Shown one piece after another: positions 1 through 64,000 of a DNA stretch of 64,000 nucleotides (the stretch's first letter is position 1; each line of letters starts with the position of its first letter). The stretch is taken from positions 1-64,000 of the forward strand of contig JBHLNZ010000003.1 in the NCBI GenBank assembly GCA_048941015.1, written 5' to 3'. The notes beneath the pieces are model-generated. The model was not told where the DNA came from and made no database searches. It was given only the letters and a program-made list of their open reading frames with translations. The DNA comes from Promethearchaeota archaeon. GTDB taxonomy: Archaea > Asgardarchaeota > Lokiarchaeia > Sigyniarchaeales > SOKP01. The translations under genes were made by a program, and so were the position numbers.

Positions 1-614
<614 letters not shown>

Positions 615-738
615 AATATATTTTTGAAGCCTATCGCATTGATTAAATTTATCTATCTTAAAGGAAATGTTTCTTTTTAGGGTTCTTAATTATACTTTCT
701 TCGGTTATAATTAGTTAAATTATAACTACATATTTTAT

Positions 739-812
739 ATCACATCTATGAATAGACTCTTCATTTAACGGTCAGATCCCGTAATCCAAGTTCACACCGG
801 AATAGATGCGAT
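739..812 (-). other. Structured element in 16S pre-rRNA leader with box D/C-like K-loop
   Basis: 11-bp stem ATCGCATCTAT/ATAGATGTGAT enclosing CTGA-7 nt-ATGAAGA on the rRNA strand. Confidence 0.45.
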
Positions 813-922
813 TTGCCAAGATAATATTAAGGTTTTATTGATTTTAAATTTTTTTATTTTCTTCAAGGAAGAGAACTATGAATTTATAAATTTTCGGAGT
901 TTAAAAATCTATTTTTATAACA

Positions 923-1960
923 ATGAATACAATTAAAAAACGATTGAAAAGATTAAAAATGGATTTAAAAGAAAAGATTGGGATTCATCTAGATCAAATA
1001 AAACAGTTAAAAGGTGTTGAGAATGCTGTATTAACACAAAGAGATGGTAATCCAATTCAATCCGCTGGAGTTTGGTTTTCAAAAGATGAGATTTTTAACG
1101 TTAGTTCTGCAACAAGTGCAATCTTTAACGTAGGAATTCATTTACACCCAGATGATTTAAAATATATTTTAATTGAAGGTAAAAAAGCAAAAATTTTAAT
1201 CGCACCACTGAATAGTCCCTTACATCATTCTCTAAACAAGATTTTGGAACAACAAGGAATTCTAGATAATAAACACGAATTCTTTATCGCTATCACTGCT
1301 CAACCAAATACAAACTTGGGAGGAATATTTTTACAAACAGGGGAATGTCTAAAAAAAATAAAAACTACCTTAATTACTTCTGGTGAGTGCTTTAAACCCC
1401 CTCTTATTCAATTTGATGATCAAAAAATTCAAAATATTATCAAGGGATTTAATTTAAAAGATAATGAAGATTCGAACTTAAGAGTTTCTTCATTTTCTTT
1501 AAGTTTATCTGAACAGATCTCGATCGAGTTAAGAAAAGTCTTGAATAATTTTTCTGTAACGGTTCCTGATTTGAAATTTGCATATATAACAATCGAGGGA
1601 GGATTTGTTGCTTCAAAAATTTTAAAATCTTTAAATTTAGATTACATTCATTTAGATAATATTTCAGCAATGAGTTACTCTTTATTCCAAACAGCAAACC
1701 GATGTGCATGGTTATTAAAAAAAATGAATGCTGAAAGCATATTGTTGGATTGTGAAAATTCATTTCAGTTCATTTTTGGTTTAGGAAAAGCAATATTTGG
1801 AACTGAAATTAGTAAAGGAAAACAAAAATTAGGTTTAATTAGATTAATATTACCTCAATTTTCAAATAAAATTAGCGCTCTAATAAAGCAAGCCTCTGAA
1901 ATTCAAGAACAAAGAACATTTGATATAAAAACTCTCTTAGGAGAATTAGTGATAAAATAA
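923..1960 (+). CDS. Tandem roadblock/LC7 (MglB-like) domain protein
   Basis: Two roadblock-like repeats: GVENAVLTQRDGNPI...VSSATSAIF and DLKFAYITIEGGFVAS...ISAMSYSLF...LGLIRL. Start may be the ATG at 959. Confidence 0.8.
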   Translation: MNTIKKRLKRLKMDLKEKIGIHLDQIKQLKGVENAVLTQRDGNPIQSAGVWFSKDEIFNVSSATSAIFNVGIHLHPDDLKYILIEGKKAKILIAPLNSPLHHSLNKILEQQGILDNKHEFFIAITAQPNTNLGGIFLQTGECLKKIKTTLITSGECFKPPLIQFDDQKIQNIIKGFNLKDNEDSNLRVSSFSLSLSEQISIELRKVLNNFSVTVPDLKFAYITIEGGFVASKILKSLNLDYIHLDNISAMSYSLFQTANRCAWLLKKMNAESILLDCENSFQFIFGLGKAIFGTEISKGKQKLGLIRLILPQFSNKISALIKQASEIQEQRTFDIKTLLGELVIK

Positions 1961-1972
1961 TTAGGTGACTTT

Positions 1973-2869
1973 ATGAACTTTTTTGAAGCTCTTGAGAGAT
2001 TGAAAAGAACGGATGCTGCGTTAATTGTTTTTAGTTTATTAGATAGAATACCAATAATTGTTTTTGGTGATAACGCAAGTCAAATTGACTCTTTTTTAAT
2101 TGAAATGTCAGAATTATTACACTTCAGAAAAGAATTTGTATTTTATACTGACTTTATATCCTTATCAGAATACCTTGATTTAATTCAAAATGAAAGTATT
2201 GATTATAATTCTCAAAGAGCACATATAAGGTGTCCTAGTAATGTTGCTTTAAAAGCTTTAAATCAATTCGAGAGATTTGATTCCTGGATAATTGGTATTG
2301 AGATTCCTAATCAGAATGAGAAAATAAATTACTTTAAAAAAAGTATTAAAAAAAAGATTAAATCTTTTTTATGTATCTCTCTGCTTTCGGAAACAATAGA
2401 GGTAATATTAGAAGGATTAATCTTAAAACAACTTGACTTAAGTCTTGAACAGAATCTCCTCCAAAAAATATCTCAAGATACTGAAAAATCAGTAGCTAAA
2501 ATGAAGAGAGTTTTATCTGAGAAAATAAAATCTAATGATTTTGATGTTGATCTGATAGAATCTTTACTAAATTTTGATGTTGAGAAAGAAGAGTTAAAAA
2601 AAAATATTATTAAGAAGGAAATACAAAATTTTTATTCTGGTTCAAAGAGAGCATTTTTTATTTTTTCGAGATTGAATTTATTAAATAATATCGAATCGAA
2701 TACAAAGATTGGAAGTAAAACTCTTTTAGAGACAATTGATTATGATGATGCTCCTATAGAACGAATTATATCTTTTATTAATAAAGAGTGGGGTGAAGAT
2801 TTTATGAATTTAATTGAAAAGGTAAAAAGAGTTAATGCTCTTGATAGTATGCAATCTTTATGGGGTTAG
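1973..2869 (+). CDS. DENN-like (cDENN/dDENN) domain protein
   Basis: FSLLDRIPIIVFGDNASQIDSFLIEMSELL and SWIIGI resemble the cDENN 'LLlErriilvs...L...v.al.sLl' and 'PfiiGv' motifs; GGTGA SD upstream. Confidence 0.55.
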   Translation: MNFFEALERLKRTDAALIVFSLLDRIPIIVFGDNASQIDSFLIEMSELLHFRKEFVFYTDFISLSEYLDLIQNESIDYNSQRAHIRCPSNVALKALNQFERFDSWIIGIEIPNQNEKINYFKKSIKKKIKSFLCISLLSETIEVILEGLILKQLDLSLEQNLLQKISQDTEKSVAKMKRVLSEKIKSNDFDVDLIESLLNFDVEKEELKKNIIKKEIQNFYSGSKRAFFIFSRLNLLNNIESNTKIGSKTLLETIDYDDAPIERIISFINKEWGEDFMNLIEKVKRVNALDSMQSLWG

Positions 2870-2877
2870 AATAAAAT

Positions 2878-3471
2878 ATGATTTTTGATTATGAAAATAA
2901 GACTTTACAAGTCAAAATAGTATACTATGGTCCCGCAATGTCAGGAAAGACAACTTCGATAAAATACCTTTTTTCTTATTTTAACAAACAAGATAAATTA
3001 GATTCTATTGATAGTTCAGTTGGAAGGACTTTGTTTTTCGATTTTGGAGTATTACATTTCAAAGGAACAGAATGGAGTTTAAAATTCTTAATTTATTCTG
3101 CAACAGGACAGGATTTTTATGCGAGCACTCGGCCTGCAACTTTAAATGGGGTTGATGGTTTGATCTTTGTTGTTGATTCAAGGCTTGAATATATAGATCA
3201 TAATCTTCGCTCTTGGAATGAACTTAAAACTCTCTTTGGGAATGAAATTTATAACATACCAATTGTAATCTCATTGAATAAGTTTGATTTAAAGGAAGTT
3301 CAATTGAGAAATAATACTCCTTTTCTTAGTAAAATTAATTTAGTAGCATATGATAATATATCTATTAAAAGAACAGTTGCTATAAATGGATATGGTATCT
3401 TAGATTCATTTAATTGTCTTATATCATCAATATTTCCTAATTTAACAATTAAAAGGAGTATAATAAATTAA
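2878..3471 (+). CDS. MglA-like small GTPase
   Basis: KIVYYGPAMSGKTT (G1), RTLFFDF (G2 with Arg finger), ATGQ (G3), NKFD (G4). Confidence 0.9.
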   Translation: MIFDYENKTLQVKIVYYGPAMSGKTTSIKYLFSYFNKQDKLDSIDSSVGRTLFFDFGVLHFKGTEWSLKFLIYSATGQDFYASTRPATLNGVDGLIFVVDSRLEYIDHNLRSWNELKTLFGNEIYNIPIVISLNKFDLKEVQLRNNTPFLSKINLVAYDNISIKRTVAINGYGILDSFNCLISSIFPNLTIKRSIIN

Positions 3472-3479
3472 GATTACTA

Positions 3480-3662
3480 TTAATCTTCAATTTTTAGATA
3501 CATATTTTTAGAAATTCTTTTAATATAACCTTGTTTATGAAACTGTTTCAAAAGGTTTCTTACTTTTCGTACTTCTTGAGCATCAATGCCTAGAGCACCC
3601 ATAATTTGAAAGATTGAAAATTGTTTTGGTAATTCTTCCTTAATACTGTTATATAATCCCAT
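3480..3662 (-). CDS. Small winged-helix-like protein
   Basis: VRNLLKQFHKQGYIKRISKNMY is a wHTH recognition helix and wing; ATG at 3662 preferred over TTG at 3674. Confidence 0.6.
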   Translation of the reverse strand: MGLYNSIKEELPKQFSIFQIMGALGIDAQEVRKVRNLLKQFHKQGYIKRISKNMYLKIED

Positions 3663-3771
3663 ATTAATCTGCAAAATTATTGTATATATTCTGAATAAAT
3701 AAAATAATAGTATCTTTTTATAAATTATTAATTTATTACAAAATTTATAAGATTTTTAGTAAGGTTTTTAT

Positions 3772-3844
3772 AATCCTCAAAGTAACTATAAAAATTCATT
3801 CCTATTTTGCATAGGTCATCCTTGTCTGTTATTTTCATTGAATT
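3772..3844 (-). ncRNA. Box C/D guide sRNA, predicted target 23S helix 69 (A1913, E. coli numbering)
   Basis: AATTC-AAT-GAAAA(C)-TAACAGACAAGG-ATGA(D')-CCTAT/ATAGG stem-AAT-GAAT(C')-TTTTATAGTTACT-TTGA(D)-GGATT; guide complementary to AGTAACTATAA. Confidence 0.7.
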
Positions 3845-3934
3845 ATTATAACCCTAGGTAAGCCCTAGTTTAAACATATTATTAAAGAAAATTTTAAAAT
3901 AAATTAGTTAAATTTTATAAAATTTCATTAATAT

Positions 3935-4615
3935 TTAAAAATCTGGATTCTCTTTACTGAAATCATCGCCTATAGGTGCTTTCCCATCACCATATATCTG
4001 ATATAGACCAGTTCTTCTAGCACATTCACTGAAACTACGATATATATCCTTTTTTTTCTCAAATAATGCACAAGTCTTATATATAATAGGATTCCAAATA
4101 TATAATTCATGATCAGGTTCATGCCAAAGTTTCTCATCCTTTAATACTTGTTTGAAATCTTCTTCTCCTATTACTTCATTAAGATCTTGTTTATTTAGCA
4201 TTGTTATTAAAGGAATTTCATTAATAAGTTTGCCTCTTGTGACATTCTTTAACTCTTTTAGAGATTCAATATTATCTTCAAAGAAATGTGTTTGAGAATC
4301 AACAACAAATATAACACCATCTGTCCCTTTGAATATCTTTTTTCTTAAAGGAGAGAACCTGCTTTGGCCAGCAACCGTGTAAACATGGTAAAAAACTTTA
4401 TTTTGTTTTGTGGATTGAAAGATACCTCTATCAAAATATAAAGTAGATCCGCTTGCCATTGAGATCTTTGTTAAATTACCTGTTGGGATAATATCTTTTT
4501 TTTGTTCTTTTGTTAATCTGTAGAGAGTATCAACAATCGTTGTTTTACCTGAGCCCCCCATTCCCCAATAAAGAATTTTTATGTAAATGTTATGATCTGC
4601 TGTCCATCGTACCAT
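3935..4615 (-). CDS. MglA/Arf-like small GTPase
   Basis: KILYWGMGGSGKTT, STLYFD, TVAGQ, NKQD motifs. Confidence 0.9.
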   Translation of the reverse strand: MVRWTADHNIYIKILYWGMGGSGKTTIVDTLYRLTKEQKKDIIPTGNLTKISMASGSTLYFDRGIFQSTKQNKVFYHVYTVAGQSRFSPLRKKIFKGTDGVIFVVDSQTHFFEDNIESLKELKNVTRGKLINEIPLITMLNKQDLNEVIGEEDFKQVLKDEKLWHEPDHELYIWNPIIYKTCALFEKKKDIYRSFSECARRTGLYQIYGDGKAPIGDDFSKENPDF

Positions 4616-4911
4616 TAAAAAATCTACCTTAACTTATACTTTGTAGAATCTTAATATCTTAGCTGTAAGACTAATTTGAAATGCTTTTATTTTTTATAAA
4701 ATTATATTATTTAGTATTTTTATAATTAAGTATTTATAATAATTTTTTATATTTGGTTGTATTTTGAAATACTATTTCTATTATTTGTTTAAAAGATTTT
4801 ATTTTCAATTTTATTTAATTCTTAAATTATTTCTAATTAAATTAATTCTTTGGTCTTTGTAAAGGGAAATTCAAATTTCTTAAAATATTAATAAATGGTT
4901 TATATAAGAAC

Positions 4912-5148
4912 TTAGATATTTACTATAAATTTCCCATTCCTAATATTATAATTACACCAAATTAACAATTTATTAAATATAGCGCCTTTAAATCCTTTTC
5001 TGATAACAAAATTAATAATATCTGAATACATTATCTCCCTTTTTTGTTTAATTTTTAGATTTAATTCATTATAGATCTCATTCAAAAGATCTAAATGATC
5101 TTCTGGAATCTTTACGATTTTTTCTAAATCATTTACTTTTTGCTTCAT
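4912..5148 (-). CDS. Hypothetical protein (78 aa)
   Basis: Isolated ATG ORF in intergenic space; no motif recognised. Confidence 0.5.
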   Translation of the reverse strand: MKQKVNDLEKIVKIPEDHLDLLNEIYNELNLKIKQKREIMYSDIINFVIRKGFKGAIFNKLLIWCNYNIRNGKFIVNI

Positions 5149-5381
5149 TTTGTTGATTATTTGAAAAATTCATATCTTCAATATTAGATTTAAGTATTAA
5201 TTAAAATAAAATGATTTAAATTACTCTTTTTTTATTTTTATTTATCTCTCTCTCTTTCTATGGATTCAATTTCCATTTTAATGGGTTTCAAGTTAATTTA
5301 AGTTGGGGAAGATTTCAGAAAATTCAGATAAATTAATTTCATTTTGACTTTATCTATAGAAAAGAGTTTTAAATTAGAAAA

Positions 5382-6407
5382 ATGAAAGAGCTTTTGTCAA
5401 TTAATGAAGATTGTGTGAGATGTCCAGAATGTAAGAATAAGACAACCATGAATAGTTTTGAGATAATATGCAGTAATTGTGGGTTGGTTATAAACAATTA
5501 TTTTAAGGATTCTGCTTACCTTTTTAACTGTTCAGCATCCAAGACTAATCTAAACAAACAGTACGTCGCTTTAGGAGAAAGAACAGACTTTATTGGAGGT
5601 TTAGGAAGTTTTATTGATTTTGAAAATTCAAAATATTTAAAAGATAAATCTGGAAAATTATTGGCTCCTAATGAGCAAAAATTATACAGGAGATTAAAAA
5701 AAAATTACGCTCAATTTTTAAGAATAAAGAATCATGAAACCGAATATCGAATATTTAATATCTTGAATAAAATTTCAACATATCTTAACCTAAATAAGAA
5801 TATACGGAATAATGCAGCATACTATTATAAAAAAATTATAAAAAAAGAAAAAGACATCATTAATAACATCTCACTTATTGCTTTTTGCATTTTTTATGCA
5901 ACAAAGAAAGAATATCATAATGCTCCAATAACGATAAATGAAATTGCTAGCGCTTTTCGAAATTTTGGGCATAGAGTTAATCCTAGATTGATTCTAAGAG
6001 ATGGCCTTAAATATAAAAAACATTTAAATTTAGATAGCTATCCTCATAAAAGCGAAGATTATTTGATTAGATTAATTAATGAAGTAATTAGCCATAAAGA
6101 TTTGGGCATTCGAATGTTGAATAAAGGTTTAAAAACATCTAAACTGGAATATCAAAATAAACTCATAAAAAAGGGCCTAGAAATTTTGCATAATTTATCA
6201 AATTGGCAACGTGGAGGGCGTAACCCTTTTATATTAACAGGAGCAGTAATATATTTAGCGGATAAATTATTAGCTAAGGAATGTAAACAAAAATCAGTTT
6301 TAACTCAAAAATTGATATCAGAAGCAACCAAAATCGCGGAATATTCAATACGAGATCATTATGTAAATTTACTTAAACCTACTTTTATAAATGGGGAGAA
6401 GAAATAA
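5382..6407 (+). CDS. Divergent TFB/TFIIB-family protein
   Basis: Zn ribbon CPEC...CSNCGLVI; two cyclin repeats; GRNP, TQKLISEATKIAEYSIRDHY. Confidence 0.85.
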   Translation: MKELLSINEDCVRCPECKNKTTMNSFEIICSNCGLVINNYFKDSAYLFNCSASKTNLNKQYVALGERTDFIGGLGSFIDFENSKYLKDKSGKLLAPNEQKLYRRLKKNYAQFLRIKNHETEYRIFNILNKISTYLNLNKNIRNNAAYYYKKIIKKEKDIINNISLIAFCIFYATKKEYHNAPITINEIASAFRNFGHRVNPRLILRDGLKYKKHLNLDSYPHKSEDYLIRLINEVISHKDLGIRMLNKGLKTSKLEYQNKLIKKGLEILHNLSNWQRGGRNPFILTGAVIYLADKLLAKECKQKSVLTQKLISEATKIAEYSIRDHYVNLLKPTFINGEKK

Positions 6408-6531
6408 AATTTTAATTTCTAATAAAATAATAAAATTTAGTTAAGCCGTCATTTCAATTTGGGATTAAAGCATATATTTTATTAAATTCCCAACATTATA
6501 ACATTTTAAATTGAAGTAAGAATAAATTTGC

Positions 6532-6644
6532 GCTTCTGTAGTGTAGTTCGGTCAAACTAATATTGGAATTAAAAAGAAAGTTAGGATCACGCATGCGAGG
6601 CTCTCACCCTCGCGACCCGGGTTCAAATCCCGGCAGAAGCACCA
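6532..6644 (+). tRNA. tRNA-Glu(CTC) with 35-nt D-loop intron (6556-6590); CCA encoded
   Basis: Acceptor GCTTCTG/CAGAAGC, anticodon arm CGAGG-CT CTC AC-CCTCG, GGTTCAAATCC; BHB-like helix GGTC/GATC with bulges AAA and ACG. Confidence 0.93.
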
Positions 6645-6666
6645 AAAAGATAATGAACCATAAGTT

Positions 6667-7038
6667 CTAATTGTTATTTAATTTACCAATCTTTTTAAAT
6701 AGTTTAATAAGCTTAAGCATTAAATAGGTGTAATTTTTAATAGCTTCAAATTGGTCTTCACTTTTTAATTTATTAGCTATTAAACTTATTTTATCAATTA
6801 CAATATTTTTTAATAAGATTATAGTTTTATCATCAAATTGATTTTCTGAGTTTTGGATTTCTCCTTTAGTTGAATTTGGAATTTTAAGGGAAGTAGAACT
6901 TTTCTCACCAACAATAATCACCTTTCTATCACAAATAGGGCAAAATTTCTCTCCATTCTTATCCCGAAAGATTGGATTATTACAAACGGGGCAAGATAAA
7001 TTCATCATAGTATACCCTTTACGTAGAAGTTCTGCCAT
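6667..7038 (-). CDS. UPF0148 / SSSCA1-family Zn-ribbon protein
   Basis: MAELLRKGYTMMNLSCPVCNNPIF...FCPIC; true start may be the in-frame ATT at 7059. Confidence 0.85.
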   Translation of the reverse strand: MAELLRKGYTMMNLSCPVCNNPIFRDKNGEKFCPICDRKVIIVGEKSSTSLKIPNSTKGEIQNSENQFDDKTIILLKNIVIDKISLIANKLKSEDQFEAIKNYTYLMLKLIKLFKKIGKLNNN

Positions 7039-7132
7039 CTTTTTTGAAGCTTCTTTAATTTATATCACGTGTTATATTAGTTAATATTGAATTATTTTTA
7101 ATGATAAAATTATAAATTGTAAATAATAATTC

Positions 7133-7327
7133 TCATTCCTTATTTCTAATTTTTAATAGGTTAACGATGTATCCAGAAATTCGATTTCTTAAGTGTTTAG
7201 AGTCGATCTCCAGGTAATTGTCAAGTAATCTTTTATTTATTTCAAAATCAGTTGTGAATACATCTGGATATTTGTTTATCAATTCCTTTGAGACATTCTT
7301 AATCAATAAAGTTCTAACTTTTCCCAT
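7133..7327 (-). CDS. rps17e: 30S ribosomal protein S17e
   Basis: MGKVRT...FTTDFEINK...SKHLRNRISGYI. Confidence 0.95.
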   Translation of the reverse strand: MGKVRTLLIKNVSKELINKYPDVFTTDFEINKRLLDNYLEIDSKHLRNRISGYIVNLLKIRNKE

Positions 7328-7436
7328 TTTTTTTTCAGTTATCTTTAATTTTCCTTTTTATTATAAAAAATTTTATGAAATAAATTTTTTTTGAATTTAT
7401 ATTTGAGTTTTTATATTTTTATTATAAAATTAGATT

Positions 7437-8654
7437 GTGAACAAAAGAAATCGAATAATATTCCTTATAAATATATTTATCATTTCGATATTAATACCTA
7501 AAGTAGTAAAGGGAGCTTATTGCGATTTAGATACTTTTAAGACAGATAAAGATAGCTATTATATTGATGATAATATCATCATAACTGCATTATGGGAATT
7601 AATATATGATCCAGAATATGAAATTTCTGCGATTCAAATTATTATTTGCGATTATTCTGGATTACTAATTTGGAATTCTTCAAGATATGGAGAAATTGGA
7701 GAATTTCAAAGTAATTGGACTGTTTTTATTCAAAGTTTAAATTTATCTTACTTCTTTAGCTCTAATATTATTTACATTAAATTTGTTAATATTATAATAG
7801 ATTGTGATTCTGGAGATGAAAATGAGATTATAAAGGGGTCAATATCTGTAGTGATATTGAAGAGAAAGGTTTCTTGTGAATTGTATGGATTTAATTCGAG
7901 TATTTTATATGGTGACAATTTGTATTTTACCGCCAAATTTAGTGATACTTTAAATAATTCTGATTTAATTAACCAAACAATAGACTTTCAGATTCATTTT
8001 AATAATTTAACTATTTTTGATGAAAAATGTAAAACGAATCAGTCTGGATATATCGAACTAAATATATCTTCATTACATCATTTAAACATTGGGCCAAATA
8101 CTTTAATTTTTAATATGAGCGATAACGACTTTTATGAGGATTCTGAGTTTATTTTTGATTTATATGTAGAAAAGTTATCAGTTTTAACTGAAATAATAAG
8201 ATTTGACAAAAATTTAAAAGAATTTAATGATATTGAAGTCATAATTTATTATTATTATTATTTCAGCAATAATCTTTATCCATTAATAAATACAGAAATC
8301 CAAGTACAACTTTTTCAAAACAATAAATTAATAATTTCTACTTGCTACGAAACTGATGATTCTGGGATTTTATTTTTAAATTTTTCATCAGAATCTTTTT
8401 ATTTGACTCAAAAGTCTAATAAGATTATATTGCAATTTACTTATAATGGTACAAATATACTTAATAACAAAACCTTTAATTTATATCTAGATATTGGATT
8501 GAATCAGAATATAGGAGGCTTAGATATAATACAAGTTATTTTAGTTTTTACAATTTCCTCTATCGGAGCTACACTTTCGCTCTCGTCATTTTATATTTAT
8601 AATAAAAGGCGATCAAAATTTAAGGATTTGTCAGATTTAACTGTTAAGATATAA
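7437..8654 (+). CDS. Secreted, C-terminally anchored Ig-like cell-surface protein
   Basis: N-terminal signal peptide, TDKDSYY, repeated TNQSG/TDDSG beta motifs, many N-x-S/T sequons, C-terminal TM helix with basic tail. Confidence 0.65.
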   Translation: MNKRNRIIFLINIFIISILIPKVVKGAYCDLDTFKTDKDSYYIDDNIIITALWELIYDPEYEISAIQIIICDYSGLLIWNSSRYGEIGEFQSNWTVFIQSLNLSYFFSSNIIYIKFVNIIIDCDSGDENEIIKGSISVVILKRKVSCELYGFNSSILYGDNLYFTAKFSDTLNNSDLINQTIDFQIHFNNLTIFDEKCKTNQSGYIELNISSLHHLNIGPNTLIFNMSDNDFYEDSEFIFDLYVEKLSVLTEIIRFDKNLKEFNDIEVIIYYYYYFSNNLYPLINTEIQVQLFQNNKLIISTCYETDDSGILFLNFSSESFYLTQKSNKIILQFTYNGTNILNNKTFNLYLDIGLNQNIGGLDIIQVILVFTISSIGATLSLSSFYIYNKRRSKFKDLSDLTVKI

Positions 8655-8921
8655 AGTGGGTTATTTTTCTTTATAATCGCTTATCAGAAGTAGAATTAAC
8701 CTGTTATATTGAACGTTTTAAACGACAAAAAATTCTGCTCTTTTTTAAAGCTCGAAAACATTTAAAAAAGATCGGATCTAAACGTTTTTATTAAGCTAAT
8801 AAAAAATTTATCGTTTTTGCGCCCTAAAAGGGATATTTATGGTAATAAAAAATTATTAGTCTGTATGTGATTATAAACCAAAATCTTTTTACTTCTTATA
8901 TTAGTAATAAAGGTAGATTTT

Positions 8922-10127
8922 ATGACTTTAGATTATTTTGAAGATCTCCTAAAAAAACCTTCAATTTTTAAAGATGAAAGTAAGCTTGATATTAATTTTG
9001 TTCCAAACGAATTACCCCATCGTAAAAAAGAATTATCATTACTATCTCAACTCTTTCTAGCGCTAATTAAAAATCCGAATTCAATTTCGAGAAAAATATT
9101 AATAACGGGAAAAACAGGTATTGGAAAAACGGTTACCGTAAAGTTATTTGGCGAGATGATACAACGTGCTGCCAAAAAAAGAAATCTTTTTATTAAATGT
9201 GTCCATATTAATTGTAGGAAGCAAAGAACAAGTTACAAAGTACTTATTAGAATAATTCGAACTCTTAATCAAAATTTTCCAAAACGAGGTTATTCTCCTC
9301 AGGATTTATTAGAAATAATTATTGATAGTCTAAATAATCTTGATTTACATTTATTAATTGTCTTAGACGAATTAAATTATCTTATTAATTATGATGGAGA
9401 TTTAATCTATTCTCTTACTAGGATAAACGATGACTCACTTAATGCCCAACAACGGATCTCAATCATAGGGATAGTTAAGAATATATCGTGTTTAAATAAT
9501 TTAGATATTAGTACTCTTAGTACGCTTCAAAGAAATATTATTAAATTTAAAGATTATACAAAAAATCAAATCAATGATATTTTAAAATATAGAGCAAATA
9601 TCTCTTTAAAAGAAGATGTTTTCTCTGATGAATTGATTGAGATGATTTCTGAGTTAGTAAACAAAAATGGAGATATTAGATATGGTTTAAACCTCTTATG
9701 GAGAGCTGGTAAAATTGCTGAAAGGAAAAACTTAAAATATTTAACCTCAGAATGCGTCCGACTCGGAAATCAAGATTTAATGCCATACTCAACTCAGGAT
9801 ATTCTAACATATATGTCATCTCAAAAATTAATATTTTTACTTGCAATTATTAAAGCATTGAAAAAGAACGAAAAGCAAAAAGTTACAGTTTCAGAGGTAT
9901 TAGATACATACTCTGTTATATGTGAAAACGTTTCAATTGAAAAACGTTCTTATTCACAATTATGGAATTATTTACAGTATTTTAAAAAAGAAGATATTAT
10001 ATCGGTAAACATTAAAAGTGACTCTATAAAAGGAAGAAAAGCATTAATCGAGATTTTAAACATCTCATTAAAGAAGTTTGAGAACTCTATTATAAATATC
10101 TTACAATCTAAAGGGATTAAATTTTGA
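8922..10127 (+). CDS. cdc6: Orc1/Cdc6 replication initiator
   Basis: FVPNELPHR, Walker A GKTGIGKT, HINC, Walker B VLDE, GDIR sensor, C-terminal wHTH. Confidence 0.93.
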   Translation: MTLDYFEDLLKKPSIFKDESKLDINFVPNELPHRKKELSLLSQLFLALIKNPNSISRKILITGKTGIGKTVTVKLFGEMIQRAAKKRNLFIKCVHINCRKQRTSYKVLIRIIRTLNQNFPKRGYSPQDLLEIIIDSLNNLDLHLLIVLDELNYLINYDGDLIYSLTRINDDSLNAQQRISIIGIVKNISCLNNLDISTLSTLQRNIIKFKDYTKNQINDILKYRANISLKEDVFSDELIEMISELVNKNGDIRYGLNLLWRAGKIAERKNLKYLTSECVRLGNQDLMPYSTQDILTYMSSQKLIFLLAIIKALKKNEKQKVTVSEVLDTYSVICENVSIEKRSYSQLWNYLQYFKKEDIISVNIKSDSIKGRKALIEILNISLKKFENSIINILQSKGIKF

Positions 10128-10417
10128 GCATAAATAAAGAAAAAATTGAATTTAAAATTGAAAATATTCTTGGATCTAGGGCGAGAGTTAAAATTTTGAA
10201 ATTGCTAGCTTTAAATTATGAACTATCAATTACTCAGATTATTAGGAGAACAAAATTAAATCATACTTCAGTAATTAAGCATCTTAATTTTTTAGAATCA
10301 TTCAATATAATTGATAAAAAAAAATTTGGACGAATAAAAATATTTAGATTTAAAATTGAAAATTTAAAGGCTAAATGTTTGAAAAATTTTATAGAAATTT
10401 GGGAAAGTGAATTTTAA
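10124..10417 (+). CDS. ArsR-like winged-helix regulator
   Basis: LGSRARVKILKLL...LNHTSVIKHL...KKFGRIKIF; overlaps cdc6 stop. Confidence 0.8.
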   Translation: MSINKEKIEFKIENILGSRARVKILKLLALNYELSITQIIRRTKLNHTSVIKHLNFLESFNIIDKKKFGRIKIFRFKIENLKAKCLKNFIEIWESEF

Positions 10418-11090
10418 AGTAATGTTAAGTTTAATATCTATTATAAGTTTGATTTTTATTAATGTTATCATTTACTTTTGCCTTTATTTAGATATTAAGT
10501 ATCGAATAATTCCTAATAAAATTTTTTTCTTTATTTTTATTATCAGTTTATTTCTAAATTTAATCAACATAATTTATTTTCATAAGCAATTAGGGTTTAT
10601 AATATTAGCCAGAATCTTAGTATTCATACAAGTTTTTCTCTTCTCATTTTTCTTATTCTGTTTTAAAATAATTGGAGGAAGTGATGGCAAGCTAGTGATT
10701 TTTATATTTATCACTGAACCTCTTTACAAATTTCATTTTTCACATGTCTATATATATTTTTTAATATTTTGTGCTCTTTATTTAGTGAGTTTTGTTATAA
10801 ATTATGGAGATAATTGTAAGGTAAGATATATTGAATCATTTAATTTATTTTATTGTACTTCTTGGAATAATTCTTATCTGAAAAAAACTTTTTATAAATC
10901 TTCATATAGGTTTATAAATTTTTCAGAAATGAGAAAATTACAATCAGAGAAATTTGAACTTAAATCGATGTTCTTATTTTATAATACAAAGTTAGCAGAA
11001 TTTCATATCCTTGTTCAAATTAGAAAGCCTATCGTTTTAATTTGTATAGGATCTTATTATTTTCTTATTTTATTCAAATATTTTTTTTAA
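10407..11090 (+). CDS. Prepilin/preflagellin peptidase (A24, PibD/FlaK/TadV-like)
   Basis: Catalytic Asp motifs LDIKYRIIPN and IGGSDGK in a polytopic membrane protein. Confidence 0.85.
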   Translation: MNFKVMLSLISIISLIFINVIIYFCLYLDIKYRIIPNKIFFFIFIISLFLNLINIIYFHKQLGFIILARILVFIQVFLFSFFLFCFKIIGGSDGKLVIFIFITEPLYKFHFSHVYIYFLIFCALYLVSFVINYGDNCKVRYIESFNLFYCTSWNNSYLKKTFYKSSYRFINFSEMRKLQSEKFELKSMFLFYNTKLAEFHILVQIRKPIVLICIGSYYFLILFKYFF

Positions 11091-11220
11091 AGACGATAAG
11101 AAGATAACAAGAATAGAGAATTAATTTCTATCATTTTAACTTAAAATTCAAGAAATAAAATTTTAAATTAGAGAATTTTTATTAGATAATTGAGACATTT
11201 ATTGGAGAGAAAATAAAATT

Positions 11221-11607
11221 ATGGAGATTGAAAAAACTAGAGAAACATCATGGAAAATTCAATTAAAAAAGAAAAATGAAAATATTGAATTAACTTCTGT
11301 TGAAATAAGTGGGGACGTGAGAGCGGTTAAACTTGCTCTCTTAAAGGAGAGTGAGTCGATTATAGTTGAGATGAATAAGGAAGAGTTCTTTAATTTTCTC
11401 TCGTTAATATCTGCTTTTAAAGATGTGGTAATTGGAGAAGAATTCGATAAATTCGAGACGAGTGTTTCTACAGAGCAAAATCAAAATTTTCAAGACATTA
11501 ATTCAGAACTCGAAGAGAATTATGAAATTAAGTCTAAGTCATTAGAAGATAATTATCAAAATGAAGATGAAGAAGAATTGAATCCTGAAGAATGGGATCC
11601 TTGGTAA
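11221..11607 (+). CDS. Hypothetical protein with acidic C-terminal tail ending EEWDPW
   Basis: GGAG SD; beta-beta-beta-alpha-like N-domain plus acidic disordered tail. Confidence 0.7.
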   Translation: MEIEKTRETSWKIQLKKKNENIELTSVEISGDVRAVKLALLKESESIIVEMNKEEFFNFLSLISAFKDVVIGEEFDKFETSVSTEQNQNFQDINSELEENYEIKSKSLEDNYQNEDEEELNPEEWDPW

Positions 11608-12099
11608 TTATTTTATTGCTTTTTCAATTCTGAATTCGCAACTTTCTAATTTACTATTATCGAGGCAGCATCGCGTCTCAATTACATTCACTCGATATAA
11701 TGCAAATTCACCAAAGCCTGTTAATAATCCGTTTATAAAGTAACAAATATACTTAGATTTATTTTCTAATTGATTAGAGATATTGTGATAAAGCTCTATA
11801 AGAATTAGATCTTCAGATACTTGTTTTGGAACGAATTTCCCCCATCCATGATTACTAATAATGGTAGTAAATTGATTAACTAGATCATTTAATGTTTTCG
11901 ATCGAAAGTTCTCATCCCATTCTTGTATTAATGCCCAACCTGCTTTCTTACCAAGCCAAACCAGTAAAGTTTTAACTCCCTCACCATAGATCGAAGATAA
12001 AATGTCAATTATTTGGGGTGGAAAAAAGACAAAACGATCATTAAATAATTCATATTTTCCTTTAATATATTTTAATCCTTTTAATTTTAAAGTTCTCAT
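11608..12099 (-). CDS. V4R (4-vinyl reductase) domain protein
   Basis: GWGKF, CYFINGLLTG, ETRCC...CEFRI. Confidence 0.85.
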   Translation of the reverse strand: MRTLKLKGLKYIKGKYELFNDRFVFFPPQIIDILSSIYGEGVKTLLVWLGKKAGWALIQEWDENFRSKTLNDLVNQFTTIISNHGWGKFVPKQVSEDLILIELYHNISNQLENKSKYICYFINGLLTGFGEFALYRVNVIETRCCLDNSKLESCEFRIEKAIK

Positions 12100-12275
12100 A
12101 ATTATTTTCTTATTCTCTTTTATATAATATTTAATACCAAAATTTACAAAAAGTTTATCCAGATTTTTAAGTATTAGGTTAAAAAAATTGTATCAAGTAT
12201 AGTATTTATATTAAATGATTTTTTGAATTTTTAAAAATAGATCTTTAAATATCTTTTTCAAAAAATAAAACATAA

Positions 12276-12575
12276 ATGATTAATATCAGCTTTATCATTA
12301 TTGAGATAATATCCTTAATGAGTTTTATAATTATTATCTTTATTTACTCTGCTCTTTCAACTGATACTCTAACTATTTGTATTTGTATTATACTATTCCT
12401 AGTTTTATTGCTTCCTTTTTTTGCAATTTTAAATCATTTAAAATTAATTCTTCTTGAATTGAATCTTGAAAGCTTTTTGTTTTGTAATTCAATTATTATT
12501 TTTTCAATTGTTGTAAACTTATTTATTGGATTATATTTATTTATTGAATTAATTTATGTTATTTTCTTCAATTGA
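12276..12575 (+). CDS. Small membrane protein (3 TM)
   Basis: Three hydrophobic segments. Confidence 0.5.
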   Translation: MINISFIIIEIISLMSFIIIIFIYSALSTDTLTICICIILFLVLLLPFFAILNHLKLILLELNLESFLFCNSIIIFSIVVNLFIGLYLFIELIYVIFFN

Positions 12576-12594
12576 AAAGCATTTTCTAGCTATT

Positions 12595-14121
12595 TTAAAA
12601 AAAATTAAATACCATGAGATAAGTCATGAAAAATATTAAGAAGTAAAGGACATTAGCGATTAAAATTAACAATAATCTTCTTTCTAACTTTATTACTTTC
12701 AAGAAATAATATGAACTTAAATTTATGCAACCTAATAACGATATAAATAAAAATAACATATCTTTTGTAAGGAAGAAGTTAGCATAGTAAATGAATTGGA
12801 AATTATTATTCAAATCAATATTCCCTATCAAAAAATTGAAGAATGGAAAGATCCCTCCTATTGCCCCGATAACAATAGGTAATAGAAATAAGAAGAATAA
12901 AACTTTGAATTTTTCTCCCTTTAAGATCAATTCTAACTTCTTTTCAAGTTTTCGTTGATGGTTTAAGATTTTCAAAATTTCTAAGATTTTTGAAGAAGAA
13001 TCATAAGCATCTTGTTTGATAATCCTCTTTATTACATCTATTATAAGATCATATCTTATTGACTTTAAATCAATTTTTAAAAAATTTAACATCTCTTCAA
13101 AAGAACAATTAAAGTTTAAGATTCTTAATAGATGTTTATAAATAATTTCACTTAATGACGAGATTTCAGATTTACACTGCGAATAAGAATCAATAAAAGA
13201 TCTTTCAGGAGAGAGATTTTTTTTTAAATTTAGCGCGAAATTTCTTAATAGCAGTAGAAGTTCATCGAATTTTTTCCTCTCTGGTTTCGAATAATCCTTT
13301 AAGAGTCCTATTAAATAATTATCTAATTTTATAAATTTCTTAAAAAGAAAATGTAAAATAAGAAAGAAGAGTGGAATTAAAAAAATTGAGAAAAAACTAT
13401 CAAATCTTTGAAATAATAGTAAAAAACTTAATCCTAAAGGAAAAAATAGACATATAAAAAAAATTATACTCAACTTTGATTCAATTTGTCTTAAATATAT
13501 TTTAAAATCTCTTTCTAAACTATCAGTGTCAAATTCATTATTCAAGTGATTTTTATCAAAATTAGATAGAATTAATTCTTTTATATAATTATTAAAATCT
13601 TCAGAAGCTGTTATTAAGTTATTTAACATGTCTTCTGGAATGACTCCATCTTGTACTTCTCTCAAAATGTGCTTAAAATCTTCAGAAATATCAATTCCAC
13701 ATTGATTTATTAATTTAATGAAATTCAGACAATAATCTGAATCATCTATTAAGGAGTTTTGTATTAAAGAATAATAAATTTTTATGAAATAAAGATGTGC
13801 ATTAATTTTCGCTTCCATCTTTTTAATAATTTTAAACAACCTTACATTAAACTTATAAGAAATGATTAAAGAAATAATAAACGAATAAAGAATTATAAAT
13901 AAGAGTGTAAACTTAGTAAAAAGTATTGAGATAAGTAAAATACCAATAAATGTTAAAAAAAATAAGAAAAAACTAGCTTTATTTATATCATTTTCGTTAA
14001 TAGCATATTTAATCTCGTAAATTGCCTTGAATCTATCATTTAATTCTTTGAACTTTAACTTAGGGAAGTTATAATTATGAAAAGATTTACAGAATTTAAT
14101 ATATTTATCATTTTTGAGCAT
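12595..14121 (-). CDS. Type IV pilus platform protein (TadB/TadC, T2SSF-like; two repeats)
   Basis: Two T2SSF-like cytoplasmic domains (ISEDFKHILREVQDG; LKKNLSPERSF) each followed by TM helices; downstream of secretion ATPase. Confidence 0.75.
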   Translation of the reverse strand: MLKNDKYIKFCKSFHNYNFPKLKFKELNDRFKAIYEIKYAINENDINKASFFLFFLTFIGILLISILFTKFTLLFIILYSFIISLIISYKFNVRLFKIIKKMEAKINAHLYFIKIYYSLIQNSLIDDSDYCLNFIKLINQCGIDISEDFKHILREVQDGVIPEDMLNNLITASEDFNNYIKELILSNFDKNHLNNEFDTDSLERDFKIYLRQIESKLSIIFFICLFFPLGLSFLLLFQRFDSFFSIFLIPLFFLILHFLFKKFIKLDNYLIGLLKDYSKPERKKFDELLLLLRNFALNLKKNLSPERSFIDSYSQCKSEISSLSEIIYKHLLRILNFNCSFEEMLNFLKIDLKSIRYDLIIDVIKRIIKQDAYDSSSKILEILKILNHQRKLEKKLELILKGEKFKVLFFLFLLPIVIGAIGGIFPFFNFLIGNIDLNNNFQFIYYANFFLTKDMLFLFISLLGCINLSSYYFLKVIKLERRLLLILIANVLYFLIFFMTYLMVFNFF

Positions 14122-14138
14122 CTTGTTGACCTAGTTCT

Positions 14139-14552
14139 TCAATTAAGACGTACATCAATCATAAAGGATTTATATATAATTAATAAATTATATAAATCTG
14201 GAAGTAAATCACAGTAATGATTTTCAACAAATTGACTTGAATATTCTTTAAATACAGAATTAGTTTGATCTTGTATAAAATATTCATATTTTGTTATATT
14301 TTCATAAAATGAAACATTTAAGTCTTTAGGATAGTTAATTTCATCTATATAGGTTTCATTTGGGTTTTCAATTATAGAATTTATAGCATAATCTATCTTA
14401 CTTATGAAAGACATATAAACTTTTTTTTCATTATCGATTAATTTATAGTAATTCGAGATTTCTCCTAAAAAAGGATTAACTATTGAGAAAAATATAATTA
14501 ATGTAAAAAGTCCGAAACCGGTTAACAAAGCTTTTTCAAATAAATTTGTCAT
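14139..14552 (-). CDS. Pilin/pseudopilin-like protein (Flp-like N-terminus, no leader)
   Basis: TNLFEKALLTGFGLF aligns with GNLVEYALLIGFALF of the Flp pilin at 26500; lies between ATPase and platform genes. Confidence 0.6.
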   Translation of the reverse strand: MTNLFEKALLTGFGLFTLIIFFSIVNPFLGEISNYYKLIDNEKKVYMSFISKIDYAINSIIENPNETYIDEINYPKDLNVSFYENITKYEYFIQDQTNSVFKEYSSQFVENHYCDLLPDLYNLLIIYKSFMIDVRLN

Positions 14553-14562
14553 ATTTTACCTT

Positions 14563-16749
14563 TTAAATATATAAATTTAAATGTCGATTCTTTTTCCAAA
14601 GTCCCCAAAATTCTTTAAGCTTATTTACTGATAAAAAAGAATAAAATCCAATATTATCAAAAAAGTGGATAAGTTCATAATTTGGAATCTTATTTGTATC
14701 TTTCAAATAATTAAAGATATTTTCATAGATCTCTATAAATGCTGTAAATTTTTCTTTATTAAGATCTTCGTATTGTTTTATCTGTAAAATCGTATTTGAT
14801 TCATATAACTCATTTACTAACCAATCATTTAATTGCGGATTATAATTAAATAAGGCTTTAAAAATACAATCATTTTCTTCGAAGCCTATATTAATTTCAG
14901 TAATTGAAACTATTTTCCTCTTATCACGAATCTTCTTCATCAAAATGATTAAATCTAAATCAATTAAACATGAGGGATGAATTTTAAAATGATATAATAC
15001 TCTATTGATTAAAGAGGTAATATTTTTCGAATGAATTGTTTGGAATCCCGTCAATCCTGCAGATAAGCAATGAAACATTGCTTCAGCTTCTTCCTTTGTT
15101 AAAATTTCGCCTAAATATATGATATCTGGAGTACGATGTAATAATTTTTTAATTTGATTCTGTTTTGAATATTTTTTTTTACTGGTTCCTTCTAATGAAT
15201 CAACCTTGTACTTTAATTGATGCCTTGAAAAAATTTTTTGATTCAATGATTCTATGGCGTCTTCTACGTAAATTTTTCTAAATTCTTTAGGAACTAAGAG
15301 ATCTAAGGTATTTATGAGGGTTGTTTTTCCAGTATCCGTCTCTCCCGTAACTGTTATATTTTTTCTCCTCAATAAATTAAAGTATAAGAATGCTGCCATT
15401 TTCGGGTTTAGGGTCTCATTTTTTAATAAATCTTGAATATTTAAGATATTTTTGTTTAATTTTCTAATATCTAATGCAAAGTTATGAATATGAATTGGCT
15501 CAATATCAATACTGAATCGACAATAGAAATATGTGTTATTAATTACAAGTTTTATGCTTGGATTTGTATAATCTAGTCTTTTTCCACTATAAATTCTTAA
15601 AAAAGTTTTTAATCTATTTAATTCCTTAACATCAAATTTTACTTCTGTTCGGCATCGCCCGAATTTCTGATGATTGATGTAGACAGTTTCATTAGGAGAA
15701 TCTAAAAAAATTTCCTCAATAAGATCATCAATTAAAAAAGGGAATAACTTATTCAAATTAATCTTTTTTAAAGCAGTTAAAAACGTAATTTTTGTTTTTT
15801 CTTGAGAAGAAAAGGTATATTTTGATTCAAGATATTTTAATGCTTTTTCTTGGTAAAGTATAATAAGCTTCTCAAGAGGAATAATTTGATCAATTTGTAT
15901 AGGATCTAAGTTATTTTCTATATCTAAAATAATTTTATCAAAATAGGATTTATCTAGTTTAGAATTGAAAGATGATTTAATTTCATATTTCTTTTCATTC
16001 TCATTACTAATTTTGAATATTTTAATCTGAAATAATTTTTGTTCACCTAAATTATAAGTATCAATAAGATCTGCTTGATAATTAAGTTCTAAATTGCTTA
16101 AACCTGTATTATCTTCTTTTACATAATTTATTGTAGGGAATAATAGTTCATAAAAATTTGAAATTTGAGATGATTTTTTACTTAAGAGAAATTCATTATA
16201 ATCTAAAATAATCTTTAATCCTTCTAAGAGGCTCAAAAGAACATTTAATAGATTTTTAAGTTTATTAAAACAATATTTACAGTCTGAATCAATTGACTTT
16301 TTTTTTTCAATTGATTTGATTGCATTTGAAATGAAATTATAGAAATAAATAGGGTTATAAAGATCTTCATTATTTTGAAAAGAAAAATTCTTGAATTCAG
16401 GGAAATATCTGCAATTAAATTCCTTAAAAGAACATTTTTTTTGATAAAGATGTCTGATTTTTTCTAAATTCTTATTTATTTTATTTAGTGTTTTGAAGTA
16501 GTTCAAAAGATTCTCAATTTGGGATCTTTTAATTACCCTTTCTATACTTTCTATTGAGATATGGTTAAATTTTTTATTTCTATTGATAAATAATGTTTTT
16601 AAAAAACAATTAAGACACATATGATTATTAGGAAAATCTCTTTTGATTTCAAAACATTTATTACACTCAATAATTATGATTTTTTCTTTTTTACCTTTGA
16701 AATTTTCCCTTTCATAGAAAGAGATTAAATTGTTTGAATTAATTACCAT
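14563..16749 (-). CDS. Type IV pilus/secretion ATPase (TadA/CpaF/VirB11 family) with Cys-rich N-terminal extension
   Basis: Walker A GETDTGKTT, Asp box VEDAIE, LHRTPDIIYLGEI, His box QTIHS. Confidence 0.9.
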   Translation of the reverse strand: MVINSNNLISFYERENFKGKKEKIIIIECNKCFEIKRDFPNNHMCLNCFLKTLFINRNKKFNHISIESIERVIKRSQIENLLNYFKTLNKINKNLEKIRHLYQKKCSFKEFNCRYFPEFKNFSFQNNEDLYNPIYFYNFISNAIKSIEKKKSIDSDCKYCFNKLKNLLNVLLSLLEGLKIILDYNEFLLSKKSSQISNFYELLFPTINYVKEDNTGLSNLELNYQADLIDTYNLGEQKLFQIKIFKISNENEKKYEIKSSFNSKLDKSYFDKIILDIENNLDPIQIDQIIPLEKLIILYQEKALKYLESKYTFSSQEKTKITFLTALKKINLNKLFPFLIDDLIEEIFLDSPNETVYINHQKFGRCRTEVKFDVKELNRLKTFLRIYSGKRLDYTNPSIKLVINNTYFYCRFSIDIEPIHIHNFALDIRKLNKNILNIQDLLKNETLNPKMAAFLYFNLLRRKNITVTGETDTGKTTLINTLDLLVPKEFRKIYVEDAIESLNQKIFSRHQLKYKVDSLEGTSKKKYSKQNQIKKLLHRTPDIIYLGEILTKEEAEAMFHCLSAGLTGFQTIHSKNITSLINRVLYHFKIHPSCLIDLDLIILMKKIRDKRKIVSITEINIGFEENDCIFKALFNYNPQLNDWLVNELYESNTILQIKQYEDLNKEKFTAFIEIYENIFNYLKDTNKIPNYELIHFFDNIGFYSFLSVNKLKEFWGLWKKNRHLNLYI

Positions 16750-16881
16750 TTATTTATTGTTATAAAAAAAAGATAAAAAGTGCTCATTTTTTAAGGACAT
16801 AATATAGAAAAAACCTAATTTTGAATAATAAACTTTTTTTAATTTGGAAGATTTATCTCGTTATTGTTATAGTGATAAAAT

Positions 16882-17901
16882 ATGGGTCATCGTAAAAAAC
16901 ACGCACCTAGACATGGGTCATTAGCATTTCTTCCAAGAAAAAGGGCAGCTTCAATAAAGGGTCGTTCAAGACACTGGTTAGATAATTCAGAAAATATCAA
17001 TTTTCTAGGTTTTGCTGGATTTAAAGTAGGTATGACTCATATTACTTATATTGAGGACCAAAAGAATAGTCCCTATTTTTCTAAAGAATTAATGAAACCA
17101 GTTACAATAATAGAAACCCCTCCCTTAATTCTTATAGGCATAAGACTATATGATGAGGATGAATATGGGAAATTTATAGTAGGAGAAATCCTTTCACCTG
17201 AATTTAATACGAATTTAGGTCGTAAAATGAATATTCCTAATCCAGAAAAATATAATTTAAAAGAAATCAAAAAAAAATTATCCAGCAATTTGAATAATAG
17301 AACAGAAATAAGGGGAATCTTTCAGACTCAACCATATCTAACCTCTTTATCTAGAAAGAAGCCAGATATACTTGAAATTAAATTGAATTCAAGTAGGCAA
17401 CCAAAAGAAGGATTTAAACATGCTATAAAAAGATTGGGTAAAGAGATTAGAGCAAGAGATGTTTTAGCAGAGGGAGAATTAGTAGACACAATTTCAGTAA
17501 CAAAGGGAAAAGGTTTTCAAGGGCCCGTTAAAAGATTTGGAGTAAAAATTTTAAGTAGGAAAAATAGCAAAATAAGAAGAGCTGTAGCTTGTATCGGCCC
17601 TTGGCATCCTGCAAGAGTTCTTTATACAGTTCCTCGTCCTGGTCAATTAGGATTTCACCAAAGGACAGAATATCACAAAAGAATTATGCTAATTGGAGAA
17701 AATGAAGAAGAAATTAATCCTAAAGGTGGATTCATCAGATATGGCAATATAAAAGGGGATTATTTGTTAGTTCTGGGATCTATACCAGGACCTAAAAAAA
17801 GATTAATTAGAATACGAAAAACTATTCGTCCTTTAAAATCATTTGCAATTAAAACTCCCGAAATTACTTTTGTAAACAGAGAAAGTCAGCAAAGAAAATA
17901 A
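16882..17901 (+). CDS. rpl3: 50S ribosomal protein L3
   Basis: APRHGSLAFLPRKRA, GFKVGMTH, TKGKGFQGPVKRFG, GQLGFHQRTEY. Confidence 0.98.
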   Translation: MGHRKKHAPRHGSLAFLPRKRAASIKGRSRHWLDNSENINFLGFAGFKVGMTHITYIEDQKNSPYFSKELMKPVTIIETPPLILIGIRLYDEDEYGKFIVGEILSPEFNTNLGRKMNIPNPEKYNLKEIKKKLSSNLNNRTEIRGIFQTQPYLTSLSRKKPDILEIKLNSSRQPKEGFKHAIKRLGKEIRARDVLAEGELVDTISVTKGKGFQGPVKRFGVKILSRKNSKIRRAVACIGPWHPARVLYTVPRPGQLGFHQRTEYHKRIMLIGENEEEINPKGGFIRYGNIKGDYLLVLGSIPGPKKRLIRIRKTIRPLKSFAIKTPEITFVNRESQQRK

Positions 17902-17921
17902 TTTATAAAGTGATATATTTT

Positions 17922-18710
17922 ATGGAAAAGGTAAATGTATATAGTTTAGAAGGAAAGAAGAAGGTCTTAATAGATTTACCAAAAATTTTTTTAACTAAAC
18001 CGAGAAGAGATATAGTACAAAAAACATCTGAAGTATATCAAAGCAATAAAAGACAAACCCAAGGGAGGGATAAACGAGCAGGATTAAGAAACACAGCAAT
18101 TAGTTGGGGTACTGGGCATGGGATGTCTAGAGCACCAAGAATACAAGGTTCAGGTTTCTCTACAGCCCGGAATGTTGGAAGAGTTCCATTTGCTCAAGGC
18201 GGCCGATTAACTCATCCTATTAAGAATGAAAAGAAAATTAAGAAAAGAATTAATCGTAAAAGTAAAATTAAATCTTTTATTTCAGCTATCTGCGCTTCTG
18301 GTGATGTGAATTGGGTCAGAAATAGAGGACATATTACTGATCATGTTCCAGAAATTCCTTTAGTTGTAGATGACAAAATACAGACAATTAAAAAAACATC
18401 TGTTATATATTCAACACTTAGTGAATTGGGCTTGAAAGAGGAGTTAATAAAAGCTAAAAAGTCAAAAAAGGTAAGAGCAGGAAAAGGGAAAAGAAGAGGC
18501 CGTAAATATAAACGTAAAAAAGGAATATTGATTATTATTAAGGATGACTTTGGTATTGTAAAAGCTTCAAGAAATCTTCCTGGAACAGATATAATCAAAA
18601 TTGAAAATCTCGATATTGATAAATTGGCTCCAGGAGGAGTTCCAGGGCGTTTAGTTGTTTGGACACAATCAGCATTCAACGAATTAAACAAATTTGAGGT
18701 GTTTATTTAA
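17922..18710 (+). CDS. rpl4: 50S ribosomal protein L4
   Basis: SWGTGHGMSRAPR, RAGKGKRRGR, LAPGGVPGRLVVWT; ATG at 17922. Confidence 0.97.
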   Translation: MEKVNVYSLEGKKKVLIDLPKIFLTKPRRDIVQKTSEVYQSNKRQTQGRDKRAGLRNTAISWGTGHGMSRAPRIQGSGFSTARNVGRVPFAQGGRLTHPIKNEKKIKKRINRKSKIKSFISAICASGDVNWVRNRGHITDHVPEIPLVVDDKIQTIKKTSVIYSTLSELGLKEELIKAKKSKKVRAGKGKRRGRKYKRKKGILIIIKDDFGIVKASRNLPGTDIIKIENLDIDKLAPGGVPGRLVVWTQSAFNELNKFEVFI

Positions 18711-18711
18711 A

Positions 18712-18975
18712 GTGGAACACTTTTTTAAAGTTATAAAAAAACCATTGATTACAGAAAAAACCTTTGATTTAATTGAAAGAGAAAATAAATTAGTTTTCAT
18801 TGTTGAGCGGACAGCAAGTAAAAGTGAAATTAAAAGAGCTGTGGAAAAAATTCATAATGTAAAAGTGATTAAAGTTAATACTTCAATTAGCTCAAATGGA
18901 GATAAAAAAGCTTTTATCAAGTTACATCCTGATTATTCAGCACAAGATATTGCTATAAATTTAGGTATTTTCTAA
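18712..18975 (+). CDS. rpl23: 50S ribosomal protein L23
   Basis: PLITEK...ENKLVFIV...KVNT...KKAFIKL; GTG start at 18712 after GAGGTG SD. Confidence 0.95.
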   Translation: MEHFFKVIKKPLITEKTFDLIERENKLVFIVERTASKSEIKRAVEKIHNVKVIKVNTSISSNGDKKAFIKLHPDYSAQDIAINLGIF

Positions 18976-20097
18976 AAATAGTTCGTTCTTAAAAATATCT
19001 ATCTTAAAATTATTGTAATCATCATAATTTAAAATCTTTAGATTGTCTAGTTCCTTAACTTTATCAACTTTTTCAATTCTTTGATACTCCTCGTCATCTA
19101 GAAATAAAATATATATTTTATACTTTGAATAAAAATTCTTAGAAAGACTTAATATTCGTTTAACATCAAGAGTCAGCAACGTCATAAAGAGAACTTTTTG
19201 CTCAATAAATAATAAATTTGGGCTTAATCGCTGAAAATGGATTTTACTCTGATTTAGTTTGTTTTCAAATTTTATATTAAATTCATCTAGATCTCTGATT
19301 TTTTTCTTATGTTTAAAATTAAACAATTCAACAGGATTAATGGAGAGAAATTGATTTTTGGAAAGTTTAAGCCTCCATAATAAGTTAGCAATATCATTTA
19401 TACATATATTATACTTAAAAAGAACATTCTCGTCAAAAAATCTATTTATTTCACTATCTAGATTAGAAAAGGTATCATCTTCGTTTTTTAACCTATTAAC
19501 ATAAAATGCAGATAAAAGGATTTCACAAACATCATTTGATTTAAAATTGAATATAAAATGCCCTCGTTTATTACAATCCTTAAATAAATTAAGAAGAAAA
19601 TATAAGTTTGGTTCTCTCTTTTTATAGGATTTAAGATCTAGATCATAATATTCAAGGATTTTAATATTCGATTCACTTTTAATAAAAATTTTATTATGTT
19701 TACAGCAGATTTTTATATTTGGATTCTTTATCCCCTGGATTATATTAAAATACGCGTTCTCTAATTCCTTATTAGAGAGGAATTGGGAAAATTTATTAAT
19801 TTCTAATATTCTCTCTCTTATAAGATTATAAGATTTTATAATAGTACTCTTTCTAACATCTTGAAAACATAAAAATAAAAGATTTTCTTCTTTTTCAGAG
19901 AGAGATATTTGTATTGAGTAGTAATTAAGAATTTTTCTTTTTAAAAAATCAACTAATATTTCTATCACATTAGTCAGATTTATTGCTCTTAAAACTGAGA
20001 AAGCAACATAAGATTTGCTTTTTTTCATACTCTTGTAAAAAATTAAAGAATCTTCAATAAAATAGGATAATAATTTATATTTTCCCTTCCTAACCAT
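18961..20097 (-). CDS. Hypothetical protein (378 aa)
   Basis: Long ORF; no motif recognised. Confidence 0.6.
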   Translation of the reverse strand: MVRKGKYKLLSYFIEDSLIFYKSMKKSKSYVAFSVLRAINLTNVIEILVDFLKRKILNYYSIQISLSEKEENLLFLCFQDVRKSTIIKSYNLIRERILEINKFSQFLSNKELENAYFNIIQGIKNPNIKICCKHNKIFIKSESNIKILEYYDLDLKSYKKREPNLYFLLNLFKDCNKRGHFIFNFKSNDVCEILLSAFYVNRLKNEDDTFSNLDSEINRFFDENVLFKYNICINDIANLLWRLKLSKNQFLSINPVELFNFKHKKKIRDLDEFNIKFENKLNQSKIHFQRLSPNLLFIEQKVLFMTLLTLDVKRILSLSKNFYSKYKIYILFLDDEEYQRIEKVDKVKELDNLKILNYDDYNNFKIDIFKNELFLENT

Positions 20098-20215
20098 GTC
20101 ATATTTCTTATTAATAATAATTATAAAAACATAGATATTTTCTAATTTTTAATCTTAAGCAATTATATTTCCCCTATAATTAATTTTTAAAAATGATTTA
20201 GGATTTCTTTACTTA

Positions 20216-21472
20216 ATGGCGTTAATAGATGGAATAAAAAAATTTTTCTTTAAATTAAAGCCTAATGTATTTGTTCAGGCTCCTGCGAGAATTAATTTAA
20301 TTAATCCTCTAGATGCTGTAGAGGGTGATTATTGGATGCCTTCTGTGGCTATTAATGGGATCGAAGACCCATTATCAGCATTCGTATATATTAAGGAAAC
20401 CCGTGAAAAAAGTGTTGTAAAATTTTATAACATTAATATAGAAGGAAATAAAGCGAATATCTCTCTAAAATCACAGAAAGATTTATTTAAACATAAAGTA
20501 ATTTTAAAAGAAGTAATTGATGACAAATTAAAAATAGTATATGCTAGTATATACCGATTTTCTATATATAATTCATATTTTTGGAATAAATTTAGAGAAA
20601 AGAACATCGAAATTGGTATAATGACAACTATCCCTCGGCAAAGTGGTTTAGGAGGCAGTGCATCCATAATAATTGCCCTTTTATATGGTTTAGCAGAATT
20701 TTTTCATATTTATAATAATTTTTCTCATTTACAGCCTGGTGAATTTCCGGTAAATAAAGACATCATAGCAGAGATGGCAACCAAGGTAGAAGACACAGAT
20801 TTGGGTGTTACAGCAGGATATTCAGATAGATATGTTATAAGCAGAGGTGGTTTGTGCTTCTGTTCTTATATAGGGAAATTGTATCATATGGAATTTTCAA
20901 AAGAACCTTTAGCTGTCTATGATAGAATTAATGATACTTATAATATAACTAATTTACCAATAATCGTCTGTTATTCTGGGATCATTCATGAAAGTGGATC
21001 AATCCATGGAAAATTAAGGGAAAATTATTTGAAGAAAGAACCAAAAATTTTAAGAGATTATGAAAAATTATCAGAGATCGCTTGGAAGTCTCGGTTTGCA
21101 ATTATGAAAAAGGATTGGCGTCTTTTAGGAAAATATTTTAAAGAAAACACTGAAATAATGAACAAGGTAATGAAAGATGCTGGATTTAAGTATGGAATTG
21201 GTTTAGCCAATAACTTATTAATAAATTTAATTCAAGATCATCCTGAAGTATATGCTGTTAAATTAACGGGAGCAGGTGGAGGAGGTTCCGTTTTTGCACT
21301 AACAAATCCTAATAAACTAGATGATGTTTTATTGGATTGGAAAAACAAATTAAGTAATTTAATTTATGAACAAGAGAAAATAGGTTCTCTTCCTTTGGAT
21401 TTAAGAAAAAGTTTAAGAAATGCAAAATTCTATAAAATTAAGATTGATCCTTATGGAGTGAAAAAGTTATAA
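20216..21472 (+). CDS. GHMP-family kinase (sugar/mevalonate kinase-like)
   Basis: APARINL, IPRQSGLGGSAS, KLTGAGGGG. Confidence 0.88.
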   Translation: MALIDGIKKFFFKLKPNVFVQAPARINLINPLDAVEGDYWMPSVAINGIEDPLSAFVYIKETREKSVVKFYNINIEGNKANISLKSQKDLFKHKVILKEVIDDKLKIVYASIYRFSIYNSYFWNKFREKNIEIGIMTTIPRQSGLGGSASIIIALLYGLAEFFHIYNNFSHLQPGEFPVNKDIIAEMATKVEDTDLGVTAGYSDRYVISRGGLCFCSYIGKLYHMEFSKEPLAVYDRINDTYNITNLPIIVCYSGIIHESGSIHGKLRENYLKKEPKILRDYEKLSEIAWKSRFAIMKKDWRLLGKYFKENTEIMNKVMKDAGFKYGIGLANNLLINLIQDHPEVYAVKLTGAGGGGSVFALTNPNKLDDVLLDWKNKLSNLIYEQEKIGSLPLDLRKSLRNAKFYKIKIDPYGVKKL

Positions 21473-21517
21473 TAGATTGGTTATGATAATTATTATATTA
21501 TTTTATGGTGTTTAAAA

Positions 21518-21712
21518 TTGAGTAAGTTCGAAAGATACACAAAACAAACAGATGAGGATATTTATCCACATAAGCATTGTAAAAAATGTGGACAAATGAT
21601 TGAAGAAGCATATAATTATTGCTCAGATTGTTATAATGCGTTAAAAGAAAAAAAGAAAAGAAAATGGTTCAAATTTAAAAGAAAGGCAAAAGATTCAATA
21701 GAAAATGATTAA
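21518..21712 (+). CDS. Small Zn-ribbon protein (DUF2116-like)
   Basis: PHKHCKKCG...YCSDC. Confidence 0.7.
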   Translation: MSKFERYTKQTDEDIYPHKHCKKCGQMIEEAYNYCSDCYNALKEKKKRKWFKFKRKAKDSIEND

Positions 21713-21746
21713 AAGAGAAAAATATTATTAGAAAATTGATATGCAG

Positions 21747-23465
21747 TTATATTTTTTGATAATTAATATTTAATCGATTTAAAACCCATTCCTTATCTAA
21801 AAGAGTGAGAAACGGACCTAATCTAGGACCAAATTTTTTTCCAAGAATTACTTCATATATCGCCTCAAATAACTTTTTAGGGGAGATATTCAATTCTTTC
21901 TTAGCAATTTTGAAAATTTCATTTTGTATTTCTTCTTCTGAAGGATTCTTATTCTCTAATAGATACCTCCTTAAACTTAAAATCCCTTTTCTTTGATTCT
22001 CAGTTAAAATAGTATCTATATTTTTATCTAGAGCCTCAGGAATTGAAAAAATTGAAACTTTATTTAAGATTGCTCTTTTATTTTTCTCATCAGGTTCGTT
22101 TTCAATAATGTTTTCTACTTCTTTAACCCAATTAATTGTACGTTCAAGAAGCTTTTCAAATTCGGCTAGTGATATCCATTCTTCAAATTGATCGTTATTA
22201 AGAATTGATCTTGTTTTTTCATATAATTTATCAAGACTTAGAATATTTTGCATCTGTGATAAAAATATAAGTAATCTATAGGGAATGATTTTTGAGTTTA
22301 GACGCGATTTTGTATTGATTTTAGTTAAGGGATACAAATATTTATAAAAGGCAACTTCATCATTGGACTCGGTTAATTTTTTGTTGAAAAAAGATTCCAT
22401 CCGCTCATAATAATCAAAATATTGAGGCATTTCTTCAAGTCTTAATGAAATATGCTTCATAGGATTTGTTCTAAGGATTAACATTCTAAATATTTCTGGA
22501 TCTGCTATATTTAAGTAATCTTTTGGAGTGAATACGATACCTTTGGATGTTTTCATATCCTGTTCTCCTAATCTTAACCATTCATAAGGAAGTTTAATTG
22601 GACCAATATAATCAAATATCTCTTGACATATTTCTAAACCGGTATCATAGGCTCCACCTTTAACGCTATGATCCTTTCCAGCGGGTTCACATGTAGTTTT
22701 GAATATGGCCCATTTTGCTGGCCAATCTATACGCCAATTTAATTTTAATCTACCGCTATAAATTGAGAATTCTCCCTTATAACCGCATGCAGGACACTCA
22801 TAAAATATTTTATTTTCTTGTTCAAGATATTTTTTTATACGGTTTGGTTTAATAGTTCCATCAGTCTTTTTAGATTGGATTTTACCACATTTTTCGCATA
22901 GAGCCATAACAGGCATCCAATTTTTTTGCATTTCAATGAATAATTTTTTTTTATTATCATCTAGAGTAGGCAAAATATATTTTCTTAGAATTTTTTTAAT
23001 CTTTTCTGTATTTTGGAGTGCAATTTTAATTTTTTCTTTCATTTCTTTTGTATTATATAAATCATAGGTCCAGATTATGTCATTTTTTATTCCAAAATCT
23101 TTAAAAGTTGATATAAGCTCATTACCAAAGTGTTTAGCATAACTTTCACAATTACATTCTTTAAAAGGGCACGGGATTAAAGCAAATGGTTTTCCTATAT
23201 GTTGATCTTGAAACTTCTTTTCTATATAAGGAGGAAATCTCTTAGCAGCATCAAAATCATCCATAAATAAATAAAAGTAAACTTCTTTACCTTTATCTTC
23301 AAATATTCTGTATAAAGCATCACAAATTATTACTTCTCTTAGAATTCCAATATGTATATGCCCTGAGGGTGTTTTACCTGTAGATAATGTAATTATTTTG
23401 GGGTTTCTATTCAATATTTTTTCTACAGTGTCTTCTAACCAATGAACTGAAAATTCTTTATTCAC
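21747..23465 (-). CDS. lysS: Class I lysyl-tRNA synthetase
   Basis: TPSGHIHIG, WRIDWPAKW, EPAGKDH, MKTSKG, GPRLG. Confidence 0.97.
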   Translation of the reverse strand: MNKEFSVHWLEDTVEKILNRNPKIITLSTGKTPSGHIHIGILREVIICDALYRIFEDKGKEVYFYLFMDDFDAAKRFPPYIEKKFQDQHIGKPFALIPCPFKECNCESYAKHFGNELISTFKDFGIKNDIIWTYDLYNTKEMKEKIKIALQNTEKIKKILRKYILPTLDDNKKKLFIEMQKNWMPVMALCEKCGKIQSKKTDGTIKPNRIKKYLEQENKIFYECPACGYKGEFSIYSGRLKLNWRIDWPAKWAIFKTTCEPAGKDHSVKGGAYDTGLEICQEIFDYIGPIKLPYEWLRLGEQDMKTSKGIVFTPKDYLNIADPEIFRMLILRTNPMKHISLRLEEMPQYFDYYERMESFFNKKLTESNDEVAFYKYLYPLTKINTKSRLNSKIIPYRLLIFLSQMQNILSLDKLYEKTRSILNNDQFEEWISLAEFEKLLERTINWVKEVENIIENEPDEKNKRAILNKVSIFSIPEALDKNIDTILTENQRKGILSLRRYLLENKNPSEEEIQNEIFKIAKKELNISPKKLFEAIYEVILGKKFGPRLGPFLTLLDKEWVLNRLNINYQKI

Positions 23466-23553
23466 TTTTAATCTACTTTTTAGCCGAAATCCTTAATTTA
23501 TCAAATGATAAAAATTATTTATCATTTTTCATTTTAGTCTGTAGAGAAAAATT

Positions 23554-25374
23554 ATGAGGATCGCTGTTTTAAATAAAGATCGATGCAAACCGGGCAAATG
23601 TAGTCCATTTGGAGAAAAACCATGCATTAAATATTGCCCTAGAGTAAGGACAGGTGATAAAACTATAGTTTTAAGTCCTGATGGGAAAAGGGTAATCATT
23701 ACAGAAAACCTATGTACTGGATGTGGTATTTGTATTAAAAAATGTCCTTTCAATGCAATCAGTATTGTTAATTTACCCGATCCTCTTGAAAGTGAGATTA
23801 CATATCGATTTGGAACTGACCAGTTTTCTCTTTTTAGAATGGCAATACCAAAAAAAGGAAAAGTTTTAGGATTAATAGGACAAAATGGCATTGGAAAGAG
23901 TACTATGTTAAAAATCCTATCTGGAGACTTAAAAATGAATCTTGGTCGTTTTGGAATAAATAGTCCTGATGAAAATGAGATTATTAATTTTTTTAAAGGT
24001 TCTGAACTTCAACAATACTTTATTGATTTATTTTCTGATAAAATTAAAATTGTCCTCAAGCCACAAAATATCACTATTATTCCTAAATATGTTTCTGGTA
24101 GAGTATATGATTTGTTAAAAAAGAATGATGAAAATAATAAGTTAGAGTTAATATTAAAATGGTTAAATTTAACTGAAATATTAGATCGAGAAATATCTGT
24201 TTTATCTGGTGGCGAATTACAAAGGGTTGCCATAGCAGCTGCCTACTTAAAAGATGGTGATGTATATCTTATAGACGAACCAAGTTCTTATTTGGATGTA
24301 AGTGAAAGAATCAATATGGCTAAATTAATTAGGTCATTAACAGATGAGAATAAAACTGTAGTGGTTGTTGAACATGATCTAGCAATATTAGATTATCTAA
24401 GCGATTATGTTTCATTATTTTATGGGCTTCCAAGCGTATATGGAATTATTTCTCATCCTCAAGGTGTTAGAGTAGGAATTAATATATATTTAAATGGTTA
24501 TATCAAAGATGAAAATGTAAGGATAAGAGATAAACCTATTCAATTTCATGAAAGACCTCCTTTAGATTCCGTTTTTAGTTCAGGTGACATTGTTTTCTCA
24601 TATGAAGATATGGGGAAAACTTTAGGAAATTTTAATTTAACTATATCAGGAAGTGAAATTCATGCGGGTGAAATAATAGGAATTTTAGGGCCAAATGGGA
24701 TTGGAAAAACTACTTTTATTGATTTAATAGCCCAAAAGGTTAAGTTAGATACTAATTTATTGGGTAATAATAAAGAGATCGAAAAATCAGAATTAAAAGT
24801 TGCTGTTAAACCACAATATATTAAAATTGATGATCTTGAATTAGTTTCCGAACTCATTATGAAGATCAAGTTATCTCCACATTTAAGTCAATCCTACAAG
24901 AAACGATTAATTAATATTTTAGATTTAGAAAATATTAGTGAACGAAAGGTTTTAGAATTAAGTGGAGGAGAATTGCAGCGTGTTGCCATAGGAAAATGTT
25001 TAGCAACAGATGCTGATATCTACTTATTAGATGAACCATCAGCTTTTCTTGACGTAGAAATGAGATTGTCTATCGCTCAATTATTAAGAAAGTCAATAGA
25101 AGAACTGAAAAAAGCTGCCTTTGTAGTTGAACATGATATTATTACTCAAGATTTTATTGCTGATTCTATTCTAGTTTTTAAAGGGATACCAGGATTAAAA
25201 GGAGAAGCATTACCACCTCAAAATTTAAGGGATGGATTTAACACTTTTTTAAAAATAATGGGTATTACTTTTAGGAGAGATTCAATTACTAAAAGACCTC
25301 GAGTAAATAAAATTGGAAGTAGTAAGGATCAATATCAAAAAAGGATTAATGAATATTATTATATAGGTAAATAA
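23554..25374 (+). CDS. ABCE1/RLI ribosome recycling ATPase
   Basis: N-terminal 2x[4Fe-4S] (CKPGKC...CPRV; CTGCGICIKKCPF), two NBDs with LSGGELQR. Confidence 0.97.
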   Translation: MRIAVLNKDRCKPGKCSPFGEKPCIKYCPRVRTGDKTIVLSPDGKRVIITENLCTGCGICIKKCPFNAISIVNLPDPLESEITYRFGTDQFSLFRMAIPKKGKVLGLIGQNGIGKSTMLKILSGDLKMNLGRFGINSPDENEIINFFKGSELQQYFIDLFSDKIKIVLKPQNITIIPKYVSGRVYDLLKKNDENNKLELILKWLNLTEILDREISVLSGGELQRVAIAAAYLKDGDVYLIDEPSSYLDVSERINMAKLIRSLTDENKTVVVVEHDLAILDYLSDYVSLFYGLPSVYGIISHPQGVRVGINIYLNGYIKDENVRIRDKPIQFHERPPLDSVFSSGDIVFSYEDMGKTLGNFNLTISGSEIHAGEIIGILGPNGIGKTTFIDLIAQKVKLDTNLLGNNKEIEKSELKVAVKPQYIKIDDLELVSELIMKIKLSPHLSQSYKKRLINILDLENISERKVLELSGGELQRVAIGKCLATDADIYLLDEPSAFLDVEMRLSIAQLLRKSIEELKKAAFVVEHDIITQDFIADSILVFKGIPGLKGEALPPQNLRDGFNTFLKIMGITFRRDSITKRPRVNKIGSSKDQYQKRINEYYYIGK

Positions 25375-25612
25375 TTGGATTGACATTAAAAAGTGCATTT
25401 TTTCGAGTGGAATTTTTTTTGAAATTTAGAACAATAAATTTAAGTTAATCATTTAATAATTTAATTTAAAAATAAAAGATGAATTTAAAACTGGGATCCA
25501 TCTAATTATTTATATTTGTTTTCTTCTAATTATCCACATAATTATTATAACTTCCAATAGAAATTGAGGAGTCTATAATAATTTTATTATATAAATTAAA
25601 AAAATAAAAGAT

Positions 25613-25867
25613 CTATGATTTAATTTTCCAAAAAACGAGTGGTCTACCTCGTTTTCCATTATTCCTTGTAAATTTCTCTATAATTTTCCTTTTCTGCAAT
25701 TTAAGTAAATTATCATAGATAGTAGTCCTTGGAATATTAAGAGTTTTGACTAATTCTCTTCGTGTAATTGCTCCATTTGTCTTTAACGCTTTGATTAGAT
25801 TATGCTGTATGGGAGTTAAAAATTCTTTTGATTCAAATATTTTTTCTGTAATGATATTTTTATCCAT
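25613..25867 (-). CDS. TrmB-like winged-helix DNA-binding protein
   Basis: LNIPRTTIYDNLLKL...GKRGRP. Confidence 0.8.
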   Translation of the reverse strand: MDKNIITEKIFESKEFLTPIQHNLIKALKTNGAITRRELVKTLNIPRTTIYDNLLKLQKRKIIEKFTRNNGKRGRPLVFWKIKS

Positions 25868-25978
25868 TATTTTTCATTCCTATTACATTTGATTTAAATT
25901 CGACAATTATTCGACATTTTAATTTGAATATCGAAATTTTAGTTTATAATATAATAAAGAACCAATATTTATATAAAG

Positions 25979-26013
25979 ATGCTTATTTATGCATTATTAT
26001 CATCAATAAGCAT
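25979..26013. promoter_or_regulatory. Inverted repeat (candidate operator) between divergent regulator genes
   Basis: ATGCTTATT-N17-AATAAGCAT, flanked by TATA-like boxes TTTATATA and TTTAAATA. Confidence 0.4.
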
Positions 26014-26073
26014 AAATTTAAATACGACAAAAATATTGATATTATTGTATAATAAAATTAATAGACATTACCT

Positions 26074-26460
26074 ATGACTGAAACAGCTAGAACAACTGTC
26101 ACATTAAGTAAAATCAGTATGAATCAGATAGAAGAATTAGTTGGTGTATTTGGAAATACCCCAGCTTCAGTAATTAGCAGAATTGTAGAACACTTTTTTG
26201 ATTATGGAAAATTTGATGACGTTTTAGCTAGATTAAGAGCAAAAAAAAGGGAGATTTATCCTCCTGATAAAGCAACAATTCATAGAAAAATTACAAATCT
26301 ATTCAAAGCAGCAAACAAAATACCATTTCAAGATTTCTGTGATTTCTTAGAAATTGACAGAAAATATGCTTTGAACAATCTTCATATCTGGACAGAAGAA
26401 TATAAAATTAGACTTATTGAAAATTTTGTTATAAAAGAAGAAAATAAGAATTTAAAATAA
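26074..26460 (+). CDS. Ribbon-helix-helix domain protein
   Basis: RTTVTLS...IEELVGVFGNTPASVISRIV RHH pattern. Confidence 0.65.
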   Translation: MTETARTTVTLSKISMNQIEELVGVFGNTPASVISRIVEHFFDYGKFDDVLARLRAKKREIYPPDKATIHRKITNLFKAANKIPFQDFCDFLEIDRKYALNNLHIWTEEYKIRLIENFVIKEENKNLK

Positions 26461-26499
26461 AAATCTTGATATCTTTATTTAATGTTATTTTCAAATTCT

Positions 26500-26709
26500 C
26501 TATCCTCCAAAAATATTAAAAAAATCATTTGATAAACCTAATGTCCAATCTAATAATGAAGTTATAACACCTACTATAATAAAAAATACAAATAAAGCAA
26601 ATCCAATAAGCAACGCGTATTCTACGAGATTGCCACCGTATTCATCCTCTAGGAATTGTCTGATCTTAACTTTTAATTTTCTAAAATTATGATAAAGCTT
26701 CTTTTTCAT
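26500..26709 (-). CDS. Flp-family type IVb pilin
   Basis: Basic leader followed by FLEDEYG|GNLVEYALL and a hydrophobic helix (canonical Flp motif). Confidence 0.85.
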   Translation of the reverse strand: MKKKLYHNFRKLKVKIRQFLEDEYGGNLVEYALLIGFALFVFFIIVGVITSLLDWTLGLSNDFFNIFGG

Positions 26710-26786
26710 AAATTATTCTTTTATAATTAAATCAATTTTCACTTTTTTAAATAGCACGAAAATTTTTATTAAATCTCAATAAAAAA

Positions 26787-27200
26787 TTAGTATTTAATGA
26801 TTTCTAATACTTCATCAAGATCCTTATCATTTGCTTGATTTCGAGGGATTTTCATGCTAAATCTAGCATCATTTTCGTTTCTAGGAATTATATGAACATG
26901 AAAGTGATTAATTACTTGACCAGCGGCTTCAAAGTTATTTTGAAGAATGTTATAACCATCTAGATTCAATTTTTTATGAATCAACGTAGCAATTTTCTTT
27001 ATGTCTCTATACAATCTTGATAATTCCTCATCAGGAATTTCTTCTAAATTAGCGTAATGGTTTTTAGGAATAACAATAGAATGTCCCTTTGAGACGGGAT
27101 AAATATCAAGGAAAGCTATATTATAATCATTTTCAAAAAAAATTTTTGAAGGAATTTGATGCTCTATTATTTGACAAAATACACAATCTTTTATTCTCAT
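26787..27200 (-). CDS. HIT-family nucleotide hydrolase
   Basis: DCVFCQI, GHSIVIPK, AGQVINHFHVHIIPR. Confidence 0.95.
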   Translation of the reverse strand: MRIKDCVFCQIIEHQIPSKIFFENDYNIAFLDIYPVSKGHSIVIPKNHYANLEEIPDEELSRLYRDIKKIATLIHKKLNLDGYNILQNNFEAAGQVINHFHVHIIPRNENDARFSMKIPRNQANDKDLDEVLEIIKY

Positions 27201-27340
27201 TCATTTCATCCATTTTAATATTCTAATTCTATTCTATAAATAACATAATTTTTCAAATATTATTTAAATTTTTAAAAAAATTTCCAGAGTGTTTAACTTT
27301 TTAATAATTAAAAAATCTTTATCATTACTTTACGACTATT

Positions 27341-28165
27341 ATGATTAAAATGTATCTAGAAGAAATTAGATCTCTTTTAGAAAATAGAATCGCACCCAAA
27401 ATTTATAATTTAGATTCAGAAATTTACGGCTTTCATTATGGATCAACACAGAATGAAAAAATAATTAAAAGAGTTCTTCTAACTGTTGATATAACACTAG
27501 AATCTATTCAATTTGCACTAAAAAATAAAATAAATCTAATAATTTCAATTTATCCATTAATATCTGAACCTTTAACTAATTTCAATCAGGATCTAGTAAA
27601 TAAGCTAACATTATTATCAAAATTGCCGATTACAATATTTGCTTTAAATTCACCCTTTATAGGAGCAGAAGGAGGCATCATTGATACCCTTATGGAAGCA
27701 TTATATTTGCAATTAGACAAAATTCTTGAGAAGAAAAATAAATGGGGAATAAAGTTGCCTATAGGTAGAATGTGTATTCCAAAAAAGTATATTAATGATG
27801 AGGCCCCCATAACTTTAGAAACACTAATTAAGCGTATAAGTTCGAACCTAAAAATGAAAACGGTAAGATATGTAGGAAACATAAAAAAGAACGTTAATAA
27901 GATATGCATTACAAATATACATTTTAATTTCTTAGATATAATTGAGAAATGTCTGAAAAATGAATGTGATTGTCTTATTATAACATGCATTGATTACAAT
28001 TTAGCGTCATATGCTAATAATTTAGGATTAAGCCTCATTGAGATCTCAGAATTTGAGATTAATTTTTTATCAATAAAAAAACTATTTAATATTCTAAGTT
28101 TACAATACCCTCATGAAGAATTTTTTATCTTTAATGCTGCAAGTCCATTGAAAATTCATCAATGA
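27341..28165 (+). CDS. Nif3/DUF34-like protein, metal ligands degenerate
   Basis: IKRVLLTVD, LIISIYPL (normally ITHHP), PIGRMC, IEISEFE (normally IDAGHY). Confidence 0.75.
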   Translation: MIKMYLEEIRSLLENRIAPKIYNLDSEIYGFHYGSTQNEKIIKRVLLTVDITLESIQFALKNKINLIISIYPLISEPLTNFNQDLVNKLTLLSKLPITIFALNSPFIGAEGGIIDTLMEALYLQLDKILEKKNKWGIKLPIGRMCIPKKYINDEAPITLETLIKRISSNLKMKTVRYVGNIKKNVNKICITNIHFNFLDIIEKCLKNECDCLIITCIDYNLASYANNLGLSLIEISEFEINFLSIKKLFNILSLQYPHEEFFIFNAASPLKIHQ

Positions 28166-28315
28166 TCGACTTGGCTCAATTTGATTTAAAAGTCTCGAAA
28201 ATTCTTAAATTTAAAATAATATTTTTATAAAATCCGAATTAAAAAAATTTAAAAACCTTAAAAACACTTTTCTTTTAATTTAATTGCATATTAAACTTAA
28301 AAAGAGAAAAATAAG

Positions 28316-28897
28316 ATGGTGTTATTAGAATATAATGGTAAAGGACCAAAGATTAGTGAAAATGCCTATGTAAGTCCCATGGCTACTATTATTGGAGATG
28401 TAAAAATAAATGATAATGTCATAATTTGGCCTGGTTCGATATTACGTGCTGAAAATTCACAAATTAATATAGGTGAATACACCACTATTTTTAATGGAGT
28501 TATATTATTCACAAGATCACAAAAATCATCTATAAATATTGGTCGTTATTGCATAATTGAAACAGGTGTAACAATTTTAGGTTGTTTTATGGAAGACTAC
28601 GTTCAAATTATGGAAGGAAGCCTTCTATTCGAAGAATGTTCAATTGGAGAAGGATGTATCATATTAAATAAGAGTCAAGTACCACCAGGTTTAACAATAC
28701 CAGCAAGATCAGTTTTAAAAGGAATTCCTGTCGAGACAATACGAGAACAAACTCGAAATGATATTTTAAAACAAAAAGAAAGGGCGGAACACTATGCTCA
28801 ATTATTTTTAAAAATAAAAGAACAGCTTCCAAATGCGCAATCTTATTTATTAACACTTCCAGATTTTATTAAATTAATTTTAGAAAAAGAGAATTGA
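28316..28897 (+). CDS. Gamma-carbonic-anhydrase-like left-handed beta-helix protein lacking Zn-binding His
   Basis: PKISENAYVSPMATIIGDV...WPGSILRAE hexapeptide repeats; no His in the beta-helix. Confidence 0.8.
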   Translation: MVLLEYNGKGPKISENAYVSPMATIIGDVKINDNVIIWPGSILRAENSQINIGEYTTIFNGVILFTRSQKSSINIGRYCIIETGVTILGCFMEDYVQIMEGSLLFEECSIGEGCIILNKSQVPPGLTIPARSVLKGIPVETIREQTRNDILKQKERAEHYAQLFLKIKEQLPNAQSYLLTLPDFIKLILEKEN

Positions 28898-28961
28898 ATA
28901 AAAGTGGCTTTCTTAAGGAAGATATTTAAATAAAAAAAGCACTAATTAAAAAAAAGATTTT

Positions 28962-29849
28962 TTATATTCTGATATTTAATTTTAAGACCAAATCTTTATA
29001 CCTAGAACGGAGAGTTACTTCAGTAACTCCTACTACATTTGCAATTTCTTTTTGTGAGATCCTTTTGTCCATTTTTTTACATACTAAATATAGAGCACCA
29101 GCACATAATCCTTTTGGATCTTTACCACTTGTTGAAAATTTTGAAGTGAATGATTGAAGTACTTTAATTGTGGCCTTTTCAACTTCCAAATCCAAGCCTA
29201 ATTCAGTTATAAACCTAGGTATAAGTGAAATAGGATTAGTTGAGGGTGCTTTCAAATTCATTTCTCTAATAATTGTTCTGTAACATCGCCTTACGTTTTT
29301 GGCATTAATAGCGGTCTCATCTAAGATTTCTTGAAGCGTTCTTGGAATTTTTTTATCTCTACATGCAAAGTAGAGGCATGCTGCGACCATTCCATTAATA
29401 GAACGACCTCTTAATAATTTTTTCTTAAAAGCTTCAATGTATAATCGAATAGCAGACTTTTTAACATGGTCTGGCAAATTTAAATTACTTCCGATTCTTT
29501 TTAATTCAGTTGTGGCTATTAACATATTTCTTTTATCCCAGGTCATTCGTGAATTCCATTTAGCAGCTCTCTTAAGATCAGGATTTTTAATACTAGATTT
29601 ATCTATTACTGTACTTAATCCCATATCTGGTAATAAAATCGAGATTGGAGATCCTGTTCTCTCTCTTCTTTCCTTTTCTTGTTTTGTAAAAGCTCTTTTC
29701 CCACTATGTGATATATCTAAACTTCTTTCACTTATAACAAGTCCACAACTACTGCAAACAATCTCTCCTTTTTCTTGAATTGAAATTGTCTTGCCTCCAC
29801 ATTCTGGGCATAAATTTAAATAAGCATTTAATTCTGATTTTACTTCCAT
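28962..29849 (-). CDS. tfb: Transcription initiation factor IIB
   Basis: CPECG...CSSCGLV, RERTGSP, LLRGRS, IPRTLQEI, SGKDPKG, VTEVTLRSRYK. Confidence 0.95.
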   Translation of the reverse strand: MEVKSELNAYLNLCPECGGKTISIQEKGEIVCSSCGLVISERSLDISHSGKRAFTKQEKERRERTGSPISILLPDMGLSTVIDKSSIKNPDLKRAAKWNSRMTWDKRNMLIATTELKRIGSNLNLPDHVKKSAIRLYIEAFKKKLLRGRSINGMVAACLYFACRDKKIPRTLQEILDETAINAKNVRRCYRTIIREMNLKAPSTNPISLIPRFITELGLDLEVEKATIKVLQSFTSKFSTSGKDPKGLCAGALYLVCKKMDKRISQKEIANVVGVTEVTLRSRYKDLVLKLNIRI

Positions 29850-30146
29850 AACTTTAACCCCATGAACTTCTTAAAGGTATTTAATTATAAAACTCAAATT
29901 TATATTTATCTGTAATCCAAATATTACCCCATGAATTAATGATACTAAAATTTGAAAATTACTTTATATTTGTAATGACTGAAACCCGCATATATTCTAT
30001 GAATGCAAGTAATTTATATTTAAGTAATGTATATAAATCTTTCGATTGTGCTTATTTTTAGTCGGAATAATCCTATTGGTTTAAATATTTAAAATTATGA
30101 ACTGGATTTTTTTTAAAAAATATGTTTGAGTTAATATTTAAATTAT

Positions 30147-30755
30147 TTATAAAAAATATGGCATAAATGTAGTAAATCCACAGAATAAACAAATTGCTAT
30201 GCTAATCATTAAGTTTTTCAAAGCTTTTCTTGGATTAACTAAAGGGCGGCTCTTATCAATAAAATACCAAAAGGTCAGAATTAAATGAAGAACTCCATTA
30301 TAAGAACAAAACGCAATTAAATTATAAACTATAGGTAAATCATATAGCATTAAATTTCCCCCACTTAAAGATTCAAAGCTAGAATCTATCAAACCTATTA
30401 AATAGAATATAAATCCATCTGGTAACGGTTCAAGGATCCACATTAGGAAGTATGTAAGGTAATTAAATAAAATTCCAGAAGCTATAATAATATAAATGCA
30501 TCCTAATACTAATCTAACTTTCCTAATTTTACTCGATTCTTTATTTAAGTCCTCATTAGGTTTTAATTGCTGGTGAAAATAAACCCCTCTTAGCTTTAAT
30601 AAGGTCAAAATACCAATAAATAACATGATTATTACTAATATATATTTTGAAAATTTTAAATAAATCAAAAAGAAAATATTAGCTGCTTTTATTACTTGAT
30701 CCAACAAATTGAATAATAGTTTTAGAATATCGACTGCTTCAAATAATAAAATCAT
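30147..30755 (-). CDS. Membrane protein, unknown function
   Basis: About 4 TM segments. Confidence 0.6.
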   Translation of the reverse strand: MILLFEAVDILKLLFNLLDQVIKAANIFFLIYLKFSKYILVIIMLFIGILTLLKLRGVYFHQQLKPNEDLNKESSKIRKVRLVLGCIYIIIASGILFNYLTYFLMWILEPLPDGFIFYLIGLIDSSFESLSGGNLMLYDLPIVYNLIAFCSYNGVLHLILTFWYFIDKSRPLVNPRKALKNLMISIAICLFCGFTTFMPYFL

Positions 30756-30920
30756 CGATAGTCTTTTTATAATAGTTTATTTAAACTCTACAGAAATTAT
30801 TTCTATGTTTTTTATTATTTCTAGCTAAATAAAAAGTTAAATAAACCATACAATTGACTTTCAGACCTAATATGTGAAAAAATAATATAAAGTATTGTTT
30901 TAATCAATTCAATCATTTAA

Positions 30921-32054
30921 TCAGTTTTTTATAAAGTAAAATGGGATAATAGAGAATATAATTATGATTCCTGAAATCATGATAATAACTTCTGTCTCAA
31001 CAAATCCATAAAGATAGGTACCTATGGGAGTGAAAACCACACTTGCCAAAATGCTAAACATAGTAATTAGTTGATAATAAAATACCCTATTTTGGGCTAT
31101 TTCCATCTTAAAAGGAATAAGTTTAATCATAAAAAGACCAGATATAAAGAAGTATACTCCATAGATTACCATGAATAATATGAAATTAACAAACGGTATT
31201 AAGAAGAGAAGTAAACCTATAATTAAAGTTGTGATAAGTAAAGTGCTTTTACAATCATAATTTCTAAATAGAAATCCACCGATTAAATTTCCAAAGGTAA
31301 ATATCAAGATTAGTAAAAACCATAATATTGAGAAAAATGTAATACTAGTTTGTGCTGAAATCCAGGGTTTTATCGTAAAGGAAAACAATCTATCTGAAAA
31401 TGCTAGGAATAGAAATAAGCACATAAGAAATATTGAGCTTTTATTAATAGAATTTCCATTTGGATTTCCCTTTATTCTTTGAATATTGTCTGGATTGTCT
31501 TTTAAAAGGATTGTAAATAATAAAAGTGGTGTAGAAAAAAGAATTCCAATGAAAAAGAAATTAATCCAATTTGAAGTTAAACTGGTCGTAATTAAAAATA
31601 TAAAAATAGGAAATATACTCCCAATAATAGACCCTAATTGAATAAGTAATGCATTTCTGTTTTTAGTACTGGTGTCCGGTGATTGAGAAATCATAATTTT
31701 ATTTATACCAACGGTACAAAGAGAAATAAAGGTTAAAAGAAGGGTATAATAAATACCGAATAATATTAGTGATTCTAGGCTAAAAATTAACAGTATAAAA
31801 TTTATTAAGATGCCAATGCCACTAAAAATTACGAGAAATTTACGTTTAGCATTTTTTTTATCATAGTAAATCGAAATAACAGGTCTTAATAGAAATGCTA
31901 AATAAGAAAAGAACAAAACAATTGAAAACTGGATTGTGTCAATTTTAACAACATTTGAAAAATAGATTGGTAAATAACTGTTAGTATAAATTAGAATCAT
32001 TTCTGTACTAAAATACGTGTAAAAATAGAGAAACATATTAGATTTGTTAATCAT
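30921..32054 (-). CDS. MFS transporter
   Basis: About 12 TM; motif-A-like ISIYYDKKNAKRK; LGSIIGS. Confidence 0.8.
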   Translation of the reverse strand: MINKSNMFLYFYTYFSTEMILIYTNSYLPIYFSNVVKIDTIQFSIVLFFSYLAFLLRPVISIYYDKKNAKRKFLVIFSGIGILINFILLIFSLESLILFGIYYTLLLTFISLCTVGINKIMISQSPDTSTKNRNALLIQLGSIIGSIFPIFIFLITTSLTSNWINFFFIGILFSTPLLLFTILLKDNPDNIQRIKGNPNGNSINKSSIFLMCLFLFLAFSDRLFSFTIKPWISAQTSITFFSILWFLLILIFTFGNLIGGFLFRNYDCKSTLLITTLIIGLLLFLIPFVNFILFMVIYGVYFFISGLFMIKLIPFKMEIAQNRVFYYQLITMFSILASVVFTPIGTYLYGFVETEVIIMISGIIIIFSIIPFYFIKN

Positions 32055-32126
32055 TTTTGATAAACCATATTTTTTATTAAAAGGTTTAAGAAGAAATTTA
32101 AAAACTCATATCTTTAACCACATATC

Positions 32127-32164
32127 AAAGTAAAAAATAAAATAGAGAACCCAAAAAGGATTCT
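32127..32164 (-). terminator. Hairpin plus U-tract after micro-ORF
   Basis: AGAATCC-TTTTT-GGGTTCT followed by CTATTTTATTTTTTACTTT. Confidence 0.5.
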
Positions 32165-32172
32165 ATGATCAT

Positions 32173-32202
32173 CTATGCTCCAGTTTCTCCTGAATATGGC
32201 AT
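32173..32202 (-). CDS. Putative 9-aa micropeptide MPYSGETGA
   Basis: ATG CCA TAT TCA GGA GAA ACT GGA GCA TAG; SD GAGGAGGT 8 nt upstream; TATA-like TTTAAAAA at 32259-32252. Confidence 0.55.
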   Translation of the reverse strand: MPYSGETGA

Positions 32203-32366
32203 AATACCTTACCTCCTCATATGAGTTAGTAGATATTATTCTATAAGTTTGTTTTTAAAGTCCGCTATTATTATATTACAGAAAAAACAAATATAAGATA
32301 TGATTATTTAAATTAATAAAAAATTAATAAGATTACATTTTTAATGATATTAAGTAATAGATTTGA

Positions 32367-35300
32367 ATGCCTGCTCAATTTGACCATGAAACTTTAGAGG
32401 AATTATCTAAAGGGAAAAATTTAAAGCAATTAGAAAGTATTTTCAATAATTTAATAGATGAAATAGTTAGTTATATCAAACTAAAGCCATTATATGAAAA
32501 ATTTACAATTGAATTGAACAACAAAAATCTTAACCAAAAGGACTATGATGAAGAGATTCTTGATTTTGGGGTTAGAAGAGTTGTAAATAATAATAATTTA
32601 ACAATTATATTTTCTAATAAATATTTAGTGTTTTTACCCTTTCTTTTACTACGAGAGGTATACTATTCATTTCTTCCTATAGACATGAGTGAAGTAATTA
32701 AAGTATGTATTAATCAAATTATCGAAAACGACTTAAATCAATTAAGCTATTCTAAAGAATGGAAAAAAATTATTGGAGACGCTTTAGTTAAAAGGGATTT
32801 TAGTAAAAAACTTGAACAATTTGACAAAATGCAAAAGTTCTTCAAAATAGAGGCCAAAGAACCATTTGAAGACACAATACAATTTTTTTTTAAATATCTC
32901 AGAGAAAATCTAATATTAATTAAAAGTGGTAACGTAAAAGAGTTTTATGAAAGAATTTTCAACCAATATACATACAAGACATCTAAATCCATATTTAATA
33001 ACGAAATAATTGAAACTATAAGAGTATTAATATCCCTGAGAGAGATTTCTAATAATTATATAACATTAGCTGATTATTATTCTTTATTTAGTAAAAACAA
33101 AAACGATATTAAACCAAGTATAAGTCTAAGGCAATTTAAAGAAAATATGAAATGGATTAATAAATGTTCTGCTATTGCTCCATCATATGACACTTTTTAT
33201 GGTAGATTGGGTTTATGTGCATTTTGTTGCTTTTTAAAATTTCATCCTCTTATTGAAAAGAGTAAAATTAAAAAATTACTTGAGCAATGGCAATTTTATC
33301 ACTCTCCTAAATTTACAGAAAATGCTTTTGCGACTGAAATTTCTCTGATTTTTTGGGTACCTAAGATATATTTGAACGATTTATTGAATTACTTTGAAAA
33401 GTTAGAAATTAAAGGATATTTAATTGATAAAGAAATCTATTATTTGCTAGATAATACTAATTTTCTAAATTTGAATTATTTTATTGATCCTTCTAATACA
33501 AAGAAAATCATAGATCCTAATTTTAAAGAATATAATAAAAAAAATGAAATAGAACATAAAATTGAATATGATATAGTTCCTTATTCTTATCCTTTGACTC
33601 TTTTTGAATTTTTAATTTTAGATCGGATTAGATATCTTTCTGTAACGGGATTAACGTTTGATAAAAGAATTGAAACTCTAAATGCAGTTAAAGATGACAT
33701 TGAAAATGAATTAAGAAAACAAAAAAAGTTTATCAATGAATTTAAAACAAATTTTAATTCAGTAATGATTAGTTCAGAATTAAAAGATAAGTTTTTACAA
33801 TTTATTGAAAAGAATCAATCAATAGGATTTTTCGAAACATATCATCGATTAGAAATACTTTTAACCTGCTTAAAAATATTGGAAATTGAAGTCTGGAAGC
33901 AAAATCTAAAGGCTAGTACTCATCTAATGCAGAAATATATAGAGGAGAATACCTTTTCAAAAAATTTAGAAATTAACATCCTCTTAAAAAATAAGTACAT
34001 CAGAGAAGCACTAAAGAAATTTATCACCAGATATTTCAATTCTCCTAAAACCTCAAGAAACTTTATATCTGAAATTCAAAAATTTTATAACATTCTAAAT
34101 TCATGTTTTAATCTTAAGATCTTTAATTTAAGTAATATTGGGAGAATTATCAAAGATAACTTAGTAGAAGATATCTTTAATAAAAAAACTGTAAAAATAG
34201 AAAATCTAAAAAAATCAACAACTTTGTATAAAATAACAAATCAAAAAATTGAATCGACAATAGAATCCTTTTTATCTCAAGATCCTCCCATAATAAAACC
34301 ATATTTAATTAATACTATTATAACAAGTGCTTTTGCAAAATATTATCCTATTTTTGTAATAATTGATAATAAGGAAAATAGAGAAAGGCTTGAAAACTTG
34401 AAATCGTATTTTCCAAGGATTTTTATCTACAAAATGTCAGAATTTACTACTAAAGCTGACTTTATATATATACTCTTTTATCTCGTGAATTTAAAAGAGA
34501 AAAAGCTACTTATAACCGCTTTGTATAATATATTCAAAGAATCAATTCACTTTTTAAAAAGGTATTTCTGGAGAGGAGTTGTAAGTGAAAGAAAATTTTT
34601 GCTAAGAGATTTCTATGACTTTGAAAACAATGAATTCTTTTATACGGATGATTTGTTTAATGAACTTTATAATTATTCTCTAAAAATCCTTGGCGATAAA
34701 TTAGAGTGGCCTAATAATCAAATAAACGAAAACTTAAGAGAATATTTATGGCCGAAAAATAAAAGTTTCAATGATTTAGTAAAAAAAGTAAAAAAAAGAA
34801 TATATCACCAAGAAATTGATTTTAATGTGAATAATCTTAATAATTTATTAGAATTTCAAAAAAATTTAGAGTCAACAATCCTTAATAATTCAAAATTTAG
34901 GGAAATAAAAAATAAACCATTCTTTAAAAAGTATGTAAAGTCAATAAAGTTAATTCCTTTATTTAGTAATTTTGGATTTTCTAATTATTTTTTATATATT
35001 CAACCTTTTGATTATAATTTTATTGATTTTAAACTTCTCTCAACTAATAGCTTTCAAGAAATCAAATATCCTGCTTCTATTGACTCCAATCAAATTATTT
35101 ATTACTCTTACATTTTCCCACATAGAAAGCCTAATAAAACATATCTTAATTGGCTAATTAAGTCTAAGAAGAATATTAGTGAATATTGTTTGTTTTATAA
35201 AAAAAAAATTTATGAATTAATGAATTTCAATCGTAACTTAACCAAACTTGGCTGGGATTATTCTTCCATTCGATTTAAATCTTATGTGGAAAATGTCTTA

Positions 35301-35999
35301 TTTGATCGCTCATACAATCCAAAATTTTCAAATATAAAAGAGTTTAATTTAGATTCAATAAATTTATCAGATATTTTCTATCCTGAGTCTCAAGAATTTA
35401 ATGCTTTGACTCACATATATAATACATATTCAATTGATATTAAATCATATTTGGGCACCAAAAAATACACGACAATAGACCAGATTAAATATCTTCTTAA
35501 GAGGAAATTAATTTTTCCGTATCTTTCATTAAAAAACCTAGATTTTGAAGAAAAAATTTTAATAATTTTACCCAATATTATGAAGAAATTTAATGAGGAA
35601 CTTATTAAAATATTTAGCTTCTTTAATTTATGTCATATATATGAAATCGAAGGTGAATTTTTCATTTATGGATTTGAAGATATCAAACAATTTGAAAATG
35701 GTCTTTTAATTGAAATTTGGTTTCCAAAGTGTGAATTGGATGAATTTTTTGAAGTTTTTGACCTTATTTTCGAATATTTCAAAATTAAACATTATCTTAT
35801 CTTAACTGACTTAGTAGATGGAAAACACTTACTTAAGTCCGTTTATGGGAATTTGAAGTTTTTAGAAGAGTACAATCCTTTAAAAAATCTTATTTGGAAC
35901 GATAAAGATAAAATTTGGATGAATCATAAACTATTTAATGAAAAATTTGAACCATTTTATCCAGATTTAATTTATGGAAATAAAAAAGAAGAGACTTAA
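32367..35999 (+). CDS. Large (1210 aa) multi-module protein, probable tandem wHTH/Lrp-AsnC(RAM)-like regulator
   Basis: Repeated Lrp-linker-like segments (FYGRLGLCAFCCFL, FSNFGFSNYFLYI, LKNLDFEEKILIIL); N-terminal degenerate zincin-like LLREVYY. Confidence 0.55.
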   Translation: MPAQFDHETLEELSKGKNLKQLESIFNNLIDEIVSYIKLKPLYEKFTIELNNKNLNQKDYDEEILDFGVRRVVNNNNLTIIFSNKYLVFLPFLLLREVYYSFLPIDMSEVIKVCINQIIENDLNQLSYSKEWKKIIGDALVKRDFSKKLEQFDKMQKFFKIEAKEPFEDTIQFFFKYLRENLILIKSGNVKEFYERIFNQYTYKTSKSIFNNEIIETIRVLISLREISNNYITLADYYSLFSKNKNDIKPSISLRQFKENMKWINKCSAIAPSYDTFYGRLGLCAFCCFLKFHPLIEKSKIKKLLEQWQFYHSPKFTENAFATEISLIFWVPKIYLNDLLNYFEKLEIKGYLIDKEIYYLLDNTNFLNLNYFIDPSNTKKIIDPNFKEYNKKNEIEHKIEYDIVPYSYPLTLFEFLILDRIRYLSVTGLTFDKRIETLNAVKDDIENELRKQKKFINEFKTNFNSVMISSELKDKFLQFIEKNQSIGFFETYHRLEILLTCLKILEIEVWKQNLKASTHLMQKYIEENTFSKNLEINILLKNKYIREALKKFITRYFNSPKTSRNFISEIQKFYNILNSCFNLKIFNLSNIGRIIKDNLVEDIFNKKTVKIENLKKSTTLYKITNQKIESTIESFLSQDPPIIKPYLINTIITSAFAKYYPIFVIIDNKENRERLENLKSYFPRIFIYKMSEFTTKADFIYILFYLVNLKEKKLLITALYNIFKESIHFLKRYFWRGVVSERKFLLRDFYDFENNEFFYTDDLFNELYNYSLKILGDKLEWPNNQINENLREYLWPKNKSFNDLVKKVKKRIYHQEIDFNVNNLNNLLEFQKNLESTILNNSKFREIKNKPFFKKYVKSIKLIPLFSNFGFSNYFLYIQPFDYNFIDFKLLSTNSFQEIKYPASIDSNQIIYYSYIFPHRKPNKTYLNWLIKSKKNISEYCLFYKKKIYELMNFNRNLTKLGWDYSSIRFKSYVENVLFDRSYNPKFSNIKEFNLDSINLSDIFYPESQEFNALTHIYNTYSIDIKSYLGTKKYTTIDQIKYLLKRKLIFPYLSLKNLDFEEKILIILPNIMKKFNEELIKIFSFFNLCHIYEIEGEFFIYGFEDIKQFENGLLIEIWFPKCELDEFFEVFDLIFEYFKIKHYLILTDLVDGKHLLKSVYGNLKFLEEYNPLKNLIWNDKDKIWMNHKLFNEKFEPFYPDLIYGNKKEET

Positions 36000-36046
36000 T
36001 ATTTACCTAAGAATATATGTCCTAAAATTTAGTAAAATCCAAATAT

Positions 36047-36496
36047 TCATTTAAAATAATTAGGAAGAAGCACGATACAGTTAAATTTATTAAGATAAGC
36101 AATTAAATAATTAATTAATCGTTTAATATCGCGTTTAGTTTCGGTAGCATTTGCATTAATGTAATCTGCGAAAGCTTTTGGTCCAATTGCTACTAATAAG
36201 CCAGATAGATCGCTTTCTCTCTTTATAAAATACCAAAAGGTATTATCTTTTTCATTATCCTTTACCAAAAGTAGCATCCAAGGATTTAGAGTCCAATCTT
36301 CTCCCTCAGGATTAATTACCTTTTCTATTGCGTTTCCAGTTGTATATTTTTTAGACATTTTAATAGCTTTTATAAGACTATTAAAGAAGCTTCTTTTAAT
36401 CTTTAAATATCCATCAAAGTAACTACTTGCATCATATAAATCTAAATTCTCAATGTTTTCATCTGAATATTTAATCAAAACTTTCCATGTCTTCAT
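36047..36496 (-). CDS. Hypothetical protein (149 aa)
   Basis: ATG ORF in the run downstream of the RNase P genes. Confidence 0.65.
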   Translation of the reverse strand: MKTWKVLIKYSDENIENLDLYDASSYFDGYLKIKRSFFNSLIKAIKMSKKYTTGNAIEKVINPEGEDWTLNPWMLLLVKDNEKDNTFWYFIKRESDLSGLLVAIGPKAFADYINANATETKRDIKRLINYLIAYLNKFNCIVLLPNYFK

Positions 36497-36513
36497 GAGT
36501 TCATATTTTAAAA

Positions 36514-36939
36514 TTATTTTGTACTAATTTCTTCTATATCTGTTACCTTGGATATATTTTTAAATTTATCTAAAGCGATTTTTAAATCTTTATATCTTTC
36601 ATCATTAGAGTTTAAATTAAGGTAGCATTCATAGATAATTTCATTTCCTTTGAGAATTAAACCAGAAGTATGGATTATTTCAAATTTTTGAAGCTCTTCA
36701 ATAAATTTTTCTAACTCTTTACTTTTTATATTTACTCCCATTGAAAAGATCTTAATAATTCTTTCTTTTTTAACTGGATATATCGTTAATCTCATGAACT
36801 TCTTAATATTTGATTGAATTATTAATAAAAATGGAAACCCAACTGAAGTATTCTTTTTTGGCAGATCTATTAATAAATTTAAAGGTAAAGACTTATCATA
36901 TCGTTTAATATAGGCTTTAGAAAAATGTTGTTTCTCCAT
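36514..36939 (-). CDS. Hypothetical protein, possible C-terminal ACT-like fold
   Basis: EIIHTSGL...YECYL pattern. Confidence 0.55.
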   Translation of the reverse strand: MEKQHFSKAYIKRYDKSLPLNLLIDLPKKNTSVGFPFLLIIQSNIKKFMRLTIYPVKKERIIKIFSMGVNIKSKELEKFIEELQKFEIIHTSGLILKGNEIIYECYLNLNSNDERYKDLKIALDKFKNISKVTDIEEISTK

Positions 36940-36971
36940 TTTTTTGTTAACTCTTTCTTTTTCAAATTTTA

Positions 36972-37316
36972 TTAAATCTTTTTATTAATTATTAAATCTT
37001 TCCATCTTTTTATAACTTTAATAGTACCTGAAGTTTTTATTGGAGAAAATATTACCCGCTTTCCAGATATCTCTTGTATCAAAGTTAAGGAAGATATTAT
37101 AATTTCTTTAGTTTTATTTGAGCATCTTATTATACCATAATTCTTTATTAAATCTAATTCTAATAACCATAACCCTGCTTTATTTGCTCCTTTTAATCCA
37201 AAATATCTCCATATTGATGTCCAAATTGATTTTAAAATTTCATTTCGCTCTAATTTGTCCTTTTCTTCTTTGATAATTATAAAAAGTATATATCTACTAC
37301 GTTCTAATTTTCCTAT
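36972..37316 (-). CDS. rnp2: RNase P protein Pop5/Rpp14 (missed by ORF track; ATA/ATT start)
   Basis: 114 aa: (M)GKLERSRYILFII...SIWRYFGLKG...GIIRC...KTSGTIKVIK; directly after rnp3 with GAGGGG SD. Confidence 0.9.
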   Translation of the reverse strand: MGKLERSRYILFIIIKEEKDKLERNEILKSIWTSIWRYFGLKGANKAGLWLLELDLIKNYGIIRCSNKTKEIIISSLTLIQEISGKRVIFSPIKTSGTIKVIKRWKDLIINKKI

Positions 37317-37318
37317 AA

Positions 37319-38041
37319 TTAATCCCCTCTCTCTATAATTCGGACCCCTGTCTCAATTGAATTTTTATCTAGACGTGAATTTACTTTATCTAACAGTTTC
37401 AACACGTTGTCAGAGAATCCTTGCTTTGCTCTGTTTAACGACATCCCTAATAAAGTATTACAAATGCTAATTAGAGCCCTTGGATTACGTATATCAAAGG
37501 GATCATCGAAATTTCCACAGATAATATAGTTATCTTTTAATTTTGCGATAAATTGAGTAAAGCGATATAAATTTCTGAAATGCTTTGACTGTATTGCCTT
37601 ATTTTTAACCAAAAGTGGAGCCAATGCAAATTCTATAAAACTTTTATTTTGATTCGCTAAAGAAATCACTCCAGGAGTTATTGTTTTGAGTAATTCTGGT
37701 TCTGAAAAAGAAATCACATCAATTCTAGAATCTTTAGCAGCTTGAAGTTGAATTTCTTTTTCCTGGGTCTCAACCGATAAGATATATGGAAAGGCTTTAA
37801 AACGCTCTAGCTCTTTCTTAAATTCACGTAATGAATTTGGCTTTAAATTAAAACGGTAAAAAATATTTATTGAGGTTGCATTTTCAATTTTGTTCATTAA
37901 ATCATGATCTATTCTTTCGTTACTATTTTCAGGTTCTAAAATTAAATTTTTTATACCTAAAATTTCACAAAATTCAATCTTTTTCTTAATCTCATTGAAG
38001 TTGCTAAAATCTACTCTTAATCTAGACTCAAAATAAGACAA
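37319..38041 (-). CDS. rnp3: RNase P protein Rpp30
   Basis: AAKDSRIDVIS, FIEFAL, FDIRNPRAL; adjacent to Pop5. Confidence 0.88.
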   Translation of the reverse strand: MSYFESRLRVDFSNFNEIKKKIEFCEILGIKNLILEPENSNERIDHDLMNKIENATSINIFYRFNLKPNSLREFKKELERFKAFPYILSVETQEKEIQLQAAKDSRIDVISFSEPELLKTITPGVISLANQNKSFIEFALAPLLVKNKAIQSKHFRNLYRFTQFIAKLKDNYIICGNFDDPFDIRNPRALISICNTLLGMSLNRAKQGFSDNVLKLLDKVNSRLDKNSIETGVRIIERGD

Positions 38042-38177
38042 TTAATTTGAAACCTCTGAGATACTTTTAAATCATTAAAACATTAGTTAAAGAATGGTAA
38101 GTATTGTTATAATAATAAAATTTTATTATAAATGAATATTTTGCATGATTAAAGATTCTAACAATTGAGTAGTTTTA

Positions 38178-39467
38178 TTGCCTAAACAAAGAAAGCTTTC
38201 TGAAATCAGGAAAAAGATTAAAAGTGGAACTGCTAATGTAATTACGGTACAAGAATTTATAGATCGTATAGACAGTGGTGAAAAAGTTAAATTTGAAGAT
38301 GTAGATGTAGTAACTACCGCAACGAAAGGATTAATGAGCGGTATAATGGGCGTTTTCTCATTTCGATTGTCGCCTCCAAAGACATTAAGAAAATTTACTG
38401 AAATTACTATAAATGGAATTCCATCATTTCCCGGACCATGCCCGAATGAATATCTCGGTATTGCTGATTTAATAGTGTATGGTACCGCACAAAGTAGAAC
38501 AAGGGAGAATTATTGTGGTGGTTCTCTTTTTAGGGAGTTGGTCGAAGGGAAGACCGTAGAGATAATAGCAAAAAGTAGTGAGGGTGAAAGAGTTGAAATG
38601 TCTTTAACCTTAGAAGAAATGCAATTTGCTAAACTCATGGGAACCCGTCAAGCGATAAAGAATTATAACGCAATGATCAACTGTGAAACTTATAAAGTAG
38701 ATACTATATTTTCTTGTCTCCCGTTTCAACCGAATAAAACTGAAATCACCTTTTCTGGGTGTGGTGCTTTGAATCCTTTTGAAAATGATCCAGATTTTCT
38801 CTCATATGGTGTTGGTACACCTATCTTAGTTAATGGAAGTATTGGTTATCTTATGGGCCCAGGAACTCGAAATTATATTGAAAAGCCTAATATGATGACT
38901 ATTGCTCCAATGCTGAACATGCAACCAAGATTTATGGGAGCTTTTAAGACTTCATACGGTTTAGAGCCAATTTGTAGTATTGCTGTACCTATTCCAATAT
39001 TAAATGAAAAAATTTTTAATAACATTATCAAATCTGATAAAGATGTGAAATTAACTATTCTAAGTCTTGTTGGAAGAGAAAAGGTTGGTGAAATTACTTA
39101 TGGAGATGTTTGGGACAATAATTTCCTATTAAAATTTGATCCTGAGGCATGTAAAAATTGTGAACAATGTAAAGTAATAGATTTTTGCCCAACAAATGCT
39201 TTTATTGTTAAAAAGGGCTTAGTTTCAGCAATAGATAGAGCTCGTTGTTTCAATTGCGGTACCTGCATTAAATTATGTCCTGATGCTTTCAAATTAAATT
39301 TAAAATCAGTTAAATTTGAAGGCAAAGATGTTCCAATTGTACTTAGACAATCAGATAGGTATGGTGCAATCATTTTAGCAGAAGAATTAAAATCTCAAAT
39401 TCTTAAAGGAGAATTTCCAATAAGAAAGCCTACGGGAAAATTAGATTTCGCTGAGTATATAAAATAA
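38178..39467 (+). CDS. Methanogenesis marker 16 metalloprotein (ComF/DUF39 family) with C-terminal 2x[4Fe-4S]
   Basis: DVDVVTTATKGLMSG, GPCPNEYLG, YCGGSLFRELVEGK, FSGCGALNP, CKNCEQC...CP, CFNCGTCIKLCP, LRQSDR. Confidence 0.85.
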   Translation: MPKQRKLSEIRKKIKSGTANVITVQEFIDRIDSGEKVKFEDVDVVTTATKGLMSGIMGVFSFRLSPPKTLRKFTEITINGIPSFPGPCPNEYLGIADLIVYGTAQSRTRENYCGGSLFRELVEGKTVEIIAKSSEGERVEMSLTLEEMQFAKLMGTRQAIKNYNAMINCETYKVDTIFSCLPFQPNKTEITFSGCGALNPFENDPDFLSYGVGTPILVNGSIGYLMGPGTRNYIEKPNMMTIAPMLNMQPRFMGAFKTSYGLEPICSIAVPIPILNEKIFNNIIKSDKDVKLTILSLVGREKVGEITYGDVWDNNFLLKFDPEACKNCEQCKVIDFCPTNAFIVKKGLVSAIDRARCFNCGTCIKLCPDAFKLNLKSVKFEGKDVPIVLRQSDRYGAIILAEELKSQILKGEFPIRKPTGKLDFAEYIK

Positions 39468-39590
39468 ATTGATTATTGATACTTATAGAACACTTAGATT
39501 TTGTTTAGGATTGTTCTCTTTTTATTTAGATATAAATGTAAAAAATCTTTTTATAATAAAATTTAACTTTCATTATTAATACTCGTTTAT

Positions 39591-41327
39591 ATGTCAAAAC
39601 AAGTTAGCAATGGCGGAGATTTATTAGTCAAATGCCTTATAAATGAAGGAATTACCAAAATGTTTGGAATTGTTGGCGGAGAACTAACCCGAATTTACGA
39701 TGCTATTGAACGATGGGGGAGAGAAGAGGGCATAGATACTGTAATGGTTCGACATGAACAAGCGGGAGGTCATATGGCAGACGCTTGGGCTAGAACAACA
39801 GGAAAAATTGGAGTTTGCCTTGGCACTGCGGGACCAGGTGTTTCTCATCTTATTCCTGCCGTAGCAGCAGCAAATGCAGACTCAATTCCAATGCTAGTTA
39901 TAGGAGCACAAATTGCACGTATGTTTGATGATTCAGGAATCCTGCAGGGTGGATTGGATCAGATGAGTTTAATGAGACCAATAACAAAATTACAAATTTC
40001 TGTTGAGGAACCTTATGAAATTCCATTTGCTGTACAAAGATGTGTTAAAACAGCAATCTCAGGAAGAAAAGGCCCTGTTTTTCTAGAATTAAGAGAAACT
40101 GCTTTAGTTAGGACTGCTACGGAGGAAGATATGAATAAGATATTGAAACCAGAAAAATATAGACCTAATAACAGACCTTATGGAGATCATGAGATGATAA
40201 ATAATGCATTAAAAATTCTAAAAAATGCTAAGAGGCCCATCATAATTGCTGGAGGAGGAACGATCGCAGCGGAAGCTTCAGAGGATTTAATTAAGCTTTC
40301 TGAAGCCTATAAGATTCCTGCTTTAACTACAGTTATGGGTATTGGTGCGATTAGTTACAATCACAATACATATGCCGGGTCCTATCCCTTATCTAGTACT
40401 TACCGTAGAGCTGCTTCAGAAGCAGATGTTGTTGTAGCGATTGGTTGTAAATGGGATTACACTACAATATATGGGACAGCTCCGGTATGGAATCAAGAGC
40501 AGAAAATTGTACAAATTGATATAGATCCTAAAGAAATTGGAAAAAATAGACCCGTTGAAGTTGGCATTATTGGAGATGCGAAGGCAGTTATAAATCAATT
40601 TCTTAATAGTATGGAAAAAAATCTACCTAAAGAAAAAATAACTGAATGGTCTGAATGGAATGAATATTTACAGGCAGCTCGTGAGAATGATCGAACCATT
40701 ATCCAAAACCTTAAACAATCAAACAAAATTCCAATGAAACCTGAGAGACTTATTGTTGAAATATTAGAATTTATTCCACCCGAGACTCAGTTAGTTATTG
40801 ATGGGGGTGATATTGCTCTTTTTGCTTATGGTCTTATTTCAAATTATCATAGATATCCTAGGAGCACTTTCACTTCTATAGGAATGGGACATTTGGGTGT
40901 AGGAGTTTGTTATGCTATTGCAGCAAAATTAGCTAATCCTGATAAACCTGTAGTATGTATCAATGGGGATGGTAGTTTCTTATTCAATGTCCAGGAATTA
41001 GAAACAGCAGTAAGACTTAATTTACCCATAATTATTATAATTGGAAATAATTGCGCATGGGGGATGCTAAAAACATATCAAAAAAACAACCTAAAAAGAC
41101 GTTATTGTGATGTAGATCTTCCTTCCATTAATTACGCTGAGTTAGCTAAAGGTTTCGGCTGTTATGGTGAGAAAGTGGAGAAGCCAGAAGATATTAAACC
41201 TGCATTAAAAAGAGCAATTGCGTCAAAGAAACCTGCTGTGATTGATGTTAGCATTGCCTTCGGATCACCACCGGCCGGAAAATTTCTAGGATTATATAAA
41301 AAGAATAAGGGTTTATTCGGGAACTAA
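39591..41327 (+). CDS. TPP-dependent enzyme (acetolactate synthase/ILVBL/HACL/Xsc superfamily)
   Basis: VRHEQAGGHMADAWAR, TAGPG, GDGSFLFN...NN TPP motif. Confidence 0.92.
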   Translation: MSKQVSNGGDLLVKCLINEGITKMFGIVGGELTRIYDAIERWGREEGIDTVMVRHEQAGGHMADAWARTTGKIGVCLGTAGPGVSHLIPAVAAANADSIPMLVIGAQIARMFDDSGILQGGLDQMSLMRPITKLQISVEEPYEIPFAVQRCVKTAISGRKGPVFLELRETALVRTATEEDMNKILKPEKYRPNNRPYGDHEMINNALKILKNAKRPIIIAGGGTIAAEASEDLIKLSEAYKIPALTTVMGIGAISYNHNTYAGSYPLSSTYRRAASEADVVVAIGCKWDYTTIYGTAPVWNQEQKIVQIDIDPKEIGKNRPVEVGIIGDAKAVINQFLNSMEKNLPKEKITEWSEWNEYLQAARENDRTIIQNLKQSNKIPMKPERLIVEILEFIPPETQLVIDGGDIALFAYGLISNYHRYPRSTFTSIGMGHLGVGVCYAIAAKLANPDKPVVCINGDGSFLFNVQELETAVRLNLPIIIIIGNNCAWGMLKTYQKNNLKRRYCDVDLPSINYAELAKGFGCYGEKVEKPEDIKPALKRAIASKKPAVIDVSIAFGSPPAGKFLGLYKKNKGLFGN

Positions 41328-41347
41328 AAATTGTAAGGTGGGAAATT

Positions 41348-42151
41348 GTGTCAAAAGAACAATTTTTAAAAGGAAAAGTTGCTCTGATAACGGGAGCTGG
41401 AAGTGGTTTTGGTAGGGAAATGGCAAAAAAATTCGCCAGAACAGGAGCTGATTTAGTGTTAAACGACATTAATATGTTAGGATTAGAGGAAACTCAGGAA
41501 ATTATATTAAAAGATTGTGATGTTGATATCCTTTTAGCAAAAGCAGACATTTCAAATTCAAATGAAGTAAAACAAATGGTAGATGATGTTTTTAAGAAGT
41601 TTGATAACATTTTTCTATTGGTTAACAATGCAGGTATCGATAGTGGATTGTATACTTCATTAAAATCTAAAGAAGAATCTTATGATAAAGTTATGGCGGT
41701 AAATGTTAAGGGAGCTTGGAATGTAACAAAAGCATTTTTTAGAAGGATGAAAAGACAAAAACAATTTAAGCCTATTGTCGGAAAAATTATTAATATAGCA
41801 TCATGTGCAGGAACCGAAAATGGTTTAAATCCTTATTTTGGAATATACAGTGCAAGTAAAGCTGCGCTTATTGCTTTCACTAAATTATGGGCTCTTGAAT
41901 TAGGATCTAGCAATATTACAGTAAATGCAATTTCACCGGGGATTTTCTTGACTCCTATATATAAAAATGATCCAAAGCTAATAAGAATGCTTATGGAAAC
42001 AAGAGGAATAAAATTGCCCATAGATAGAATAGGAGAAGCTAAAGATGTAGCTGATGTTGCTTTATTTTTAGCATCACCCGCAGCGGATTATATTACAGGA
42101 CAAAATATCATTTTAGATGGAGGAATGACCTTAAGTATAAATAAATTATAG
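41348..42151 (+). CDS. Short-chain dehydrogenase/reductase
   Basis: TGAGSGFG, NNAG, YSASK, VNAISPG. Confidence 0.95.
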   Translation: MSKEQFLKGKVALITGAGSGFGREMAKKFARTGADLVLNDINMLGLEETQEIILKDCDVDILLAKADISNSNEVKQMVDDVFKKFDNIFLLVNNAGIDSGLYTSLKSKEESYDKVMAVNVKGAWNVTKAFFRRMKRQKQFKPIVGKIINIASCAGTENGLNPYFGIYSASKAALIAFTKLWALELGSSNITVNAISPGIFLTPIYKNDPKLIRMLMETRGIKLPIDRIGEAKDVADVALFLASPAADYITGQNIILDGGMTLSINKL

Positions 42152-42619
42152 ACTAATCTTTAAGTAATACTAATTCTAACTTATAATTTAATTTCAAGAA
42201 ATTATTTCGGAGTTTAAAAACATATTTTCATATTTATTATTGTTTTTTTTAGATTTGTATAATCAAGAGAAAGTTGAGAAGGCGTTTGTTTCATTAAAAC
42301 TCCATTCAATAAATCTAATGTGGTTTTTTATAGATCAATACTTCTCAATTATTCTCTAACTTTAAGAGATCTATTAATTTATGTCAGAGTTCTTAACTTA
42401 TCATGTATATAAATCTTTTTGATCATAATTAACATTTAACGAATTTAAGATTGATTAACAATATAATTTAATATCCTAACTTAATATAAAATTAGAATTG
42501 TGTCCTATTATCCTTAGTCTTCTTATAGGATTATACAAAAATTAAAATACCAAATTTAATTATCATTTTTATAATTTATCGCAAAACTGAAAATAATATA
42601 GATAAGTGGCTTTAATAAC

Positions 42620-43447
42620 TTGAGAAATACCTCTTTTAAAATTATAGTTTTCATAATGGTCTGCGTTTTTACTTTCAGTTCAATATTACTTATGGTAGAA
42701 GTGAAAGGTGCTGCTGCTACACTAGACCCTGCTATTGGTAAAGCACCCATTATTGATGGAATTATTGATGGTAATATTAACGAGTGGGAAGAAGCTAGCC
42801 CTGTTTCTATACAATTATATCAAAACCTATCAAATCCACAAAATGGGCTTCCAATTGAGATTAAATGCTTACAACAAGGTGAAGATCTTTATATCTGTGT
42901 TCAATTTGAATTAGAACCTGAAGATTTCAAGGATGATGAATTTTTAGGAATCTTAGTATCAAAAAGCCAATCCGAAGCTGAAGAAGATTTCTTTGATGCA
43001 AAAATAGTGCAATTTTCGAATATCACAACAGGGGAATTTGAATTCAAAGATTATTATATTAACAATTCGATATTTAAAGAGGATGATGACTCAATAATTA
43101 ATGGGAATGGTGCAGCAAATCTAATTAATAATAAAATGACTTATGAATTTTCTTTGCCTGTAATAGATTATGATTATGATATCTATGACCAAGTAATAGA
43201 AGCTCTAAGAACTCGTGCTTTCAAAATAATTTTTGGTAATTCCCCATCATATCCAGAAGGAATTTCACATCAAAATATCATATTAATCAATGTCAAATAC
43301 CCCCCAGAAGAAGATAATACACTTGATATAGACTTAATTTATTTAATTCTAACCATTATTATATTTAGTTTCGTTTTTGTAATATTTGGGTTTCAAGTTT
43401 ACAAGATTGCTTTATTAAAATCACAAATTAAAAGAATTGGGGGATAA
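42620..43447 (+). CDS. Membrane-anchored DOMON/CBM9-like extracellular protein
   Basis: Signal peptide, APIIDGII...EW, TYEFSLP, C-terminal TM. Confidence 0.6.
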   Translation: MRNTSFKIIVFIMVCVFTFSSILLMVEVKGAAATLDPAIGKAPIIDGIIDGNINEWEEASPVSIQLYQNLSNPQNGLPIEIKCLQQGEDLYICVQFELEPEDFKDDEFLGILVSKSQSEAEEDFFDAKIVQFSNITTGEFEFKDYYINNSIFKEDDDSIINGNGAANLINNKMTYEFSLPVIDYDYDIYDQVIEALRTRAFKIIFGNSPSYPEGISHQNIILINVKYPPEEDNTLDIDLIYLILTIIIFSFVFVIFGFQVYKIALLKSQIKRIGG

Positions 43448-43448
43448 T

Positions 43449-43868
43449 ATGTCGAAGATCAGAAAAAATAATAATATAAATAATAAAAATTCGAAAAAAT
43501 CATCCAATTCTGATCAGAAATTCGCTTATAGGACTGTCATTCTATCTGTTATTTTAGCCGGAATTTGCTTAATAGTTTCTTTACTCTTTAATGCTGAAAT
43601 CATTACAATCTTTATGGATCAAGGACTTTTTATGGATATTATAGATATTACAATTAAAGTTGTTTCAATACTATTATTTTTTCTATTCATGATTATAAGT
43701 TTAGGGAATTATAAGGAACTTATAGGTGAGCCTCTCAAATTGGGAAATATAATTATAATTTTTATTATCTCATTATTACAAGCATTTAGGAATTCAATAG
43801 TATTTGGTTTTACCTTAACGGGTTTATTATTTTTGTTAATTTATCTCTATTTTGCCCATGAAGGTTAG
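43449..43868 (+). CDS. Membrane protein (4 TM)
   Basis: Hydrophobic segments; ATG at 43449. Confidence 0.6.
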   Translation: MSKIRKNNNINNKNSKKSSNSDQKFAYRTVILSVILAGICLIVSLLFNAEIITIFMDQGLFMDIIDITIKVVSILLFFLFMIISLGNYKELIGEPLKLGNIIIIFIISLLQAFRNSIVFGFTLTGLLFLLIYLYFAHEG

Positions 43869-43911
43869 AAAATGAAAAATTATAATTAATTTTCAAAAAG
43901 TTGATTAGACA

Positions 43912-44622
43912 ATGTTTTTAATCGGTCATCGGGGTACTAGACTCGATTTTGATGAAAACACAATTGAAGCTTTTAAAATCGCGTTAAAATTTGGTGCAAA
44001 AATCATAGAATTTGATGTTAGAAAATTAAAAGATGATAATTTTGTGATATTTCATGATCATTCCCTTGAAAGAACCACAAACTCTAACGGTTTATTGAAG
44101 AATTTTACTTACCAAGAGATTAAGACAATAAAGACTAAAAAACAAGAACGTAAAATACCATTATTATCTGAAGTATTTGAAAGTTTTAAAGGAAAATGTA
44201 AATTCTTAATTGATCTGAAAGATGAAGGAATTTTTGAAGATATAATCAACCTAATTAATAATTATGATTTATTAGATGATTGTATTTTCAGTGGGAGAAA
44301 TTTAAAGGAGTTAATGATGATTAAACACCAATTACCAAATACTCAAGTATGTTATAATATAACAAAAGGTAGAGATTTAAGCTTATCAGAGTTTTCTAAA
44401 TTAGCCAGTAATGGTAGTTTAATTTTTAAACCGGACTTAATCAGTCTAAAGTCAAATCTAATTGATCTTATATTTATCCAAACTTGTCATAAAAATAATA
44501 TTATGGTTCTAGCTTGGGATTTTATAAATTATTCCAATCCTATTAAAGTTATTAAAGATATTATCAAGATGGGTATTGATGGAATTTTATTTGATAACTA
44601 TAAAAATATTTCTCTCATTTAG
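43912..44622 (+). CDS. Glycerophosphodiester phosphodiesterase
   Basis: IGHRG, ENTIEAF, EFDV, HD, GIDGILFD. Confidence 0.92.
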   Translation: MFLIGHRGTRLDFDENTIEAFKIALKFGAKIIEFDVRKLKDDNFVIFHDHSLERTTNSNGLLKNFTYQEIKTIKTKKQERKIPLLSEVFESFKGKCKFLIDLKDEGIFEDIINLINNYDLLDDCIFSGRNLKELMMIKHQLPNTQVCYNITKGRDLSLSEFSKLASNGSLIFKPDLISLKSNLIDLIFIQTCHKNNIMVLAWDFINYSNPIKVIKDIIKMGIDGILFDNYKNISLI

Positions 44623-44644
44623 GAGTGGATATAAAGAAAAAATC

Positions 44645-46693
44645 CTATTTTTCGATTTCAGTAGAACCTGAGGGTAAATAAAGGGCAATTTCTGTTTCAG
44701 GTAAAGCTTTTATCCATTTTTTTAAATCTTCCTTAGTTTTTCTAATGAAAAAGGATTTTATCTCTTTTACTAACTTACCTTTTGAAACACCCCCCCTTGA
44801 AGGTTTTATAATTAGATAATTAGAATCTTGTGCTTTAACAGCCTCAATCGGCCCACATATAATTTTAGGATAAAATCTTTTTTTGTCAGGCTCTAAATCT
44901 ACAACCTTTATACTTATTGCTAATTTAGTTTTAGCATTTTTTATAAAATTCTTCTTTCCTATTATCATAAATGATCCTTTTGATAGATATTCACCTGAAG
45001 GTGGACTTTTTGAAACTTGATCAGGTGTTACATAAAATACGTCTACTACATTCCAAGATTCTTTCCAAGCTTTAGAGTAACTGGCGACGAAATCTGCTGT
45101 TTCTTTAATAGTTGTTTCAGGAATTTCTTTAGAATCAGGATTTTTTATAACTGTTAATGGTGAACCTGAAAAATTGGTATGAAAAACTAAATCATCTTGT
45201 TCCAAATATTTTTTATAAATTAGCTCATTCGTGCTAGCATCTCTTCCTCCAATAATTAAAAATCCATCCGAAGATCTAAACCAATGAAATTTTTGATACC
45301 ATTTCTTCTTTGGTTTTTTAATCAAATATTCAAATTCACTCTCCATCGATTCTTTTTCAAGCTTTAAACTTTCTATTTTTTCTTTAGTTTTTTCAATTGC
45401 AGTTAATGTTCCCTTAATTTTTTTTTCTGCTTTCTTTCCCTTTGAATAAATCAAATTCGCATTTTCACCAACACTTTTATATAAATCTAAATAGACTTCC
45501 TCATCATTAATTCTAATAACCAATTGTTGGGTAGCGGATAAGACTCTATCAAAAAATTTCAAACTCTCTAAATTATTAGTTTTAGCTACTATCAATTTGT
45601 TATTTATTTCATCCCAATTATAACCTTTATCCCTTGCATCTTTGATAACAGTAAACAATTTTTCAAGTTGGTTAAAATTAGCATAAATAAAATCTCCAGA
45701 TTCATAATATTTCTTCTTTTTTTTTTTAAGCTCTTCCAAATATTCTAATTGATTTTTTAGTATTTTTTTTTGAGATTTAATACTTTGAATTACCTTTTGA
45801 TCTGAAGGTTTAAAGATTTTAGAAGAATCAATTTTAGAATAATATTCATCAATTGCTTCATTAAAAGAAGGAAAATATATTTTCTTATAATCTTTAAATA
45901 GATTAAGTTCAAATGGAAAAACACCAAGTTCATTATTTTCCTTGTCAAATAAAATGTAACCCTTAATATCTCCAAATAGTAACTTATTTCTCAAATTATT
46001 GAATTCTTTGAATAATCGATTTAATTCTTCACTTTTTAATTCTTTTCCCTTCTTATTCTTATCAATTCTTGCGCTAAAACAAATTTCTTCACTATATAAA
46101 CCAGCTATTGAAATCTTCCTTGCTAAAATTCTCACAACCTCATCATTTGAATTATAAATGATACTTTTGAAGGTTTCTTCATCTATAGTTAAAAAGTTCT
46201 CTCCTCTTAGAGTTGGAAACGAATATGCTCTATTAGGTAAAATGTCTCTCTCTCTTAATCTAGTGTAATTTTTCGCTACTTTCACTATATCATTCTCATC
46301 TAAAATGATATAATTACCTTTATTAAATAATTCTATAACTAAATTCCAATTTTTACCTTCAAAACTACTTAATTCTAAGACTATAATTCTATCAAAATCA
46401 TGTTGAAAAATACGTAAAATTTTTCTATTTTTTAAAAATTTTCTCATTGAAATTACGAATTGAGAGGGATATTTAGGAATAGGATAATCATAATTTGTTA
46501 AATTGATTCTAGAATCATTTTCAATAATTAAATTTCTTTTACCTAATGAAGGGCTATTAATTTTTAAAAGTAATAGATCATCAATTTCATATATATTTAT
46601 TATTGTTCCATCAGAAAGTTTTTTATCTAATTCTCTTGTAATTGTATATACATCAAAGTTAGAAAAATTAGTAATCCTTTTCATATTCACCAT
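44645..46693 (-). CDS. rqcH: NFACT/Rqc2 (RqcH/NEMF) ribosome quality-control factor
   Basis: FDRIIVL, ELFNKGNYII, KWYQKFHWFRSSDG, GGRDA, QVSKSPPSGEYL. Confidence 0.93.
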   Translation of the reverse strand: MVNMKRITNFSNFDVYTITRELDKKLSDGTIINIYEIDDLLLLKINSPSLGKRNLIIENDSRINLTNYDYPIPKYPSQFVISMRKFLKNRKILRIFQHDFDRIIVLELSSFEGKNWNLVIELFNKGNYIILDENDIVKVAKNYTRLRERDILPNRAYSFPTLRGENFLTIDEETFKSIIYNSNDEVVRILARKISIAGLYSEEICFSARIDKNKKGKELKSEELNRLFKEFNNLRNKLLFGDIKGYILFDKENNELGVFPFELNLFKDYKKIYFPSFNEAIDEYYSKIDSSKIFKPSDQKVIQSIKSQKKILKNQLEYLEELKKKKKKYYESGDFIYANFNQLEKLFTVIKDARDKGYNWDEINNKLIVAKTNNLESLKFFDRVLSATQQLVIRINDEEVYLDLYKSVGENANLIYSKGKKAEKKIKGTLTAIEKTKEKIESLKLEKESMESEFEYLIKKPKKKWYQKFHWFRSSDGFLIIGGRDASTNELIYKKYLEQDDLVFHTNFSGSPLTVIKNPDSKEIPETTIKETADFVASYSKAWKESWNVVDVFYVTPDQVSKSPPSGEYLSKGSFMIIGKKNFIKNAKTKLAISIKVVDLEPDKKRFYPKIICGPIEAVKAQDSNYLIIKPSRGGVSKGKLVKEIKSFFIRKTKEDLKKWIKALPETEIALYLPSGSTEIEK

Positions 46694-46754
46694 TTTATTA
46701 TAAGAATATGATATATAATCATTTTTATAATAAATAATATTTATAACAATAACG

Positions 46755-47171
46755 ATGGTTAAAAAAGAAAAGCGTTTAAAAAGAGTTAATATTAAAAGAG
46801 AGCGTCAAAAGTTAATAAAAGAAAAGAAAAAACAATTTCAAATACAAGATCTACAAGTAGATAAAAAGTCTGAAAAAAAAATAGACATTAGACTTCAGAA
46901 AGAAACAAAGTTGTATTGGATAAGGGCAATTTCAGGTGCTTTAAGTGCGTTCATTGGAATCTTGATAGGTCTCGTAGGCTGGATATTATTGATATGGATG
47001 TTATGTTTTTGGTTTATAACGCCCTTTTTCGTAAGTTTTTTAATATTTAGGTATAAATATAATAAAGAAGAATGGAATTGGAAGAATATCATAAAACCTG
47101 GTTTGGGAATATTTTTCTTCTTATTTATGATTGTGGGTGTAATTACTTTTACTTTTTTAGCTTTTCTTTAG
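46755..47171 (+). CDS. EMC6/Rab5ip-like 3-TM membrane protein
   Basis: LYWIRAISGALSAFIGILIGL...WKNIIKPGLGIFFFLFMIVGVITFT pattern. Confidence 0.6.
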   Translation: MVKKEKRLKRVNIKRERQKLIKEKKKQFQIQDLQVDKKSEKKIDIRLQKETKLYWIRAISGALSAFIGILIGLVGWILLIWMLCFWFITPFFVSFLIFRYKYNKEEWNWKNIIKPGLGIFFFLFMIVGVITFTFLAFL

Positions 47172-47172
47172 T

Positions 47173-47685
47173 TTATTTATTTAATTGAATTATTTGTTTA
47201 ACTTTTTTCTCGACTTTTTCTCCAGAGCTAAAAACAATTTCTTCTAATTTATAAATCCGATTACAATAGACACACTGAATTTTTAATGGTTTTTCTTCTA
47301 ATACTATAAATTCAGTTTCAATAGGTTCTTTATCTGAATTAGAAATGCATGTTTTATTCTGACATAAAATTAATCTCTCAATAATTTTTGGAATCTTTAC
47401 TTTTTTCTTTTCTATAACATGATAATCTTCTATTAATGAAATAGTTGCATTCGGGGAAAGAATAGAAATTTGCTGCATTTGAATTTCATTAAGGAAAGCG
47501 CCTTCTATCTTAATTATATCTTTCTTTTGATATTTTTTAGATGATACATTTACTCCTATTGTCATAAGGTCTGGGGATTCATCTAAACCTGTCAAATTAA
47601 GGATAGTTAAAGCATAACCTGCATCAATATGGTCAATAACGGTTCCCTTCTTTATTTTATCAATTTTAAGTTTTTCTTCTAACAT
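47173..47685 (-). CDS. pyrI: Aspartate carbamoyltransferase regulatory chain
   Basis: IKKGTVIDHI, KKDIIKIE, CQNKTCISN, CVYC; start corrected to the ATG at 47685. Confidence 0.95.
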   Translation of the reverse strand: MLEEKLKIDKIKKGTVIDHIDAGYALTILNLTGLDESPDLMTIGVNVSSKKYQKKDIIKIEGAFLNEIQMQQISILSPNATISLIEDYHVIEKKKVKIPKIIERLILCQNKTCISNSDKEPIETEFIVLEEKPLKIQCVYCNRIYKLEEIVFSSGEKVEKKVKQIIQLNK

Positions 47686-47746
47686 AATTCTGTAGATTAA
47701 ATTATTTTTTAATTGAAAAAATTTTTGAAAAAATCTTATTCTTTCT

Positions 47747-48829
47747 CTATATAATAATGAATGATACAAAAAATAAAATAGTTGATAAAACAAAATTATA
47801 AGATAAATTATCATCAATTTCTAAATCTAAATAATCTAAAAGTCCTATTATTAGGGCGCCAATGGTTGGTATTAGAAAAAATCCTAAAAGACTTGTAATA
47901 AAAAATTCTCTTAATAAGATTAGTATGATAATCCCTGAGATAAAGGCTGTTATCATTCCTGCAAATAATCCCTCATAGGTTTTGTTTGTTTTTCGAATCT
48001 TTTTCTTCCCCAACAACCTACCAATAAGATTTGAATTTGTATCTCCAAAAATCCCCATAGTCATAGATGTGCATATTATTAAAGGCCCAATTGGTTGAAA
48101 TAATCCATATAAAATAATAATAGAAAAACAACCAATACTCATAGAAATATGAGGGCCAAGTCTCATATGTAATTCTTTTTCTCTTAAAATTCGATTTACA
48201 GGTTTTAATGGATAAATATTAGGTTTTAAAATTCTAACAAAATCTACTGTCAATAAACTTATTAGAGAAATTCCTACTAAAGAAACCACTAAGTATTGAG
48301 TAAAGATCATTTTATCTCCCTCAATATTATAAACAGAAAAAAATAAATCTGAAAAAAAATCAGGTAGTAATTGAAATATATAAATAAAAAAATGTTGGAC
48401 CAAAAATCCTAGAGTAAAATAAAAAAAAATAATGGTTAAAACGACAAGATGACTCAACTTTCTATAAATTTCGTATTTTAAGGGTAATTGTTTAATAACC
48501 TGTTTTTCAGAAATCATTTCCAAATTCTTACTTAATTTGACCTTTTTGCGTTCCCTAGAAATTAAAAAATAAAAAAAGGGTAAAAAAAGTAGTATAAAAG
48601 TAATAATAAAAATGTCAAATGGAAAAATAATAAAATCAATTGATGATAAATGTGAAAAATTAACAATTATCAAATTGACGGTTATACTTAACAATAAAAT
48701 GAGTCCATTAACAATGTTATTTTGATACGCTCCTTTCTCATCTTTTTTCTTTGCTAAAAAACCAACGTATAAAATCATTAATCCATAAGCATAAAAAGCG
48801 CTTACGATTATAACCGATAATATATTCAA
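47747..48829 (-). CDS. CTP-dependent polyprenol/dolichol/phytol kinase-family membrane protein
   Basis: YRKLSH, LREKE, GDTNSNLIGRLLG, KTYEG, IDDNL. Confidence 0.8.
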   Translation of the reverse strand: MNILSVIIVSAFYAYGLMILYVGFLAKKKDEKGAYQNNIVNGLILLLSITVNLIIVNFSHLSSIDFIIFPFDIFIITFILLFLPFFYFLISRERKKVKLSKNLEMISEKQVIKQLPLKYEIYRKLSHLVVLTIIFFYFTLGFLVQHFFIYIFQLLPDFFSDLFFSVYNIEGDKMIFTQYLVVSLVGISLISLLTVDFVRILKPNIYPLKPVNRILREKELHMRLGPHISMSIGCFSIIILYGLFQPIGPLIICTSMTMGIFGDTNSNLIGRLLGKKKIRKTNKTYEGLFAGMITAFISGIIILILLREFFITSLLGFFLIPTIGALIIGLLDYLDLEIDDNLSYNFVLSTILFFVSFIII

Positions 48830-48924
48830 ATATAAACAAACTCTCGAATTATTAATTATGAAAATTCAATCATTAATATTAACATTTCCATTGAATAAAA
48901 AAAAAGAAATTGAAATATTAAATA

Positions 48925-50337
48925 TTAAAAATTACTCTCATCGATTTTTGGCATTTCTGGAGAATTTAACGCTATTCTAATCTCTTCATCAGGTAATTCA
49001 TAATCTTCTAAATTCCCTGCCATGAACTCCTTATATGCAAGTAAATCAAAATAACCATGTCCACTAAAATTGAACACTATAACCTTCTTTTCGTTGTTTT
49101 CATGAGCTATTAACGCTTGATCCATTACTTCTTTTATTGCATGACATGTTTCAGGAGCAGGAAGTATTCCTTCTGCTTTAGCAAATCTTATTCCTGCTTC
49201 AATAACTTCAGTTTGGTAATGCATATTAGAAGAAATGATTTTATTGTTATGTAAAATCGAAACCAATGGAGCAATTCCGTGATATCTCAATCCTCCTGCA
49301 TGAATCGGATTTGGGATAAATGAATGCCCTAATGTATGCATTTTTAAAATAGGTGCTTGTTTCGCAGAATCACCATAGTCCCAACGGTAATTCCCTTTAC
49401 ATACACTTGGACAAGCACGAGGTTCAACACCTATTATTTCAACATCGGGGAGAATTCCGTGTATCTTTTCTCTAACAAAAGGAAGTGCAAATCCCATAAA
49501 GTTAGAACCGCCCCCCATACAACCGATTAAAATATCAGGTTCCTCTATCCCTGCTTTTTTTAATTGAATCTTAACTTCTTGCCCAACAATCGTTTGATGT
49601 AGACAAACAAAGTTAACCACGCTTCCTAAAGAATACCGTGCTTTATCACTCCTTAAACTATGCTCTATAGCTTCAGATATAGCAATTCCTAAACTACCGG
49701 GATGATCTGGATTGTTATTGTAAAATAATCTTCCCGATGATGTAAATTCTGATGGACTAGGGAGAACTTCAGCATTATAAGATTGCATTAAAATTTTCCT
49801 GCCCGGTTTTTGAAGAAAACTTGCTCTTACCATATATACTGTGCATTTAATATCAAACAAGTTGCATCCGAAAGACAATCCAGATCCCCATTGCCCCGCT
49901 CCCGTTTCAGTAACCAACTCTTCAATTCCATCTTTTTTAGCATAATAAGCTTGAGCTAATGCAGTATTTGGTTTATGTGATCCGGTTGGAGAAACAGATT
50001 CATTTTTGTAAAAAATTTTAACTTTATCATTAAAAATCCCGAGTTCTTTTTCTAAACCAATAGCACGATGGAGCGGTGTAGGTCTATAAGATCTAGCATA
50101 AATTTCACGTAATTCTGCAGGAATAGGTATAATTGGGTCTTGAGAGACTTCTTGAAGGACACATTCTTTCGGAAAAATTGAGAAAGCCATTTCTGGGGGA
50201 GCAGGTTTGCCATCCATTGGATTTATTAATGGTGTCATAGGAGTTGGTAAATCAGGTAAAATATTTACCCATTCTTTTGGAACTTCACTTGGATCCAATA
50301 AAATTCTTGTATTGAAAATATCTACTATTTTAATCAC
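48925..50337 (-). CDS. trpB2: Tryptophan synthase beta chain, TrpB2 type
   Basis: RPTPLHRA, GSHKPNTA (PLP Lys), TETGAGQWG, GGGSN, HAGGLRYHG, FSGHG. Confidence 0.96.
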   Translation of the reverse strand: MIKIVDIFNTRILLDPSEVPKEWVNILPDLPTPMTPLINPMDGKPAPPEMAFSIFPKECVLQEVSQDPIIPIPAELREIYARSYRPTPLHRAIGLEKELGIFNDKVKIFYKNESVSPTGSHKPNTALAQAYYAKKDGIEELVTETGAGQWGSGLSFGCNLFDIKCTVYMVRASFLQKPGRKILMQSYNAEVLPSPSEFTSSGRLFYNNNPDHPGSLGIAISEAIEHSLRSDKARYSLGSVVNFVCLHQTIVGQEVKIQLKKAGIEEPDILIGCMGGGSNFMGFALPFVREKIHGILPDVEIIGVEPRACPSVCKGNYRWDYGDSAKQAPILKMHTLGHSFIPNPIHAGGLRYHGIAPLVSILHNNKIISSNMHYQTEVIEAGIRFAKAEGILPAPETCHAIKEVMDQALIAHENNEKKVIVFNFSGHGYFDLLAYKEFMAGNLEDYELPDEEIRIALNSPEMPKIDESNF

Positions 50338-50377
50338 CTTTTAAAATTGTTTTTTTTTAAATTAAATGTGTATCATT

Positions 50378-50480
50378 CTTATATTGGAGTTCAATATAAT
50401 CAATGCCCATTTGGCACTCAGAAAGATATCTCTTTTTTAAATTAAAAGTAAAAAAGGGAAAAATAGATAATCTAAATATG
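50378..50480 (-). terminator. Candidate attenuator region (hairpins plus U-tracts) between leader and trpB2
   Basis: TTTAAAT/ATTTAGA stem then TATTTTTCCCTTTTTTACTTTT; CTTTTTTA/TAAAAAAG, TGCC/GGCA and TTATATTG/CAATATAA stems. Confidence 0.5.
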
Positions 50481-50482
50481 AT

Positions 50483-50557
50483 TTAAACCAATGAAAAGAG
50501 CGTTCTTTTACGCCATTGCCACTGCCAACGCCAAAAAGACTTAATTTCAGTAGCCAT
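50483..50557 (-). CDS. Trp-rich leader peptide MATEIKSFWRWQWQWRKRTLFSLV
   Basis: 24-codon ORF with 4 TGG codons within 7 codons, ending 145 nt upstream of trpB2; TATA-like TTTATAAG at 50613-50606. Confidence 0.8.
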   Translation of the reverse strand: MATEIKSFWRWQWQWRKRTLFSLV

Positions 50558-50641
50558 GATAAAAAATCATATTTTTATTTAATAAAATTACAACATGCTC
50601 GTTAACTTATAAATTTATTCTTCAAAATAGTCAAAAATAAT

Positions 50642-51046
50642 TTATCTTCCTTCAAATATTTTACCTAAATTTTTTGATGCAACGCGCATTACTTTAACAG
50701 TTTTCATTAAAGTATCTATTATCGTTCCGGCACAAACTATAACTAACCGACCGGCATTACTAATTACTATATATCCATTTTCAGCTCTTACTATAATTTC
50801 GCTTAATTCCTCTTGAAATAAACTCTGAATTGTCGAACTTCCAGTCATCAATAAAGCACTAGCAAGTCCACAGAATTGATCCCCATCGACATGATATTGG
50901 GGCAGTGCGGAAAATGCTATTTGATATCCTTCTTGAGAGACTAAAGCAATAGCTTCGATATCTGCGTTTGAAGTAATAAAAGTAATCTGAGGGCTAATTT
51001 TTTCAATATCTTCATTGGTAATTCCTAAATCCGACCCAAACTGCAT
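50642..51046 (-). CDS. Roadblock/LC7 domain protein
   Basis: IEAIALVSQEGYQI...LASALL...IIVRAENGYIVI. Confidence 0.88.
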   Translation of the reverse strand: MQFGSDLGITNEDIEKISPQITFITSNADIEAIALVSQEGYQIAFSALPQYHVDGDQFCGLASALLMTGSSTIQSLFQEELSEIIVRAENGYIVISNAGRLVIVCAGTIIDTLMKTVKVMRVASKNLGKIFEGR

Positions 51047-51412
51047 TTTATTTTAAACCATTTTGATTAATTAAAATTTAAAAATTTAACTTTATTATAG
51101 AATTAATTAAAATGCATTTATTTATTTATTTTCAAAAAAAAAAATTTATCTAATTAATCAAATTACCTAAATTCTCATAAGAATACCCAAATATTTAGTA
51201 CTATTGATTAAAATTTACTTCTAATCTTTTTCTAACTTGTAAATCATTCAAATAAAACTCTAGAATAAAATTATTTTCCTTTCATTGAAAGATAATGCTT
51301 TTTCGTTTCAAAACAACCAAAAAAACAGATCCAAAAAATTATTTTCAGATTGCTAAAAATTAAAATTAATTAATTTTATTTTTTATAAAATCAAATTAAA
51401 AAAAATAAAAAA

Positions 51413-53719
51413 ATGATAACTACTCGAGAATCAATTAATTATCAATTTTCCCTAATTTTTGGTTATTCATCTCCTAAAGAAATAACAGTTGGCGATGTTA
51501 TTGGCCCAGGAAAATTGACTAGAGAGAAGCTAAACGAGCTCTCTAAAGCTGTTATTAAGTTTCTAAGGATGTATAACGCAATATTGCGAGATTATGCTGG
51601 ATCTGAAGTTTTTAGTATTGAATATGAATTATATAATTATGATGAAAATGATGCTAAGATAAAAATATATCCCAAATCTATGATTTTAATACCGGGGAGA
51701 TATAAAGATTGTGAATGCCTGTTACTCGCCTTGAAACCTGACACTGGTTATTTAGATCCACATAAATCAAGAAAAGCTGTTAATGATGTTAGTAAATTAT
51801 TTTACGAAATAGAAGAATTTACAGATCATCCTGAATTAGGACTTGATGGGAAAAAACAAGTTTTAAATAAATTCTCAAATCGCTTTAGTAAAAAATTATA
51901 TGGGGATTTGATTGAAGATAAATGGAATAAAAAGTTAATAGGAGTTAGTATTTCGCTCCCCACAGAAAAGGAAATGTTAAATTCATATGGTTCAATAAAA
52001 TCGGATGTAAAATTTTTATGGAGTAAAAGACCAATTGAAATTATTTTTACCAATTCAATATACGATAAAAATCGAACTCCTTTTGAAGCCCAAGCTTCAA
52101 TTGAGCATCTTAAATATATAATATCAGAACCAAGCGCTAAATTCATAGTTAATAAATCCTTGAAATTGGGTACTGATCTCATCAAACTAGCAAACACAGG
52201 GACTATTGATGAATCTCAAGAAAAGATTATTCGATTTATTATTGAAAAAATTAAAGAAAAAGTAAAAAACATTAATGAGTATCATTCTGCTTTATGGTTG
52301 ATTAGTTATATTGAAGAAATCATTCAAGATCTAGAAAATCATTTTGATTTATTTATTAGATATTCAAGTGAATTTACTTCTTCGGGAGAAAATGGCAATC
52401 TCGGAATTTTATTACAAAAATATAAAAAATATCTTTATAGCTCTACTGTTAATAATCCTCAAATTTTTTATGAAATTTTTGATATAGCAGAGTTTTCAAT
52501 TTCTCAATCAATAGTTGAAAATAAAAATTTAAGGGCGATAGAATTAACTTCTGCGATTAAATATTTTTCAGAATTAACTAAAGGTTGCATTAATTCAATT
52601 AGAAGCGCGTTTCCAAGGTTTCTCTCTCTTCGTCGAATGAAAACATTAACTTTTGGTTTCTTTCAGAATTTAATAGAAAAACTTGAAATGGAACAGAAAC
52701 CTTCTAAAATTTTAGGAACAACAATATTAAATAAATTTAAAGAACTTTTATTAGATCAAATTGAGGTAAACCCTTTAATTTTATCAAAAAAAATTGAATT
52801 CAATGAGGATAAATTAATTAAAGAATTTAAAAAAATCATAATAAGTAATTTAGAATCTTTTTTTAATAATTTTCAATTAAATATCGGTGATTTAATTGGA
52901 TTCATAGAAGTTCAAATGGAAAGAGATTCAAATACTATAAAAAGTTATTTGGAGAATTTTAAGAAATTTTCAATAGAACTTGATTTCCTTTTAAGCTATA
53001 TTTTAAGATATAGTACTATAAACCGATTTTTAAAAGATGAAAAAATTATTGAAATTGCAGATCCCGTTACTTTTGTAAATCGATTTCATCGTTTCTTAGA
53101 AAAGAGAATAGGAGGTATTAATTTGGTCTGGAAATCATATATTTTTGAATGGATTAAAGATTATGCAAAAAGATTTTTTAATATTAAAGAAAAAAGAGAT
53201 TGGGTATTAAATGAAACTTATTCTGATTTTTTAAATTATATTGAAGAAAGGGAGATAATCGAACAGAAACCTGAGAATTTTTTAAAATTTCTGGATAGTT
53301 TTATTAGAAAAGTTACCGATGAATATGAGAGAGAAGCTCTATTAGAATTCTTTGGAAAATTTGAACAATCTATTGGCATTAAAACAGAATTTCCGAAATA
53401 TATTCGAAATTTAGTCCAAAAGGATATAAATTTATTAAGTTTAAATGAAGAACTGCTTAAACCAATCGATTTTTTCACTGTTGATCAAGTAGAAACCTTT
53501 TATGAATACGTTATAGAGACAGATATAAAGTATTTCTCAAAATTAATTCCTAGACCGTTATCAATTATTCTTAAACATGAATTAACCAGCGAAGAGAAAG
53601 AATCGTTTAAAGGAGATTTATTTCATATTTTCAATTTTAAATATTGGCATAAAAAATCTAAATATGATGTATTAGATAATTTTAAAGAGGTTTATAGGGA
53701 ATGGTTAAAAGAAATCTAA
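51413..53719 (+). CDS. Large helical hypothetical protein (768 aa)
   Basis: Long ORF, no recognised catalytic motif. Confidence 0.7.
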   Translation: MITTRESINYQFSLIFGYSSPKEITVGDVIGPGKLTREKLNELSKAVIKFLRMYNAILRDYAGSEVFSIEYELYNYDENDAKIKIYPKSMILIPGRYKDCECLLLALKPDTGYLDPHKSRKAVNDVSKLFYEIEEFTDHPELGLDGKKQVLNKFSNRFSKKLYGDLIEDKWNKKLIGVSISLPTEKEMLNSYGSIKSDVKFLWSKRPIEIIFTNSIYDKNRTPFEAQASIEHLKYIISEPSAKFIVNKSLKLGTDLIKLANTGTIDESQEKIIRFIIEKIKEKVKNINEYHSALWLISYIEEIIQDLENHFDLFIRYSSEFTSSGENGNLGILLQKYKKYLYSSTVNNPQIFYEIFDIAEFSISQSIVENKNLRAIELTSAIKYFSELTKGCINSIRSAFPRFLSLRRMKTLTFGFFQNLIEKLEMEQKPSKILGTTILNKFKELLLDQIEVNPLILSKKIEFNEDKLIKEFKKIIISNLESFFNNFQLNIGDLIGFIEVQMERDSNTIKSYLENFKKFSIELDFLLSYILRYSTINRFLKDEKIIEIADPVTFVNRFHRFLEKRIGGINLVWKSYIFEWIKDYAKRFFNIKEKRDWVLNETYSDFLNYIEEREIIEQKPENFLKFLDSFIRKVTDEYEREALLEFFGKFEQSIGIKTEFPKYIRNLVQKDINLLSLNEELLKPIDFFTVDQVETFYEYVIETDIKYFSKLIPRPLSIILKHELTSEEKESFKGDLFHIFNFKYWHKKSKYDVLDNFKEVYREWLKEI

Positions 53720-56112
53720 TAAGCGGTATAAAAAGGAAAACTACTGCTATAGAAAGTGCTTATAGATATTTTCAGACAGTTGATCAAATAATCAATCATT
53801 TTAAGAGAGATGCTGATAAACAAAAAATCTTCCAACTAATTCAAGATAAATTTACTCTTAAGAATTTATTGAAAGCTACAGCTGCAATTCATTTATATCA
53901 CAACATGGGAATAAGAATACAAGAAGTGGTTCAATCAGAACAGTTTACATATGATTCCACAACTAAATTAGAAAAAAGTCAAAAACAAGTATTGTTTGAG
54001 GAAATTACATCTCTACTAAAGGATTCTTTCTCGTTAGAGATTGATTTACTTTATAAGATAATTGAATTAGAAAACCTTTTTATTAATTTATTAATTGAAG
54101 AGAGAGAATTAGATTTTCAAGAGATCATAAAAACAAAAAGGATTAAAGCTATCGAGGATAAGATTGAAAACCAATTATTAGAGATTGTTTCAAGTTATCC
54201 TCAATTCTATTTTTATGACTTCATTGGTGATTTAATAGGGTTAATTAACGAAATCAAAGGAGAAATTTTAGAACAGAGCTCTGCTTTTAGAGATTTATCA
54301 GTAGCCGTTGAAAAAAAGTTAGAAAGTGAAGAAAAAGAAGATAAATTCATTGAAGTCTCTACATTAAATAGGTTAATTCTAAAATTAAAAGAAAATTTTG
54401 AATTTAAATCTCATAAAGAACTACAAGTACAAACTATGCCAGTAAGAATGATAAAAAGAAAAATTATTAATTATGAGTTTAACAAATTTCCGATTTCTGT
54501 TCCAGGCTTGAAAGCATTTTTAAAAGGAAATTTACTGAAAAAAAATTTAATTGAAAAAATAGAATCAATTTTAAAAGATGAAATAAGAATTGATTATGAC
54601 CAATTTGAAGAAAAAATAGTTAGTTATTTGAAAAAGGAAATAATAACACAATTAAAAACGAATCCCAACGATTTTATTTACTTTTTACAAAGCTTGAATG
54701 AATCTAAATTTGAAGATATAATTTTTTCAATTAATAAAAGAGGCATTTATGATCTTTTACATTTAATTAATATGGATAACGAAATTGTAAAAAAAATAAA
54801 AACCAATATGATTCGATATAACATCAAAAAGCAAGATCTGCTCATATTAAATGATGATTCAAAAAATCCAATAAGTTTAGTAAAAAAAGTAATATCTACT
54901 AAAAAAATTTCTTCCCTAAATACCGCATTAAAGAGTTTTGATAATATAGAGCTATTAAAACAAATATATAAAAATGATTCTGATCTTGAAAGCTTATGGA
55001 GCGTATTAGAATCTGAAATAGGTTATTCGATTAATGAATTAAGAGAATTTATAAGAAAGCAACAAATAATAAATAAGATTTTTTTCCAAGAAATGCAATT
55101 AAGTAATTACTCACAACTCATTTTATTACTGAATTTTGAAGAAATCTTAAATAATATCGTTAAGGACACTTTTTTCTATGTTTTATCGAAAATATTTAGA
55201 CAACTAAGCAGAATAATTGAATTATATGGGAAACTAACGAATGATAAAACTCTAATTCTGCTAGCTATTAGAAATATTGATGAAACTTCAGGTTTTGAAG
55301 ACTGGGTCAAAATAAAACTTGAAGAATTAATTATTCAAAGATTAATTAAACGACAGAGAGAATTGATCATTGTTTTTAATGCAGCGAATCAAGTTTTTCT
55401 CGTAAATGGTTTTATTTTATCTCGTTTAACAGATATACCATTAAAAGTAAGTATTAATAAATTAAGAAATGAAAATAGTCATATTTATGAAGGAATTTCT
55501 ACATTAAAGCTTCGAGCTGATTTGATTTCTCCTACTTCCTATTGTTTAGCTTATGATTTATTAAAACGTTTTGAAATATTTGAAAAGGAACGTAAATCCA
55601 AGGTAAAGAAATTTATAGAATCTGAACAGAAAGAAAAAGAAATAAAGCAAAAAACTTTAAGGGAGAAACAAGAAAAGAGTACATTTAATTGGATTGAACG
55701 CAGGATAACTTCGTCATTAATGGGAATTAATCGCCCTGGAATTAATCCTAACCAGTTCTATTGGCAGGAAAAAGATACAAAGATAGTTGTAGATAATATT
55801 AAATTACATAGTGAATTGGGTGACAATCCTTTTGAAGGATTCTATGAATTCTTTCAATTTGCAGTCCAAAAAATAAGAGATTTAGAATCTGAGGTTAATT
55901 TACCTGATCCTGCTAAAATTAGGAACAACTTAGAATTAATTATTTCTGATATTATGATTAAGAGACTAAACTATCCACCAAAAAAGGAAGATATGCAGAA
56001 TCTGTTGGATGGCGAAAGATATGAAATATCTAAACGTATAGCGATAAAATTAGGAGAATTTTTGGATAAGGCACTTTACTTAAAATTTAAAAAGAAAAGT
56101 AGAGGTAAATAA
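53701..56112 (+). CDS. Large helical/coiled-coil hypothetical protein (803 aa)
   Basis: Overlaps previous gene by 19 nt; charged coiled-coil segments. Confidence 0.7.
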   Translation: MVKRNLISGIKRKTTAIESAYRYFQTVDQIINHFKRDADKQKIFQLIQDKFTLKNLLKATAAIHLYHNMGIRIQEVVQSEQFTYDSTTKLEKSQKQVLFEEITSLLKDSFSLEIDLLYKIIELENLFINLLIEERELDFQEIIKTKRIKAIEDKIENQLLEIVSSYPQFYFYDFIGDLIGLINEIKGEILEQSSAFRDLSVAVEKKLESEEKEDKFIEVSTLNRLILKLKENFEFKSHKELQVQTMPVRMIKRKIINYEFNKFPISVPGLKAFLKGNLLKKNLIEKIESILKDEIRIDYDQFEEKIVSYLKKEIITQLKTNPNDFIYFLQSLNESKFEDIIFSINKRGIYDLLHLINMDNEIVKKIKTNMIRYNIKKQDLLILNDDSKNPISLVKKVISTKKISSLNTALKSFDNIELLKQIYKNDSDLESLWSVLESEIGYSINELREFIRKQQIINKIFFQEMQLSNYSQLILLLNFEEILNNIVKDTFFYVLSKIFRQLSRIIELYGKLTNDKTLILLAIRNIDETSGFEDWVKIKLEELIIQRLIKRQRELIIVFNAANQVFLVNGFILSRLTDIPLKVSINKLRNENSHIYEGISTLKLRADLISPTSYCLAYDLLKRFEIFEKERKSKVKKFIESEQKEKEIKQKTLREKQEKSTFNWIERRITSSLMGINRPGINPNQFYWQEKDTKIVVDNIKLHSELGDNPFEGFYEFFQFAVQKIRDLESEVNLPDPAKIRNNLELIISDIMIKRLNYPPKKEDMQNLLDGERYEISKRIAIKLGEFLDKALYLKFKKKSRGK

Positions 56113-56191
56113 TTCCTAAATTTAATCATTTTAAATTACAAAAATATTAAAATAATTTTAATTTACATTATTTACAAATAAAGGATAACAT

Positions 56192-56461
56192 TTGAAGAAT
56201 TTCATGTCGTGGATTAAAAAAGAATTAAGATATTTGAAAGATTCATTCTCACTGTTAATTAAAGGTTTCGTGTTATTTATTTTAGCTTTTTCAGGTTTAG
56301 GGCTCTCTTTATTTCTTAGATACCTACAATATAATGGTACTATTATTGCATTTTTAGGAATAATTACAGAAGCTATTGCATTAATACTCTGCTATTTTAT
56401 TTTTCGAAAATATATATCCTCAAAAGAGGAATCAAAATCTCCACATATGGAAAAAAAATAA
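56192..56461 (+). CDS. Small membrane protein (2 TM)
   Basis: Two hydrophobic helices, AAGGA SD. Confidence 0.55.
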   Translation: MKNFMSWIKKELRYLKDSFSLLIKGFVLFILAFSGLGLSLFLRYLQYNGTIIAFLGIITEAIALILCYFIFRKYISSKEESKSPHMEKK

Positions 56462-56463
56462 AA

Positions 56464-57219
56464 TTACACTAAATTATTAAAAAAATCCTCCCAGTGTCTT
56501 TCTTTTACATTCAAGGAGATTAAATAATCTTTTACTTCATTTAATAGAATTTCTGGTTTAAATTCCCATGCTTCTTTTTTATTAAAAGAAACGCATATGA
56601 GTTTATCTAAATTAAATATTGACTTTAATAATAGTCCATATCCAGCAACTTGTGGAATAGAAAGTAAAAATTTTCCTTCTGGTTTATAATCAATAACTTT
56701 AATTGTATTTTTTTCAACTTGTATTAAATCTATATGACCAGTTATAAAATTATGTTTATTATATCTTTTCCAGATAGGAATTTCGATTGCAATCGAATCC
56801 TTATCTTTAATTAAGATATTTTTTAAAATTGGTTCATGACCTGGATCCTTTCTAATTTTATTCTCTTTAAAATTTTCATAAACTTCTTGAGTGAATCTTG
56901 GGAGTTTTGATTGCGAACTTTTATATGTTATCACACCTTCTCGTATCAAATTTTTACTAAAACTTGAGATAAATGCAGATTTAAGCCCCCTTATTTTAAA
57001 TTGAGAAATTCGAGGGAATTCATGTGAATTAAATACATTATTGGGGATGGTTCCCTTGTAAATTCTCTTTAAGTAAGTTCCTAATCTAATAACATTCTCT
57101 CTATTAACATTCAATTGAGATATTTTTGCTTTATGGTTAACTATGTTCCAATTAAATGCATAAGAAATATTTTGATGTATAAAGACCTTCTTCTTTAACA
57201 AATTCCTATCACTCTTCAA
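56464..57219 (-). CDS. PD-(D/E)XK nuclease (RecB/Cas4-like core)
   Basis: IEIPIW...ITGHIDLI...VIDYKP...QVAGY. Confidence 0.8.
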   Translation of the reverse strand: MKSDRNLLKKKVFIHQNISYAFNWNIVNHKAKISQLNVNRENVIRLGTYLKRIYKGTIPNNVFNSHEFPRISQFKIRGLKSAFISSFSKNLIREGVITYKSSQSKLPRFTQEVYENFKENKIRKDPGHEPILKNILIKDKDSIAIEIPIWKRYNKHNFITGHIDLIQVEKNTIKVIDYKPEGKFLLSIPQVAGYGLLLKSIFNLDKLICVSFNKKEAWEFKPEILLNEVKDYLISLNVKERHWEDFFNNLV

Positions 57220-57353
57220 GAGATTAACATATTAATTCAAATCTTCTCAATTAATAGTGCTTACAAAGGAAAAAAATGAATAATATCTAAAAAGAGTTCA
57301 TATTAATGATTTATTAAGTAATTTATCCAAAAAACATAGATATAAAATATATG

Positions 57354-57488
57354 CGGACCCGGCAGGATTTTCGATCGAATTTTAATTCAATTCAAATTTT
57401 CGAACCTGCGACTTTTGGATTAGAAGTCCAACGCCCTATATGCTTAGATTCTATAAAAATAGAATCTTCCAGGCTAGGCTACGGGTCC
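57354..57488 (-). tRNA. tRNA-Arg(TCT) with two introns: D-loop (57468-57440) and T-loop (57398-57368)
   Basis: Acceptor GGACCCG/CGGGTCC, TTGGA-CT TCT AA-TCCAA; BHB motifs GCCT/AAGC (bulges GGA, ATA) and TTCG/CGAA (bulges AAA, AAT) restore GGATAGGGC and GGTTCGAATCC. Confidence 0.9.
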
Positions 57489-57584
57489 AAATATCGCTGA
57501 TTATTTTTCCATCAAATCAAACTTGTTTAACTTGTATTAAATTTTAAAAAATTAAAATTTTATCTTTATTCTTCTGATATTAAA

Positions 57585-58760
57585 CTAAGTAAAATTATTC
57601 CCATTCTTTTTAATTAATATATCAACAACAACTAAATCAGATTTAGGTGAAAAAGCTTTAACAATTCTGGATTCTAAAATATTAATGATAGACCTGTTTA
57701 AATTCTTCAATGTTTCTCTTATATTGGATATAGCATTTTTTATTGAGTCAGGTTTTTCGCAAAACTGATAAACATGAAGAATACCAGATTGTGGTTTTAA
57801 TAAGAAACACGCTATCTCAAGATAATCAATAGAATTTTCTGGTAAGTTCATTATGATACGATCTGCTTTATTCCTTAAATCTTTACCCATGATATTTGAA
57901 GGGCTAAGTAATTCTTTTACATTAAGATTATAGGCATAAACTGTTCCCTTCAATTTATTAATATTAATATTTTCTTTAAGGTAATTATAAGCAAAGGGAT
58001 TAAAATCAAATGAATATATTAAAACATCGTGTTTTTTAGCAATTTGAATTGAAAACGGACCAACCCCGGCGAATAAATCTATAATTACTTCCTTTTTTTT
58101 AATCTCAAGTGAGCTTATCCGTTTGTGTTCATAAATTAATCGTGGTGTAAAATAGGTCTTTTTCACATCTAGCTTAAATAAACAATTGTTTTCCTTATAT
58201 ATGGTTTCCGAAGAATCATTTCCATATAGAAGTTTTAAATCTCTTAATCTAAAATCACCTTTTATTTCAGATTTTTTTTCATAAACGGTTTTAATATTCT
58301 TATTAACACTAATTATCGCGCTTGCAATTTCTCTTTTTACTTTTTCCGCTTCATCAAGATTTTTTTGATTAATTTGATCAAATTCAACTATTGCGATTTC
58401 ACCGATAATATCATAAGATTTTGGAGTTAAATTAATAAAACTTTCCGATAAATTATTTTTTATAACTTCTTCTATAGTCCTAAACTTATAATTCGGCTTT
58501 TCAAATCCTCTTTTTTTTATTATCTCAATATTAAATTGTTCTCTAAACATTTTAAAAAGTTCATTATCACTAAATTTCAAATTTTCAGAAATAGGAAAAA
58601 AGACAAAATCGTTTTCATGTAATACCTTCTTTTTCTTATCAATAATACTTACTTTATTTGAAATAGACCTTAATAACTTTAGTAGATCATTTGCATTTCT
58701 ACGCTCTATTTTAATGTAATTAGATTTTTTAATATGTAATTTTTTCATTTGATCCATCAA
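57585..58760 (-). CDS. trm5: tRNA (guanine-N1)-methyltransferase Trm5
   Basis: SYDIIGEIA, KTYFTPRL, DLFAGVGPF, DRIIMNLP. Confidence 0.9.
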   Translation of the reverse strand: MMDQMKKLHIKKSNYIKIERRNANDLLKLLRSISNKVSIIDKKKKVLHENDFVFFPISENLKFSDNELFKMFREQFNIEIIKKRGFEKPNYKFRTIEEVIKNNLSESFINLTPKSYDIIGEIAIVEFDQINQKNLDEAEKVKREIASAIISVNKNIKTVYEKKSEIKGDFRLRDLKLLYGNDSSETIYKENNCLFKLDVKKTYFTPRLIYEHKRISSLEIKKKEVIIDLFAGVGPFSIQIAKKHDVLIYSFDFNPFAYNYLKENININKLKGTVYAYNLNVKELLSPSNIMGKDLRNKADRIIMNLPENSIDYLEIACFLLKPQSGILHVYQFCEKPDSIKNAISNIRETLKNLNRSIINILESRIVKAFSPKSDLVVVDILIKKNGNNFT

Positions 58761-59172
58761 CGCTAAAAATTATTGAAAATTTCTTTTCTTGATTTCTTAA
58801 CTTACTTACTAAGTCACGATTTAGTTCTGATGAGGATTTTGAACAATTAATTAAGACAGTTCTATCACAGATAAAGTTACTTTTTCTAAAAACAATTGAA
58901 TCTTTATTTAATAATCTAAGATCTGGATGCCCGTATCCAAAAAAAGAATCTTTTATATGTTCAAGCTCAATAGTAATATCGATTTTTTGACCATTATGTA
59001 ACCTTTTTTTCAAATCTTCATTAAGATCAAAACATCCTTTAGAGGCATTAATACCTAATATACATGTACCTTTTCTTGTCAAATAATTTTCTTTAGTAAT
59101 CTCTATAGTGCTACTATGAGAACATCTAACATTTTCATGACCAAATGCGTAAATTTTTTCTAAAATAGTCAT
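58729..59172 (-). CDS. DUF371 family protein
   Basis: GHENV...TIEITKENYLTRKGTCILG...VFRKSNFICDRT. Confidence 0.85.
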   Translation of the reverse strand: MTILEKIYAFGHENVRCSHSSTIEITKENYLTRKGTCILGINASKGCFDLNEDLKKRLHNGQKIDITIELEHIKDSFFGYGHPDLRLLNKDSIVFRKSNFICDRTVLINCSKSSSELNRDLVSKLRNQEKKFSIIFSVDGSNEKITY

Positions 59173-60818
59173 TTTAAACAATCTTTTTTAAAGAATTCAA
59201 TTACTTGTTCGATATGATTAAATATTGAAATATTAAAACCAGAACTAGATTTAGTTAACTCTTTAAGCTCTTTCAATAGAAAACTTTCAAAAAATTCTTC
59301 AACTTCACCAAATTGGTTAATATAAGATTTTGGGATTAACAAAGCACCTTTTTTATATTCCTTACTATACTTTTTAAGAAAGAATTCGGTATTTTTTAAA
59401 GAATTGCGACAAGAAGAAAGATCTAAAGGAGTTATTGATTCGTATTGTCCCATAGGAAAAGTTTCAGCTAATTCAAGAGGAATTATTCCATAAGGTAAAG
59501 AAAAAAAAACAACGTGAATTTGTTTTCTATTGACTTGTTTATTTTCATCCAAAAAATCCATCCAATGATTAAAAGTCGGTGAATTTTTCCCTTTTACATC
59601 TAATTCCGGTAAAATTAATAAGTATTTTATTCCTTCTGGGCATCTATAATCATTTGAAATCCGATTCAAATATCTATATATCAAGGGTCTATTAAAGCTT
59701 TCAATGCTAGAATATAGACGTCCATGATTTTTGTATAATTTTTCATATTTTTCGATAAAAGGATTATACTCTTTTATTATTTGTAGTGCTTTCACTAAAT
59801 TTGGGTGAATACGAACTCTTTGCTCAATAAGTTCCCAAAGATTTCCTTCTCTTATTGATTGTCTAATTGTTTTTAATTCTGAAAAAGAAAGATACAGATT
59901 ATGTCTAGCTAACAGTTCGATTCTACGATCTCTATCACATTCTTTGAGTTCCTTTGGCGTATAATCTGAACATATTGGACAATGACATGGAAATTCTTCT
60001 AATTCATTAAGATGTTTTGTCCCGGTTGATAACGTAAAATACCGTTCTTCCCTTGCAAATAGAATATATGCTGCTGAATCCATGAGATCACATCCACACC
60101 CTACTGCTAATGAGAAAAATTGAGGCAATCCTAAACCAAACATATGTATTGGTTTGTTAGGAGGGCTTTTACTCTTCACAGTTAGCAAATTTTTTAAGAC
60201 AAAATCAAATCTATAATCAAGTAGTAATTTAACTAGACCTCCTAAAGCATAAACAGAAAAATCTAATTTACTCATCTCTATAATGCTTTTTTCCAATAGA
60301 TCCTGAAAATAACCGCCGTGAATTGGTCCGAACCAATAACAATCATTTCTTGCTCTCCTTTTAACATTATCTTTTGCTCTATTTATTGTAGTTATTACTT
60401 TTGACTTAGCAGTTTCATAATTATCATTTATTTGTACAGGAACATCTAAGATTACTGGAAAATCAGAGCCAATCTCTTCTTGAAAAGTTTCAATTGTTTC
60501 TGCATCAAGGTCAAATTTTTTATTATTATACATATATTGTTGAAAAGCTCCGCTATCGGTAGCAATAAGTCCATTGAAATTTAAAGATTTATGAATTCCC
60601 TTATTCAGCACTTCTTTTCTTAATTCAGTGTTTTGATATAATATGAAAGCGTTTGTAAAAATACACTCAGCACCGAATTTTTCCAATTCTGCTGCGGAAA
60701 TTAAATTTGAAGTTGGATGAATAACAGGTAAAAGATTTGGAGTTACTATTCTTTTATTATTAACTTCGATTAGACCCAATCGACCCAATACATCAACATC
60801 AAAAATTTCAAATTTCAT
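59169..60818 (-). CDS. tgtA: Archaeosine tRNA-guanine transglycosylase (arcTGT)
   Basis: TPNLLPV, TDSGAFQ, HMFG, DSAAY, CHCPIC, HNL. Confidence 0.93.
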   Translation of the reverse strand: MKFEIFDVDVLGRLGLIEVNNKRIVTPNLLPVIHPTSNLISAAELEKFGAECIFTNAFILYQNTELRKEVLNKGIHKSLNFNGLIATDSGAFQQYMYNNKKFDLDAETIETFQEEIGSDFPVILDVPVQINDNYETAKSKVITTINRAKDNVKRRARNDCYWFGPIHGGYFQDLLEKSIIEMSKLDFSVYALGGLVKLLLDYRFDFVLKNLLTVKSKSPPNKPIHMFGLGLPQFFSLAVGCGCDLMDSAAYILFAREERYFTLSTGTKHLNELEEFPCHCPICSDYTPKELKECDRDRRIELLARHNLYLSFSELKTIRQSIREGNLWELIEQRVRIHPNLVKALQIIKEYNPFIEKYEKLYKNHGRLYSSIESFNRPLIYRYLNRISNDYRCPEGIKYLLILPELDVKGKNSPTFNHWMDFLDENKQVNRKQIHVVFFSLPYGIIPLELAETFPMGQYESITPLDLSSCRNSLKNTEFFLKKYSKEYKKGALLIPKSYINQFGEVEEFFESFLLKELKELTKSSSGFNISIFNHIEQVIEFFKKDCLK

Positions 60819-60840
60819 ACTTATTTACTTTTTAGAAAAA

Positions 60841-61452
60841 TTATTTAAAAAATTCAGTTAATCGATTCTCATTAAAAAGTTTTTCTAACCAATCAATTTT
60901 ACCAGCTCGATAACTTTCGATATGTTTCTTTTCAAGAATTATTTCGATAATAATATCAGTTATAGTTTTAATATCTAAATCTGTCGTATCAATTTCTAAT
61001 AAGGGAATTTTAATTCTTTTTTTCATAAAATAGTTAATAGAGTTACCTAAGATTTCAGATTGTATGTTTTCTAATATTTTTTCTTTTCTATAGCCTCTCT
61101 TCTCTAATCTTTCAAGTAAAACATCAGGATGACATCTTAAAACAATTGCTAAGTCAATATACTTATCGGGGACGATATCTGAGAAATGGCTTTCAACTAT
61201 AAGAATTTCTAAACCTTCTTTATTCAGGATTTTTATCTGCTTCTCTAAGTAAGAAATTATCTTTTTTTCATCTATTATTGAAGTTTCTCTTTGTTGATCA
61301 TAGCTTAATATAAAATTTTTTGATACAGCTAATTCATTTAATGTGATTACCTTAGCTTTAATTAATTTAGCGATTCTATTTGAAATAGTTGTTTTACCAG
61401 TTCCAGGTGTTCCTGATAATACAATTACATTCATTATTGATTCATAGATCAT
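60841..61452 (-). CDS. Adenylate kinase AK6/Fap7 family
   Basis: SGTPGTGKTT, VESH, LRCHP...RLEKRGY...ENIQSEI. Confidence 0.9.
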   Translation of the reverse strand: MIYESIMNVIVLSGTPGTGKTTISNRIAKLIKAKVITLNELAVSKNFILSYDQQRETSIIDEKKIISYLEKQIKILNKEGLEILIVESHFSDIVPDKYIDLAIVLRCHPDVLLERLEKRGYRKEKILENIQSEILGNSINYFMKKRIKIPLLEIDTTDLDIKTITDIIIEIILEKKHIESYRAGKIDWLEKLFNENRLTEFFK

Positions 61453-61487
61453 ACATTATTTGAAAGAAAATAGATAAATTGCTATAG

Positions 61488-61591
61488 TGGGAAAGGGGGG
61501 CTTCGAACCCCCGACCTCACGGTTATCAGCCGTGCGCTATACCAGGCTAAGCCAATGGAGAGAAGCCTTAAAAAAAGGTTTCTACTCTCCC
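61488..61591 (-). tRNA. tRNA-Ile(GAT) with 30-nt intron near the 5' end (61584-61555, position 7/8); alternative 5' end at 61604
   Basis: CACGG-CT GAT AA-CCGTG, GGGGGTTCGAAGCCCCC, acceptor GGGAGAG/CTTTCCC; helix GGAG/CTCC with bulges AGT and ATT. Confidence 0.85.
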
Positions 61592-61822
61592 TAGCCACAT
61601 TCCCGTTTCAGAGCTTGATATTTAATTTAATAAATCTACTATTTAACAACTAATCGATTTATTTAAATTTTAAATAATTAAAAAATTTTTTGTATTAAAG
61701 AAGAGATAAGACTAATTTTCAAGAAAATATCAATTTTAGCATAGAAAAAAATTAATTACTTCTCGATTAAATTTTAATAGTACAATAATCAAAGTTTTAA
61801 TTAAGAATTATCATAGATCCCG

Positions 61823-62254
61823 ATGCCTCAAATTTTAAATTTTTCTATAACTGGACTAGAAGATTACACAATTAGCTTTGAGACTTACTGTTCTACATGT
61901 GATATTCAAAAGTACTGTAAGTATGGTAAAGAAACCCCTTTCAGTATATCAATAAATTGTGGGGATTTAAACCGAGCTAAAGAAAAGATTAAATTTGATC
62001 AACTTCAAAAATTACAAAAAAAAGAAGATGTGTCAGTCACATATGAAGAACTAGTAAAGAAGGTAAAAATTAATCTTCAAAATATTTTTAGTCAGATTTG
62101 GAAAGATAAAATTAAAGCTCAAAAAGAAGAACTTAGGTGTCTGGATTCTAGAAAAACAGATTCTATGCTTGTAGCTCAGCAAGGTCAGGATTGGTGGCAA
62201 GATTTCAATATAACTATGAAAGAAATTAATAATGAATGTGAAAAAATTGTCTAA
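61823..62254 (+). CDS. Hypothetical Cys-containing protein
   Basis: CSTC...C...C cluster; ATG ORF. Confidence 0.65.
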   Translation: MPQILNFSITGLEDYTISFETYCSTCDIQKYCKYGKETPFSISINCGDLNRAKEKIKFDQLQKLQKKEDVSVTYEELVKKVKINLQNIFSQIWKDKIKAQKEELRCLDSRKTDSMLVAQQGQDWWQDFNITMKEINNECEKIV

Positions 62255-62270
62255 AAAGGTTAAATAAAAA

Positions 62271-62855
62271 TTATTTTCCACGACCTTTATTAGCTCTTAT
62301 ACTAGGTCGCGTTTTTTCAGATCCCCATCCTCTCTTTCGTAATCCTCTAGCACGTTTCCCAGCAGAAGTTAAACCACGGGTAACTCTCTTGTTATGGGGG
62401 TTTTTAGATATCCAATTTATTTTAGGATCTGCTTTAATAACAGGATGATGAGGATCGACCATAATTACTTCGTAATACCAATTTTTTCCATCTGAATAAA
62501 CTTTATAGCTGTTTAAAACTTGCATATTAGGATATTTTCTTTGCACTCGTTCTTCAGCAATCCATTGTAAATTTTTTCCAGTAGTATATTTAGAAACACC
62601 CATAGCACGAGGCTTTCTTCCTCCTTTGGGTCTAACTTTATGCATTCCACCTTTTCTAACTCTCGCTCTAACAACTATATACCCTTGCTTAGCTTTATAA
62701 CCTAAAGATCTCGCGCGATGGAGTTTAGTGGGTCTCTCTACTCTCTCAACTGACTTTCCCTTTCTAAATTCAATTCCTCTTTTCCAATGAGGTGTTTGAT
62801 ACCCAGTATCATGTTTTTCAAAAGTTTCTTTTAAGTAATTATATCCAGACTTCAT
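62271..62855 (-). CDS. rpl15e: 50S ribosomal protein L15e
   Basis: [33 protein letters not shown]. Confidence 0.97.
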
Positions 62856-63057
62856 TTTTTGAGGATTATTATTTAGTATTAAATACTGAAATTATCAAAA
62901 ATTAATTAATTTTATTATTTTATTTACTGAATTGATTCTAATTTATTTTTGAAATTATAAAGATCTTAGGGATTTCTATATTCAATAACAAATAACTATA
63001 TAATTTCAATTAAACTTATTTATTTTAAGTTGAAACATAGATATCATCAAATTTATT

Positions 63058-63522
63058 ATGCAAAATGATCAAGATAAAAAGAAGAAACCTTTTGATAAAC
63101 TTAAAATAACTAACAATGATGGATTAAATATTTCTTATGATCAAAAGCAACTTGAAGATCTTTATCCTAATTTAATGTCAGAAATTTCGAATAAAAAGAA
63201 AGCCTTAAAAATAAATTCAATAAGTTCTGTTCCTCAGGAGAATAAAAAAAAAGAAAATCATTTTAATAATTATAACGAAGATCTGAGTAATCCAGGTGCG
63301 ATAGACTTTATCCGACGATGTGAGAATGAAGAACAAGCGATCGAAATATTGAATTATCTTTTAAAAAGAAATGAAATTACAAATGATAAGTTTAACTTAT
63401 TAATGAATCAAATTGTTAAAAAAGACGGATTAAAAAGGCTTATAATCGAAAGTGGTGGTAAAAAAACTCCAGGTTATTATGAGAGAAACTATTATAAGAA
63501 CAAAAAATATAATCAATCATAA
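63058..63522 (+). CDS. DUF2095-family protein
   Basis: YPNLMSEI, PGAIDFIRRC...EQAIEILNYLLKRNEI, KKTPGYY. Confidence 0.8.
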   Translation: MQNDQDKKKKPFDKLKITNNDGLNISYDQKQLEDLYPNLMSEISNKKKALKINSISSVPQENKKKENHFNNYNEDLSNPGAIDFIRRCENEEQAIEILNYLLKRNEITNDKFNLLMNQIVKKDGLKRLIIESGGKKTPGYYERNYYKNKKYNQS

Positions 63523-63540
63523 ACCACTGTAATTAATGAT

Positions 63541-63621
63541 TTAGATTAATGATGAACTTATGACAAGTGTTTAGAGCTACTGCTCGTAGCAATGACGTTG
63601 TCGCCCCAATCTGAAATTTAA
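63541..63621 (+). ncRNA. Box C/D guide sRNA, predicted target 23S P-loop G2251 (E. coli numbering)
   Basis: TTAGATT-AAT-GATGA(C)-guide-TAGA(D')-GCTAC/GTAGC stem-AAT-GACG(C')-TTGTCGCCCCAAT-CTGA(D)-AATTTAA. Confidence 0.75.
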
Positions 63622-63875
63622 ATTAAAGAAGCATTATTAATTTTTTTTATAAAATCAAAACCTTTTTGGGTTAAATTATACCCGTTTTCATTTTTAAATA
63701 TTAAATTCAGATCTAATAGCACTGGTATTCTACCCTTTATGCATTCTAAAGGAACTCCTGAGAAGATCTTTATCGTTTCAAAATCTCTAGCACCTTGACT
63801 AATAGCAATAAAAATTTCAACTCCCATATTTCCGAGTAAGTACTTAAGATTCGCGTAGTTATCTTCTTTAATCAA
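63618..63875 (-). CDS. Small winged-helix protein
   Basis: LLDLNLI...YNLTQKG wing motif. Confidence 0.65.
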   Translation of the reverse strand: MIKEDNYANLKYLLGNMGVEIFIAISQGARDFETIKIFSGVPLECIKGRIPVLLDLNLIFKNENGYNLTQKGFDFIKKINNASLI

Positions 63876-63917
63876 TTTATCATACCTAATTTTAATTTTA
63901 TTTTAAAATATTTGAAA

Positions 63918-64000
63918 TTAAATCTTTTTAGGTTCATATTTCTTCGCAACTACGGGTTTCGATTCTTTTGGTAATAATTTCCTTAAATACTCTGGAAAAG
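63918..64000 (-). CDS. 3' end of a gene extending beyond the window
   Basis: Open frame ...FPEYLRKLLPKESKPVVAKKYEPKKI* ending at 63918. Confidence 0.5.
   Translation of the reverse strand, partial: FPEYLRKLLPKESKPVVAKKYEPKKI

Follow-up and report, generated by a model that had tools for sequence, protein, structure and literature searches.

The window examined here, a 64,000-nt stretch of Asgard archaeal DNA, contains a minus-strand gene for a 377-aa MFS transporter (30921..32054; Pfam MFS_1, 7.5e-9; nine hydrophobic segments) and, divergently oriented on the plus strand, a gene for a 1,210-aa protein (32367..35999). The 312-bp gap between these two open reading frames (ORFs) is occupied by a complete mini-gene on the minus strand. 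Direct reading of the sequence places a TATA-like box (TTTAAAAA, 32252..32259) ∼54 nt 5' of an ATG at 32202, with a Shine-Dalgarno (SD)-like GAGGAGGT (32211..32218) located 8 nt 5' of the same codon. The ATG opens a micro-ORF of nine codons plus stop (32173..32202; ATG CCA TAT TCA GGA GAA ACT GGA GCA TAG) that encodes MPYSGETGA and is closed on its 5' side by an in-frame TAA two codons upstream. Directly 3' of the micro-ORF is a hairpin with a 7-bp stem and a 5-nt loop (AGAATCC-TTTTT-GGGTTCT, 32146..32164), followed by a T-rich tract (32131..32145) that is the likely end of the micro-gene transcript; together they form the sole terminator-like site between 31800 and 32600, where shuffles expect 0.1. 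The initial annotation of the locus had described each element of this unit, and all are found where it placed them; the same-strand transporter, the divergent large gene and the size of the gap are likewise confirmed by the ORF positions and the MFS_1 match. A scan of the host genome for MPY-type micro-ORFs returned this ORF as the sole match, and no repeat copy of the element turned up when that genome was searched with the DNA of the gap. An Rfam scan of 30000-37000 with E up to 1 gave a chance miRNA match only, and a search of the gap for inverted repeats that could be operators gave only AT-rich matches.

Tiny peptide genes adjoin homologues of the large gene in two forms, an 8- to 14-codon leaderless ORF or a 36- to 46-aa precursor with a signal-peptide-like N-terminus. 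Within the leaderless clade, all 25 assessable loci have a micro-ORF in the same position (one is cut by a contig end). The orthologous leaderless ORFs span 8-14 codons (n = 24), differ in length by whole codons and begin with M-P in 22 of 24 cases, and their Pro codons differ at the third base only, and hence synonymously. An SD-like GAGG- or GGTGA-type motif lies 7-9 nt from the start codon in 23 of the 24 leaderless loci, the exception being L067, which has AGTGA at 5 nt, and a TATA-like box is found at equal distance in the orthologous loci (TTTAAAAATATATA in L002 and L004; TTTATATAC and TTTAAATAC types in the A2 loci). The hairpin is present in all leaderless loci; in one sub-clade, with 13 loci aligned, compensatory changes affect 8 of its 13 base pairs. 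T runs follow on its 3' side in every orthologous locus. On these comparative grounds the nine-codon ORF is confirmed as a real coding gene and not a chance occurrence, and its product, as judged from sequence, is a genuine oligopeptide.

The association with the large gene extends well beyond the window. Counting peptide genes within ∼1.2 kb on either side, we found one at 36 of 42 assessable loci in the same genus and at 11 of 19 sampled loci in other genera; the remaining six and eight loci, respectively, have none with the filters used. In the 3.59-Mb host genome, the same filters give a background of 0.0098 per kb for the leaderless type and 0.0045 per kb for the signal-peptide type, and recurrence at 36 of 42 loci against a background of ∼0.01 per kb is therefore far above chance. 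The initial annotation had let its reading depend on conserved micro-ORFs beside homologous large genes, and scanning those genes shows that they are present. Genes that flank the pair otherwise vary between loci. Of 131 genomes of one GTDB family, 114 contain the large-protein family, against none of 19 genomes from three sister families. The peptide-plus-partner cassette, with up to five copies per genome, spans this whole family of Loki-type Asgard archaea, and this recurrence makes it a strong candidate for peptide signalling in archaea. In genome G011 the absence of the family is apparent only, as the contig breaks exactly at the micro-gene. As in the present case, comparing genomes can reveal genes of 8-10 codons that gene callers overlook.

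Eleven of the 36 same-genus peptide genes are 36- to 46-aa precursors with a signal-peptide-like N-terminus and an 8- to 13-aa tail. These precursors (class B) combine a K/R-rich N-terminus with a hydrophobic stretch and with small residues at positions -3 and -1 (S-Y-A, S-H-A, C-F-A, G-M-A and similar), and their C-terminal 8-13 residues share the leaderless core x-P-small-x-x-G/D/E-x-x-P/G. Precursors carrying this core at the C-terminal tail are found in both paralogous and out-group loci, the out-group forms ending in the M-P-G-C / I-P-G-C core of leaderless peptides. Because homologous cores are the tails of signal-peptide-like precursors, the peptide core would be placed outside the cell. 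Pfam and NCBIfam searches with the small precursors and with the neighbors of unknown function in the window gave nothing useful. Several loci have two to four peptide genes in tandem, and the peptides diversify rapidly between close relatives while following the tree of the large protein, in a pherotype-like manner. The initial annotation had proposed a test of peptide-receptor co-variation; a crude comparison of per-domain divergence between pairs with the same and with different peptides revealed no single domain that co-varies with the peptide, the only divergence pattern seen being that the C-terminal quarter of the large protein is the most conserved.

The MFS gene is a frequent, but judged by its distribution across loci not a universal, partner of the pair. 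MFS orthologues with 61-68% identity adjoin the closest large-gene orthologues, and an MFS gene at ∼30% identity adjoins the large genes of a 40%-identity group. The transporter gene has remained next to the pair on both sides of the deep split in the leaderless clade even as both flanks change, and the linkage survives inversions. The leaderless clade is monophyletic, and the link between leaderless peptides and the MFS gene is therefore a single evolutionary event. At signal-peptide loci of the same genus, and in a second leaderless clade, the MFS gene is not linked, and since it is not a universal part of the module it is a candidate exporter. The idea that the MFS transporter replaces a lost signal peptide is weakened by L099, a signal-peptide locus that also has an adjacent MFS gene, and by the second leaderless clade, which has no adjacent transporter. 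A second BRE/TATA-like box (ATGAGTTTTTAAAT, 32096..32109, minus strand) lies between the micro-gene terminator and the MFS start, ∼46 nt before the latter. This box is kept as ATGAGTTTATAAAT or ATGAGTTTTTAAAT in L002 and L004 and as a GTGGAGTTTAAAAG type in the A2 loci, always 3' of the micro-gene terminator, and the MFS gene is therefore probably transcribed from a separate promoter.

The partner conserved beside the peptide gene is the 1,210-aa protein. None of its segments exceeds the hydrophobicity threshold, so that no membrane segment is predicted, and it has no family match in Pfam or NCBIfam. A profile search with its C-terminal half against 1.84 billion representatives returned 182 proteins, and the matches listed were full-length members or fragments, with no distant family among them. 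Searches of a protein atlas with the whole protein and with its N-terminal part gave weak HTH_AsnC/HTH_24 leads below 0.8 and then nothing. The AlphaFold model of the protein has pLDDT 83.8 and pTM 0.85. Repeated wHTH/Lrp-like modules had been suggested from the letters alone, and by fold comparison of the model the protein holds four Lrp/AsnC-like wHTH+RAM modules arranged in two pairs. The first pair (aa ∼210-745, 32994..34601) is split by a helical insert of ∼170 aa and matches NirDL (4czc) with Z 14.0 over 297 of 305 residues (Foldseek probability 1.0), and the Lrp regulators 2p5v, 8q90 and 2e7w with Z 5.9-6.2. The second pair (aa ∼800-1185, 34764..35921; separate model pLDDT 86.9), which is the most conserved part of the protein and shows its lowest pairwise divergence, matches NirDL with Z 10.4 over 267 residues (Foldseek E 2.8e-6) and the AsnC/Lrp regulators 2ia0, 2dbb, 1ri7 and 2cg4 with Z 4.9-5.7. 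Overall, matches to Lrp/AsnC regulators have Z 4.9-6.2 over 129-148 residues (93 for 2e7w). Each module has, at the fold level only, the wHTH followed by a RAM domain (beta-alpha-beta-beta-alpha-beta) that defines the Lrp/AsnC (FFRP) family, an arrangement shared with the siroheme decarboxylases NirDL and AhbA/B, whose RAM domain is ferredoxin-like; HTH_AsnC-type or AsnC_trans_reg Pfam matches with E up to 1 were found in none of 27 members. Two modules pack as in the NirDL pseudo-dimer, but, unlike in Lrp or NirDL, a single chain joins four of them to an N-terminal peptidase-like head and includes the 170-aa helical insert. From the model we infer that the Lrp-like modules may bind DNA, although they need not do so, given that their best structural match, NirDL, is an enzyme and not a regulator. 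The HTH of module 4 has a mean net charge of +4.2, whereas the other HTH segments are near neutral. RAM domains of the Lrp/AsnC family bind small ligands.

Ahead of these modules, VIA-align on the model indicates a domain resembling zincin metallopeptidases but lacking the zinc ligands (aa 1-205, 32367..32981). Of the top 50 VIA-align rows, about half belong to catalytic domains of M1, M2, M3, M4, M30, M36 or M48 peptidases, minigluzincins or SprT, and the zincin matches to model residues 1-200 have Z 6.1-8.3, which is within the range that the tool calls common. The segment LLREVYY (aa 94-100, 32646..32666), noted at the outset as degenerate and HExxH-like, lies on a helix that the fold search places within this zincin-like domain. 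Among 28 family members L95, R96 and E97 are at least 90% conserved, with R96-E97 nearly invariant; the HExxH position reads L-R-E-x-Y and the following helix I-N-Q-x-V-E-x-D. The family consensus is L-L-R-E-A-Y-K/Y with no conserved His, so that the HExxH motif and the downstream Glu ligand of zincins are missing. The head would share the catalytic-domain fold of gluzincins (thermolysin M4, M1 aminopeptidases, minigluzincins), a likeness at the fold level only, with the active-site helix and the next helix in the expected places and the position of the general-base Glu kept, with R-E for H-E. In contrast to gluzincins, by motif reading, none of the three zinc ligands is retained (H to R, H to K/Y, E to Q), and hydrolysis by a zincin mechanism is therefore not expected. 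A profile of the N-terminal domain run against PDB sequences found no zincin and hence no link at the sequence level. The putative assignment of the head to a metal-less zincin-peptidase-like fold is based on moderate Z scores of 6-8.3 and on motif resemblance. IrrE/ImmA-type regulators carry a zincin-like head as well.

By analogy with known systems, we consider there to be an even chance that the nine-codon peptide is an exported signal, sensed in the cytoplasm by the 1,210-aa product of the divergent gene, which would be its receptor and probably a transcription regulator. The micro-gene would be transcribed from its own TATA box as an mRNA of ∼100 nt ending at the hairpin and T-tract, and this short mRNA would be translated from the strong SD. 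The peptide would then leave the cell, probably without Met1, given that Pro follows it. In the ancestral form export would rely on a Sec-type signal peptide; the leaderless form would need another route, for which the adjacent MFS transporter is the obvious candidate. At a sufficient concentration the peptide may re-enter through the MFS transporter or through an Opp-type system of the genome, and seven matches to Opp/Dpp-type binding proteins (SBP_bac_5) in the genome make such re-import feasible. Inside the cell, the binding site for the peptide on the large protein would be the groove of the dead zincin-like head or else a RAM-domain interface, and binding would alter how the four fused Lrp-like modules act on DNA. 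The combination of peptide, transporter and receptor was part of the initial annotation; its signalling reading is partly supported, in that the peptide core is the tail of signal-peptide-like precursors and the partner has no membrane segment, but the transporter is not a universal component.

We know of peptide signalling with cytoplasmic receptors from Bacillota and their phages only, and a literature search returned no paper on the module and no report of such signalling in archaea. More tentatively, and with somewhat less than an even chance, the cassette may represent an archaeal (Asgard) peptide-pheromone system whose receptor class is unrelated to known sensors, in which a dead zincin head binds the peptide, a single-chain Lrp tetramer provides the DNA-binding output, and Sec-exported pro-peptides gave way to leaderless micro-genes of 8-10 residues at least twice. 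If the mechanism is true, it would add a new peptide-sensor architecture and show that the prokaryotes most closely related to eukaryotes have a layer of social or syntrophy-related signalling. The components are well defined and open to testing: peptides of 8-13 residues can be synthesized, and the model of the large protein is confident.

Nine-codon leaders of bacterial efflux genes act by ribosome-dependent attenuation. In the window the MFS gene follows the ORF, hairpin and T-tract on one strand, and a ribosome that had reached the stop codon would mask the hairpin's 5' arm. However, that the micro-ORF is a uORF leader of the MFS gene, with attenuation at the hairpin and T-tract, is very improbable, because the micro-gene is bounded by a promoter and a terminator of its own and does not always run in the same direction as the MFS gene: the two are convergent in L007 and L009, and in L067 the micro-gene is inverted and points towards the large gene. 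The conserved BRE/TATA-like box before the MFS start also speaks against a leader, as do homologous peptide genes that have no MFS gene at all or that lie downstream of the large gene, and the peptide contains no run of a single amino acid for a ribosome to sense. We give still less credence to a small non-coding RNA with an incidental open frame. Short ORFs are common in AT-rich DNA, and the ∼100-nt transcript would end in a structured hairpin conserved with compensatory changes, yet SD spacing, start, stop and frame are kept in 24 of 24 loci, the conserved Pro codons change synonymously only, and the sequence from start to stop is too variable for a structural RNA even though the frame is preserved. 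Moreover, longer coding precursors end in a segment homologous to the ORF, and the RNA has no Rfam family match.

It is unlikely that the peptide is a secreted product (antimicrobial, partner-directed or RiPP-like) that the large protein regulates, chaperones or modifies and that the MFS transporter exports in the manner of MccC. Neighbors of a tailoring type occur in other genera, namely ThiF-family (L087, L092), B12-radical SAM (L085), SAM methyltransferase (L093, L094) and GNAT (L084) genes, and NirDL, which the Lrp-like pairs match best in structure, is an enzyme. Nevertheless, tailoring-type enzymes are conserved beside no pair, even in close relatives, and none is near the window locus; as they are not conserved even between sister loci, we discounted these neighbors as candidate tailoring enzymes. 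Invariant His or Cys residues are absent from the large-protein family and invariant polar residues are few, which argues against this reading. Sec-type signal peptides on precursors of 36-46 aa are typical of pheromone pro-peptides and unusual for RiPP precursors, and also count against it. The arrangement of micro-ORF, terminator hairpin and MFS gene does resemble mccA-MccC (PMC4231749), but microcin-C chemistry requires a terminal Asn or Asp, and the 24 leaderless peptides end in P, G, A, Y, K, V or L, never in N or D. Slightly less probable again is that the peptide of the leaderless clade stays in the cell as a ligand or modulator of the large protein, forming a cell-autonomous circuit in which the MFS transporter is a regulated target or an unrelated carrier. 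Such a circuit would fit the lack of an export signal on the window peptide, the second leaderless clade with no transporter nearby, and the conserved box that suggests a separate MFS promoter. Against it stand the ancestral cores, which as tails of signal-peptide-like precursors would lie outside the cell, the persistence of MFS linkage across the deep split, changed flanks and inversions, and the precedent of leaderless 8-aa peptides that are secreted in Bacillota (PMC10518010).

A close parallel to an exported leaderless signal is provided by the SIP/RopB leaderless peptides (LCPs) of Streptococcus pyogenes and relatives, 8-aa peptides that are encoded without an export signal and are secreted and re-imported by non-canonical transport (PMC10518010). 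As with LCPs, the ORF is ultrasmall (24 bp there versus 27 bp plus stop here; PMC10518010) and encodes the mature 8- to 9-residue peptide with no secretion or processing signals beside a cytoplasmic regulator, and in both cases the genes are missed by annotation pipelines and the peptide sequences diversify between lineages. Unlike LCPs, the present peptides belong to an Asgard archaeon and are Pro/Gly/acidic and not hydrophobic, an MFS gene is linked, the function is putative, and the candidate receptor is a 1,210-aa protein with zincin-like and four Lrp-like parts rather than a ∼280-aa TPR-type Rgg/RopB; no Rgg-like structure was among the fold matches listed and there was no Pfam match. The proposed signalling logic also resembles, by analogy, that of the RRNPP(A) systems (Rap-Phr, PlcR-PapR, NprR-NprX, Rgg-SHP, AimR-AimP), built from apparently unrelated proteins. 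The peptide gene adjoins its cytoplasmic partner and may occur in tandem copies, and the 36- to 46-aa precursors of the paralogous loci, with an N-terminal export signal and a C-terminal active part, are like Phr/PapR-type pro-peptides. The fold of the candidate receptor, however, appears unrelated and the host is archaeal; TPR Pfam matches with E up to 1 were found in none of 27 members and no RRNPP receptor was among the fold matches listed.

In the microcin C cluster, the heptapeptide gene mccA is followed by a terminator, the ThiF-type adenylyltransferase MccB and the MFS exporter MccC (PMC4231749). The present locus similarly has a micro-ORF of fewer than 10 codons, a terminator hairpin directly after it, and an MFS gene in the cluster. 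In contrast to microcin C, there is no conserved ThiF-type enzyme, the large partner has no adenylation domain, and the micro-gene and the MFS gene apparently have separate promoters. No ThiF domain was found among the window neighbors, and ThiF-family genes lie beside only 2 of ∼60 loci examined and not beside the close relatives of these two. As in the microcin C cluster, a terminator located right after the micro-ORF would give an excess of the short transcript.

The 312-bp gap between the MFS transporter gene and the divergently encoded 1,210-aa protein (positions 32055-32366) contains a micro-gene, all elements of which lie on the minus strand. A TATA-like box, TTTAAAAA, is found at 32259-32252, followed at 32218-32211 by the SD-like sequence GAGGAGGT, which is placed 8 nt ahead of the start codon of a micro-ORF of 9 codons and a stop (MPYSGETGA, 32202-32173). 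The reading frame is closed two codons upstream by an in-frame TAA, and the ORF is followed by a hairpin with a 7-bp stem (32164-32146) and then a T-rich tract, such that our reading of the sequence bears out the minus-strand mini-unit described in the initial annotation. Between 31800 and 32600 this hairpin was the sole terminator-like site, against an expectation of 0.1 from shuffled sequences, and no Rfam family matched at the micro-gene region. The MFS ORF occupies 30921-32054 on the minus strand (Pfam MFS_1, 7.5e-9), and the 1,210-aa ORF, which has no Pfam match, occupies 32367-35999 on the plus strand. Flanking ORFs of 202, 149 and 141 aa (30147-30755, 36047-36496 and 36514-36939, all minus) match neither Pfam nor NCBIfam families, and a Pfam scan of the neighbors places a TFB gene close to the module, which helps to assign the genome to a Loki-type Asgard archaeon.

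Within the same GTDB genus, homologues of the 1,210-aa protein were found in 39 of 42 genomes, and across the GTDB family in 114 of 131; 19 genomes representing three sister families yielded none. The seeming absence from one genome, G011, is explained by a contig break exactly at the micro-gene. More than 120 clusters of the family are present in public databases, all labeled "hypothetical" and all from Loki/Promethearchaeota MAGs, and a profile search of 1.84 billion representatives returned 182 proteins, those listed being of the same architecture or fragments. We read the flanks of the fetched homologous loci for peptide genes. The closest orthologues (55-56% identity) retain the divergent MFS gene and, in the same position, a comparable micro-ORF (MPYGGENGG and MPYAEGDG are examples), in every case with a GGAGG-like SD, a 5' TATA-like box, and a 3' hairpin and T-run. 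At 40% identity, an MFS gene is again accompanied by a micro-ORF of 8-14 codons, such as MPGTADATP, MPGEHGIAP, MPNSGIIP and MNPGLAGGPPRY. Among 24 such leaderless ORFs, which carry no export signal, 22 start with M-P and 23 have an SD-to-start distance of 7-9 nt. Their proline codons vary at the third base only (CCA/CCT at codon 2; CCC/CCT/CCA at the last codon), length differences are whole codons throughout, and across the 13 aligned loci of one sub-clade the hairpin that follows shows compensatory changes in 8 of 13 base pairs. As the initial annotation anticipated, micro-ORFs are present next to homologous large genes: filters for peptide genes found matches at 36 of the 42 assessable loci of the genus, against a background elsewhere in the genome of 0.0098 per kb for the leaderless type and 0.0045 per kb for the signal-peptide type. 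Given the conservation of frame, SD and proline codons, and locus matches far above the filter background, we conclude from these sequence comparisons that the micro-ORF is a real, selected gene, and we infer that it is translated.

Paralogues of the 1,210-aa protein (∼30-35% identity) lack the MFS gene and lie beside small genes of 36-46 codons, located either divergently upstream, in some cases as 2-4 tandem copies, or just downstream. The encoded precursors have a K/R-rich N-terminus, a hydrophobic stretch, a small-x-small site (S-Y-A, S-H-A, C-F-A, G-M-A and similar) and then a tail of 8-13 residues, such as ETFPGSQGGP, NWYPADGQGGP or VGYFPGGGTP. The tails follow the pattern of the leaderless peptides, in which an aromatic residue or Met precedes Pro, followed by small residues and Gly or an acidic residue, with Pro frequently in the last position. 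Elsewhere in the family, in other genera, precursors whose N-terminus resembles a signal peptide have the C-terminal sequences MLMPGCSESGP and IPGCGEAAP, which is the core of the leaderless MPGC-type peptides, and one of these cores starts at an internal Met. In the large-protein tree, the loci with a leaderless ORF and an MFS gene group together in a single clade, which is nested among signal-peptide lineages. Leaderless peptides arose independently in a second clade, with 10 residues and of the MFRNGDGGIP type, inside a signal-peptide clade of another genus. The shared cores and the nested position in the tree suggest that the micro-peptide represents the mature end of an exported pro-peptide, the export signal having been lost.

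The MFS gene adjoins the pair on both sides of the deep split in the leaderless clade, where its own identity falls to about 30%, and the linkage outlasts inversions and a change of both outer flanks. This persistence argues for a functional link between the transporter and the peptide/large-protein pair. An MFS gene is also found beside the signal-peptide locus L099, and beside L085 and L091, at which no peptide gene was found. Of the layout of peptide, transporter and large protein that was originally proposed, the pairing of peptide and large protein held, and the MFS gene is a frequent rather than a universal part, as it is missing beside the paralogues and in the second leaderless clade, the neighbors of which are all unrelated (a Ras-like GTPase, an aminotransferase, a methyltransferase and a ThiF-family gene). 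The MFS could act as either an exporter or an importer of the peptide; seven Opp-type binding-protein matches also occur in the genome, and such systems could serve peptide import. Some family members in other genera have tailoring-type enzymes as neighbors, including ThiF (L087, L092), a B12-binding radical SAM protein (L085), SAM methyltransferases (L093, L094) and GNAT (L084); because they are not conserved between sister loci, they are probably coincidental.

The 1,210-aa protein has no predicted membrane segment. An AlphaFold model built with 27 homologues is confident, with a pLDDT of 83.8 and a pTM of 0.85, and the C-terminal 441 residues, modeled separately, reached a pLDDT of 86.9. 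Residues ∼210-745 match NirDL, a double Lrp/AsnC-like enzyme, with a Z of 14.0 over 297 of 305 residues, and single Lrp regulators with a Z of about 6. Residues ∼800-1185 match NirDL with a Z of 10.4 (Foldseek E 2.8e-6) and AsnC/Lrp regulators with a Z of 4.9-5.7. Residues 1-205 resemble zincin metallopeptidase catalytic domains, many of which match with a Z of 6.1-8.3, among them those of M1 aminopeptidases, thermolysin, LTA4 hydrolase, minigluzincins and SprT. The predicted architecture agrees with the Lrp-like modules and degenerate HExxH-like segment recognized in the initial annotation. The HExxH position reads L-L-R-E-A-Y-K/Y, with R96-E97 nearly invariant, and the following helix has I-N-Q-x-V-E-x-D in place of the N-E-x-x-S-D of thermolysin-type enzymes. 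No His or Cys is invariant in the family, and the sequence profile of the domain found no zincin among PDB sequences, so the assignment is at the level of fold only. The degenerate motif and the absence of any invariant His or Cys make a metal-less pseudo-peptidase the best reading of the N-terminal head. The zincin peptidase fold is built for holding an extended peptide. By region, conservation is highest in the C-terminal quarter of the protein and lowest across the N-terminal three quarters. In one mosaic pair, L020 and L068 (G001:C111 and G057:C40), each with 3-4 tandem signal-peptide precursor genes, the N-terminal three quarters differ at 48-58% of positions and Lrp-like module 4 at only 11.5%, a pattern pointing to recombination or to diversifying selection acting on the putative sensor part.

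With the gene architecture, its conservation, the homology of leaderless peptides to precursor tails and the predicted folds documented here, the best-supported model, to which we give an even chance, is that an oligopeptide would be expressed from the micro-gene and exported, and would then re-enter the cell and bind the large cytoplasmic protein, which would sense it and regulate DNA through its Lrp-like modules. It is unlikely, though worth weighing, that the peptide is instead a secreted or RiPP-like product that the large protein regulates or modifies; the ThiF, radical-SAM, methyltransferase and GNAT genes that could be cited for this are at single loci in other genera and are missing beside sister loci. 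Somewhat more doubtful is a peptide that acts purely as an intracellular ligand. That the micro-ORF is a leader peptide of the MFS gene is very improbable: a conserved BRE/TATA-like box separates the micro-gene terminator from the MFS start, the micro-gene is convergent with the MFS gene at L007 and L009 and inverted at L067, and micro-gene homologues exist without any MFS gene. Least credible is a non-coding RNA, as a plain sRNA is ruled out by evidence at the codon level, namely the frame, the SD spacing and the synonymous proline changes.

The logic of the favored export and re-entry model equals that of RRNPP systems, and its leaderless form equals that of LCP/SIP-RopB, in which the mature 8-residue signal is encoded by a 24-bp ORF and transported by a non-canonical route (PMC10518010). 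However, the system is probably a member of neither family, given an archaeal host and a putative receptor whose predicted fold appears unrelated. The micro-gene also recalls the short-transcript design of mccA, a micro-ORF and then a terminator (PMC4231749). A microcin-C-type precursor was rejected, as none of the 24 leaderless peptides ends in Asn or Asp and there is no conserved ThiF enzyme nearby. Our literature search found no paper describing a peptide/large-protein module of this kind.

In at least three MAGs, contigs end in or at the micro-gene intergenic region (L003/L074, G022:C55; L047/L071, G049:C70; L106, G011:C107:22005), and in G011 and G049 the break coincides exactly with the SD or ATG; the breaks may stem from assembly disrupted by strain-level hypervariability in the peptide region (pherotypes), or simply from AT-rich sequence. 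L010/L054 (G020:C52) has ATT in place of the ATG found in all others, at the same 7-nt spacing from GAGGT; this represents a non-canonical start or else a degenerating copy. At L045 (G048:C87) the stop is lost (TAA to TTA) relative to the near-identical sister L011, so that the peptide runs on for 4 residues, into the hairpin's 5' arm. At L026 (G003:C31, 4585-5607), where no peptide gene was found, a Peptidase_S26 (type I signal peptidase) gene lies directly 5' of a diverged paralogue of the large protein and is co-directional with it. In another genus, L095 (G074:C2, 1729-2410) encodes MPYSGEIGG, nearly the peptide of the window, in two tandem micro-gene copies; each has a TATA box ∼27 nt ahead of its ATG and lacks an SD, suggesting leaderless mRNAs, and a TTCAC...GTGAA palindrome around each TATA box could be an operator. 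Finally, the family is locally clustered in some genomes, with three members, one of them broken, within 70 kb in G128 (C1:592851-662322), which has five matches in all.

Follow-up and report, generated by a model that had tools for sequence, protein, structure and literature searches.

The window analyzed here, a stretch of 64,000 nucleotides from a Promethearchaeota MAG (Loki-type Asgard, 29% G+C), carries on its reverse strand trpB2, a gene for a stand-alone TrpB-like PLP enzyme. Upstream of it lie a TATA box, a short Trp-rich ORF within a predicted three-helix fold, a U-rich region and a second hairpin domain next to the Shine-Dalgarno (SD)-like motif of the gene (Table 1). The trpB2 product was assigned to TrpB2 as it scored 630.9 bits (E 9e-190) against the NCBIfam equivalog NF009057, whose cut-off is 366, and had no linked trpA. 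Family searches of the 95%-complete genome found no match to Trp_syntA (TrpA) anywhere, and neither TrpC (IGPS) nor TrpE; TrpB2 and TrpS are both encoded. Judging from this gene content, the host organism appears to be without de novo Trp synthesis, with trpB2 as its sole tryptophan-making gene.

Table 1. Coordinates of trpB2 and of the elements of its leader in the window.
Feature	Position	Strand	Basis or remark
trpB2, stand-alone TrpB-like PLP enzyme (putative regulated gene)	48925..50337	-	PALP, NF009057, TIGR01415
SD-like GGTGAT of trpB2	50333..50338	-	sequence; AAGGAAT or GGTGAT at the aligned site in relatives
3' leader domain: long hairpin H5 (apex TTG-AACTC-CAA) and hairpin region H4	50356..50418	-	covariance model R2
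U-tract region (T5, CCC, T6, AC, T4), candidate premature termination site	50444..50463	-	sequence
P1 3' arm (C-box)	50474..50484	-	overlaps the leader stop TAA (50485-50483) in this window
5' leader domain, three-helix fold containing the leader ORF	50475..50573	-	covariance model R1, 53.4 bits
Leader ORF, 24 codons and stop, Trp at codons 9, 11, 13 and 15	50557..50483	-	ORF list
P3 hairpin GGCGT-AAAAGA-ACGCT	50499..50514	-	5' arm begins in the last Trp codon; CTTTTC follows
Four Trp codons, TGG CGT TGG CAG TGG CAA TGG	50513..50533	-	codons 12-14 form the P2 3' arm
P2 5' arm GCTACTG	50548..50554	-	right after ATG 50557-50555; pairs with 50524-50518
P1 5' arm AAATATGATTT	50564..50574	-	pairs with 50484-50474; predicted fold and covariation
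TATA box TTTATAAG, leader promoter	50606..50613	-	motif AAnTTTATAAGTT nearly invariant in the genus

An earlier, sequence-only reading of this DNA had drawn attention to a Trp-rich ORF with four alternating TGG codons between a TATA-like box and trpB2, and we confirmed this arrangement in the sequence. The encoded peptide is MATEIKSFWRWQWQWRKRTLFSLV; TGG makes up 4 of its 24 codons (50533-31, 50527-25, 50521-19 and 50515-13), and leaders of relatives contain 2-6 Trp codons. In this genome WxWxW was present in just 2 of 13,390 intergenic small ORFs, and at least four Trp residues were found in 28 of approximately 32,600 ATG ORFs of 10-45 aa genome-wide, most of them within genes. The second WxWxW ORF (C126:683-757) is located 373 nt from an HTH gene.

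The same reading had proposed looking for Trp-rich uORFs before trpB2 in other Asgard genomes, and we found them throughout the genus, in most of the family and in other families. All 22 same-genus loci had a Trp-rich uORF (WxWxW, with as many as 6 W) 140-250 nt before trpB2, as did 7 of 8 same-order loci (the eighth had only 72 nt of upstream sequence). Trp-rich uORFs likewise preceded trpB2 at 19 of 26 additional loci of the family and in at least 10 other Asgard families, f5, f6, f7, f10, f19, f21, f25 and f30 included; the relatives compared are not independent samples. Within the family, 37 of 48 upstream regions had TGG-NNN-TGG on the sense strand and none had it on the antisense strand; outside the family, the corresponding numbers were 24 and 7 of 61. 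Distances from leader to gene ranged from 60 to 420 nt among relatives, and some family members had lost the 5' domain and kept trpB2 together with the 3' domain.

The ORF lies in a stable and covarying RNA fold. The 109-nt leader had a predicted folding energy of -27 kcal/mol (z = -3.6), which was not matched by any of 200 shuffled sequences. RNAalifold on a plain MAFFT alignment gave essentially no structure because hairpin arms were misaligned, and this approach was replaced by covariance-model realignment. The helices of the resulting model R1, which matched this locus alone in the genome, were paired in 86.7% of cells versus 30-58% in slid controls, with compensatory changes in 19 of 24 pairs; this covariation, like that of model R2 below, was scored on an alignment fitted to the chosen structure, with slid windows as the control. 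In P1 (helix 1), 10 of 11 pairs had changed on both sides, for example from ATGGTTTA/TAAACCAT to ATGATTT/AAATCAT. P3 (helix 4) was 92.5% paired, with changes on both sides in 4 of 5 pairs, and together with the following CTTTTC was picked up by a terminator-type scan, which found 2 sites versus 0.1 expected from shuffles. One clade covaried P2 as TTCGCTAA/TTGGCGA, thereby losing one Trp codon (WRGLW); this retention of pairing at the expense of a Trp codon shows that the RNA structure is itself under selection. In a Thor-like family, hairpins starting from the last Trp codon were found repeatedly, their arms differing in a compensatory way (GGGTCC/GGACCC, GGCTCC/GGAGCC). When hairpins at the last Trp codon were sought outside the family with a crude 50-nt fold test, the result was no more than moderately positive (median z of -0.96, last TGG paired in 12 of 24 cases), with a clear signal in the Thor-like family.

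These helices differ from those emphasized in the sequence-only reading, which had taken mutually exclusive hairpins as the key structures; the conserved structures are instead P1, P2, P3, H5 and H4. Its GCGT/ACGC hairpin (GGCGT..ACGCT, 50514-50499) is real, being the P3 detected by the terminator-type scan. The CAATG/CATTG extension and the AAAAGA/TCTTTT alternative can be drawn in this sequence but, by eye on the alignments, are absent from relatives. Similarly, its TTGGCA/TGCCAA pairing is present here but in just 3 of 22 genus members, with duplex z from -1.5 to +1.4, no better than shuffles. The two main helices P1 and P2 and the 3' hairpin domain were absent from that reading.

The position and frame of the ORF are tied to this fold. 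Of 32 aligned leaders, 30 have their start codon (27 ATG, 3 GTG) at the base of P2, and in all 30 the distance from it to the P2 Trp codon is 24, 27 or 30 nt, always a multiple of 3. The leader frame was maintained across 3-nt and 6-nt indels and was always open; of the other two frames, one was interrupted by stops in 25 and the other in 22 of 41 leaders. Between the leader and trpB2 in this window, stops close all three frames, and a reading by -1 frameshift was accordingly rejected. In most listed leaders, including families otherwise unrelated in sequence, the stop codon is 1-3 codons past the last Trp codon; in short-form relatives it falls within the P3 loop. The W-x-W C-terminus is the sole part of the leader peptide kept across families. 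We found no SD-like motif 5' of the leader AUG at this locus; with the AUG at the base of P2, initiation would therefore be SD-independent and probably co-transcriptional. These comparisons support the view that the uORF behaves as a translated Trp-codon regulatory leader tied to tryptophan genes, its translation being deduced from coding constraint.

In most of 47 leaders examined, the TATA-like box begins 35-47 nt upstream of P1, and the usual archaeal spacing between TATA box and transcription start site (TSS) predicts a TSS approximately 8-10 nt upstream of P1. Downstream of the 5' domain are three T runs (T5 at 50463-59, T6 at 50455-50 and T4 at 50447-44). A run of five or more T was present no more than 50 nt past P1 in 26 of 32 leaders versus 31% of random intergenic positions, and a GCTCT..TTTTT motif is common to trpB2 and trpD leaders. 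U-runs are common in a genome of 29% G+C, which weakens the argument from U-tracts. A candidate stem around the U-rich tract, CTTTTTTA/TAAAAAAG, is also present in the sequence. The 3' domain (H5/H4) was found in trpB2 as well as trpD leaders, and within this genome model R2 matched that of trpB2 alone; its helices were paired in 87.5% of cells versus 28-54% in slid controls, with compensatory changes in 15 of 18 pairs. We had considered the block from -100 to -55 as a second promoter with an ATTG-N5-CAAT operator, and dropped this reading since its arms show RNA covariation and one relative (L211) has a GC-rich sequence, CACGGTAGCG, at the supposed TATA. Neither a pairing between CATTGG and the CCAAT in H5 nor one between the H5 loop and the SD showed a compensatory pattern by eye.

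The element is not restricted to trpB2. Besides the known trpB2 loci, model R1 had 18 matches in the family, 17 of which were followed by TrpD or TrpB2. All eight of the genes of approximately 352-355 aa after R1 matches that were tested by Pfam were TrpD; of eight TrpB2-like genes in this position, one was tested by Pfam (PALP) and seven were recognized from their N-terminal sequence. In other Lokiarchaeia, W-leaders precede trpD-trpCF-trpB-trpA-trpE-trpG operons, and some trpD leaders have an extra ORF between leader and gene. No convincing leader for another amino acid was found in this genome: a Tyr-rich ORF on contig C126 proved to consist of a simple TAT/TTA repeat and precedes a class-V aminotransferase/SepSecS-like gene. 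Similarly, a small W-containing ORF near trpB1 in a relative (L193) was, from its DNA, apparently inside the PRAI (trpF) coding sequence and not a leader.

Taken together, the comparative data make it very probable that the leader is a ribosome-read tryptophan sensor; that it also has transcription termination as its output is only slightly more likely than not. On this model, the region 50613-50333 (-) would be a single promoter-proximal regulatory leader of trpB2, with transcription most likely starting a few bases upstream of P1. The 24-codon ORF would be translated, and when charged tRNA-Trp is scarce the ribosome would stall on the four alternating UGG codons. As these codons are located in the P2 3' arm and directly before or overlapping the P3 5' arm, a stalled ribosome should block the P1/P2/P3 fold, allowing transcription to continue through the 3' hairpin domain into trpB2 and raising the level of the indole-salvage enzyme. 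When Trp is plentiful, the ribosome would run off at the stop codon and the compact fold would form just when the polymerase arrives at the U-tracts (50463-50444). Transcription would then most likely end there by archaeal oligo-U termination aided by aCPSF1/FttA; the efficacy of archaeal termination is set jointly by U-tracts and aCPSF1 (PMC8716108, PMC7515710, PMC11616081). The sequence-only reading had likewise proposed ribosome-sensed Trp attenuation built on archaeal termination. Its ribosome sensing is well supported by comparison, but a conserved antiterminator was not found: in the leader alignments we detected no conserved alternative pairing, and P1, P2 and P3 form one conserved fold. 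A simpler fold-or-no-fold switch without an antiterminator is possible. A ribosome at the stop codon would also hold P3 open, so the two states would differ mainly in timing, a weaker logic than the 2:3 versus 3:4 alternative of E. coli. Oligo-U termination in archaea is not known to require a hairpin, a point against the fold as its promoter.

The same ribosome-read sensor could also be coupled to a different output. Stalling may alter trpB2 translation initiation or mRNA stability through H5/H4 (50418-50356) by the SD, in an erm/cat-like manner, and several features would suit such an arrangement: the covarying 3' domain is directly 5' of the SD and specific to Trp-gene leaders, the H5 apical loop (AUUCC/ACUCC) is anti-SD-like by eye, and CCCCTC after the leader can pair with a GGAGG/GAGGTG SD in a small-genome family (f6) and a Borrarchaeum-like family (f19). 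Moreover, the 3' domain survives in two relatives (L115 and L117) that lost the 5' domain, which suggests that it has a function of its own. However, alignment inspection revealed no covariation between leader segments and either the SD or the 3' domain, and the conserved U-tracts between the two domains would be left unexplained. Neither would the variable leader-gene distance, from 60 to 420 nt and with an intervening ORF in some trpD leaders, be expected of it. We regard a translational or stability output as rather unlikely, though it deserves more weight than the following alternatives.

If the ORF were incidental, the UGG repeats and helices might constitute a non-translated RNA binding a protein, tRNA or ligand, as in TRAP-, T-box- or riboswitch-like systems. 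The strong covariation of P1-P3, the exact 6-nt spacing of the UGGC repeats, the clade that kept pairing over a Trp codon and the partly sequestered AUG without an SD could all be read in this way, but a non-translated RNA accounts neither for the fixed start codon and a P2 loop that always varies by whole codons (24, 27 or 30 nt in 30/30 leaders) nor for a frame that stays open while the others carry stops and, in most listed leaders, closes 1-3 codons past the last Trp even in otherwise unrelated families. With no TRAP gene (PF02081) and no Rfam family match as well, we consider it improbable. Far less probable still is that the leader is a separate small unit, a Trp-rich micropeptide gene or trans-acting sRNA ending at the U-tracts, with trpB2 having its own downstream promoter. 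The conserved TATA box, the U-tracts and the compact, stable fold between them would together amount to a complete small gene, trpB2 occurs without the 5' domain in some relatives, and trans-acting trp attenuator RNAs and peptides are known from rhizobia (PMC7298713, PMC7968998). Against this, the element is co-oriented with and directly upstream of a Trp gene in 17 of 18 additional matches and all trpB2 cases, the peptide is not conserved beyond its Trp residues, and the block once taken for a proximal promoter is an RNA hairpin whose arms change in a compensatory way, with the supposed TATA replaced in L211. Finally, small ORFs with at least four Trp do occur elsewhere (the 28 noted above), and a functionless chance ORF in AT-rich intergenic DNA could be imagined. 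As far as computation goes, the comparative data have already refuted this reading, and a chance origin is ruled out by the rarity of WxWxW, the phylum-wide conservation, the strand bias (37/48 versus 0/48), the covariation and the fold z-score; the probability left to it is negligible.

We give about even chances to the full proposal, namely that an Asgard ribosome-mediated attenuator gates U-tract/aCPSF1 termination before both trpB2 and the trpD operon. If true, the Asgard phylum would have an RNA-based Trp regulon, and leader-peptide attenuation would be known for the first time from a non-bacterial group; there would also be direct evidence that the closest prokaryotic relatives of eukaryotes make regulatory use of the coupling between transcription and translation. 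Attenuation of this kind is taught as bacterial and serves as the standard illustration of a control that depends on such coupling. The sequence-only reading had stated that it knew of no archaeal precedent; our literature search agrees, having found such control reported only for bacteria and no published archaeal precedent for Trp leader-peptide attenuation. The leader would show that the attenuation principle evolved or was retained on archaeal machinery (TATA/TFB, an RNA polymerase II-like enzyme and oligo-U/aCPSF1 termination), and as a small cis element it could serve as a test system for how ribosome position modulates archaeal termination. Besides, the regulatory link would provide independent support for Trp synthesis by indole salvage through stand-alone TrpB2 in organisms many of which are without the rest of the pathway. 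The two RNA motifs defined by covariance models, one for the 5' sensor and one for the 3' hairpin domain, may be used for annotating Trp regulons in Asgard MAGs.

With regard to known systems, TrpY is reportedly (work of Xie and Reeve in 2005) a regulator of tryptophan genes including a separate trpB2, and thus shares with the present element the control of archaeal tryptophan genes. However, TrpY is a protein that binds DNA at operators in promoters, whereas the element here is transcribed, structured, ORF-bearing and covarying as RNA. The protein is cited as a repressor in Methanothermobacter thermautotrophicus in PMC1854888. Bacillus TRAP (MtrB) and T-boxes are similar in sensing Trp or tRNA-Trp at the RNA level through triplet or codon-like repeats in a leader. 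TRAP leaders have 9-11 (G/U)AG repeats, in contrast to 2-6 UGG in one open frame with start and stop here, and a search for TRAP (PF02081) that matches the Bacillus subtilis control gave nothing in the 95%-complete genome; unlike a T-box, the element has no Rfam match and its UGG triplets are in a conserved open frame. It also resembles ermC, cat and tnaC/Rho, where stalling of a ribosome on a small leader ORF changes the structure of the RNA further downstream or the access of a factor; the 3' hairpin domain, lying by the SD, could act as an ermC/cat-type expression platform. Stalling in ermC, cat and tnaC is, however, induced by a drug or free Trp through the nascent peptide, whereas here the codons are conserved, which fits the sensing of hunger.

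The closest resemblance is to enterobacterial trpL and the his, leu, thr and phe leaders. A scan of the leader against Rfam gave nothing relevant at E <= 10, with Trp_leader (RF00513) and T-box unmatched, and the resemblance to RF00513 is an analogy, not membership. The trpB2 leader differs from trpL in its archaeal host, TATA/BRE promoter, RNA polymerase II-like enzyme and U-tract/aCPSF1 termination. Its Trp codons alternate (WxWxW) and are not in tandem, and in place of the 1:2 / 2:3 / 3:4 set of trpL it has a closed three-helix junction that pairs the start region with the Trp codons; we found no antiterminator conserved among relatives. Also unlike in trpL, its U-tract does not abut a GC-rich stem and is followed by a second structured domain. 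In common with the enterobacterial leaders, it has a short ORF (15-24 codons) located 5' of biosynthesis genes. The E. coli trpL peptide ends in ...GWWRTS before the stop, compared with ...CWQWPWRS here, and in both the Trp codons are clustered near the C-terminus. As in trpL, the Trp codons are within a hairpin arm, the stop codon follows shortly after, a U-rich tract is found downstream, and one element is present on several transcription units of the pathway.

We found that a small ORF with closely spaced Trp codons upstream of trpB2 is widespread among the Asgard relatives of this organism. Recurrence of such ORFs in other Asgard genomes had been proposed as a check by the sequence-only reading and was borne out by a close sample of 22 same-genus and 8 same-order genomes, in which W-x-W(-x-W) occurred in the C-terminal part of a small ORF 140-460 nt upstream of trpB2 at 22 of 22 genus and 7 of 8 order loci (the eighth had just 72 nt of upstream DNA). 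Instances of this pattern are MVTEKIDFCWQWPWRS, MLTEKMTFWRWQWQWRS, ...TWPWH, ...FWPWQ and ...SWAWH. In a phylum sample (250 genomes, TrpB2 in 172, 80 upstream regions fetched), 19 of the 26 additional family members had the Trp motif, which also occurred in other Asgard families (f5, f6, f7, f10, f19, f21, f25 and f30), with leaders such as SWHPWRSWRWQ*, FWAWRWLTWP*, YQWHWGPRGPV* and CWRWWHWF*. With the opposite strand of the same DNA as a control, TGG-NNN-TGG was found in sense in 37/48 and in antisense in 0/48 family upstream regions; beyond the family the values were 24/61 and 7/61. Relatives are non-independent samples; notwithstanding this, the strand asymmetry and the breadth over families exclude chance. 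In the genome of the window, WxWxW was present in 2 of 13,390 small ORFs outside long ORFs, one being the leader ORF. The other intergenic one (L112, C126:683-757, plus strand, MWRWIWTWLRGG...) is near a contig end, and a winged-helix/ArsR-like regulator gene follows it at a distance of 373 nt. No comparable Trp-rich ORF was found in a broad sample of non-Asgard archaeal TrpB2 loci. Upstream small ORFs with WWW runs were observed at three bacterial TrpB2 loci, L057, L065 and L076 (Smithella, Bacteroidales and an actinomycete MAG), and look like classical bacterial Trp leaders ahead of trpB2.

Features of the trpB2 leader region in the window
Feature	Position	Strand	Description
Roadblock/LC7 gene	50642-51046	minus	directly upstream of leader, ending at 50642
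5' domain	50573-50475	minus	fold -27 kcal/mol, z = -3.6
Leader ORF	50557-50483	minus	75 nt, product MATEIKSFWRWQWQWRKRTLFSLV; TGG = codons 9, 11, 13, 15
U-tracts T5, T6, T4	50463-50444	minus	runs of five, six and four T
3' domain	50418-50356	minus	long hairpin H5 (apex TTG-AWYTC-CAA) and second hairpin H4
trpB2	begins 145 nt downstream of leader ORF	minus	470 codons, TrpB-like PLP enzyme, TrpB2 type

The leader also carries the signature of a translated frame. When 32 family leaders were realigned with a covariance model from six sequences, the start codon fell at one shared structural position in 30 (27 ATG, 3 GTG), its distance to the Trp codon in the 3' arm of helix P2 was 24, 27 or 30 nt, a multiple of three throughout, and translation from this start ran through the Trp codons in all 30. 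Among 41 distinct leaders, stops interrupted one off-frame of the leader stretch in 25 and the other in 22. Beyond a few initial codons that make up one arm of a helix, Trp residues alone were conserved among the family peptides, and nothing else was conserved between families; to judge from these sequences, this looks like a regulatory leader peptide, unlike a functional micropeptide. No SD precedes the leader AUG. A frameshift reading of the leader did not fit the window, where all three frames close between leader and trpB2, and was rejected.

The ORF is embedded in a three-helix junction that recurs in single-sequence folds of genus members. P1 joins a box that immediately precedes the start codon (ATGGTTTA; in the window, ATGATTT) to one that directly follows the ORF (TAAACCAT; AAATCAT). 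In P2, the sequence around the start codon (ATG-GYTACTG) is paired with that of the Trp codons (CAGTGGCC), and the 5' arm of hairpin P3 starts in the last Trp codon (GGCGT..ACGC). In the model-guided alignment, which was fitted to the structure and is thus biased in its favour, 86.7% of cells pair versus 30-58% with partners slid by 1-3 columns, nonetheless a large margin; 19 of 24 pairs show compensatory changes, and the covariation score is 0.325 compared with at most 0.077 in controls. Compensation in P3 is seen, for example, in arms of the types GTGC/GCAC, GTTGGC/GCCAAC, GCAT/ATGC and GCGCGC/GCGCGC. The leader stop codon lies within the P3 loop in most relatives; this stop is lost in the window, so the ORF extends to a TAA in the 3' arm of P1 and encodes 24 residues rather than 16-18. 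Hairpins starting from the last Trp codon recur in the Thor-like family with compensatory changes of their own, and the leader stop of other Lokiarchaeia overlaps the base of a long hairpin with a T-run behind it.

A run of at least five T was present within 50 nt after P1 in 26 of 32 leaders, compared with 31% of random intergenic positions in the window's genome, and P3 with its CTTTTC tail was also detected by a terminator-type scan. By eye, part of the U-tract around 50444-50430 could form a helix with an A-rich run further downstream (CTTTTTTA/TAAAAAAG), as it could at loci of another genus, g12 (L017, L128, L131 and L132; TTTTAATATTT/AAATATTAAAA); such pairing might hide the U-tract from aCPSF1. 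In the 3' domain, 87.5% pairing was found versus 28-54% in slid controls, with compensatory changes in 15 of 18 pairs. Compensatory pairing indicates RNA, and an interpretation of this block as a second promoter with a palindromic operator was dropped. Covariance models of the 5' domain (R1) and 3' domain (R2) each had one match in the whole genome, both at the trpB2 leader. Most of 47 leaders examined have a TATA-like box whose start lies 35-47 nt ahead of P1, which places the expected transcription start a few bases before P1.

The best-supported interpretation is that the leader-translating ribosome reports the supply of charged tRNA-Trp. When this is scarce, the ribosome would stall on the UGG codons, covering the 3' arm of P2 and the 5' arm of P3 and so preventing the compact fold; with ample Trp it would exit at the stop, and the fold would close while polymerase arrives at the U-tracts. 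The most likely output would be premature termination there, U-tracts and aCPSF1/FttA being established archaeal termination signals (PMC8716108, PMC7515710, PMC11616081). A terminating ribosome also opens P3, and the two states would therefore differ mainly in duration. The sequence-only reading had offered alternative hairpins and a long-range TTGGCA/TGCCAA pairing; these failed when tested in relatives, and no conserved antiterminator was found in the leaders. Termination has a serious rival in an effect on translation or mRNA stability exerted through the 3' domain. Less likely is a non-translated RNA binding a protein, tRNA or ligand, in view of the reading-frame evidence, the absence of a TRAP gene and the lack of any Rfam match to the leader RNA.

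The distribution of the element extends to other genes of the pathway. R1 matched in 34 of 70 family genomes, and 18 places not coinciding with a known trpB2 match were fetched. Nine precede a gene of ~352-355 aa, with anthranilate phosphoribosyltransferase (TrpD) architecture in 8 of 8 tested by Pfam; eight precede a TrpB2-like gene (one by Pfam as a PALP enzyme, the others by N-terminal sequence); and one is a weak, Trp-poor copy before an unrelated gene. The R1-like element at L206 (G276:C17), separated by 343 nt from a downstream CxxCxxCC-domain gene, has a Trp-poor, Phe-rich ORF (MKAINCLFSFWFFFWRF) and may, from its sequence, be a decayed or repurposed copy. The trpD leaders have the same 5' domain, GCTCT..TTTTT tract and 3' domain as those of trpB2. 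In some family genera (L115, L116, L117, L118, L120, L122 and L130), trpB2 has lost its Trp-codon 5' domain, of which L115 retains a 3' remnant (AACGCC..CATTGG..AGATCAT); the 3' hairpin domain persists at L115 and L117 despite the loss. Yet several genomes without the 5' domain at trpB2 have a full leader before trpD, and the element is therefore tied to tryptophan biosynthesis rather than to a single gene lineage. Complete trpD-trpCF-trpB-trpA-trpE-trpG operons of other Lokiarchaeia have upstream ORFs that end in ...AWSWRR*, ...IWAWRL*, ...FWFWWAWRL* or ...TWWPWQ*. At L203, L204, L205, L210 and L212, the 3' leader domain is separated from trpD by an extra ORF of ~80-100 codons (conserved core resembling ..IFGPEKSKTAKFI..NY.DVY..) whose stop overlaps the trpD start; it may encode a further regulatory or pathway protein.

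The trpB2 product matches PF00291 and scores 631 bits against NF009057 (cut-off 366). Searches of the 95% complete genome (3.59 Mb, 29.4% G+C) found TrpS but no TrpA, no indole-3-glycerol-phosphate synthase and no member of the chorismate-binding TrpE family, and TrpB2 therefore stands alone there. By analogy with known TrpB2 enzymes, its role is most plausibly indole salvage. The codon aligned to the relatives' ATG is ATA in the window (50328-50326, minus), and the sole standard start near 50326-50337 is a GTG (50337-50335) within an SD-like GGTGAT; possible explanations are an unusual start, a sequencing variant or weaker translation of the window's trpB2. The Roadblock/LC7 neighbour is syntenic throughout the family, with the same C-terminal end in each product (..AAKNL.KIFEGR*). 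Between trpB2 and pyrI lies a 360-codon ORF (47747-48829, minus) without Pfam or NCBIfam match; pyrB is the expected neighbour of pyrI.

In the literature searched, we found neither this element nor any archaeal case of leader-peptide attenuation, and the known archaeal trp control (PMC1854888 and its refs 6-8) is protein-based. Although the element is not a homologous member of the enterobacterial trpL family (no Rfam match) and does not have the two alternative hairpins by which that family is defined, it would be alike in its working to the enterobacterial trpL attenuator.
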